Source: the human T2T-CHM13v2.0 reference genome, Homo sapiens
DNA: 64,000 nucleotides
Assembly (NCBI RefSeq): GCF_009914755.1
Contig: NC_060927.1
Direction: 5' to 3' (one strand)
Shown: positions 1-64,000 of the stretch, one piece after another
How the letters are laid out: each line of letters opens with the position of its first letter
Numbering within the stretch: position 1 is the first letter of the stretch
Program-made: the position numbers and the translations under genes
Notes under the pieces: generated by a model
Databases searched by the model: none
The model's input: the letters and a program-made list of their open reading frames with translations, nothing else
What the model was told of the DNA's origin: nothing

Positions 1-1058
1 AGTAAAGTTTATGAGGACTTATACCCCCCTGTTGCTAATGTCCCCCCCACCACCTCTCATAAAACCTATTCCCCCCACCCCACATTCACAAAAAAGAGTA
101 CCATCCCAAAATATATATACTATCTATATGGAGTCTAACAAAACTATACTGCTTTAAAGTTATGTTAAAACACCATATATGTTATTAGTAGGAAAGATGC
201 ATATTAGTTCAAAAACCAACATAATTATCTGTGTTAATTGTTACTTGTATACTTGTATTGACTCATCCTTTAATCAATATCATAGTATTTTAATAGTCAG
301 AGCCAGAGAAGGTATTTGGCTCCCCGTAGCCTTACATAGGCCTTGGGAATCTTCCCCTTCTGTCCAGGTATTAACAATATTCTATAAAAAATTCTTAAAA
401 GGAATAAACAATTTATTTTTACGTTAATTGCAGTAGTAATGGGCTTGATTGCTATTACTGTGACTGCTGCTGCTGCTGGAGTTGCATTACATTGATCTAT
501 ACAAACTGTTCATTTTGTGGATAAATGGCAAAAAAAAATTCTACTCAGATGTGGAATTCTCAGTCAGGTATTGATCAAAAATTGGCCAATCAAATTAATG
601 ATCTAAGACAAACTGTTACATGGATGGGAGACAGAATTATGAGTGTAGAACATAGATTACAAATGCAGTGTGATTGGAATACTTCTGATTTTTGTATAAC
701 TCCGTTCCAATATAATGAGTGTGTTCACAATTAGGAATCAGTAAAACGCCATTTACAAGGAAGTGAAGATAATTTAAGTTTAGACATAAGCACGCTAAAA
801 GAACAGATTTTTGAGGCCTCTCAAGCACACTTCACTGCTTTACCCGGTGCTGAAGTTTTAGATGGTATCTCTGAGTGGTTATCTAATCTCAACCCCATCA
901 ATGGGTAAAATCTTTGGGAGGATCCACTATCATTAATTTTGTTCTGGGTATAATTTGTGCTATTGGTTTATTGTTCATGTGTACAATTGGAAAAAATATT
1001 CTTCAATCCAATCATGATCAGCACCAAGCTATGATTGCTATGGAGTTTCATTTAAATC
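1..1058 (+). pseudogene. env: 3' part of HERV-K (class II/HML)-like env, degraded: end of SU and TM
   Basis: Translations match HML-type Env: IVRAREGIWLPVALHRPWESSPS; fusion peptide [27 protein letters not shown]; [33 protein letters not shown]...[13 protein letters not shown]. Contains stops and frameshifts. Confidence 0.93.
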
Positions 1059-1074
1059 AGAGAAAAGGGGGAGA
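1059..1074 (+). other. Retroviral polypurine tract
   Basis: AGAGAAAAGGGGGAGA immediately before the TG start of the LTR. Confidence 0.88.
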
Positions 1075-1918
1075 TGTAGAGAGACCCCCTGAAACTATTG
1101 CTATGGAATGAAAGATGAAATGCTCCTGATTATTATAAATACAAAATTGCATGCAGGATGGTGTAAAGACAACGCCAGGTTGGGCTGCCAGAATGAGCCG
1201 ACAGCACATGATGTGCTTCCCCCTGCAGAGAGTCTAAGAATGGACGTGCAGTCAGGGAGGTTTCACATCACCAAGATTCCTATCCCAGAAAAGCAGATGT
1301 TCATAGCACTGGCAACCCTTGTGGAGAGCCTATAAATGGATGCATGAGGGGTGCCTGTTTATATGCCCTTATCTTGCCATGGCTCTTTTAAGCCTCTTTA
1401 GGGTTAAGGCATACTCCCTTCTGAGAATTTCTGGTCTAACTGGTTGTCTAGCTTCATGTCCTGTTTCTTTGATTGCTTGTAACCAGATTTTGCTGCCACT
1501 GTTACTGCTGATTAGTATCTTGCTAATCATAGGTTATGGAAAGACTGTATTTCTGTTTTAAGGCTCTGTTAGAAATTACTGATGCACACACTATATTGTA
1601 AATTCTTATCTCTGTATACTGTACTTCTGCATACAGATATTATGTTTAAGAATTACTCTATCCCCATGTGACCATCTCACCTCATAATCAAATGACCCTA
1701 AATCCCTCACTAACCTACCCCCGCCCTCACTAAACTTAATAATAAATGCTGGCATATCCAGTGCATTGGTGGCATCGCAGGACCAGAAGGCGGTGACCCC
1801 CCTGGACCCAGCTTTCACTATCTTGTATGTGTCTATTATTTCTAGACCTGCTGATCTGCCTGGGAACAAAGAAAGAGTCCCATTGCATTGCGGGTTGCTG
1901 GCCAGATCCCGCAATACA
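1075..1918 (+). mobile_element. 3' LTR of HERV-K-like provirus (MER11D/HERVK11D, HML-7-like)
   Basis: TGT...ACA termini, follows PPT, TATAAA at 1331, AATAAA at 1741; family name from recalled consensus. Confidence 0.8.
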
Positions 1919-4879
1919 GTACTGCTTTAGAAACAAAGTAACAGAACAAAAATAAAAGGGAATAGAGTTCTCCACTTCTGTATAGTGGGTGGTGGGCAGG
2001 GGAACACTGAGATCTGTAGAGAAGAGAGGCTCCTTCATTGCATGTATAGCGGGGTGTCAGTGCCCCAGAGAAAGCAATGGTTTCCAGATGGAAGCTGATG
2101 GACAGATGCTGGAAGCATTGGCAGAGCATCTTCATGGAGGAAGCAAAGAACTTTTGTGGACACAAAAAAGGTAAGTCCCAGCAGGAAAATGCTAAGAAGC
2201 TGGACTCACCTCAAAGCTAGTCAAGACCTGCTTCTAAGCATATGTGATATTCGTTTGCAACCTTACTCCTGGAAAGCCCCTGAATCCAGGGAAGACTTGG
2301 CAGAAAACTAGAGGTTTTACAAAACCATGTTGGAATGTAATATTTAATGTTTGTGCGACTCAAGCTACTTTGTCAGGAGACAGGATCACAGCATGAGTAG
2401 GAACAAATCATAATTTTTAGCAATTTTTAACTATATATATATATCAGAATTACCTAGGAGCCAATGCTTGGGGCCAAGTCCTCAGATATTAATAGATTTT
2501 AGTATAATTAATTAAAAGTGACCCCTACAAACAAAGGAAGCAACATAAAAACTTAAGGATATTCTTGCTTCTAACCAAATGCTCAGGAGTGAGTTCCAAA
2601 CAAGTGGTTCTGAAAAATTTTCCTTCATCAAGTAAGGGATAGCTAGTAATGGGAGCGACAGGAAACAGGTGGCATTTAAATGTTTAATCTGTTCCACCAT
2701 TCCTGCCTGCTTATTCAGCTTCATTTTACTTTCATCTTCACTGTTGTAATCCAGCACAATACTCCTTGCTTCGGTCATACTATTCTTCTGAGTCCTTGTT
2801 CAAAGTCATTTAGCCTTCGTCACCTGCAGGGACTGTGGCTGCCAGGTGCCACTGGAGCCCTGCTTCTCAGTCTTGCTGCTCACTGGAGGAACGGCCAAGC
2901 AGCTGGATGCATCTTTTCAAAGCAGCTGGCACCACGGGAAATAGCACATACCACCACTGCTTTCAGCTTCCCTTTGCACGCCAAGTCTGCATAATACTGG
3001 GCTTAAAACAAGTACCCCAGGAGGATTATTATTAATTAGGAAAATCAAACAATAAGCCACTTGAAATCAAGTTCCTATCATGTAAATGTTACTTTACAAT
3101 TGAAGCATAATATAAGGAATTGGTTGGGGTGATGGTTTTGACCTGTAGCTAATTTTGATTTTCAAAAATTTTTTTTTAGCATTTGCTGCATTTATCACTC
3201 TTGGCATTAAAGAAAATGCTTTTAATTTTTGTTGTTTTGTAATTACTTAATACATATGTGTAGCTGTATCTTAAACATCAGTTTTCTCCAGAGACTGGAT
3301 CCCTGAAAATATTTTGGAACAAGATTAAATGTTTCTATCAAACCATATTGTATTAAAAATAATGTTTTTATGCAGAAAGTGGAAGGAGAATGATGCTTAT
3401 TGTTGATGTATTTTGTCTGAATCAATGCTTTATTAAGTGCTCTCCATTTATCATAGACACTACATTAACTGTTAGATCCATGTGCTGATTTGAAACACAT
3501 GACCTTCTGCTACTAGGTTGAATGTTTTTCTCCCTAAGAACATGTCCACCCGGAACCTCAGAATGTGGTCTTATTTGGAAAAATTATCTTGGAAGATATA
3601 ATTAATTAAGATGAGGGCCACTGGATTAGGGTACCCCTAAATTCAATGATTGGGTCCTTATTAAAAAAAAAGGAATTGAAAGACACATGGAGAAGAAAGA
3701 CATGTGAAAATGGAAGCAGAGATAGGAGTGCTGTATCTCTAAGTCAAGGACTACCAAGGACTGTCGGCAACCCTCGGAGAGTAGGGAGAGTCATGAGAGA
3801 GTTTTTCCTTCAGCTTCTTCAGAAGAAACCAAGCCCACCAACACCTTGGGTTCAGAATTCTAGCCTCCATAACTGTGAAATAATACATTTCTGTTGTTTT
3901 AAAACACCCAGTTTGTGATACATTTTTATGGCAACTCTAAAAATCCAATACAGATTTTGGTAATGGGGAGTGGGGTACTGCTGTGACAAATACCTAAAAT
4001 TGTGAAAGTGGCTTTAGAACTGGGTAATGGGTAGAGGCACTTGATAGAAAAAGTCTAGATTGCTTTGAAGAGAAGATTGGTAGAAATACAGATGTTAAAA
4101 ATGATTCTGGTGAAGGGTCACATGCAAATGAAGAGGAAGGTAGAGAAAACTATCATCTTAGAGAATATGCATAGCATTATAAACAGTACGTTGGTAGAAA
4201 TATAAATGTTAAAGGTGCTTCTAGTGAAGTCTTGGAAGAAAATGAGAAGCATGTTATTGGACACTAGAGGAAAGTGATTCTTAATTCATATTACAAGGTG
4301 GCAGAAAACTTAGATGAATTGTGTTCTAGCTGGGTGGAAAGTGGCAGTTGTAAGCAAGAAACTTAAATATTTAGCTGAAAAGATTTCTGAGCAACATAAG
4401 GAAGGTGTGACCTGATTTCTTCTTGCTGTTTATAGTCAAATGCAGGAGGAAAGATGAGGAAGCAACTCTTCAACACAAAGGAACCAGAACTTGAATTTTT
4501 GGAAAATTCTCAGCTGATCCATATTATAAAATATTATAAAGCATGTTGGGCTGGACTATCTTTTGGTGAAGAGCTTAGGTGTGACACTCATGGAGCCAAT
4601 TAATTATCTCAGCAAAGACTAGGAATAGGCATGGGATTATCCAGGAAAAACTGTGGAAAATTCTTCTACCTAATAGTGTGGATCTCCTTCACATACACAG
4701 AAGGCTGGTATGCTTTTAAAAAATGTTATACCAGCTGAAATACTGCCAGCCAGACTGAAAAAGACAAAGGTGGGATGAAATGAAGGAAGAATAACTTCGA
4801 AGGTAACACAGAAGATGTGGCTAGTGGAGCCTCCATCACAAAAGGCAGAGCATAGAGCCACAGAGGATAATTCTCAGGC

Positions 4880-5580
4880 TGTTATTTTTATATTTATTTA
4901 TTTATTTATTTATCTTTTAAAATGAGTTTTATTTTTAGTTGGTGTGTAATCATTGTACATATTTATGGGATACAAATGGACATTTTGATATATATATATA
5001 AAATGTGTAATGATCAAATCAGAGTAATTAGCATATCCATCACCTCAAACATTTATCATTGTTTTATATTGTGAACATTACATATAATCCTCTCTTCTAT
5101 CTTTAAAAAAAATACACAATAACTCATAGTTAAGAATATTCACCCTACAGTACTGCAGAACATCAGTACTAATTCCTTTTATCTAGCTATAATTTTGTAT
5201 CCATTAACCAACCTCTCCCTATCCTCTCACCCTCCTACATTTCCCAGCTTCTAACGCCCAAAATTCTCTCTCTACTTCAACGAGCTCAAAAAAATATATT
5301 TTTTATCTCCCACGTATGAGTGAGAACTTGCCGTGCCTGACTTATTTTGCTTAACATAATGTCCTCCAGGCTCATCTATGTTGTTGCAAATGACAGAATT
5401 TCATTTTTTATGGCCGAATAATATTCCATTGTGTGTATATACATTACATTTTCTTTATCCATTCATTTGTTGAGGGACATTATGTTCATTCTACATATTA
5501 GCTATTTTTTTGATCTTTTTAAAATTTTACTTTAAGCTCTGGGATGCATGTGCTGAACATGCAGGTTTATTACATAGGTC
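4880..5580 (-). mobile_element. L1MA-type 3' end plus a short L1PA 3'-end piece nested in the MaLR internal region
   Basis: T-rich tail and antisense L1 3'UTR motifs (gaataatattccattgtgtgtat); a second L1PA tail begins ~5506. Confidence 0.75.
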
Positions 5581-5801
5581 TACCTAATGAGATTTGCCCT
5601 GATGAGTTGTGAACTCACTTTAGATCAGTGACCCTTTTATTCCTCTCTATTGTTCCTTTCAGAATGGTAACATCAATTGTATGGCTGTTCCACCATTGTA
5701 TTTTCAAAATAGACAACTTGTTTTCTGGTTTTACACATCCATAGGAATTTTGCCTCAGGATAGATTATAGCTAGAGTCTCAACATCTCTTGATTAAGGTA
5801 A

Positions 5802-6098
5802 TTTTTTTTTTTTTTTTGAAACAGGGTCTCACTCTGAAACCCAGGCTGGAGTGCAGTGGCATGATCTCAGCTCACTGCAGTCTCGGCCTCCTGGGTTCAA
5901 GTGATTCTGGTTCCTCAGCCAGCTAAGTAGCTTGGATTACAGGAGCACAGGACCACGCCTGGCTAATTTCTGTATTTGTAGTAGAGGGAGGGTTTCTCCA
6001 TATTTGCCAGGCTGATCTTGAACTCCTGACCTCAAGCGATCTGCCTGCCTTTGCATCCCAAAGTGCTGAGATACAGGCGTGATCCACCATTCCTGGCC
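5802..6098 (-). mobile_element. Alu (S/J type) with TSD
   Basis: Dimeric antisense Alu; TSD GATTAAGGT at 5791-5799 and 6099-6107. Confidence 0.95.
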
Positions 6099-6794
6099 GA
6101 TTAAGGTGATTTAAGTGATGAGATTCAGAACTTTTTGAGTTAATAATTTTGGATTAGAATTAATGCTGGAATGAGTTTTAGGGATGTTGTGATGGAGTGA
6201 CTCTTGCAAATGAGAAGATGTGAATTTGGGGGAAAAAAGAGGATGAACTATGTTTGATTGAATAATGTCTCCCCAAAATTCTCGTCCACGTGTAACCTAA
6301 GAATGTGACCATATTTGGAAATAGGACCTTTGCAGATGTAATTGATTAAGATTAGATCATACAAGATTGAGGAGATCCCTAAATCCAATGAATATTTCTC
6401 TTACAAGAAGGTCATGGGAAGATATGCAAGGAAGAAGTCCATGTGAAGACGGAGGCAGAGATGAGAGTGATTTACAAGTATCTACAAGCCCAGGAACACC
6501 AAGGATTGCCAGCAACCACCAGCAGCTAGGAGAGAATGCATGTGAGTTACTCCCTCAGAGGCTCCAGAAGGAACAAATCTACTGACGCTTGGATTTCAGA
6601 CTTCTAGCCTCTATAACTGTGACAAATAAATTTCTGTTGTTATTATCTGCCCAGTTTGTGGTACTTTGTTATGGCAGTCCTAGGAAACTAATACATCCCG
6701 TTAAAGAAAATATGCAATATAAGGACATTTTATATTCAGTTTAACTGTACTGTAACACCAACATTTTTGCCTTTGCTGACTAACATTACTGAAA

Positions 6795-6990
6795 GCAACT
6801 AACACTTGTTGAACATTTACAAATTTCTAAGCAATATACATTAATAATCCTTACAATTACTGAAGAATTGGCGTTATTATTTCTAGCTTGCAGATTAAGA
6901 TATTTTTGTGAAAAAGGGGCAGGAGTCTGACGGTACTAAGTAGGAGAGCCAGTATGTTAATTAATTTCTATTTAATTCCAGTGTTCATCA
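6795..6990 (-). mobile_element. MIR fragment
   Basis: Degenerate antisense MIR core (aatccttacaa...ttattatttc...ttgcagat). Confidence 0.45.
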
Positions 6991-7745
6991 TCTATCTATT
7001 AATTTACAGTGAGAGTAAAATGAATTATTCTAACATATAACAAAATTTTAAATCACACTGAACAATAGAAAGAGCATTTACCCTTTATCAGTGTGCAATC
7101 TATGTGTATTTAATTTTCTTCTCCAAGCCTGCTAGGTGTTGCCCATTGTGTCATCAATCAGGATGAGTTTACAAATTCATTTAGAAGTACAGGCACATTC
7201 AAGTGTGCCATATAGTCAATTTCTTTTTCAATGAACGTTCTCTTTGACACCTCAAAGCTTTTATGTTTAAGCAAGCCTAATGACAACACCATTACTTCAG
7301 GTATTGACCAAAACTTGTACACGGAAGAGCAATAGAGAGGTTCTCCTAAACATGCCATTACAAAGTGGAAGCAGCTGAACAAATTCATCACTCTTTCAAG
7401 TAGAGTTTTCCCTTTACCTGTGAACCTTAATTATAGACTGACTTACAGCAAAGTAATACTTACTTTTTTAATAGGAACATCTGTTATAATAATGGGGCCA
7501 GCAATAGTGGCATGACAGTTCATTAAATGTATAAAAGAGTGTTTGGTTTGAGAATAGAGAGTGTGTGGCTCATCTGAAACTTAAGCGGCATCCAACACTG
7601 GGATTTAGACCTACTGGATATTTCAGGGGGATTTGTGTATCAGAAGACTTGATATGACTTTTGAGTGAGAATTTATTTTAAGGAATGAGAAGGACATAGG
7701 AACAGGCCTCCTTTATTAACAATACTTTAGTTTTAAGAGGAGAGG

Positions 7746-8069
7746 TGTGTTAGTCTGCTAGGGTCATCATGATAAAGTACCAAAAACCGGGTGGTTAACA
7801 CAACAGAAATGTATTTTCTCACAATTCTGAAGGCTGGAAATCTGGGATGAGTATTTTCATAGGCTCTTCCTTCTTTATATGACTATGACAAAATTTCCTC
7901 TTCTGATGAGGACACAAATCGTATGGCATTAGAGCCCACCTTAGTGACCTTATTTTAACTTAATCATCTCTTTAAATACCCTATCTCCAAATATAGTCAC
8001 ATCTGAGGTAACCAGGGGCTAGAACATAAATATAAGAATTTTGGGGGAACACAATTCAGCCCATAGCAG
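7746..8069 (-). mobile_element. MLT1-type MaLR solo LTR
   Basis: tgtgttagtctgctagg...cagaaatgtattttctcacaattctgaaggctgg...gggaacacaattcagcccatagca. Confidence 0.85.
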
Positions 8070-9774
8070 AAAGGATGAGTCTAAATGCAATATTGTATGT
8101 ACAGAAACATTAGTCACTATCCCAAATGCCCATACATTTATGTCTATTTCCTCTGGAGGGGTTGAGGGAGGTAGACTATGAAGTATCATAATAACTGTCT
8201 GATAAATCCTAATAGCAAAAGTGGGAGTCATTCTTCACATCTGCATTGAGCAAAGTGCCCATGAAGAATCTACTAGGTTGAGTGCTAAAAATACTGAAGG
8301 AGTAAAAAAATTTCTGTTGACACCAGCAAGAACTTGTTCCCAAATGTTTCTTCCTGTACATATTCCTAAATTCGATTGATAAAAAACTGCTAACCATAAA
8401 CTCAGTCCTGCTGTTCTCGCATCTTCTCCCATGATTAACACATTCTCAATATCCTCACACCTTTTAGGACTTTGAATAGTTAAAACTCACTGAAAAAACT
8501 GTACTTTTCCTGACCATCCTCAATTTTTCTTATAAAGCCTTTAAACTTCTTGCTCTCCATAAAACAGTCATGACCCATTCCCATGTTTCCATGTTATAAA
8601 AAAGTTTCGAGCTAATGACTTTTTTTTTTTTTTCTACAAAACCACATTGGCTCTCTGAGATATCCTTTGGATCAGAGATAGAAGTTCCTGGCAGAGGAGG
8701 ACACAGTGAAAAACCCACAGAAGATGTGACAGTGCCAGTGTCAGCGGTAGAAATTGGGAAAGGTGATTTCAATGTCTGGTGGTAACAGCCATGGGGAACA
8801 GGGTGTAAATTAAAATGCCTTCCTGCAGTTTTAAAACAGAGTGATCTTAGCCGTGGACATTTCTATGGAAAGTTGAATCTGGAGATGAAAAGGAGGGCAG
8901 GATCCGTGTGTTCCTAAGTATATATAAAGCAGCCTTTGGGAATATATACATGATTTAGGAAGCTTTAGCAGGGACTGAGGTCTCAGTGACAGCAAAGTGA
9001 GGAGACAATTGAGATAAATGAGTTGTTATTATTGATTGGGCCCAGGGCAACAGCTTTGAATTATTCCAGTGAATGATGCATTCTGGAGTTGTGTTCCAGT
9101 GGGAGTCATTCACACCCTATTTTGCAGAAATTGTCCTGCCTGAAACAGTGAAAATGTTCATGTCTATGAATAATGATGCAATTTTAGGTCCTAATGTGGG
9201 TTAGCCTAAAAATTACTTAGATGTGCATATTAATTTGCAGTTTACAAAGTATTTTCAAATATATAATTATATTTTTATATTTTTTCCTTATAAATGATAT
9301 TAGGTAAATATTATATTGTTCATATCTAATGAATAAGGAAATTGAAGGGTCATTTCGCTGTTTCTCTTATAACACATTGTAATTGCACAATTCTTAGCAC
9401 ATAGTAAGTGCTCAACAAATATTTCATAACCATGGAATCATTCATGCATAATATAGACTTGCAAAAATATGTGTTCCATACAGATTTAATTGTGTTAAAA
9501 TAGATGCTTCATCTATTTTATGACAACTGTACTCATGGTCAGCCTCATCAGTAAGAACAATAAAGATTTGCCTGTGTTTTGCAATTTCATAAAGACAGGA
9601 AAGACTTCCACGTTCCCAAGATACTTATGGGAGCCAGATAGTCAATTAAAGATGTGACATAATTTAGTAACACACTCAACTGTAAATAAATAATATTGAT
9701 TTTTTTTCCTTCTAGAAGAATGATAAGAGGAAAAAAATTATAAAAGGACCTCCTCATCTCAAGATGAAAATCCA

Positions 9775-9880
9775 TCTATTTATTTAACACATGTGTATTG
9801 AGCACTTAATACTATTCTTGGTGCTGATGAATCAGCAGTTGGAGGAAAAATATCTCTCCACTTAGAGAGCTTAGATTCTG
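9775..9880 (-). mobile_element. L2 3'-end fragment
   Basis: tttatttaacacatgtgtattgagcactta... matches the antisense L2 tail; a similar sense-strand L2 tail lies at ~9370-9425. Confidence 0.55.
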
Positions 9881-10479
9881 TATTTAATTACCTCTCTTTA
9901 GGGTTTGCATTACAGTGATTTAACTTTGGAAATTATTATCTAGTTACTTCTATGATTTTATAGTGGAAGATAGTATATGAGTCATGACTTGTCCCCTTGC
10001 AAATGATAGAATCTGAACTAAAATGGGCTTTAAAAAAAGAATGTATTGGGCAAACATGGCTGAATATAGAAATTCATATTTAATCAAGTCTTATTTATAT
10101 TAATATATAAATTTATATTAATTAAAATAACATTAATTCATATTAAATCATTGTCTTTCCCATTATCTATTATATTTTCCTTAGCATTGCTCTTATTTGC
10201 TGACCTGCTGTCCACATTGGGAATTTCAAACTTCTCCGGGGTTATATTTTACTAGTTTAGTTACTCCAGGGGAAACAACATCTCTTTTCTATAGCTCTAA
10301 AACAATGTTTCAGGTATGACTGTTACTGGTCATAATTGGCTTATTCGTTCATTCATGAACAAATCACTGCCATACAGGCTAAAGCTTCATCTGTTAAGCC
10401 AGTAACAGGGACTTATCGTCATCTAAACATTAACTCCTGAAAAATTAAACCTATTTTCCCCAAAGAAAAATCATGTTTT

Positions 10480-10770
10480 GGCTTGGCATGGTGGCTTACA
10501 CCTGTAATCCCAGCACTTTGGGAGGCCGAGATGGGCAGATCATGAAGTCAAGAGTTCGAGAACAGCCTGGCCAACATGGTGAAACCTGTCTCTACTAAAA
10601 ATAAATAAATTAACCAGGTGTGGTGGTGGGCACTTGTAATCCCAGCTACTCAGGAGGCTGAGGAAGGAGAGTTGTTTGAACCCAGAGGAACCAGAGGTTG
10701 TAGTGAGCTGAGATCGTGCCACTACACTCTAGCCTGGGTGACAAAGCAAGACTCCATCTTGAAAAAAAAA
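10480..10770 (+). mobile_element. AluS
   Basis: Full dimer with A tail; flanks aaaaatcatgtttt / aaaaacatatgtttt. Confidence 0.95.
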
Positions 10771-12284
10771 CATATGTTTTATTACCAAAATAACATTGGA
10801 TTGGATGTTGCACAGCCAAAAGGAATAAAACCACATTTAAGCATTCAATGCATACTGAAATTCAGTGACTTTTCACAGAGAAGTTAAGTGACTTTAGAAA
10901 TAAAGCCAAATTTGGTCCTGAGATTCCTGAGTCTTAGGCCAGAATTTTTCAATTATACTTCACGGTCAGTTTTTATTATGGAGAGTAAGTAAGATCATGA
11001 GCTTAATTGTTCTTTGAAAAAGTAATAATGTGCTGAATAAATGGTTATTACATATAATCTCTAGGCAATATTCTTGAAAGCTCCAGATGTCCTGATTTAA
11101 TTTGTGCATTTACAATTTACTTAATCTGGAGAGAGATATTATTTAAGTTATTTGGAAAATATGCATTAAGTGGATATTTTATTTAATGGGTCTTGCTAAT
11201 GACCACTTGGAAATGATAATAATCTTTTGGTTTAAGACAATGAGATATTTTCTCTAAAGGCTGAGAAGTGTTTGGTCAATGTGTCTATCCCAATAGGGAC
11301 CTCTTATGTCTTTATAGTGTTCACTTGGTCCAGTCATTCAGCTCTTTCTAGACTCTGAGCATTATCAAACTTCAGGATCAACTCCCTGGCTTGAGAGTGG
11401 ATGCCAGTAACTCTTTCCCAAAGCTTCTGACCTCCTTTTTTTCCTAGGGGAAATCATTCCTTTTTTATTGCTTTCTCTGGAGGAACCACATCTCCTATCT
11501 CTTTAAAAAATATATCTTCTTTTCTGGCAAGAGACATTTATGGCCTATTAAATCCAAATTTGGAAACATTGATGACCTTAAAGCTAGCTCTTTTCTTTAT
11601 AAAAGGGAAGACTTAATATTTAAAATTTCTGCAGAATGAGGAGACATTTTTTGTTTTATCTTTTTCAAGACAGAAAAGCAAAGAAAACAATATAGCTACA
11701 TTTTCAAATTAAAACTGCTTAAAGTATCCAGGCACAATTGCATGTTATAGTTTTTGAAAAATATAAGCAATTTTTATTGTAAATTAAGAGGTTTTTAAGA
11801 AATATACCAGAAGTTTAACATTTTAACATAAACATATCCCTTATAAAATATTTATATAATCAAATAATTAATCTAAAGGAAATACCACTTGAACAATTAT
11901 TCTTGTTATATATAACTAAACCTTGACAAGCCAAAACTTTAATGAAGTCAGCAATTGAGTTCTGAATATTTAAAACTGGAAGTGACATTGAAAATTGTCA
12001 GGTCTCATAATAAATTTTAAAGGTCAAGAAATTAAAATAATGAAGTATGTACTTAAAGATATCAACTTTTCTGTTATGTTACAGTATATATACTGTTCAA
12101 GTTTGTTTAAAGTATTTAACTATTATATGCTGTTGTTTTGTTAACTTGTTTCATTTTTCCTAAAAATTAATTAAGATCGTATAATTGTTTAAAAAGTATA
12201 TATTGTATAATGTAAAAACTTCAGTTTTCTAGAAATTGTTTCCTTCATTTTTTTGAAGAAATCTTCCAATAGCCACAGCATTTA

Positions 12285-12555
12285 TTTTTAAAAATTTTCT
12301 AACTTTTATTTTAGGTTCAGGGATACACATGCAAGTTTGTTGCATGGGTAAATTGAATGTCACAGGGGTTTGATGTATAGATTATTTTGCCACCCAGGTA
12401 ATAAGCATAGTACTCAATAGGTAACTTTTTGATCCTTACTCTCCTACCTCCCTCCACCCTCAAGTAGACTCTGGTGTCTGTTCCCTTCTTTATGTCCAAT
12501 GTTTAGATCCTACTTATACATGAATATATGCAGTATTTGTTTTTCTGTTCCTGCC
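12285..12555 (-). mobile_element. L1PA15-like 3' end
   Basis: Antisense L1PA13-16-type 3'UTR (gagtactatgcttattacctgggtg on the minus strand). Confidence 0.8.
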
Positions 12556-13602
12556 CACACTGTATAGTAAGTGAAAGTGGAAGGAGCTAAAACTCAAACC
12601 CCAAGATGGATAGAAAGAATGTTCACAGCAGTGGATATTCATCAGGGAAGGAATCCAGGTGAAAGTAAATAAAAGCTGTTTCTAACAAATGATGTCATTC
12701 CTGCACCTCAAAAGAGCCAACAAAAATTACTCTTTGAAGGTAAAATAAACTATTTAATATCAAAGCATGAAGAAACTAAATGTCTTCACCACAATAATAG
12801 CATCAAGATGGAACCAGCTAGAAGAGAAGACAGGATTAAATGAAAAATTATATGTGTAACCTTAATCAAAGGAAATAGCTTGCTCTGTGAGAATGAAAGA
12901 GAAGAAAATGTTTGTATTTGGTGGTGAGGGTAGGGAGGAAAGAACTATACTGTTGCCTATTGTCATTGACAAAGAAAGAGTAAAGGCTCAAAAAACTCAA
13001 ATGTGAAATCCTGGATCAGAGGCAAGTCTTGTTAGCCTGAACCACATTCCTGCACCACCTGCTGAAATATGAACTTCCTGTAAAAAAAGAGTTCCAGAAA
13101 AATAGGTGGAGGAAGGGCCTAAGATTTAAAAAAATTAGGCTGTAACTATACTTATTATACTATATCATTACTATTGGACAAGTAAAACATCTTATGCCTG
13201 AATATTTATTTTTGGATTTTAATAATTAGATACAAATTTTTATCACTAGATAATGGTGAATGTAACTTCTGAAGGCCTTCCTTACTGAAGATAAGAAAAT
13301 CTGGACCAAAAAAATCAAACAAATAAAGATCTACTTGAAGATATTGAAGAATTGACACTAAAGTAAATAACTACTGGGCCATTCTTCTAAGGAGGGTGAG
13401 TTTCCAGGGATGTGTACCCTTATATTGGGGGCACCTTTTCTCCAAAAAACAATTGTGAATTGTAGAGGTGTTTAAGGGCACATTTGATCACGCTTGTGCC
13501 TATAAGGGCAAGGAGTCCAGAAGCTGACAAGTGGGATCCTTACTTGTCTAATTCTTACTCTTACTTTCTGCATAAGCCTCCAAAGACACCCACTAAAGAT
13601 TA

Positions 13603-14790
13603 TAGGAATAACTTGAAGATATTACAGTTTTTATTCCAGACCACCACAATAAAGTGAATATTGCAACAAGGCAATTTACATGATATTTTTGTTTACCAGG
13701 ACACATAAAAATTATGTTTACACTGACTGCAGTTTATTAAGTGTGCAATAGTATTATGTATAAAAACAATGTAAATATTTTAATTAAAAATACTTCATTG
13801 CTAAAAATGCAAGTGATCCTCTGAGCCTTTAGTAAGTTGTAATTTATTGGCAGTGGAAAGTTTTGTCTTGATGTTGATGGCTGCTGACTGATCAGGATGG
13901 CGATTGCTGAAGGTTGAAGTGGCTATGGATATTTTCAAAAATAAGACAACAAAGAAGTTGTCTGCATCAATTGACTGTAACATGAGATTTCTATGTAGCA
14001 TATGATGCTGATTGATAGCACTTTAACCACAGTAGAACTTCTTACTAATTCCTTTTTTTTGGGAGAGAATATCACTATGTCTCCCAGGCTGGAGTGCAGT
14101 GGTGCAATCATAGTTTACTGTAACCTCAAACTCTTGTGCTCCTGCAGATCCTCCTGTTTCAGCCACCAGAGTAGCTAGGGCTACAGGTATGTACCACCAT
14201 GCCTGGCTCATTAATTTTTTTTGTTTGTTTGTTTTTAGAAACCAGGTCTCATTATGTTGCCCAGGCTAGTCTCAATCTCCTGGGCTCAAGAAATCTTTCT
14301 GCCTTGACTTCCCAAAGTCCTAGGATTATAGATGTGAGCCATTGTTTCTGGTCCCACTGGAATGTCTTTCAAGACTGGACTCAATCTTCTCAAACCCTGC
14401 CACAGCTTGCTCAACTAAGTTTACATGTTTTTCAAAATCCCTTGTTGTCATTTCAACAATATTCACACCAACTTTACCAAGAATAGAGTCCATCTCAAGA
14501 AACCGTATTCTTGACTCCATAAAAAATAACTTCTCACTGGTTAAATTTTTATTATGAGATTGCAGTACTCAGTTGCATCTTCAGATTTTACTTCTAGTTC
14601 TCTTCCTATGTCCACTACATCTGCAATTACTTTCCCTACTGAGGACTTGAACCCCTTCAAGTAAACCATAAGAATTTGAGTAAATTCCTTCCTATTAACA
14701 TTAATATTTTGACCTCCTCCCATGAACCATGAATGTTCTTAAAGACATCTAGACTGGTAAATTCTTTCCAAAAGGTTTTTAACTTACTTT
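13603..14790 (-). mobile_element. Tigger1 (TcMar) DNA transposon fragment, interrupted by an Alu
   Basis: Terminus ...ttccagaccaccacaataaagtgaatattgc; minus-strand transposase remnants VNIVEMTTRDFEKHVNLVEQAVAGFEKIESSLE. Confidence 0.88.
14053..14353 (-). mobile_element. AluJ
   Basis: Diverged antisense dimer inside Tigger1. Confidence 0.9.
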
Positions 14791-15420
14791 GTCCAGATCC
14801 ATTAGAAGAATTACTATCTATGGCAGCTATAACCTTAAAAATGTATTTCTTTTTTATTAGTTTTTAATTTTTAAGAGTACATAGTAGGTGTATATATTTA
14901 TAGATATGGTGCATAAGATTTTGATAACATTTGCTTTACAAACATTCAAATTATACTTTCAGTTACTTTAAAATGTGCAATAACTTATTGTTGACTGTAA
15001 TCACCCTGTTGTGCTATCAAATACTAGATCTTATTTATTCTAATTATAATTTGTACCCATAAACCATCCCCACTCCCCTACCCCTCTATCCTTCTCAGCC
15101 TTTGGTAACCATCATTCTTCTATCTTCATAAGTTCAATTGTTTTAGTTGTTTAGCTCCCTATGAGATAAATATAACAAAGAGATTAAAATAATTTAAAAG
15201 AATCAAGCAGAAATCCTGGAGCTGAAAAATGGTATTGACATACTAAAAATAATGACAATATAACTGGAATGTTTGTAACATAAAAAAGGATAAATGCTTA
15301 AGATGATGGATACCACATTTACCATGATGTGATTCTTACATATCGTATGCTTGTATCAAAATAGTTTATGTACTCTACAAATATATACATTAACTATTTA
15401 CTCACAAAAATTTTTAAAAA
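14791..15420. mobile_element. Composite of L1MA fragments: minus 3' end 14791-15162, plus ORF1 piece, plus 3' end 15251-15420
   Basis: L1MA 3'UTR motifs on both strands; ORF1-like piece aagaatcaagcagaaatcctggagctgaaaaat. Confidence 0.65.
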
Positions 15421-15979
15421 TGCAATATCTTGGGAGTACAATTAAAAAAAACAGAATCGACCAACAGGAGACAATATTGATGAAAATACCAAATGGTTTT
15501 CTTCAAGCAGAAGTTGTGTAATATTTAAAGAAAAATCACAGATTTAGGACGAATGACGACAATAAATGTAAGGGAATCTAAACAAACAGATTATCTAAAA
15601 CAATGATCATGTCATTTGAGCTTAAAATGAAAATTAAATTAAAATACATGCAAACAGCAGTCTATACATTGAGAATGTGGCAAATGGAATTGAAGTGATT
15701 TAAGATTCCTTCATTATATGGGAAGAGGGTAAGTTGTCATAAATATTATATTTTGACATGCCAAGAATAGATTTTGCAATCTTTAGGGAAAAGACCAATT
15801 ATTTAAAGAACATATTTCTTTAACACCAGAGAGAAAAGAAATGGAGAAAAATATAATCCCAAACAAGGGAAACAAATAATACAAATAATTACTTAAATTA
15901 CAATTTAAAGCTTGGTAAAAATAAATGCAATTATATCAGTAAGCACATTAGGTTTAAATGGACTGAATGCTGTACATTT

Positions 15980-16131
15980 TTTACCACCATGCCTGGATAG
16001 TTTTTTTAGTTTTTGCCGAAACAGGGTCTGGTTGTGTTGCCTAGGCTGATCTTGAAATCCTGGCCTAGGTGATCCTCTTGCCTCAGCCTCCCAAAGTGCT
16101 AGGAGTATAGGCGTAAGCCACCAAGCAGCCT
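15980..16131 (-). mobile_element. Alu left monomer/partial AluJ
   Basis: Antisense Alu left arm (cctcagcctcccaaagtgctagg). Confidence 0.85.
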
Positions 16132-16597
16132 GCCTTTTTTGTTTTTTTTTTTTTTTTTTTAGTAATTAAATTGAATTGAAAAAAAACACTGAAAATAAAG
16201 TTTCAGGGCAATAAGAGCAAAGAAACAGTGAAAATAAAAGATTACAGAATAATCCAAGAAAACAAAGCAGACACTAACTAAAAGAATGCTATTGTTGCTT
16301 TAGGGACAGCAAAAACAATAGGCTTTTAATAAAATACCTTTACCAAAAATAATAAGGATACATCATAATGATAACAAAGCATAATTCTTTAAGATATAAT
16401 ACTTCTAAATTGTATATACAAATGAATATATTCTCAAACATATAAAACAAAAATTGACAGAACTAAAAGCAGAAATAAAAAATTATAGAAAATTAGAAAA
16501 TGTAAATAAAATGATTAGTAAATTTAATTTAAAAATACAGACTATCCAACAATAGAATGTATTTTTATTAGCTGCAACACTTATAAAACACTTTCTG

Positions 16598-16906
<309 letters not shown>

Positions 16907-16973
16907 CCCATATTCTAGTTCATATGATAAGGAAGGTAATAAGAAAAATATTTCAAAATTAAAAATACAATTT

Positions 16974-17105
16974 AGCTGGCTGTAGTGGCTCAAGGCTGTA
17001 ATTCCAACACTTTGGGAGGCCCAGGCAGATGGGAGGATCACTTGAGGCCAGGACTTCAAGACCAGCCTAGGCAACACAGAAAGTCCCTGTCTCTGTTAAA
17101 ATAAT
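16974..17105 (+). mobile_element. FLAM/Alu left monomer
   Basis: Single left arm with ggaggatcacttgaggccagg. Confidence 0.85.
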
Positions 17106-17790
17106 TTTTAAAAGTGCATATGTGTGTGTGTGTATCATGTAAAATATAGAAATATAAGTACAAATGAATCAGAGTTCTTCAGTTTGTATCTATGCTTCTC
17201 TCTCACACATGAATTAATGTTAAATGAGAGTGGTTTGCAATCTTTAAACTTAGAAATTCTTCATTCTCAGAAAAAAGTGATACTTTTGTAATTAGCATAA
17301 GACAAAACTTTTCTCCAAGTTTTTATTTGTATTTTCTTTTAGAAACACACTATCATTACAAGTTATATCTTTGGCATAACTTTCTCTTGAAATATGTAAT
17401 AACACATGTTGGGTGATATATTTTGGTCTGAAAGTTGAATCAAGGGTTGAATCAAGGGGTAATACAGGAAATCAAATGTTAAAAAAAAAGTTTCCAGAGG
17501 CTAACTGCAGCATGAGGTATTTAATAATAAAATGTTGACATCTAAAAATATTATATTTATAACTTAAACATCTTACTAAAAATAAGACTCCTAGGTCCAG
17601 ATTTTTGTGCTGGTAAATCCTATAAAATATTTAAAGAAGAAATAGTATAACTTTTACAGAACCACTCCTAGATAGTAAAAAAATATATATATAGGAATTC
17701 CTTGTTTTCTAACATCATCATAACCTTGATGACAAAACCTAAGCGCATTATAACCCCACTTCACTCATGGAAATAGAAACAATGTCATAA

Positions 17791-18033
17791 GGCCAGGCAC
17801 TGTGGCTCACGCCTGTAATCCCAGCACTTTGGGAGGCTGAGGCAGGAGGATTGCTTGATCTTGAGCTCTTGAGCTCAAGAGTTTAGATCAGCCTGGTCAA
17901 CTTGGAGAAACTCCCTCTCTACAGAAAATACAAAAATTAGACGTTTGTGGTGGCACATGCCTGTAGTTCCAGCTACTCAGAAGGTTGAGATGGGAGGATC
18001 ACCACTTGAACCCAGGAGGTAGAGCCTATAGTG
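17791..18033 (+). mobile_element. AluJ, 3'-truncated
   Basis: Left arm plus partial right arm; no A tail. Confidence 0.88.
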
Positions 18034-19029
18034 TTCAAATTTCCATTTGTTTCATACTTTTTAGTTTATTTGAATAAATTGCCATATTCCTATATTTAAA
18101 ATTTTACAAATATTTAATATTTAAAAACAATTGAAATTATGATTTCTGTCTTTTTGTTTATTCTTTAAAATTAATTTTTGGAGAAACCTGGTTTCTCCTG
18201 CTATGATTTCTGACACTTGAGATTTTGCCATTGCATCCTCATGGTATAATTTAACATGCTCTTTTGCCCTCTCTATTTACTATCAATCAGAAGTTAACAA
18301 ATAAACCACATGCTAATACCTGTAAGAAAATATAAATGGCTATACCTTGTGTTAATAATTACTAATGTGTATAAATTAAAGGCATTATTCATTAGATAAG
18401 TTTTCATTAAATTGGTAAGATATGCAAGATCTATCTATGTCCATTAAAAAGATATCTATTCTATTTGCTTGTGTTTTTTTTTTTTTTACTGGCATCTTGT
18501 AGATACAGAACTTTATTTCATAAAGACTTAACATTCTGACAGACTGATCTCCAGTGAACAAAATATACTCCATTTATATTGTAATTACATTTAAGTAGAA
18601 AATTCAGAATTTGAATTAAAAACAAACGGCACAGAAAGATTTATGTTTCTCATTTGTACTTTTAAAAGACAAGTACAAATTTTGGAACTCAATTATTTGG
18701 CATTTTACAGTTTATTTATATGCTATAACTGAGCTCTAAAGTAATTTCATGAAGTTATAATATCCAACCATATATATAACTTTCAGAAATTTTTGTACAT
18801 TATTCTAAATATTGGCATATAAAAATTATGTAATATGCTATTGATACCATGTAAAACAGACGACAGTGAAGATTTTACAAAATAAATAAAATGTATTTCC
18901 TACATATACATATTGGATGAGCAGTTTTTAGAATTTTTTTTTTCTAATAGCTCTTCAGTAGAAACAGAAATAGCAGATGGCGAACGAGCTCCATATGTAT
19001 CCACCACCTTTACTCAAGTGCCTGGCAAG

Positions 19030-21060
19030 GCTAAATGTTTTAGTTCATTTACATTTAATGTAATAATTGGTTTAGTTAGATTAAAGCTTATCATTTTTTA
19101 ATGTTTTTTATTTGTCACATTTGATTTAGGGGTTTCTTTTTTTTCTGATTTATTTTGCATTAAATGAGGTTTTTTTTTTTCCTGTACCTCACTTTAACCC
19201 TTTCATTATTTTTAGCTATGATTTATTTCATATTTTGTGGTAGGATTAAAATATCCAAGCTTAAATTATCACAGTCCACCTTAAAACTTTAAATTAATAT
19301 TTTACCACATTACACACAAATGTGAAAATCAATATAATTCCTCCTCTCTTTTGTGCTATAGTTATACAATTTATTTCTATATATTTATAAAACCAAGAAT
19401 ACAATGATATTATTGCTTTATTAAATTTAATTTCTATTTAAAAATAAGAAATAAGATAAAAATCTTTAAAATTAGTTCAAATATTTACTATTTATAGCAT
19501 CTTTGTTCATTTTTTAATATCTGAAGTTTCCATATATATAAATTCCTTTTAGTGTGAAGAATGTTCTTTAACATTTCTCATATTTAAAGTCTGCTGGGGA
19601 CTAATTCATTGTTTTTGTTTTTCTAAAACTACCACTTTTAAAGGATATTTTTACTAGATATAGAATTCTATCACCACATGGTCTGATATCCAGAATCTAT
19701 AAGAAACTTCAGCAATTGAACAAGCAATAAACCATTAAAAAAGTAGGCAGAAGATAGGAACCGATATTTCTCAAAAGAAGATATACAAGTGGCCAGCAAA
19801 CATGAGAAAATGCTCCACATCATTAATCATCAGATGAATGCAAATCAAAACCAAAATAAGATACCATGTCACATTAGTCAGAATTGCTATTATTAAAAAG
19901 TCAAAACAGATGCTAACAAGACTGCGAAGAAAAGAGAATGCTTATACACTGTTGGTGAGAATGTAAATTAGTTCACCCACTATGGAGAGCAGTTTGGAGA
20001 TTTCTCAAAGAACTTAAAACAGAGCTACTATTTGACTCAGCAATCCCATTACTGTGTACATATCCAAAAGAAACAAATTGTTTTACCAAGAAGACACATA
20101 CACTCACACGTTCATCACAGCGTTATTCACAATAACAAAGACATGGAATCAACTTAAATGCTCATCAATGGTAGACTGGATTAAAAAAATGTGGTACATA
20201 GACACCATGGAATACTACACAGCTATAAAAAAGAATACAATTATGTCCTTTGTAGCAACATGAATGAAACTGGAGGTCATTATTTTAAGTGAATTAACAC
20301 GGGAACAGAAAAGCAAATATTGTATGTTCTTACTTATAAGTGGGAGCTAAACATTAGATACTCATGGACATAAAGATGGCAACAATAGAAACTGGGGCTA
20401 CTATCGGGGGAGAGAAGAAGGAAAGGGTTGAAAATCTAATTACTGGGTACTATGCTCAGTACCTGAATGATGGGATCATTTATACCCCAAACCTCAGCAT
20501 CATGAAATATATTTAGGTTAGCAAAACTGTACATATACTCCCTGAATCTTAAATAAAAGTTGGAAAAGCAAAAGAATTCTGTCAAGATATTTGTTTTCCC
20601 TTTAGTACCTTAAAAATGTAGTTCATATCTTCAGGCTGTATTATTTCTTATGAAATGTCTGAATTGTTTTTATTGTTCCTTTGTATGTAATGTTTGTTTT
20701 GACACTAATTTAAAATTTTAAAATTTGTCTTTGGTTACAGAAACTGACTGTGATATGCCTATGACTGATATTCTTTGTACTAATAAATTAACATGTTTTA
20801 TCAAATTTAGAAAATGTTTGGACGTTATATCTTCAAATATTTTTATCCTTTAATAGCTCTATTATCTGGGAGAGACACAGATGCACACATTTTCTACAGC
20901 TTAATTTTACATAAGAAGTCACTGAAAGTCTTATCATTGTATTTTTTGTTTTTTCCTCTTTTACTTCGGTTTGGATGGCTTACATTAACCTGTTTTTAAC
21001 TTCATTGATTATCTATTCTGCAGTGCTTAATTTCTTGTTGAGTTCATCATTTTTGTTATC
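19030..21060 (-). mobile_element. Old L1M (ORF1/inter-ORF) remnant, antisense
   Basis: T-rich antisense ORF1 motifs (aaggatatttttactagatatagaattct; tgactgtgatatgcct; tattatcttcaaatattt-like). Confidence 0.6.
19674..20572 (+). mobile_element. L1PA16/17-like 5'-truncated insertion with TSD
   Basis: ORF2 C-terminal remnant (TITKTWNQ..DWIKKMWY) plus 3'UTR; TSD AGAATTCT[A/G]TCA at ~19662-19673 and ~20573-20584. Confidence 0.85.
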
Positions 21061-21064
21061 ATAA

Positions 21065-24000
21065 GATAAAAGCTTAAAAACCCAAGAAAAACAACTCTTT
21101 TCAGGTGCAACAGATAATTGAGATCAAGGGGCAAACTACTGCCCCCAAATCTGGTGAGAGAGGCATACAGAGAATGACATCTTACTGGAAACCGAAGTTC
21201 AACACTGGAGCCAGTGGTATAGAAACACTTAAACTGTAATTGATGAATTATAGGAGGCGTAATTTGAATTAGTTTAAGAATTAACAATTTCAGAGAGTCC
21301 AGTCTTAGCTGGGCCACCACACTTCTAAGTGTTTTTTTTCCAGAATGCCACTGGGTTCTCACCTTAAAGATTGAATACAAACCTCCTCATACATCCAATA
21401 GGCATAGGAAAAAGTAACCACTTTGAAATATGTCCAGATAATTCTCTTTTTTGTTGTTCTGTTCTTGATAACGACAATGAGCCCTCTCTCCAGCCCACCC
21501 CCAGCTTTCGCCATGTAGCCTGAACAGAGCAGAGATTAGAGGAAACTGTAACTTGTGAGGAATGTAATTTAACCTTTAAAAAGAAGGAAGTTTTCTATAT
21601 GCATATGCAAAAACATGGATGGACATGAAGGACATTATGCTAAGCGAAATAGATAGTAACAGAAAGATAATTGCTGCTTGATTATGCTTAGGTACCTTAA
21701 ATAGTCAAACTCAGAAACAGAAAGTGGAAGGCTGACTGCCAGGGGCTGGCTGGTGGGGAAACAGGGATTTATTAAAAAAATATGTCAGTTACACGAGATG
21801 ACTAAGTTCAGATAATTGCTGTACAACATTGTACTACTTAACAATGCTGTATTGTTAAAGCATAGTTACAAATTTGTTAAGAGGGTAGATTTCAAGTTAA
21901 GTGTTCCTAATGCAGTTTTAAAAAGTAAAGATATTTACTTATAACAACAACAACAAAAAAAAAAACAACAGCCCTCAAGGAAAACTACTTTACTGGAGTA
22001 TTATCTGAAATGGAGAATAGCAACCCTGTCTATGCTTCCTGTATCACTTCAGGGGAATAAACACGCTGAGGATAATTTCAAAAGTCATATCTCAGTGGTA
22101 CAGTCTCACCAGCAGGTTAAAATATAATCATAGGACTACAGCTTCTTTCCTTCTCCAACACCTACAACCACTTCAATGAGATTTCTGTACAATAATAGAT
22201 TATTACTACTGAAAGAACTACAAGTCTCAGTCTTTTTTTTTTTAAAGAGGTCTCTAGGGACACCCAAAGATAACAAAGAAAACAAAAACTAATACACCAG
22301 AGGAAATTTTAGTTTCTGACACCCACAGCTATTGCAGGCAGTATACAGCCTAACTCCTAGGCAGACAAACATAAAAACTCACACTCAAGTCTAATTTACT
22401 CCAGATCTATTTTGGAACATCAGATCTAGCTTAAGAAAACAAAAAACAAACAAACAAAAAACTATAACACATACTAAAAGACATAAAACACCGTTTGCTG
22501 TGACAGAGAAAGCATTACAATAAGACTTAGAAATACATGGAAATTATCAGACAATTTAACTATGTAATCAAAATTATACTTACATAACCATGTATGCTAA
22601 AATTACTCAAGGCAAAAGTGAAAAATATGCACGAATAGATGTGTAGCAAAGGCAGAGAAATTGAAACTCTAAGAAAGAATTCAAAAGAAAATGCTAAGAA
22701 AAAATGCTGTAGAGAAATAAAGAATATTTCAGATTGGTATAATCGTACACTGCAGATAACTGAGCAGTCATTTTGAAGACATGTCAATAGACACTTTCTG
22801 AACTGAAAATTAAAGGCAAAAATAATGAAAAAGATCAGAATATTCAAAAGTTATGAGACAAATAAAAAATACTGTATGCATAATAAAATTATCAGGGGAA
22901 GAAGGAAGAGAGAAATGAGCGGAATAAATATTTGCAGTAATATTGGCAGAAAAAATTCCAAAATAAGTGACAAACCTAAACCGCACATCTAGAAGGCTCA
23001 GACAACACCAAACAGGAAAAATATCAAAAAGTCTACACTTAAGCATGTAATATTTAAACTGCAGGAAACCAATGACAGAGAAAATCTTAAAAGATGCTAC
23101 AAGAAAAAGAAAAAAAAAAGCAACAATAAAAAACAAAAAAAAACACCTTACCTGTAGAGGAAGAAGAAAAAGACTGTCATTGGTCTTCTCTTCACAAACC
23201 ATGCAATTGAATGGAGTAAAACATTTAGTATTAAAGGAGGAAAAAACTTCCAACCTAGAATTATTTACTGAGTAAAATTATCCTTCAAAAAAGAAGAAAT
23301 ACTTTCTCAGACAAATCAAAACTGAGGAAAATTGTCACCAGTAGACCTGCCTTGCAAGAAATGTTAAAAGAAGTTTTGCAGACACTAAGAAAAGATGTAA
23401 GTCAGAAACTCAGATCTTCATAAACAAAAGAGCATTAAAAAATAAAAGTAAATAAAAGCTTATAATTGTCTTATTAATTAATCTAATAGATAACTATTTG
23501 TTCAAACTAATAACAGTAATAATGTATTGGTTGAATATAGCTTATTTATAAGTAAAATAAATGACAGCAAGTACAGGAGGGAGAAATCAGGAAAATTCTG
23601 TTAAAAGGAACCTGCATTATCCATGAAGAGGTACAGTGTCACTTGAAAGTGGACTTAGTTATAAATTGATACTAGAAACCATAAGGAAATCACCAAAAAA
23701 TTAAAAGGAAGAATAATCTATATGCTAAGAGAGAAGAGAAAGTGAAATCATATATATGCTAAACCAAAGCCAAAGAAGACAGGAAAGAGGGAAATATTAA
23801 AAAAAAAAAAAAAAAGGAACAAGTGCAAAGACTGGAATAATAAAAAAGGTAGATATTAATACAATTCAATCAATACTTACTTTAAATGTGAGTGGTCTAC
23901 ATACGAAAATTAATAGACAAAGAATGACAGAGCAGATAGAAAAAAGAGCTAATCATCGGTGTACAGAAGAAACCCACTTTAAATATAAGATGAAGAGAGA

Positions 24001-25315
24001 TGCAAAAAATATGAATCTGGACACTAACTTTATATGTTTCAAAAGTTTAATTGAAAATGAATGATAAACCTAAGCATAACATGCAAAACTGTAAAATTTC
24101 TAAAATATAACATAGGGAAAATTCAGGTGACCACACTGCAGATTGGTGGAATCATCCACCAAAAGCTTGACCCACGACAAAACAATGTAAGAAGTTGGAT
24201 ATTATTAAAATAAAACAAAAAAATTCTAGTCTATGAGTGACATTGTTAAGAATATAAAGATACAAGCCACATTCTAGGAAAAATATTTGTAAAAAAATAT
24301 ATATATATACCTGATAAAGGACATATATATATGTGTGTGTGTGTATATATATATATGTGTGTATATATATATGATAAAGTACATATATCCAAAATGCAAA
24401 AGAATGTGAAAAGTTTTCAACATCATATTTCATCAGGAAATTGTAAATTAAAACAATAATTAAAAATATATACTCCTATAAATGCAGATGAGCCTGAAGA
24501 GCAACAGGAATTCTCATTCATTGCTGCTGGGAAAGCAAGGTAGTTCAGCCACTTTGGAAGACAGTTTGACAGTTTTCTACAAAACTAAACATGTCTTACC
24601 CCGCAGTCCAACAACTGTTCTACATATTTACACAAATGAGTTGAAAATATATCCATACAAGAACCAGTACACAAGTGTTTATGGCAGCTTAACTCATAAT
24701 TACCTCAATCTGAAAGTGACCAAGATGTACTTCAAAATATGAAAGGATAAAAAACTAGTATATCCATACAATGGAATATTATTCAGTGATAAAAAGAAAT
24801 GAGCTATCAAGATATGAAAAGACATGGAAGAACCTTACACGAACATTTCTAAATCAAAGAAATCAGTCTGAAAAGCGACATACTATATGATTCCAACTAT
24901 ACGGCACTCTGGAAAAGGGTAAACTATAGGAATAGTAGATCAGTGGTTTTCCAGGGACTTGGGGGAAGGAGATGAATGATTAATAATTGGAGCACAGTGA
25001 AATTTTAAGAGTAAAACTTTCTTATATAATACCATAAAGTTGAGTACATGACATGCATTTGTCAAAATCTATAGAACTGTAAACACAAAGAATGAAACAA
25101 TGTAAACTATGTAGTTTAAATAATAATTATGTGTTTATATTAGTTCATCAGTTGTAACAACTATACCACACTAATACAAAATGTAAATAATAGAGGAAAC
25201 TGTGAGAAAGGGTTAGAGGGGATTTATAGGAACTGTATCAACTGCTCACTTTTCTCTAGGCAAAAATCTGTTCTAGTATATAAAGTCTAAAAATTAAGAA
25301 AAAATAAAAAGTCCA
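21065..25315 (+). mobile_element. L1MC/L1MD-type element (5' region, ORF1 remnant, internally deleted ORF2, 3'UTR) with nested L1MA9-like tail at ~21575-21965
   Basis: ORF1 remnants (EKILKDATRK..HLTCRG; ccagtagacctgccttgcaagaaatgttaaaag); 3'UTR tgcatttgtcaaaa...gtaacaactataccacact. Confidence 0.7.
24296..24388. repeat. Compound (TA)n/(TG)n microsatellite
   Basis: atatatatat...gtgtgtgtgt...atatat runs. Confidence 0.85.
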
Positions 25316-25351
25316 AAAGAATTTCAGTGCTCATAATAATAGAATAGCTTC

Positions 25352-26252
25352 GGGAGGAGCCAAGATGGCCGAATAGGAACAGCTCTGGTCTACAGCTCCC
25401 AGCGTGAGCGACGCAGAAGATGGGTGATTTCTGCATTTCCATCTGAGGTACCGGGTTCATCTCACTAGGGAGTGCCAGACAGTGGGCACAGGTCAGTGGG
25501 TGCGTGCACCGTGCGCAAGCCGAAGCAGGGCGAGGCATTGCCTCACTCGGGAAGCGCAAGGGGTCAGGGAGTTCCCTTTCCTAGTCAAAGAAAGGGGTGA
25601 AGGACGGCACCTGGAAAATCGGGTCACTCCCACCCCAATACTGAGCTTTTCCGACGGGCTTAAAAAACGGCGCACCACGAGATTATATCACGCACCTGGC
25701 TCGGAGGGTCCTACACCCACGGAGTCTCGCTGATTGCTAGCACAGCAGTCTGAGATCAAACTGCAAGGCGGCAGCCAGGCTGGGGGAGGAGCGCCCGCCA
25801 TTGCCCAGGCTTGCTGAGGTAAACAAAGCAGCCAGGAAGCTCAAACTGGGTGGAGCCCACCACAGCTCAAGGAGGCCTGCCTGCCTCTGTAGGCTCCACC
25901 TCTGGGGGCAGGGCACAGACAAAAAGACAGCAGTAACCTCTGCAGACTTAAATGTCCCTGTCTGACAGCTTTGAAGAGAGCAATGGTTCTCCCAGTACGC
26001 AGCTGGAGATCTGAGAAGGGGCAGACTGCCTCCTCAAGTGGGTGCCTGACCCCTGACCCCCGAGCAGCCTAACTGGGAGACACCCCCCAACAGGGGCACA
26101 CTGACACCTCACATAGCAGGGTACTCCAACAGCCCTGCAGCTGAGGGTCCTGTCTGTTACAAGGAAAACTAACAAACAGAAAGGACATCCACACCAAAAA
26201 CCCATCTGTACATCACCATCATCAAAGACCAAAAGTAGATAAAACCACAAAG
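25352..26252 (+). promoter_or_regulatory. L1 5'UTR internal sense/antisense promoter with YY1 site
   Basis: CAAGATGGCC YY1 motif at 25361; CpG-rich 5'UTR retained. Confidence 0.85.
25688..25801 (-). pseudogene. ORF0: L1 ORF0, truncated at codon 38
   Basis: MAGAPPPAWLPPCSLISDCCASNQRDSVGVGPSEPGA*; the remainder (VRRFLSPSEK...) follows in frame after the TGA. Confidence 0.8.
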
Positions 26253-27268
26253 ATGGGGAAAAAACAGAACAGAAAAACTGGAAACTCTAAAAAGCAGAGC
26301 GCCTCTCCTCCTCCAAAGGAACGCAGTTCTTCACCAGCAACGGAACAAAGCTGGACGGACAATGACTTTGACGAGCTGAGAGAAGAAGGCTTCAGACGAT
26401 CAAATTACTCTGAGCTACGGGAGGACATTCAAACCAAAGGCAAAGAAGTTGAAAACTTTGAAAAAAATTTAGAAGAATGTATAACTAGAATAACCAATAC
26501 AGAGAAGTGCTTAAAGGAGCTGATGGAGCTGAAAACCAAGGCTCGAGAACTACGTGAAGAATGCAGAAGCCTCAGGAGCCGATGCGATCAACTGGAAGAA
26601 AGGGTATCAGCGATGGAAGATGAAATGAATGAAATGAAGTGAGAAGGGAAGTTTAGAGAAAAAAGAATAAAAAGAAATGAGCAAAGCCTCCAAGAAATAT
26701 GGGACTGTGTGAAAAGACCAAATCTACGTCTGATTGATCTACCTGAAAGTGATGGGGAGAATGGAACCAAGTTGGAAAACACGCTGCAGGATATTATCCA
26801 GGAGAACTTCCCCAATCTAGCAAGGCAGGCCAACGTTCAGATTCAGGAAATACAGAGAACGCCACAAAGATACTCCTCAAGAAGAGCAACTCCAAGACAC
26901 ATAATTGTCAGATTCACCAAAGTTGAAATGAAGGAAAAAATGTTAAGGGCAGCCAGAGAGAAAGGTCGGGTTACCCTCAAAGGGAAGCCCATCAGACTAA
27001 CAGCGGATCTCTCGGCAGAAACCCTACAAGCCAGAAGAGAGTGGGGGCCAATATTCAACATTCTTAAAGAAAAGAATTTTCAACCCAGAATTTCATATCC
27101 AGCCAAACTAACTTCATAAGTGAAGGAGAAATAAAATACTTTACAGACAAGCAAATGCTGAGAGATTTTGTCACCACCAGGCCTGCCCTAAAAGAGCTCC
27201 TGAAAGAAGCACTAAACATGGAAAGGAACAACTGGTACCAGCTGCTGCAAAATCATGCCAAAATGTAA
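26253..27268 (+). pseudogene. ORF1: L1 ORF1p of copy 1, disrupted
   Basis: MGKKQNRKTGNSK...; TGA at 26640-26642 and a frameshift near 27111. Confidence 0.96.
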
Positions 27269-27331
27269 AGACCATTGAGACTAGGAAGAAACTGCATCAA
27301 CTAATGAGCAAAATAACCAGCTAACATCATA

Positions 27332-31156
<3,825 letters not shown>

Positions 31157-32940
31157 ACAATGAGATCACATGGACACAGGAAGGGGAACATCACACTCTG
31201 GGGACTGTTGTGTGGTGGGGGGAGGGGGGAGGGATAGCATTGGGAGATATACCTAATGCTAGACGACAAGTTAGTGGGTGCAGCACACCAGCATGGTACA
31301 TGTATACATATGTAACTAACCTGCACAATGTGCACATGTACCCTAAAACTTAAAGTATAATAATAAAAGAAAAAAAGAAAAGAAAAAAAAAAGAATAGCT
31401 TATACAAAAATAACCCTTCTGTAGGCAATAATTATAAATAATGGAAAAAATACAGTTTAAAAAATTGAAGGCACAAGAGGCAGAATAAAGACAAGCTGAA
31501 AGTGGAAAATTTTAACCTCTTAACTCATCTATCCTGAATGAGTCCATGTTTATATGGCATTTCCCTTGATATTATGTCTTTGTCTATACAGCTTGTGGTA
31601 GCTAAAATGAAGGCAGAAATTTGTCATCTTACTAATTAAGGGTTCAGGGTACTGAGTTCAAGTTTGTCAGAACAGATAAAAATTAAGGGAAAGAGTCCTG
31701 GAAAGATACAAGCCACAGAGAAGAGAGCTCTAGTATCTGAAAAAAAAAAAAAAATACCTCAAATCCATGGCTGGCATCTTAACTGTGCATGTGTTGGGGA
31801 GACTTCAAAAATTCCAATGGAGAGCAATAGCTGATAGGTTTTAAAAAGTATATCTAGGCATAGATTTCTGCCTCAACCCGTCACATGGTAGACAGACTTT
31901 TGAGATTAAATCTTAATAAGCTACAGAATATTTGTAAACAAAACAGATTTTCCAATGAACTTCTAGAACTATTGTGTCTTAAGAGCAAAGACTGTGTTAT
32001 AGAAGAGATTTGCACCAAGAAAAAGTCCAAAGTCAAAACAAATCTACTCTTAAAGTGTATAAACCAAGCTTGTACAAGTTAAAAGTCATCAAACAGTAAT
32101 TTCATTTTTATCAATGCTTCTCAAGGGAAAATGACAGAATCCAGGGTCCTATGGCATATCTTCCAAAATCTCCAACATAGAATCAACATTGCTAGATATG
32201 TGAAGAAACAGAAAAATGTAATTGAAGGTCAGTTTAAAAAGTCAATAAAAAAAGTTAAATACTGTAAGCAGATTTTTCAAATACATTCAAGGACTTAAAG
32301 GGAAAGGTAATTATGATAATGAATGCACAGGATATGCCAGCAGATAAAGTCAACTTTGAACAAGAATCATGTGAAAAGTATAGAACTAAAAAAATACCAT
32401 TTCTAAAATAAAATTTAGAAAAACTGCATAAGATTAATAGCAGATTGTACATTGAAGAAGAAATGGCCAGTGACACTGAATACAAATTAATAGAAAGTAT
32501 CAAATACAGAGAAAAAAAGACAAAAATGCAGCATTTTGGGATAATATAAAACTAAGCATCACATGTATAGTTGGAGTTATAGAAAAGGAGGACCAAAAAA
32601 AAAAAATAGAGCAGAAAGGAATAATTGAATAAACGGTACCTAAAACTTCTCCCAATTTGGTGAAGACATCATCTTATAGATCCAAGAAGTTTGATAAACC
32701 ATATCATGTTGAGTACAAAGAAAAAATACATACAGGTCCATTATAATAAAACTACTAAAGGTCAAAGCTATTGAAAACATTTTGAAAAACACACAAAAAT
32801 GGTGTATCATATTTTGGGAAACAACAGTCAGAAATATAACCAACTTCTCATAAGGAAACTATGGAAGCCAGAAGACAGTGGAAGATATTTTTACTATTCT
32901 GATAAAAGAGAGAAAAGAAGATTTTTATACTCAGTTAAAA

Positions 32941-33600
32941 AACTTTTACACTGTTGTTGGGAGTGTAAATTAGTTAAACCATTGTGGAAGACAGTGTGGC
33001 AATTCCTCAAGCATCTAGAACCAGAAATACCATTTGAACCAGCAATCCCATTACTGGGTATACACCCAAAGGATTATAAATCATTCTACTATAAAGACAC
33101 ATGCACATATGTGTTTATTGCAGCACTATTTACAATAGCAAAGACTTGGAACCAACCCAAATGCTCATCAATGATAGACTGGATAAAGAAAATGTGGCAC
33201 ACATATACCATGGAATACTATGCAGCCATAAAAAAGAATGAGTTCATGTCCTTTGTAGGAACATGAATGAAGCTGGAAGCCATAGTTCTCAGCAAACTGA
33301 CAAAGGAATGGAAAACTAAACACTACATGTTCTCACTCATAAGTGGAAGTTGAACAATTAGAACACATGGACACAGGGAGAGGAACATCACTCACCAGGG
33401 CCTGTCGGGGGGTGGGGGGAAAGGGGAGGTAGAGCATTAGGATAAATACGTAATGCATATGGAGCTTAAAACTTAGATGATGGGTTGATAGGTGCAGCAA
33501 ACCACCATGACACATGTATACCCATGTAGCTAACCTGCATGTTCTGCACATGTATCACAGAACTTAAAGAAAAAAAAACTTTAAAAAATAAAAGTTTAAT
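32941..33600 (+). mobile_element. L1PA7/8-like 5'-truncated insertion
   Basis: [19 protein letters not shown]...DWIKKMWH; 3'UTR gcttaaaacttagatgatgggttgatagg. Confidence 0.88.
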
Positions 33601-33674
33601 AAAAACTTGTTTTCAGACATAGTGAAGGTGAGAGACTGAATCACCAGTATATCTGTATTGCAAAAGGCCAAATA

Positions 33675-33993
33675 TTTTATTTTATTATTATTATATTGAG
33701 ACAGAGTCTCACTGTGTCTCCCAGGATAGAGTGCAGTAGCACAATTACAGCTCACTGCAGCTTCGACATCCTGGGCTCAAGTGATCCTTCCATTTCTGCC
33801 TGACAAGTAGCTGGAACTCCAGGTGCATGCCACTACACACACCTACATTTTTATTTTATTTTATTTTTATTTTTGTAGATAAGGGGTTTCACCTTGTTGC
33901 CCAAGCTGGTCTTGAAGTTCTGGGCTCAAGCGATCTGCCTGCATTAGCCTCCTAAAGTTCTGGGATTACCAACATGAGCTACCATGCCTGGGT
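33675..33993 (-). mobile_element. AluJ
   Basis: Diverged antisense dimer. Confidence 0.9.
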
Positions 33994-34340
33994 CAAAGCC
34001 ATTCTCTGAGCTGAAGAAAAACTACAAAAGATAGAAACTCAGATGTGCAGGAAAGAATATAGACACCAAAAAAGGTAAATATGTGGCCTAATATTAGTTT
34101 TATTTTTTCTCATTTTATTATATTACAATTGACTTGTTTAATTTGCGAATATATATAATATTGAACTGTGGTCTTTATTTCATTAACAATATTAACTGAT
34201 TACAAAATAGAAACTTTTAAATATTTTGAATTGAACGATAATGAAAATTCAACATATTAAAATATGTGAAATTTTACTTCTGCCTACTTTTAAGAAATAG
34301 TTTGAAGTTAAGCTTAAATACCTTCCTAAGAAGAACGAAA

Positions 34341-34639
34341 TTTTTTGTTCGTTTGTTATCTTGAAAGAAGGTCTCACTCTGTAGCCCAGGCTGAAGTGCA
34401 GTGGCGTGATCATGGCTCGCTGCAGCCGCGATCTCCAGGCTCAATAGATCCTCCCACTTTTGCCTCCCCGGTAGCTGAGACTGCATGTGCACCACCAAGC
34501 CTGTAAATTTTTTGTAGATACAGGGTTCTGCCATGTTGCGCAGGCTGGTCTTAAATTCCTGGGCTTAAGTGATCTCCCCACCTTGGCCTCCAAAGTGCTG
34601 GGATTACAGGTGTATGCCTGTAATCCACTGCACCAGGCC
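34341..34639 (-). mobile_element. AluJ
   Basis: Diverged antisense dimer. Confidence 0.9.
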
Positions 34640-36556
34640 ATTTTTTTCTTTTTGTTTGTTTTTTTGGTTTTTATTAAACAATCTGTGATAAAATAGGAAA
34701 AAAAGAGTAAATAAAATTCAAAATAATAAATATCAAGATAAAACAATGAATGAGAAAATAATATATTAAAAATTAACCAAGCTGAAAATTGTTTTATTGA
34801 AAAATATTACTAAAATTGATTTTTGAAAAGCTAGCGAGATGCAACAAGATAAATGGGAGAAAATGACCGTTGCCAATATCAGGTACTACAGACCGTAAAA
34901 GTAAAATTAGGCAAATTATCAGTAAATTTATGTCTAGAAAAAAATCTACTGAGACAAAATAGAAAAATTATTTGAAGAACTTTAGTTAAGAAATTGGAAA
35001 TAGAAGAAATAGCAACTCTGATTATTCGGATACCTAATCGAAATAAATCCATATTTAAAACCTTCCTAAGAACAATGCTGCTGGCCAACCTAGCTCCAAC
35101 ATGAATTCTTTAAAATATTTAAATAGTTAACTTTTCTAATCTTAAACTCTGGCAGAGAATAGAAAAGTAGGCACTACTTCCCAATCCTTTTAGAGGACAA
35201 GAATAACTTTGACACAAAAATTTGTTAAGAAAGGCTGAAGGAAAAAATGGTGTACCAATTTATTTAATATACATAGAAGCAATTCCTGAATAAAATGTTA
35301 GCAAATAACGTTTTAAAATACATATAAAAATATTACAAAATGTTTTTTATTTCAGAAATATGAGGGAGGTTTATATTTAAAACACAATAAATACCATTTT
35401 TAATAAATTAAATGTGGAAATATAATAATGAAGAAAATTTATAGATAATATATTTATTATTCAATTCATAATTAAGATCCATAGTAATCGAGAAATAGAA
35501 CAGAAATATATTAATTTAATAAATAATGCCTTTGAAATATTATTGTAAACATCTTACTTTGCAGTGTTATAAAAAGTTGAGATAGCTAATGAGAAAATAA
35601 TGGCCCATTACCATTTTTATTTAATTTTATCCTTGAGGTAAAATTAGCAAATCTAATAAGGAAAGAATAAATGAAAATGAGAATAAAAATAAAACTATAA
35701 TTATTTGCAGAAGAAATATTTATGCTTATTTATGTAGAAAATCCAAATACATCCACAGATATAGTATCAGTTCACTACAAGGCCAATATATAAAAATAAT
35801 TTTTATTTTTATATACCAATAATAAATAATAAAAGTTTTAAAGATTATTAGTTATAGCAGCATTAAAACATCAACTACTTAGTAATACATTCAGCAAAAC
35901 TTATGTAATTCCTCTATATTGGAAAGAACAAAACATTATTAAAGGACTTCAAAGGCTTAAATGAACAATGTGATAGACCATGTCTACTAATTAGAGGACT
36001 TCATACTGTTAACATAAAAATTCTTCCATATATATATATGTGTGTGTGTATATATATATAAAATTTAATCTCTATCAGATTCTCAACAAGTATTTTTTTA
36101 AATGACAAGCTGTTTGTAAAATTAATATGAACGTGCATATAATCTTGACTAGACAAAACAATGAATACTAAAGAAGATAATCATAGCTGATAGAACACCT
36201 GAGATCAAGATTTATGAAAAAGTACATAAGGAATAAAACAGTACATGCAGTACTGGAACAAGGATATATAAAAAAAACTAATAACCCAGAATATAGACTC
36301 AAGAAACAGACTCTCACATGTACATTCACCTAATTAAAGACAAGACTGACTACAGTGAAATGAGATAGGATTTTTGAAATATATAATAGGTAATGGGTAA
36401 ATTGTATATCCACATGGAAATAAAATAACTTGAGAATTACCTCACATCACAGATAGCTCAATTCCAGATAGATTGTAGATTTAAACATAAAAGGTAATAG
36501 ATTTTAGAGGACAATTGATGAAACTATATTTATGACATTACATCGAATAAAGGTTT

Positions 36557-36697
36557 CTGTTGTTGTTGTTGTTGTTGTTGTTGTTTTTGTATTTTTGAGA
36601 CAGAGTCTCGCTCTGTCACCCAGGCTAGAGTGCAGTGGCCTGATCTCGGCTCACTGCAAGCTCCGCCTCCCGGGTTCACGCCATTCTCCTGCCTCAG
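36557..36697 (-). mobile_element. 5'-truncated AluY with (GTT)n-derived tail
   Basis: AluY diagnostic gcaagctccgcctcccgggttcacgccattctcc; tail is a GTT microsatellite. Confidence 0.9.
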
Positions 36698-37030
36698 ATT
36701 TTAATAAAATAGAACACAAAGTGCTACCAATGAAAAATTAGCAAATTAGGTGAATTAAAAATAAAGTATAAGTTTATCAAAAGACACTGTAATATGATAT
36801 CCAATTGCCAATCATGAAATACAGTGTTGCACCATAATTTGTCACCTGAGAAGAGTGAATTAAACCACAATATCAGACTGCACCAGAAGAAAGTTAAAAA
36901 TAGAAAAGCCAGCTAAAGTTCTGCAAGAGAATGAGTCAAAGGGAAACTCTTTATACACTGCATTGGGAGGTAAATTGGTATGGCGACTTTGGAAAACTTT
37001 TTTGCTCTTTCTACTAATACTCGACATAGC

Positions 37031-37227
37031 TGTCTCAGTCATAGTCTATTTGGGCTGCTACAAAAAAATACCATAAACTAGGTAGGTTATGAACAACAGA
37101 AATGTATTTCTCATTGTCCTAGAGGCTGGGAAGTCAAAGATCAAAGTGCTGGCAGATGTGATGTCTTGTTGTGAATTAAGTTTCAATATATGAAATTTGG
37201 GGGGACATAAAAATTCAGACTGTATCA
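37031..37227 (-). mobile_element. Internally deleted MLT1A/MST-type solo LTR
   Basis: gggctgctac...cagaaatgtatttctca...gaggctgggaagtcaaagatcaa joined to gggggacataaaaattcagac. Confidence 0.8.
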
Positions 37228-38614
37228 GGAACCATACCCTGTTTACCTGCAATTCTAACTCTCCAATAATCAAGAATATGTCCACCAAAAGACAAATACA
37301 AAAAAAAAAAAATAACCAAACATTGACAAAAAAAGAGAAACATACCAGAATAATCATTAGCAGTGATTTCACAATAATTTTCATTTAGAAACTTTCACAT
37401 TTCCATTGCAATAATGAATTCATACATTGTGATATATTCATAACTAGAATATTAAACAGCAATGAGAATGAATGAACTGAAACTACACACAAAAATGTGT
37501 GAATTCCCAAGTATAATGCTGAACAAAAAAGACATATGTTTGCATTTATAAAATGATTTTTTAAAAAGACATTAGAAATCAGTAGTTATTAGCCATGGGC
37601 TTGAGGTTTTATGAAGGGAAACATCATGATGAGGACTTCTGGGTTACTAGTAATATTCTATCTTTTGATCTGGATGCTGTAACATGAATATTCTATTTTG
37701 TGAAAATTTTCATAGTGCTGTGCACATGATTTGTAGTACACTTTTCTTGATATATGTTATAACGTAAAAATTCACAAAGCAAAATGATTCACAATGTAGA
37801 ATTTGTAACTGCTTTGAAATTTCAGAAGTGACAAAGACTGTTTAAATACTTATTATCCAGTATTTTCCAAGTTATTTGATTCCAATATAACACATCTTAA
37901 CATCTGACAAAACTAGTGTTTTATGAAACACTTTGGAAGGGTCATCATATCTAAGGAATTGCAATTTTTATTGTTTTAATGAGATTCAAAAACTCCTATT
38001 ATCGTTTGCACTTCAGCCACAAAATCTACTAAAATTCCCTGAATCACAATGTCTCTTTTTAAAAAGTGTTAATCATAATAACTACCTCAAAATGTTACTG
38101 AGTGAAGAATAAAAGAGACATATTATATATCCTAGTTATTTTTGTTATAAATGATGAGCCAACCAAACAGTAGCAATATAATATGTATTTCCTGAGGACT
38201 CAGTTTTGTCAAGTAAAAGAATAATAGCCTCTAAGGAAAACATATCTCTATCAAAAAATTATAAATAATATTAAATTTAATTCAATCTAGTATTTCCTTG
38301 ATATACCTATTAGAAGCGGTCGCCACTGAAGAATTGGTAATTGTATAACACTGTAGCAAAATAATCTCCTATAGCAATTTTATGTGCTTCAAGGATTACT
38401 ACTCTTAACCTGTTAACTGATACACTTATATCTAAGCATTAAGACTTAATTTCAACACTATTAATGCTGCAGATACTAGCTAGATAATTTGGAATTTTCT
38501 ATTTGATTTTCTATGACTTTGTTTAGCTGGCTCTTTCATTGTTGATATAACTTATGAAAATCTATGGTGAAGGCAATATAAAATTCAGATTCTACATTAA
38601 GAAAGTATAGAATC

Positions 38615-39623
38615 TGGCATGATTTTGCAGCGGCTGGTACCAGTTGTTCCTTTCCATATTTAGCGCTTCCTTCAGGAGCTCTTTTAGGGCAGGCCTGGTG
38701 GTGACAAAATCTCTCAGCATTTGCTTGTCTGTAAAGTATTTTATTTCTCCTTCACTTATGAAGCTTAGTTTGGCTGGATATGAAATTCTGGGTTGAAAAG
38801 TCTTTTCTTTAAGAATGTTGAATATTGGCCCCCACTCTCTTCTTGCTTGTAGGGTTTCTGCTGAGAGATCCGCTGTTAGTCTGATGGGCTTCCCTTTGAG
38901 GGTAACTTGACCTTTCTCTCTGGCTGCCCTTAACATTTTTTCCTTCATTTCAACTTTGGTGAATCTGACAATTATGTGTCTTGGAGTTGCTCTTCTCGAG
39001 GAGTATCTTTGTGGCGTTCTCTGTATTTCCTGAATCTGAACGTTGGCCTGCCTTGCTAGATTGGGGAAGTTCTCCTGGATAATATCCTGCAGCATGTTTT
39101 CCAACTTGGTTCCATTCTCCCCATCACTTTCAGGTAGACCAATCAGACGTAGATTTGGTCTTTTCACACAGTCCCATATTTCTTGGAGGCTTTGCTCATT
39201 TCTTTTTATTCTTTTTTCTCTAAACTTCCCTTCTCACTTCATTTCATTCATTTCATCTTCCATCGCTGATACCCTTTCTTCCAGTTGATCGCATCGGCTC
39301 CTGAGGCTTCTGCATTCTTCACGTAGTTCTCGAGCCTTGGTTTTCAGCTCCATCAGCTCCTTTAAGCACTTCTCTGTATTGGTTATTCTAGTTATACATT
39401 CTTCTAAATTTTTTTCAAAGTTTTCAACTTCTTTGCCTTTGGTTTGAATGTCCTCCCGTAGCTCAGAGTAATTTGATCATCTGAAGCCTTCTTCTCTCAG
39501 CTCGTCAAAGTCATTGTCCGTCCAGCTTTGTTCCGTTGCTGGTGAGGAACTGCGTTCCTTTGGAGGAGGAGAGGCGCTCTGCTTTTTAGAGTTTCCAGTT
39601 TTTCTGTTCTGTTTTTTCCCCAT
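38615..39623 (-). pseudogene. ORF1: Inverted L1 ORF1 of copy 2, disrupted
   Basis: ATG at 39623; TGA stops at 39477-39479 and 39234-39236; KRPNLRLIGLPESDGENGTKLE...; lacks the last codons. Confidence 0.94.
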
Positions 39624-39805
39624 CTTTGTGGTTTTATCTACTTTTGGTCTTTGATGATGGTGATGTACAGATGGGTTTTTGGTGTGGATGTGTTTTCTGT
39701 TTGTTAGTTTTCCTTGTAACAGACAGGACCCTCAGCTGCAGGTCTGTTGGAATACTCTGCTGTGTGAGGTGTCAGTGTGCCCCTGCTGGGGGGTGCGTCC
39801 CAGTT

Positions 39806-40179
39806 TGACTTCATCTCTATGCCATCTGGGTTCCTCAAATGGCCCTCTTCCACATACCACCATCTGAATGGCTCACACTTAATCTTTCCAACAGAAACGT
39901 CGCAGCATGCCCAGCAATTCTGACCCCTCTTCAGGGCATCGTAGCCCCCATGCCGTGGCCTGCTCCCTGCTCATGCATCCTCCATTCCAGCCTGGCTGGC
40001 CTTTGCTCTGCAATTCCAGGCCAGTCCAGCTGCTGCAGAGTGACACCTTACCCCCACTCCTGACCCCCACTCTTACCTGAAAAAGCCCATCCCCAGTGGA
40101 TGGCGACTGGAATCCCAGCACTCCTTCAGGACCCAACTCCAATGCCATTTTCTCCAACCTCCAAGGAGAGGATTAATTA
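39806..40179 (+). other. Non-L1 GC-rich segment captured at the inversion junction; resembles highly diverged L2
   Basis: No L1 similarity, ~55-58% GC; L2-like motifs ttccagcctggctggcctttgctct and ccttcaggacccaactccaatgccattttctcca. Confidence 0.75.
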
Positions 40180-40180
40180 A

Positions 40181-43990
<3,810 letters not shown>

Positions 43991-44254
43991 ACAATGAGAT
44001 CACATGGACACAGGAAGGGGAATATGACACTCTGGGGACTGTTGTTTGGTGGGGGGAGGGGGGGAGGGATAGCATTGGGAGATATACCTAATGCTAGATG
44101 ATGAGATAGTGAGTGCAGCGCAGGAGCATGGCACATGTATACATATGTAACTAACCTGCACAATGTGCACATGTACCCTAAAACTTAAAGTATAATAATA
44201 ATTTTAAAAAAAAAGAAAAAAAAAAGAAAGTGTAGAATCTGCCACTTTAGTGCC

Positions 44255-44780
44255 TATATTGACAATCTGTAACAAACTGCCCCCAAAATTTGGCAGTTTA
44301 AAACTATAAATATTTATTGTCTTACAATTTTTGACAGTCAAGTATCTATGTGAATATGGCTTAACCAATAACCCCTGGCTTCAGATATATCACGAAGTTT
44401 TTCTCAAGCATTCAGCTGTGGCTGTAATCCTCTTTCAGAGGTCCATTGCAGAAAGGAAGGTCTGCCTCCAGGTTTACTTATGTGGTTTTTGGTGGGACTT
44501 GACGTTTCACCACCTGGACCTATCTACAGGGATACCATACAACATTACAGCTGATTTTTTTCCAGGGTGAACAATACAAAAGAAAGAGTGAGAGAGATTA
44601 TGCCCAAGACAGAAACCACGGTCTTTTTATAACCTAATTTTGGAAATGACATTTTATCATCTCTATCGTATTCTATTCAATAGAAGTTAATCAATAAGTG
44701 TAGCCCACACAAGAGGGGAAGGAAATCTATGAGGGCATGGAACAGGGATCACTGGGGGCCGTATGACAGTCTGTGTACCC
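44255..44780 (-). mobile_element. MLT1 (F/H-like) MaLR LTR
   Basis: gtaacaaactgcccccaaaatttggcagtttaaaac...ttttataacctaatttt ggaaatgac. Confidence 0.65.
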
Positions 44781-44945
44781 TAGTGCTTTCCATGTCTCCT
44801 CAGGCAAGACTTGGAATAACATTTTACTAAGTCATATTGGGAAATTGTGGATGTAAAATACGAATACAAAAATTATAAATTCTTTTAAATATTATATTCA
44901 AGTTCACTGGAAAGTTTATAGAGGTGAGTAAAGATTACTACTGGT

Positions 44946-45326
<381 letters not shown>

Positions 45327-46187
45327 TTATTAAAAAGTATTCATTGAGTATAGAAGTCTCCTGGAAGCAACAGGAAGCAACATACTGAGAAGTTTGACAT
45401 TAATGCTTCTCAAAATGCTGTAAAACCTCAGAAATAATAGCATAGGCATCACAAAGATCCATGATGGATTCACTGGAGAACTCTCAGAGCAAACTTAATG
45501 GTCTCTCTTAGACTAGTAGATCATATGTAATATCATGATATCCAGAAAAAAAAAAAGTTTGACAGAGTCTCTCTTCTTTTTCATCCTCTTCTTCCTCCTG
45601 CTCTTCCTCCCGTCCTCCTGTCCTCCTCCCCTTTCTTCTTGTAAGATGTTGGAATATGCTATTAAAAATAATATTGTTGATTCCACTGTTGATTAACAAT
45701 TTACCAGTGACATTAATTACTGACAACCTATAAAACAGGTTCTAATAGAGTGACTAAAATGTTGTGTTAGCAGACATTAATATTATGATAGAAAATCCAG
45801 TCAAAAATGTGAATGAACTTGAACAATGAACCAAATCAAAAATTGATTTAATAAAAATACATATAAAATTATTTGGCTTTAAAATAGCAACTTTATTATA
45901 GGAATGTGGCTGAAAAAGTAATATGGCATTTTGGTGAGCAAATCTTGTTGCAGTGGCATGGGAACAGAAAAGTATTTGGAAAAATAACGTCATTGAACCA
46001 TAAGTCAGACACCAGGAAGCACTTCTGGAGGAAAGAGTAAAAATAGTTTAAAATCACATGCTGCAGGGTCTAAAGAAAATTGTCTTTTCTGATGTTACTG
46101 CAGAGAACCAGTAAAATTTCCATCTCCAGGAGAAAAACCATTGATGTTAAGGCTGAGTAAGAGACTGATCATGGCATTGATCTAAAA

Positions 46188-47893
46188 CAGTGTTTCTCAA
46201 ACGGTTTGCTATAAGGACTCCCTTATACTCTTAGAAATAATTGAGGATCCTTAAATGCTTTTGTATATAAGTACTATATCTATTGCTATTAAATGACACA
46301 ATCTTTTTTAATTTTCTATTTTATCTTAATATAAAAATAAGAAATGGACAAATGTTAACATAAAGAGTTTTTTTTAATAAAAAATGACTATAGTTTTCCA
46401 AACCAAAAAAATTGAGAAGATTGGAATTATTTTATAATTTTGCAAGCCTGTTTAATATTGGGATTAATAGAAGATAGTTGTTTTCTGCTGTTTTGCATTT
46501 AATCTATCACAGTGTTTTATTTTGGTTTAAACGTGAATAAAGTTCAACCTCAAATACATATTAAAATGTGAAGGGCATTTTAATAGCTTTTCACATAATT
46601 AAGGACTTTTTTTGTTACTGTACCAAAACAAGAGAAATAGTACTTTCTTAAAGTTAGTTGCAATGTGGATTCTGAAACTACAACATTGAGCTTTGTGTAC
46701 TTTATTACATTAAGATCCATTGCTCCATCTTACATTTTGAATGCACCTTTTATGCATAATTGTTCATTGGAAAAATGTAGTTTCACAGAACTATCCATAT
46801 CCCCCAACTGCTGACATACTTTACTGTTCAAGCTAAAATTTAAATCACATTCATTTTTATCACTTGATCTCATTAGTAAAGCCTCTAAGTATTGGCAAGC
46901 TATTAAGCTCATGATGATGACAATGTATTTTCCAAATTTCTAATGTTTTACTTGAAAGCTCGAATTTCATTATTAACCACAAATAGGCCTGGTGGAATGG
47001 CTCATCCCCATAATCCCAACAATTTGGGAGGCTGAGGTGGGGAAGATTGCTTGAGGCCAGGGGTTTGAGAACAGCCAGAGAAACAGTGAGACCCCTTTCT
47101 ACAAAAAATAAAATGAATTAGCCAGGTGTGGTGGCATGTGTTTATAGGCCCAGCTACTTGGGAGGCTGCAGGGAGAGCATTGTTTGAGCCCAGAAGTTCA
47201 AGGCGGCAGTGAGCTAAGATCATTCCGCTGCACTTCAACTTGAGCACAGAGCAAGACCCTGTGTCAAAAACAAATCAAAACAAAAACCCTTAAAGAATCA
47301 CACAAAAATTTATTTTTTTTGGAAAAGTAGATTCATTTAATTCATATTGAAGAAAATGTTTGTCCAATATCCAAAACTTAACAACTGTAGTTTGTCTTTT
47401 TATAGTTCTTTCAAGTGTAATGGTATTTCACAAAAAATGTGGCTGGGCCCACTCACAGTTCAAACTGCAAAATACTTTTCCTTCAGACAACCATGGTAAT
47501 TCAGGTCTGAGCAGAAGGGTTTTTATGTGTACGTTCTATTTTATCACATAAAATATTGAAAACAATTGCACCAGATGACTGATATCTAATGAAATAAGTA
47601 ATTTTTATTGCTTCATCAAAGATATTCTCAAGTGAAACTGGATTTTTTTTTAATTTCAAATTTGCTACTGTGAAGAATTCAATGATTACTGGCACAGTTA
47701 GGTTTTTTAATTCATGCTTAAGTACCCAGAGCTTTATATTTTGTTCCTTTACAACCATCAGTGTAAATGTCATCACAGTCAAAAAGGCTAATCATGTCTT
47801 AATATTACAGGAAAATTGTTCTACCTTCATGGATACCCTGGAACAGTTTTGAGGACACATTAGTGTCTGCAGACTACCCTTTGAGAAACACTA
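46188..47893. mobile_element. Charlie1a-like hAT DNA transposon with both TIRs, Alu inside
   Basis: TIRs CAGTGTTTCTCAAA (46188) and TTTGAGAAACACTA (47880); ~1.4 kb without the Alu; transposase-like remnant PVSLENIFDEAIKITYFI. Confidence 0.85.
46986..47287 (+). mobile_element. AluJ
   Basis: Diverged dimer with CAAAA tail. Confidence 0.9.
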
Positions 47894-49059
47894 ATTCTTA
47901 CTTAAAAATTGTCAAGACTTGATGACTAATCTTGTTATTGCAATGTTGAAAACAGTACTTTTTATTAGCATAGCCAATCAGAAAAAAACCCAGAGCGACT
48001 TTTGAGACCTGGTTTCTAATTTACTTTTATATTGGAAACAGACGTAGCAAACTTAAACTTTTACAAAACAAGTGTAAAACATCAAATTGGTCCAATTTAA
48101 CTTTTTATGGTTTAGGAATTATCATAGAATCAGTGCCAATTTAGGACTGCTGTAAGCATGGAATTCTTGTTTGAATAGTTGAGGAAATCGGAGCAAGTGT
48201 CTTGACTCTATAATGATTGCATGTGTACCTTATCTTTATTATACATTCAAGGGGAATAATCTAGAAAGCTTCAGACCAAAGCTATTTATCTTAATATACA
48301 TGAGTACTTTATCCAACTTCTGGTAAGTTTTTTCAATTTATAGTGGAGAATGAATTTATAGATAAAATCTCTAGACCCATAAGTATTTTTATTGGTGTTG
48401 GTCTTTATTCTGATTTAGTGGACTCTGGGGAGACCACAAAAATTGTTTAATATGCCACAGTTCCTATAGGATGAGATTTTGTTCTATTGACTGGAATATA
48501 AATTAGTTCATTTGAGCCATGGAGCCTCCACCTATAGTACAATACATCTAAATCCCCATCTTAATGTAAGCTATTTTTATTTATAGGTAAGAAAAAGTGT
48601 ATTTTTCTTTATATCATGTTTCATGTATTTCCTTAAAATTCTCTTCATTCTCTACATTTAAAAATTAGTAGCCATCTAATTTAAACCATCATTTCGTAAG
48701 CACTTTTTCTTAGTTCTTCTACATATAGCCAATCAGTATTTTGATGTTAATATATCGTTTATATAATTTAGATGTAAATCAGTAGCAAATCGTCACTCAA
48801 ATATGGAGTAGATAAGTCTATAGTTTGTCTGAAATTATATCACAAGAGAATACATGAAATAAATGACTAGAATTCTCCATGGAGGAAACTAAAAGGAAAT
48901 AGAGTTTTATTTTTGAGAAAAAGAAATATTTTAGATTCTGTGCTGTTACAGAGATCATGTATGAATGAAATCAATGGTGGAAATTAAAAGATTCAGATTG
49001 GATTCCTCTGGTAGACATTATAATAATAAATATATGTGTAAACCTTGTAATCATGTTAC

Positions 49060-49250
49060 ATTTTAAAAACCACTTTATATGTCCTTTATGTGTATTAACT
49101 CATTTAATTCTGACAACAAGTCTACAAGTTGACTATTTTATATCTCTCTGTTTTTCATATGAGGGCATGGAGACATAGAATTTGTAATTGTCCAGTAAGT
49201 CATTGCTAAAAAATTGTTAAGACTTCAGGCCCCAGAGTCTACGCTATTTT
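49060..49250 (-). mobile_element. MIR fragment
   Basis: tgtattaactcatttaattctgacaacaa...ttttcatatgagggcatggagacatag. Confidence 0.65.
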
Positions 49251-50743
49251 TGGATTTTAAAAAAAATTGTCTAGAAGTGGCAATGAAACACTGAAAGAAT
49301 ACTAATGGAATTACTTCTTTGTCCAGAGGTACATAAAGTATGGAAGAATGAATACCCTCCTCCTCTTAAGAAAGCTTCAGAGGGGGAAAAGGACAAGTGT
49401 TAGCCTCAGGCAAGGACAGGGAGGAAGAATTCTGTGAAAAGTTGCAGGTTAAAGGAGGATCTCTTTTTAATGGACAGCGGTTTCAGACATTGTTGTGGAA
49501 ATGATTGAGAAGAAGCACAGCACAGCGCAGGTATAAGAATGTCAGTTATGTAAGATGTACAAGGATGTGAAGCATGGGGCTATTAACTGGCCCCGAACTG
49601 ACAGGTCGAGTGGAGACTGTTGACACCGAGCGGTGTACTGCATCCATCTAAGATTTTAAGTATAATATGGAAAAGCTGTATTGTTGAACCTGAAAGGTTC
49701 TTCCTCTTGTAACTGAGAAATATATCTCTTAGATAAAGCAACAATGGCTAATACACAGCTGGCATATTCCATTTCTAACTTTTTATTTATTTGCTTATTT
49801 CATATAATTATATTAATCCTTTAAAGCCCTGCCTTATGTTTCTTTTTTAATTACATGGAAAATTAAAGATAATTACAGTTATACAATTATTACACATATA
49901 CTCACTATTCAAAAGTAGAAACAATATATTTATTTCAGACCATTCTGTCCTTCTAATAATTTATAGGTAATAATTTATAGGTAAAGCTGTAAATTATATA
50001 AAGAGTAATAATTTATAGGTAAAGCTGTAGCCCTCTATGTTCCTCTTCATCTCAGGTTTTTTCTTTTATATCCCGAGTGAGAGCCACTATTATTATATTC
50101 GATGTAAACCCAAACTATATGTCCAATACTTTAACCCCAAATGAATACTATATACTTCATTTATCAGAAAAGCACTAAGTAGTTCCTTAAAATTTCTATC
50201 TATCTTGTGTACATATTTATTTCATATATAGAAAACATAATAAAATAAATATTATAATAAACAATAGTTTAAAGCTGTTCAGTGAAATAAAAGAGTTCTA
50301 GAGAGAAAATTATAAGGTATTATTGAAAGTTATAATTAATATTTGAATAAATGAAGAGATGTTCATGTTTTTGAGTGTTAAGGCTCAATTTGGAAATGTT
50401 AAATTCTCCAAATTAAAATATACAGATAATACAGTTATATTTAAAAATCCAAGTAGTTTTTTGATGGGAGAAATCTTGAGGAATTGATTCTACAATTCTT
50501 CCAAAAGTGTAAAAATTTAGGATTGTCTAAGACAGTTCTGTAAAGGAAAACAAACAGGAGTTGTATGTTTTTACCGTAAATCATTGAGTATGGGTTATTT
50601 TCTACTTTGTTAAACATTGCTCATGTTTTCCAAATGTATGGGTTCTTGGTAAATTGAAAAAAATAAATGAAGAAAGGATAGACTATTCAGCAAATTGCAT
50701 TGAAGCAACTGCCTTCTGGAAAGAGAAAAAAGTAGGTTGCTAT

Positions 50744-50745
<2 letters not shown>

Positions 50746-50780
<35 letters not shown>

Positions 50781-51060
50781 AGACAGAGTCTTGCTCTGTC
50801 ACCCAGCCTGGAGTGCAGTGGCCCAATCTTGGCTCACTGCAACCTCTGCCTCCTGGGCTCAAGTGATTCTCGTGCTCCAGCCTCCGAGTAGCTGGGGATA
50901 CAGGCATGCACCACCAAGACCAGCTAATTTTTGTATTTTTAGTAGTAACGGGGTTTCACCAGGTTGGCCAGGCTGGTCTCGAACTTCTGAGCTCAAGTGA
51001 TCTGCCTGCCTTGACCTCCCAAAGTGCTGGGATTACAGGCATGAGCCATAACGCCTGGCC
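50746..51060 (-). mobile_element. AluS
   Basis: Long poly(T) followed by an antisense dimer. Confidence 0.95.
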
Positions 51061-52109
51061 GGGAAAACAATTTTAAAGTTAAGAAAACCAGTTATTAATT
51101 CATAAGGGATCTCCTGTGTGCTTTTTCACAGTACACATCGTATGTAATAGATTATGTAGAGTTTTTGCATAGATTTTTTTAGATTCTTGCTTGTAAAGCA
51201 AGATTAGAAATTTTATAAATGGATAAATTTCTACATAACTATTATCAAACTATCATGCCAAAAAAAAAAGTCAAAATTAGAATGCTAGTAAAAAACATAG
51301 AGACACTTTGGTGAAGAGTGGGAAATGAAACCACTAAAAGGTCTTTTTTAAGGGTCGTTTAGTTCCTTGTAAATTACTGTTAATTTTTGACTCTACTTTC
51401 TAAGCCCATGATATCTTTGGAATATCTATAGAAATATGATATTCATAATAAGGGGGATAAACTGGTTTCATTAAGCAAGATTATTCCTTTATTTGTCCTG
51501 GTCATGCAACTTTTCTGTTCATCGTTGATTAAATATGACATTGTGGTTTCTTGTTAAAAACAGTTTCCTTGGAACAGCAACTAAAAGGCTTTTGAAATTT
51601 CTCATTTAGTTCTGTTTTTATATCATATATGGCCCTTCAAATGCAGTTCATGCTTTTTGTTCCAGAAAAAAAAAGAAAAATAAATAAATCATAAAAATAA
51701 AGGTGAGAAATATGTTCACACTTGTCTTTCAGGACATAAAGCTCTATAATACTGGGAACTGCCATGTTCACTAAACTGTTTACAGTCTTCCCTTCCTTTA
51801 ATATCAAACCCATCAACTGCATTAAACATGAATTTTTCCCTACATACCTTAATACCGCTTAGCACCCTAAAATATATAACAGAAATCCATAGTTATCCCC
51901 AAAATAGGCTTTATTTTCCACATTTTTTTCTATAATTTTTCCACAAAGCCACATCAAGTGAAAACAATAAAATTCTTAACATAGGCAAGTGCTGTTCTTC
52001 AATTAATGTAAGATATGAATAAAATAAATTTTATGAAACTTTTACTATTTACTAATAGTGAGATTGTTATGCAAGTGATACTTGAATATAAGTCACCTAG
52101 TTTCTAATC

Positions 52110-52292
52110 CTAGGTGATCTTCAAAGATTGGTTTCCAGACCAGCAGCATCCGCATCACCTAGAAACTTGTCAGAAAAGCAAATTACTGCCCAGACCTACT
52201 GAATTAGAACTTCTGGGAATGAGGTCCAGGATTCTATGTTTTAATAACTTTCCTAGTGATTCTGATGTAAGGTAAAATTTGAAAGCAACAGC
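52110..52292. mobile_element. MER5A (hAT-Charlie MITE)
   Basis: agaccagcagcatc...catcacctagaaacttgt...cagacctactgaattagaa...gtgattctgatg. Confidence 0.85.
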
Positions 52293-54585
52293 TTCTAATA
52301 TCACAAGCATAGAAATTCTCAAACCTTTCTTAAGACTGATCACATGGGAAGTTATCTGGTTTTGTCATATAGAATTCATATTTCTTTTTATTTTGTGTGA
52401 TCAATTACAGTTATTAACCACAGTAGAATTTTGTGCTTAGTATTTAATTTTGGAGTACACTAAAGTAGGAACTTTAACATCAGGAGACAAAGGAAAGGTT
52501 ATTTTTGTTTTAAACTCCTGTGATAGTAAATCCCAGAGAAAGAGACATTTTGATGGCTAAAAAAATCATGAATTTGTACTAAAAGGCATCACCTTAAAAG
52601 TCTTGAACAATATGGGAATTTTAAATCATAAATATTTAATATTTTTATTCAGTTGCCTATCTCTTTCTGCCTAGCTTGTTGCCTCTGAATGTAGGAGAGA
52701 ATATATCTCTTAAAAGCCAATGTTAATGATGGCTACTGCTCTCTGGTGATTGATTGATGCACTTAGCTTGAAAAGTCTATAATCTTGCAAATATTGCTAC
52801 AGAGAGGTTGAATTTAAATATGATAATGTTTTTGTTTTGTTTTGTTTTCGAACATGCTAATACTTTCTTTAAGGAGAACAAAACAATTAACTTTAGCCAC
52901 CGATTTAAAAAATTATCCATCTAATCTGATTTGAGACTCGCTAGGTATTTTTAAATTATGTTTTAGCATACTGTTTTCATCAACTAACTGCATTCTTTTA
53001 TAAGTTAGTTGAGACTTTTAGGCCTTACTCTTTTTAAATATCAGAGTTTCTACTGTGTTTTTAATGGTTTTTAACATTAGATTTTAATTTCTAATTAGAG
53101 AAATGATTATTGCAATCAATTTCACTGTTATCACAATAATGGCAATGTCACCCAAATGGATTCATTTTAGTAAGATAAATAACTTTGTTAAAAATATTTT
53201 TCATAATTCAATAAACAAGTACAGTTAATATTAAGTAATAAATAACAAAAAAATGGTGATCAAAGACAATGAAATCCACTTATATCTGTGAATTAAATAA
53301 TGATGAAAGCTCAAACTGTGGCAATAGAGAACCACAGAGAACATAGAAATCTCATAATACTACTCGTAAATAACCCATGGAAAACATGTGTTTTCCCTTG
53401 ATACATTAAGGTCTTGTTTTATTTTTAAATATTTCAGTGGTAGAATGAAAGAGTGAGATAGGGAAAGCAGAGAGGAAAAGAGGTGAGATGAAAAAGAGAG
53501 TGACTGTATGGAAGAATTAAATTTTACACTTAGAGTGTCTCAATATAAGATTTTCCAGTGAAGAATCTAAATTATATAAATTAATCAATTTCTAAAAGTA
53601 AAATATCCCCAAGCTACAGTAGAAGAGTGTCTCAATAAATATGTCAATGCTATGTGGATTTTCTCTGTCCTGTGGGATTTGACTGAGTAAATTAAAGGCT
53701 CACAGTACATGTGTTGTCAGAATCAAAACGTCTATTGTGGTAAAATATTTTTCACCAATTGTTCCAAATGTATCTGGAAGTAGTGATGGCAATTGACTGT
53801 GGTCACTGAAAAGTATAATTTCACCAAAGAAAAAGAACAAAAAAACCTGAATAGGACAAATGTTAGACTGGTCTCAGGGACAAGAAATTAACTCTTGTAC
53901 AATGATTGTATTAATAAAATGAGGTTTCAGTTACTTAAGAGGTTTTTAAAAGATCATTTTCTTGGCTCTTAACTTAAAAATAGGCTTTTTATGTGTACTC
54001 AAATTTCTTTGTTTCTTTTTTGTATATATGACTTTTTTAAAAGGCATCTGTTTCAAACTTCCGAAGAATGTAAGATATCTTAGTTAACAATGGCAAGAAA
54101 TACTACGTTCATACAATCTAGAACAATACTTTGCACAAAAAGTGCTCTAGTTATTATTTGTAGAATAGAAATATTTGAAGAATTGAGACCAATACATTTG
54201 TTGAATGATTTATATAAATAGTTACTAAGTATATAAATATGTCTTTCCTTAGAATGAACTCATCTAAAAGACATTTAAAAATGTCAGAATAAAGAAGACA
54301 ATCTACCAGCACCAAATAGAGTCTAGTTGAGTGTGTGCATGAAAATATTGTTAAGGTTGTCTTCATCAATTCATTCAACAGATATTCCCCTGCAAATGTG
54401 GAATAGATGGCAGGAAGAATCTCTTATTCCTCAGTTAGATTATAAGCCAAATGGAGGGAAAAGTAAAGGAGAACCGAAAAATACACTTCATCCTTCAGAT
54501 GGGAGATTATTTAAAAAATTTTTCACATATCCCTAAACTCATTGCAAATTTTTGTTGGAAAGAATCATATATAGCCCAAGGTTAT

Positions 54586-55296
54586 TGTAACGATGAATAC
54601 AAATTGGGGGTGAGGAGGGGAATTTTCTGGTAATTATGGGAGACTCCTCTATCTTCCTCTTTTCTTTCAAATCATTTTATTAAAAAATACTTGCAATTTC
54701 AAATCCTTTCTCTGTCCCTTTGAGATGCACATAAATATTTTAAAAACCTAAATAAGCTTGTTGCTAGCTGTACAGACCAAGAATGTCTTTTTAAAGGACC
54801 TGGGCACCATTTCTGAAATGTAATCATCAAGAAAAGTGGTGCTATCTCCCATTTTTTGTGGAAGAATAGGACCTAACTCAAAAGAGTTCCTTGCTTCAAA
54901 ACAACTTCCTAACATAAAATCATGAGAAATTTTTTTACTTTGAAGAAAACCATTTAGCTAACAGAAATGGTCATCCCACTTACCAGATGAATTTATGATG
55001 AGCTATGTGTGATAAATAGTGTTGTCAAGTCCTCTTATTTGATGATTAGTTATCATTTATTCTGAGACCATGTATGCAATGGCTTGAATCTGCTTAGCTA
55101 CATAGAAGAGTGAGTTTTTTTTGTTTGTTTCTTTATAATCTCCTAGCAGATTGCCTGTGATACACACCATATTCTGCTTTAATGCTTCTTCAATTAAAAC
55201 GAAAAAGAAAAGAAAAATTGTCTTTTTCTTCTACCTTTGTGGAGCAGTTTTCTAGGCTGAGAGGAAATTTTATTTTTCAACTATATTCCCTCAATA
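54586..55296 (+). mobile_element. ERV1-class solo LTR (MER67-like)
   Basis: aggacctggg...tgaaatgtaatcatcaag; agcagattgcctgtgat; end ctacctttgtggag...tatattccctcaata. Family from recall. Confidence 0.6.
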
Positions 55297-55404
55297 GTGT
55301 GTAACATACACGTTCTCTTAAATTGGCTAAATATATATTCCTTTTTATGTTTTATTTTTATTTTTTAGAAATTGATACAGGTATTTTATTGCTTGAAAGT
55401 TTAG

Positions 55405-55671
<267 letters not shown>

Positions 55672-55709
55672 TAGGTACAGTCATGATAATGTACATTTCT
55701 AGAGTGTAT

Positions 55710-56183
55710 TTTTTATTTTTATTTTATATATATATATTATTATACTTTAAGTTCTAGGGTACATGTGCATAACGTGCAGGTTTGTTACATATGTATACAT
55801 GTGCCATGTTGGTGTGCTGCACCCATTAACTCGTCATTTACATTAGGTATGTCTCCTAATGCTATCCCTCCCCTCTCCCCCAACGCCACAACAGGCCCCA
55901 GTGTGTGATGTTCCCCTTCCTGTGTCCAGGTGTTCTCATTGTTCAATTCCCACCTATGAGTGAGAACTTGCAGTGTTTGGTTTTTTGTCCTTGCAATGGT
56001 TTGCTGAGAATGATGGTTTTCAGCTTCATCCATGTCCCTACAAAGGACATGAGCTCATCATCTTTTACGGCTACGTAGTATTCCATGGTGTATATGTGCC
56101 ACATTTTCTTAATCCAGTCTATCGTTGATGGATGTTTGGGTTGGTTCCAAGTCTTTGCTATTGTGAATAGTGCTGCAATAAAT
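55710..56183 (-). mobile_element. L1PA5-like 3' end
   Basis: Antisense 3'UTR cattaactcgtcatttacattagg; ORF2 C-terminus [10 protein letters not shown]...SLIGGN. Confidence 0.9.
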
Positions 56184-57151
56184 ATATTCTTAATATAAAC
56201 AAAGCAGGAGACCAATATTTAAAGAAAAACATTTTATCCTACACAAAATTCTATTTGCACGATTTTCTGTATTCACATTTGATCTTTTTGTTTAATACGA
56301 AATTTAACTGGACTTCAAGGATGAAAAACAAAACAGCAATAAATTGCAGAACTTCTGTCCAGGATAGTGTGCTTAGAGAAAAAAAATGTGGTGGAAACAA
56401 AACCAGCATTTAGATTGTGAAACAATGATGAAATGCCTAAAAGATAATGGAAAAATTCATAAATACAAACAACAATGGTTTAGAACCATAAGGTACAACA
56501 GACTACTCAGTTTGCTGGAATTTTTGAAACTTACTCTAGAAGAAAAAACAAACTCATACATATAAAATAAAGATATAGGGACTGAAGGATAATAGAATAG
56601 CAAGTTAAAACAATAATGGAGGTATAAATAGGATAAAATGGCTGAATTGAGCAGCAACCTTTCTGAAAGTATTAAGTTTGTTTAAAAATATATGAAAAAG
56701 TATAGTTGGTTTTAGAGTGGAAAAGGTTGTATATGATTAAGACTAAATCAATAAACATTGACATTCAGTTGTTTATGATAAAAATTATTACACATTCTAT
56801 GCATGTTCTTCTTTAATATATTATCAAACATGAATTGTATTTTAGAAGTATATAATATATTTAATTAAATATCTATTATCAAACATTAAATAATAGCTTG
56901 ATGTATTTATCAAGGCATTGGAAAAGCTAATTGTAAAAAAATATAAAATATGAAACAATAAAATATACTTCATTTTAACAAATATTTCTTGAATACCTTG
57001 TATATGAGAGACACTATAGAAGATACAAAGATAATGTAACCCCTGCCTTTGAATATAATATTCTCTATAAAATAGGTATCAATCAGGTATTCAATCAGAA
57101 TTTATTAATTGCTTATGGTATAAAAATAACTAAAATTTTCCAAAATCATAT

Positions 57152-58455
57152 ATGATGGCAAGATTTAAGTCTTTGATCCATCTTGAGTTAGTTTTTGTAT
57201 AAGATGAGAGATAGGGATCCACTTTCATTCTTCTACATGTGACTAGCCAATTTTCCCAGCACCGTTTATTAGAGTGTCCTTTCCCCAGTGTATGTTTTTG
57301 TATGCTTTGTTGAAGATCAGCTGGTTATAATTATTTGGCTTTATTTCTGGGCTCTCTATTCTGTTCCATTGGTTTATGTGTCTATTTTTATGTAAGGAGC
57401 ATGCTGTTTTTGTATCTATATAGTCTTATAGTATAACTTGAAGTCCAGTAATGTGATGTGATGCTTCCATGTTCATTCTTTTTGCTTAGGATTGCCTTGG
57501 CTATTCAGGCTCTTTTTGGTTACATATTAATTTTAGGATTATTTTTTATAATTCTGTGATTAACAATGTTGGTATTTTGATGGCAATTGCATTGAATTTG
57601 TAGATTGCTTTGGTCAGTATGATCTGTTTCACAACATTGATTCTTCCAATCTATGAGCATAGAATGTGTTTCCACTTGTTTGTGTCATCCCTGACTTCTT
57701 TCAGCAGTGTTTTGTAATTTTCCTTGTAGAGATCTTTTACCTCCTTGGTTATGTATATTCCTAGATATTTTACTGTTTTTCTTCAGCTATTCTAAAGGGG
57801 ATTGAGTTCTTGATTTAATTCTCAGCTTGGTCATTACGATAACAGTGCTAATAACTTGCAAACATTGATTTTGTAATCTGAAACTTTACTGAATTCATTG
57901 ATCAAATCTAGGAGTCTTTTGGAGGAGTATTTAGGATTCTCTAGGTATGCAATCATATCATCAACAAACACTGATAGTTTGACTTTCTGTTTTCCAACTT
58001 GAATTTACTTTACTTCCTTCTCTTGCCTGACTGCTCTGGCTAGGACTTCCAGTTCTATGTTGAATGCAAGTCATGAAAGTGAGCATACTTGTCTTTTTTT
58101 TAGTTCTCTAGGGAATATTTTCAACTTTTCACCATTCAGTATGATTTGGCTGTGAGTTGCTTCTCATACATGGCTTTTATTATTTTGAGGTATAATCTTT
58201 ATTTTCTTTTGTTTCTTGTTTTTTATTTTTTAAGAGATGAAGTCTTGCCATGTTGTCCAGGCTGGTCTCAAACTCCTGGGCTCAGCCAATCCACACACCT
58301 TGGCTTCCCAAAGTGCTAGGATTATAGGCATGAGCCACTGCACCCAACCTAGTTTTGATCTTTCTATGCCTACTTTGTTGAGATTTTTTTTTTATCATGA
58401 AGGGGTGTTGAATTTTATTAAATTCTTTTTCTATCTCTATTGAGTGGATACAGGC
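57152..58455 (-). mobile_element. L1PB/old L1PA ORF2 fragment with nested FLAM (~58200-58350)
   Basis: Antisense ORF2 motifs (ttttcccagcacc; ggctaggacttccagt). Confidence 0.82.
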
Positions 58456-59019
58456 ACTGCATCTTACCACATCAAAAAGGAACAACTGAGGAAGCTAAAA
58501 CACTGAGTTTTGTGTCTCCCCCCTTCCCCCCAAAAAAACCCAGGTGTTTTGAAACTTTATTATTTGCTTCAGGGAATTCTGGTATTTCATCTGCCCCTGT
58601 TAACAGAATATAAAGTTCTAAAGAGATTAATCTGGCCTACTTTTTCTTTTAGCTCACTTTATTATTTACCTTCCTAAATTCAATTATTTAGGGAGAAACC
58701 TGTGACAGACATTGAACATTTTTAGAGAAGAATAAATTGAAATTCGAGTTAGATGGACAACACTCTTCTCTTTTTAAGCCAAGTACTCATAATAACATTT
58801 TTGTGGAAGCAAATTAAGACAGAAACTTATCAGTTTAAATAAATAATTTATTCTAGGTTTGTTCTATATATGGATCAAACTCTAGCAATTAATTGCTTTT
58901 GCTAGGAAAGTGGTGCTACAGACTCAATTTGAAGGCCACCCCTTCCAAGAGGTCTTTGTTCTCTTAGGAAAAAAGTGTAACGATTGTAGTTTTAGGAAGT
59001 CTTGGATGAAAATTAGTCT

Positions 59020-59200
59020 CTAACCCTTTCTACTTATTTGAATAAGACAATCAATCTCCCAAAGTTCAGTTACTCTGTCTAAAACAGTGGGAATATTATT
59101 ACATAATACTTACAGAAATTGTATGGAAAATTGAATGCCGTAATATTTTTAAAAGGAAGCACAGAGCAGGCACACAGTAGCTGCTTAATAAATGCTAGTT
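59020..59200 (+). mobile_element. MIR
   Basis: 3' end gcacagagcaggcacacagtagctgcttaataaatgctag. Confidence 0.65.
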
Positions 59201-62200
59201 CTCTAGTCTGGTAAATGAAACTATCTGGAGGATGTGCTATTATACATATGCTATTTTATTTATAAACCACAAACTCAAACTTACTATTTTGGCATCTATG
59301 GAATACATATCTACAAAGGAAGTAACCATACGATAGTATAAAATGATAGAACAAAAGTGTCTTTGGAATTGTTGATTATGAAATAACATCCCTTCAGAAT
59401 TTTATTACAATTAGGTTAATTGGTTACTTATTATTTTATATGGATTGTTTAAAAACAAAAATACAAACAGCAAACAAAATATATTGTTCATTTTCCAAAA
59501 GATTTTATAAATTTTCTGGAATTTTGCTAGATTTTTGTTCCTGGAATTATAATTTTAACAAGAACGATTATTAAAGACACTCCTGTTTATTAAACTAATG
59601 GTGAATTAATACTGACCCATGTTCATATCCAGTCCAATGTTATGTCTCATTTGTTATCTCTATGATGTGTTAACCTAAAATATAGAACTGCATTTCCTAC
59701 CTCTGTGGAGATATTATCAACATAATTACAATCCATATATTTTATGTGAGAATTGTTTGAGCACTCTATTACAACAAGTTCAAAGAGGCGTTTTTCTGAA
59801 CCAATTGGTTTTTATCTCTAGTCTCCATGAGACCCACAAATTCTTTAGCTACTCTACGATTACTTTCTTAAGGAAAGGTAATAAGGGTTTAGCAGTGTAC
59901 TTATTTGGCAGTTACACACAACACTGTGAAATAAATCTTCCAATATGTTGAGTTAAAGAATCCTGCAGTATAATGCTCCCCTTTAAAGTATTGTAATCAA
60001 AAATTTCTAGAGCAATTCTAACCAAACTCAACCACAGTACCCTTCACTCTCAAAAACACTAAAAACACCTACATCACCACAGGGCATTGAACATAAACTT
60101 AGATTTAGTATATTCCACTTCAATAACTCCTATATGAACTACCTTTCAAGAGGAAATGTAGAAATCATTTGTAGTTTTAACAACTGACTAGTTATTGTAG
60201 CTATGGAGCAGAAAGAATCCTTAGCATTTATCAACTTGACTTTTATATTCAAAACATTTAACAAAGAGTTTTGCTGTCATGAAGAAAAAAATATTCTATG
60301 CAGCTGAATTCTGAGCCTTCTTCTTCTTTCTGTATACCAGTAACAATAAATGTCTAGATTTGTTTTCTCTTGTATCCATTTCCTCATGTTGTCTCTGTAG
60401 CTCTGATAATAGACATCTATTTTAAAATGAGTACTCAGTGCACTTTGACATAATTGAGCACTAATCTGATGGGAAGCATTAGGTGTTCTGGTTAAAGACA
60501 CAATCACATGGAGTTGTTATGAACTGGGTAAAAGCAAAGTCTGAAAATTTACATTTAGTTCTCTCCATCTCTCTTTATACATCCTTCCATTTGTATAGAG
60601 AGATATAGAGGTGTTTGATAGCCTTCATTTAAAATGTTTTAAAATAGTTTATTAAACCTTCCTGAAGTAGTCAGGGTTTTGTATAGAAAAATCCCCATGA
60701 ATTTAGATGGTCTGGTAAGGTAAAAAAGAGAAGTCATATGTTATTTTAACAAACTTATATAAAAATTATGTACAACTAGTTTTCAGTTATGGATAGTAGA
60801 TTAATTTTATGATTTTCCATACCTTTCTGTTTTTTAAAAAATCTTAAAGAAATAACTAGTAATTATGGAGCTTGATTTGTTAGTTACCTTTTAGGACAAT
60901 TGATGCTATGAGTTTTTTTTGCTTATTTGTGTTTTGTTTTTGGTTATCTTCAAGACCAACATATATTATACATTTGTTTCTTTTGCTTTTCCAAAGATTG
61001 ATATATCTCTTATAATAAAGTTTTAGAAAAATAATCTTTCAGTATGTTTTTAGGGAGCAACCTAAGACATTGTCTGTGAAAAGTCTTACTTTGACACAAA
61101 TAATCACTCACACTACAGGTTTGCTGAGAGGCATTGGGATCTTGTACTCCTTTAACTTAAAAATAATCATATATTGGAGGAACTCTGAAGTATTCTGCTC
61201 TTATATAATTATATGTAATAAAATAGATATGCTTAAAGAAGATAACTTGCTGTGAGAGGACCCAGGATGTAGGCATAAGTTGGATCTAATTTTGGCGACA
61301 TAAATTTAGCCAAACCTTTGAAGAATGCAGCTTCAGTTTTTTGATTTTTTGTTTTCTCCAGTTACAAAACAACTGAGATGTACTTGTTTTTTAAATCATT
61401 TCCAAATGATCATTCTGAGTTTCTGTAATTTATATTTTTTGAAATTATGATTCAATCATTTATATCTGACAATAATCATGGCAAGATTTAGGTAATCTTC
61501 TCTAACTTGAGGTTGCCTAGATAATTTAATGATTTTCAAATTTCCAAGGTATTTTATCATTTACCCACATTAAGGATGGTCTCCTTTTCTAAACATGGCA
61601 GTTTTTAAACCTTTGTTAAAAATCACATTGAGATAGAGATTTCAGGAGTTGAAGAAAAAGAAAATGGTCAGAGTTTTACATTCCTTTTAAGTCCCTATGT
61701 GTTCAATTCTGAAACAACACAAAGATAACTTGAGATCCTATGAATTAAACTCAAAGTTATCCTTTTACATTCATATGAATTAAAAATTCAAACAACTCAA
61801 AGATAACAAGACATTCTTTGTTCAGAATTGGCATTGTTTGCAGCTATTAAAGACAAATGAAGGTCCACTTTCAGCACATCTCTGGATATCCACAGAAAAT
61901 TTCTGGCCTACAGCTATTTCAAAAGAGAAAATGTTCTAAGTAAAATTTTTAAAATAATGTTTCCTAGTTTCAGACCCATGGTAAAATTTATAATTTCTAC
62001 TCATTGCAATCATATGAGACTCCTGGCTATGCCAAAGGCTAATTAAAGGTAGCCTAAAGATCTCTCCAAGTAGGGTAAGAGATCATATAAACAAATTAAA
62101 GTTGGAATGTCACTCATTAATTTTCAACGCAAACAATTAAGATAGTTTATTACACATTATGGATTTGATCTACCTTGATTAAAAATTCTTGTTATAGTAT

Positions 62201-62316
62201 TAATTTTCTTTATTTCCATGTTTTTTTCCATTGAATAACTTCAATATTTACATCTTCTCTTTAACTTCAATATTCACATCTACCTGTTAGGATGGTGTTG
62301 AAATAAAATAATTGTT

Positions 62317-62606
62317 TGCCAGGTGCAGTGGCTTATGCCTGAAATCCCAGCACTCTGGGAGGCCAAAGTCGGGGGATCATTTGAGTTTAGGAGTTCAAAG
62401 CCAGCCTGACCACCATGGCGAAACCCCGTCTCTAATAAAAAATATATATATAAATATTAGCCAAGTATGGTGGTGGACACCTATAATCCCAGCTACTCAG
62501 GAGGCTGAGGCAGGAGAGTCAGTGGAACCCAGAGGTTGCAGTGAGATTGCCCCACTGCACACCAGCGTGGGCACAGAGCAAGACTCCTTCTCAAAAAAAA
62601 AAAAAA
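62317..62606 (+). mobile_element. AluS
   Basis: Full dimer with A tail. Confidence 0.93.
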
Positions 62607-62614
62607 GAAAATTG

Positions 62615-64000
62615 TCACAGTAGAATTTAATATATAGAAAAAATACCATTTAACAGTAAAGATGAACTAAAACTCAAAACCAAATTTGTCAATAGCAGTC
62701 CTATGCAAAAAGAAGTGCTAAAGGGAAATCACTAGGCAAAAATAAATGATTCTATAGAGAAACCTAAAAATGCAATAAATAACAGAAATACAATTATTTA
62801 CTTTTTAAGATGATTTTAGTAATTGTGAACTTTCATATATGTTTAATATTAAATATATGAAGAAAATAAAAAGTCAGGAAGTGGTAGATGGAATTAAAAT
62901 TTTGAAGACTATAATATTGCCTAAAATTATAAAATATTAATTTATATTTAACAGTGATTATTCAATAATAATGTAATCTCCATGTATTCTCTAAGTGAAC
63001 AATAAAAGGATGTATTTAAAAAAGCTAATAGGGAAGGTTATAAAAATGTACTTTATTAATTTGTGAGAAAAAATAGAGTACAGAAAAGTAATTTAAAACA
63101 GTTTTGAGGAATATAAAACAAAGGAAAAATGGTAGCTTTTACCACAACAATCAGTAACTGAATTAAATGTAGTAACAATCAAATACAAATTTAGTTAGAC
63201 TAGTTTAAAAAACAATAAAAAACTGCAGATGAAATATATAGAAAGACATAGAAAAATGAAAATAAAGTATACCATGAAAACACTGATTAAAATACAGCTG
63301 TTGTAGCTATTAATTACAGGAAAGTAAACTTTAAGGCAAATAGAATTACTAAAGATAGAGAGGGATATTTAATGATGGTAAAAATATAAATCCTTCAAGA
63401 AGGATTCTAATTATGAACACTGAGTAGCATAGCTTAAAAAGACATAAAGCAAAGCTTGACAGAACAAAAGAAGAAAAAGGCAGTCCAAAACCTTAGTGGA
63501 AGCTATTTTCACAGCATTCACATTTCACTGTTAACACAACTGGTAGACAAGTAGAAGATCTGATTAACACAGTGAACAAATCAGGCCAAATTTGGATACT
63601 CAGAACACTGCATTTTGTACCTATAGAACATATATTACTTTCAATTTATTGTATACTTACCAAAATTGACCATATGTAGATTTAAGTGGATTTATTTTAA
63701 AATCAACATCAACAACAATAATAAAGGGTAACTAAACATGCATGAAATGTTTGAAATTAAACAATAAACTTTTAAAAACCCATGACTGAATGATGTATTT
63801 TCAGTACAAATTACCACATAATTTTGATTAAATGATGATAAAATTACAATACATCTAAACTTAAGAAATTGAATTTAACTGTACATATTAGGAGATTTGT
63901 AAGTTTAAATGAAACTTTAAGAGAAAAAAGCTTGAAATAAATGATATATAAGTACATTATAAGAAGTTGGGGGAAAAAGCCAATTAATGCCAAAAGAAAT
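62615..64000 (+). mobile_element. Old L1M remnant (end of ORF1, start of ORF2 EN)
   Basis: Degenerate EN motifs: gtaaactttaaggcaaa, gatattttaatgatggtaaaa-like, caaaattgaccatat. Confidence 0.65.

What the first reader, a model, noticed from the sequence alone, without database searches (positions are those of the whole stretch)
39806..40179. Young L1 carries 374 bp of foreign, fossil L2-like genomic DNA at its inversion junction
Seen: between the inverted 5' arm (ending at L1 nt ~720, AACTGGG) and the sense ORF2 arm lies a ~55-58% GC segment. It is inside the element's TSDs, has no TSD or poly(A) of its own, and I see no other copy in the window. It resembles heavily decayed L2. Established: L2 was extinct long before L1PA2 existed, so it cannot have inserted by itself. 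Inference: it was captured during retrotransposition. One route is 5' transduction from a promoterless source L1 truncated at nt ~720 and driven by a host transcript (in twin priming the inverted arm runs toward the RNA 5' end). The other is an RT template switch to another RNA/DNA. The right junction AGGATTAATTAACACATAAC resembles L1 AGGATCAAATTCACACATAAC, suggesting microhomology joining. The segment is a tag pointing to the donor locus.
Basis: partly seen in the sequence, partly recalled or inferred. Interest (0 to 1): 0.82.

Follow-up and report, generated by a model that had tools for sequence, protein, structure and literature searches.

The report
L1 inversion junction carrying WWC3 intron copy
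An old, dead L1 jumping gene on chromosome 3 picked up 374 bases copied from an intron of the X-linked gene WWC3 while it was inserting; it is a clean but ordinary example of a known way that L1 shuffles host sequence.

Summary
A 5'-inverted (twin-primed) L1 sits inside an 18-bp target-site duplication (38599-38616 and 44224-44241). Between its inverted arm (L1 nt ~1911 to ~722) and its sense arm (nt ~2000 to the poly(A)) lie 374 bp of non-L1 DNA (39806-40179).

A search of the whole T2T genome finds one other copy, at chrX:9684384-9684758. It is 97% identical, full length, and bounded exactly at the L1 edges. That locus lies in an intron of WWC3. No L1 lies within about 8.4 kb upstream or 11.2 kb downstream.

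The captured piece is colinear with the inverted arm and matches the sense strand of WWC3. The left junction is blunt. The right junction has an imperfect 9-of-11 microhomology to L1.

The divergence of the insert from its donor (10 substitutions and 1 gap in 374) fits the private divergence of the L1 arm (1.43%), so the two arrived together.

Best reading: the secondary twin-primed cDNA ran from L1 RNA onto WWC3 intronic RNA, then annealed to the primary cDNA. A 5' transduction from a donor L1 that has since been lost cannot be excluded. The L2 likeness could not be tested.

This is a new member of a known kind, of moderate to low interest.

The parts
38599..38616 (+). 5' copy of the 18-bp target-site duplication. 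Its last 2 nt (TG) are also readable as L1, which gives microhomology at the internal priming site.
   Evidence: regex hit at both ends, 17 of 18 identical; the L1 alignment starts at 38615.
38617..39805 (-). Inverted 5' arm of the L1 (antisense), L1 nt ~1911 down to ~722. It is the product of the secondary (twin-primed) reverse transcription.
   Evidence: 98.0% identity to the in-window full-length L1, ref 27260->26071; the ref L1 starts at ~25352; 17 private substitutions in 1188 sites.
39806..40179 (-). Captured 374-bp copy of a WWC3 intron segment (chrX:9684758->9684384), antisense on the window + strand and colinear with the inverted L1 arm.
   Evidence: 97% identity, query 1-374, E 1.7e-176; exact boundaries; 10 substitutions and 1 gap; flanking WWC3 exons on the chrX + strand.
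40166..40179 (+). Right-junction microhomology zone. The donor-derived bases here resemble the L1 bases just upstream of the sense-arm start (9 of 11 matches).
   Evidence: background frequency 1.5%; 39-nt, 84.6% hit to the in-window L1 at 27331-27369.
40180..44204 (+). Sense arm of the L1 (ORF2 from near its start, then the 3' UTR), the product of the primary TPRT. ORF2 is broken by stop codons.
   Evidence: 96.9% identity, ref 27331/27349-31395; open frames of 881, 216 and 170 aa separated by stops.
44205..44223 (+). Poly(A) tail, interrupted by one G.
44224..44241 (+). 3' copy of the target-site duplication.

Best explanation
This was a single retrotransposition event. An L1 RNA integrated on chr3 by twin priming. 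The primary cDNA was primed at the poly(A) and reached about L1 nt 2000. The secondary cDNA was primed from the other target end at L1 nt ~1911 (2-nt microhomology) and copied the L1 RNA down to nt ~722. The reverse transcriptase then left the L1 RNA and continued, with no overlap and no filler, on a second RNA. That RNA was the sense strand of an intron of WWC3 (chrX), entered at 9684758 and copied for 374-375 nt down to 9684384. The 3' end of this extended secondary cDNA annealed through an imperfect ~11-nt microhomology to the primary cDNA near L1 nt ~1985-2000, and was extended to complete the insertion. Shown by the calls: the architecture, the donor locus, its strand, the exact boundaries, the junction sequences and the equal age. 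Inferred: that the template was RNA, and that the L1-WWC3 joint arose in trans (an RT template jump, or ligation of two RNA fragments before RT) rather than pre-existing in a donor transcript.
For: (1) One TSD pair and one poly(A) enclose everything. The two L1 arms break 88 nt apart in L1 coordinates (ref 27260 against 27349), as twin priming predicts. (2) There is one other genomic copy, at chrX:9684384-9684758 on the minus strand, 97% identical over query 1-374. Its flanks are unique and the homology stops exactly at the L1 edges. (3) No L1 abuts the donor, and there is no L1 hit in chrX:9676000-9695999 except a 33-nt A-rich match. (4) The donor lies between WWC3 coding exons at 9681035-9681139 and 9692310-9692558 on the + strand. 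The captured piece therefore has the polarity expected if sense pre-mRNA templated the same cDNA that carries the antisense L1 arm. (5) At the right junction the ambiguous bases keep the donor's version, not L1's. This means the donor-derived strand was the 3' primer end that annealed to the primary cDNA; the similarity is 9 of 11, background 1.5%. (6) The ages agree. The L1 arm has 17 private substitutions in 1188 sites (1.43%). The insert and donor differ at 10 substitutions plus 1 gap in 374 (2.7%, two lineages). (7) The donor boundaries are not splice sites (CA|TA and CA|CC) and no Rfam family matches, so the piece is raw intron and not an exon or a small RNA. (8) There is precedent. [quoted passage not shown]
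Against: Nothing proves an RNA template: there is no splice junction, no poly(A) and no A-to-G editing pattern among the 10 substitutions. The sense orientation relative to WWC3 has a 50% chance under a DNA model. A homology-free switch at an internal L1 position (nt ~722) onto an internal intron position is not the usual pattern; by recall, template jumps are mostly end-to-end. It may therefore need broken RNAs. Only one human assembly was examined, so a donor L1 that was polymorphic and has been lost would leave exactly this picture. The same difficulty is acknowledged for other chimeras in PMC13174262 (section 13). Germline expression of WWC3 was not examined.
Confidence: 0.5

Rival explanations
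1. 5' transduction. A 5'-truncated (nt ~722), promoterless L1 once sat in sense orientation in this WWC3 intron at chrX:9684758/9 and was transcribed from upstream, by WWC3 or by a cryptic start. The secondary cDNA simply read through the donor's 5' junction into its flank. The donor allele was never fixed, or was lost.
For: The captured piece lies exactly where, and in the orientation in which, upstream flank would be copied. It has the sense polarity of a host gene that could drive it. A blunt L1/flank junction is natural if it is simply an old 5' junction. There is precedent for an intronic, promoter-disabled L1PA2 driven by its host gene RAP1GDS1, and for chimeras whose source L1 cannot be found and is presumed lost (PMC13174262, sections 13-14 and 21).
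Against: There is no L1 at or within ~8.4 kb upstream or ~11.2 kb downstream of the donor in this assembly. No sibling carries the tag (2 genomic matches only). The 7-30 nt upstream of the putative donor junction offer no good match to the L1 endonuclease site; this is my reading against the recalled TTTT/AA consensus, so it is weak. ORF1 and ORF2 would have to be translated from an RNA that begins in, or reads through, several kb of intron.
Confidence: 0.3
2. DNA-level capture. A free fragment or a copied stretch of chrX genomic DNA was joined between the two cDNA ends by end-joining or polymerase-mediated templated repair while the insertion was being resolved.
For: The blunt left junction looks like classical end-joining, and the right junction like microhomology-mediated joining. 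PMC11702581 reports L1 insertions containing templated genomic DNA.
Against: The reported templated pieces come from DNA near the integration site, not from another chromosome. The sense-of-gene polarity would be a coincidence (1 in 2). 374 bp is long for polymerase-theta-type templated insertion (recalled).
Confidence: 0.12
3. A later, independent event (insertion or gene conversion) placed the 374 bp into an existing L1 inversion junction; or the structure is an assembly artefact.
For: None specific. The piece has no TSD or poly(A) of its own.
Against: The divergence of insert from donor equals what the L1 arm's private divergence predicts. The piece sits exactly at the inversion junction and shares microhomology with the L1 bases it replaces. 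The element has a clean TSD in a T2T assembly.
Confidence: 0.04

Closest known systems
[quoted passage not shown] 2024 preprint, PMC11702581, Fig. 3A as described in the text; passages read)
   Same: It is three-part: an inverted piece, a middle piece made by the secondary RT after it left its first template, then the primary RT piece. The parts are joined with microhomology or blunt ends inside one TSD.
   Different: That case arose in a cell-culture L1 expression model, and all three pieces came from one mRNA 3' UTR. Here the event is germline, fixed in the reference and roughly 6-14 My old (my estimate using recalled mutation rates). The first template is L1 itself and the second is an intron of a gene on another chromosome.
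L1 chimeric insertions with unique RNAs / 5' transductions (Law & Burns 2026, PMC13174262; abstract and sections 10, 13 and 18 read, plus passages)
   Same: Non-L1 unique sequence arrived together with an L1 inside one TSD, and the source L1 is absent from the donor gene.
   Different: Their 17 cases are exonic, mostly first exons, often end at splice donors and sit at the 5' end of near-full-length L1s. Here the piece is unspliced intron with no splice site at either edge, and it sits internally between the two arms of an inversion. WWC3 does not occur in the 6 held supplementary files.
U6/L1 and other small-RNA/L1 chimeras formed by template switching or RtcB ligation (Moldovan 2019, PMC6789731, seen in listings only; the Buzdin and Gilbert papers are recalled, not seen)
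   Same: Two RNAs are copied into one cDNA, and the junction can be blunt.
   Different: Those acceptors are abundant small RNAs, usually full length and joined to the primary cDNA in sense orientation. Here the acceptor is an internal piece of an 11-kb intron joined to the secondary cDNA. No Rfam family matches it.
Ordinary 5'-inverted L1 (twin priming; Kojima 2010, PMC2912911, passages read; Ostertag & Kazazian 2001 could not be opened)
   Same: TSD, poly(A), microhomology at the 5' junction, arms that break close together in L1 coordinates, and microhomology at the inversion junction.
   Different: An ordinary inversion joins the two L1 arms directly. Here 374 bp of foreign sequence intervene.

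Membership tests
Twin-primed (5'-inverted) L1 insertion | One TSD pair and one poly(A) enclose both arms | tested here: met
   18-bp TSD, 17 of 18 identical, at 38599-38616 and 44224-44241; poly(A) at ~44205-44223.
Twin-primed (5'-inverted) L1 insertion | The 5' arm is inverted, and its TSD-proximal end lies close in L1 coordinates to the start of the sense arm | tested here: met
   The inverted arm starts at ref 27260 and the sense arm at ref 27349, so 88 nt of L1 are missing.
Twin-primed (5'-inverted) L1 insertion | Microhomology at the internal priming site (5' junction) | tested here: met
   The 2 nt (TG) at 38615-38616 read both as the TSD end and as L1.
Twin-primed (5'-inverted) L1 insertion | L1 endonuclease-type target site | tested here: met
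   The target reads ...ACATT|AAGAAAGT, i.e. TCTT/AA on the nicked strand. The consensus it is compared with is recalled.
L1 chimera by RT template switch or RNA joining in trans | The foreign piece is colinear with the cDNA that carries it and lies inside the same TSD | tested here: met
   The insert and the inverted arm are both antisense on the window + strand.
L1 chimera by RT template switch or RNA joining in trans | The donor locus has no L1 next to the captured sequence | tested here: met
   in one assembly only.
L1 chimera by RT template switch or RNA joining in trans | The template was RNA | tested here: inconclusive
   The piece matches the sense strand of a WWC3 intron, but there is no splice, poly(A) or editing signature.
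L1 5' transduction | A source L1 directly downstream of the transduced sequence at the donor locus | tested here: not met
   chrX continues as unique non-L1 sequence after 9684758, and there is no L1 in the 20 kb fetched. Other haplotypes and species were not testable.
L1 5' transduction | Sibling insertions share the tag | tested here: not met
   Only 2 genomic matches, the insert itself and the donor.
L2 (fossil LINE-2) fragment | Significant alignment to an L2 consensus or profile | not testable with these tools
   No Dfam or RepeatMasker library is on hand. There are no extra genomic matches at E<=10, which is expected for a very decayed repeat and equally for unique DNA.

The most novel reading that the evidence does not exclude
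The jump of the secondary reverse transcriptase onto the WWC3 intron was not random but homology-guided. A 9-mer (CCGAGCAGC) lies in the L1 2 nt beyond the exit point, and the same 9-mer lies in the intron directly beside the entry point, yet neither copy is kept in the product. This would point to a dock-then-transfer (acceptor-invasion-like) strand transfer by L1 ORF2p on nuclear intronic RNA. Alternatively, it would point to a microhomology-mediated switch followed by loss of 11 nt.
Probability: 0.12. Interest if true: 0.6.

Novelty: new member of a known kind. Interest (0 to 1): 0.35.

Why it matters
The donor, its strand and both junctions are resolved to the base, which makes this a clean natural specimen of a three-part L1 chimera. 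It shows that the architecture seen in L1-overexpressing cultured cells (a secondary RT that changes template before the two cDNAs join) has also left a fixed copy in the human germline. It also shows that raw intronic sequence from another chromosome, and not only small RNAs or spliced exons, can be caught this way. Catalogues that look for exonic matches at the 5' end of L1s would miss such cases. In itself it has no evident functional consequence: both L1 reading frames are broken and no gene is annotated in the window.

Tried and rejected
(1) Small-RNA gene as donor: Rfam on the chrX locus gave only two chance-level hits (E 0.58 and 0.63, far below the gathering scores). Rejected.

(2) Spliced exon or splice into L1: neither edge of the donor segment is a splice site, and the L1 entry at nt ~722 is not preceded by AG. 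Rejected.

(3) Local origin: there is no copy elsewhere in the 64-kb window. Rejected.

(4) An L1 remnant at the donor that could explain homology: a local alignment of the 100 nt beyond the donor breakpoint against 200 nt of L1 around nt 722 is not significant (score 11, reached by 127 of 500 shuffles). Only the exact 9-mer stands out (89 of 127,970 background 30-nt windows share a 9-mer with the L1 30-mer). After allowing for my post-hoc choices this is roughly p 0.003-0.01.

(5) Promoter at the far end of the captured piece: no CpG island (CpG o/e 0.23-0.31 at 9684000-9684999).

(6) L2 identity: not testable.

(8) Ostertag & Kazazian 2001 could not be opened. A search combining 5' transduction with twin priming returned nothing, probably because the apostrophe cannot be searched.

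(9) Whether the event is in print: no paper holds both WWC3 and L1PA*. None of the 10 listed papers contains WWC3. The supplements of PMC13174262 contain neither WWC3 nor my estimated hg38 coordinates.

Full report
**What is there.** The window is T2T-CHM13 chr3:168330001-168394000. Reading 38400-44400 and aligning it to the full-length L1 in the same window (25350-31403, + strand, starting at ~25352) gives the following layout.
- An 18-bp target-site duplication lies at 38599-38616 and 44224-44241, 17 of 18 identical.
- An antisense L1 arm spans 38615/38617-39805 and equals ref 27260->26071, i.e. L1 nt ~1911->~722, at 98.0% identity.
- 374 bp of non-L1 sequence follow, at 39806-40179.
- A sense L1 arm runs from 40180 (ref 27349, L1 nt ~2000) to a poly(A) at ~44205-44223, at 96.9% identity.

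The two arms break 88 nt apart in L1 coordinates. The last 2 nt of the 5' TSD are also readable as L1. The target reads ACATT|AAGAAAGT. This is a textbook twin-primed (5'-inverted) L1. Twin priming as described in PMC2912911 and PMC11702581 was read in passages. The endonuclease consensus is recalled. Both L1s in the window have broken reading frames.

**The insert.** It is 374 bp with 54.3% GC (0.545-0.605 in 200-bp windows). It has no TSD or poly(A) of its own and no second copy in the window.

**The donor.** A search of the whole assembly with the 374 bp found two places. One is the insert itself. The other is chrX (C23) 9684384-9684758, minus strand, 97% identity over query 1-374, E 1.7e-176.
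- The pairwise alignment and the junction print-out show that homology starts and stops exactly at the L1 edges.
- A 1-kb piece of chrX centred on the donor has only itself and the chr3 insert as matches, even at E<=10 (query 286-660).
- The chrX flanks are therefore unique, and chrX is the parent.
- No sibling insertions exist in this genome.

**Context of the donor.** The 20 kb at chrX:9676000-9695999 contain no L1 (one 33-nt A-rich hit only) and no CpG island at the locus.
- An open frame 7.5 kb downstream is 100% identical to chimpanzee WWC3.
- Mapping that protein back onto the genome places WWC3 coding exons on the + strand from 9598111 to 9722087.
- The donor lies between the exons at 9681035-9681139 (aa 343-377) and 9692310-9692558 (aa 369-451).
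- CLCN4-type exons at 9788912-9796354 fit the recalled gene order.

The donor is therefore intronic, and the reverse complement of the insert is the sense strand of WWC3 pre-mRNA. The donor edges are not splice sites and Rfam finds no RNA family there.

**Junctions.**

*Left junction, shown in L1 sense:* the donor ends ...GAAGTCA and the L1 resumes AACTGGG.... There is no shared base and no filler.

*Right junction, window + strand:* the donor ends ...GGATTAATTA and the L1 resumes ACACATAAC....
- The donor's last bases resemble the L1 bases that would have preceded the L1 start (9 of 11). This score was reached by 1.5% of 20,000 random 16-mers.
- Where the two sequences differ, the product keeps the donor's version. 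The donor-derived strand was therefore the 3' end that annealed to the primary cDNA and was extended on it.
- This fixes the polarity of synthesis along the window + strand: left TSD, then L1 1911->722, then WWC3 9684758->9684384, then the join to the primary cDNA.

**Age.** I aligned the inverted arm with 17 other copies. These were the in-window L1 plus 16 that I picked from the 39 non-self matches listed: the top 15 and one more. itself scored 40 of 4378 candidates.
- The chr3 arm has 17 private substitutions in 1188 sites, 1.43%. The comparators are biased toward little-diverged copies.
- The insert differs from its donor by 10 substitutions and one 1-base gap in 374 (2.7%). That is what two lineages of about that age would accumulate.
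- The L1 and the insert therefore arrived together. With recalled primate mutation rates this is roughly 6-14 My ago, the L1PA2-L1PA3 era. The subfamily itself was not determined.

**Mechanism.** The secondary cDNA of a twin-primed insertion was extended beyond L1 nt ~722 on a template with WWC3-sense polarity, and was then joined to the primary cDNA by microhomology. Three routes give this product.
- (a) A join in trans (confidence 0.5): an RT template jump, or ligation of two RNA fragments before RT.
- (b) Read-through of the 5' junction of a promoterless, 5'-truncated donor L1 that once sat in the intron (confidence 0.3).
- (c) DNA-level capture (confidence 0.12).

[quoted passage not shown] However, PMC13174262 shows a host-driven intronic L1 source (RAP1GDS1). 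It also accepts that source L1s may have been lost from the population. Route (b) therefore remains serious, and one assembly cannot exclude it. Nothing in the sequence proves an RNA template. The sense orientation is only a 2:1 argument against (c).

**Unexplained.** The 9-mer CCGAGCAGC lies in the L1 2 nt beyond the exit point. The same 9-mer lies in the intron immediately beside the entry point, yet neither copy is in the product. The background frequency is 89 of 127,970 overlapping 30-nt windows. The wider local alignment is not significant (127 of 500 shuffles). No simple switch model that uses the 9-mer yields the observed junction unless 11 nt were lost afterwards. Ape orthologues could test this.

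**Novelty.** No paper in the searched library holds both WWC3 and L1PA*. WWC3 is absent from the six held supplementary files of the 2026 chimera catalogue. This specific event therefore appears undescribed, but it belongs to a well-described class.

**Untested.** The L2 label remains untested.

Noticed in passing
window 39795-39806 and L003 (chrX 9684759-9684767): The 9-mer CCGAGCAGC is shared by the L1 (2 nt beyond the point where the inverted arm ends) and the WWC3 intron (directly beside the captured segment). It is absent from the product. Background frequency is about 7e-4 per 30-nt window.
   Followed up: partly
window 25350-31403: A full-length (~6.05 kb) L1 in + orientation, 97-98% identical to the chimeric element. 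All reading frames are broken (longest ATG frame 372 aa). The RefSeq 'enhancer' feature at 25623-26217 lies inside its 5' UTR.
   Followed up: partly
G000:C24 (chrY) 6441494-6441661: A WWC3-like exon fragment on the Y chromosome (80% identity to aa 143-198, two in-frame TAG stops). It is presumably a decayed X-Y gametologue or pseudogene piece.
   Followed up: no
G000:C5:156977391-156977504 (-) and C14:44850900-44851112 (-): Isolated single-exon-sized matches to WWC-family protein, away from the WWC1 (chr5:168.8-169.0 Mb) and WWC2 (chr4:186.4-186.6 Mb) clusters. They may be pseudogene fragments.
   Followed up: no
window 40181-43990: ORF2 of the chimeric element is open for 881 codons from the junction and is then interrupted by stops (frames of 216 and 170 aa follow). 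The element is dead.
   Followed up: yes
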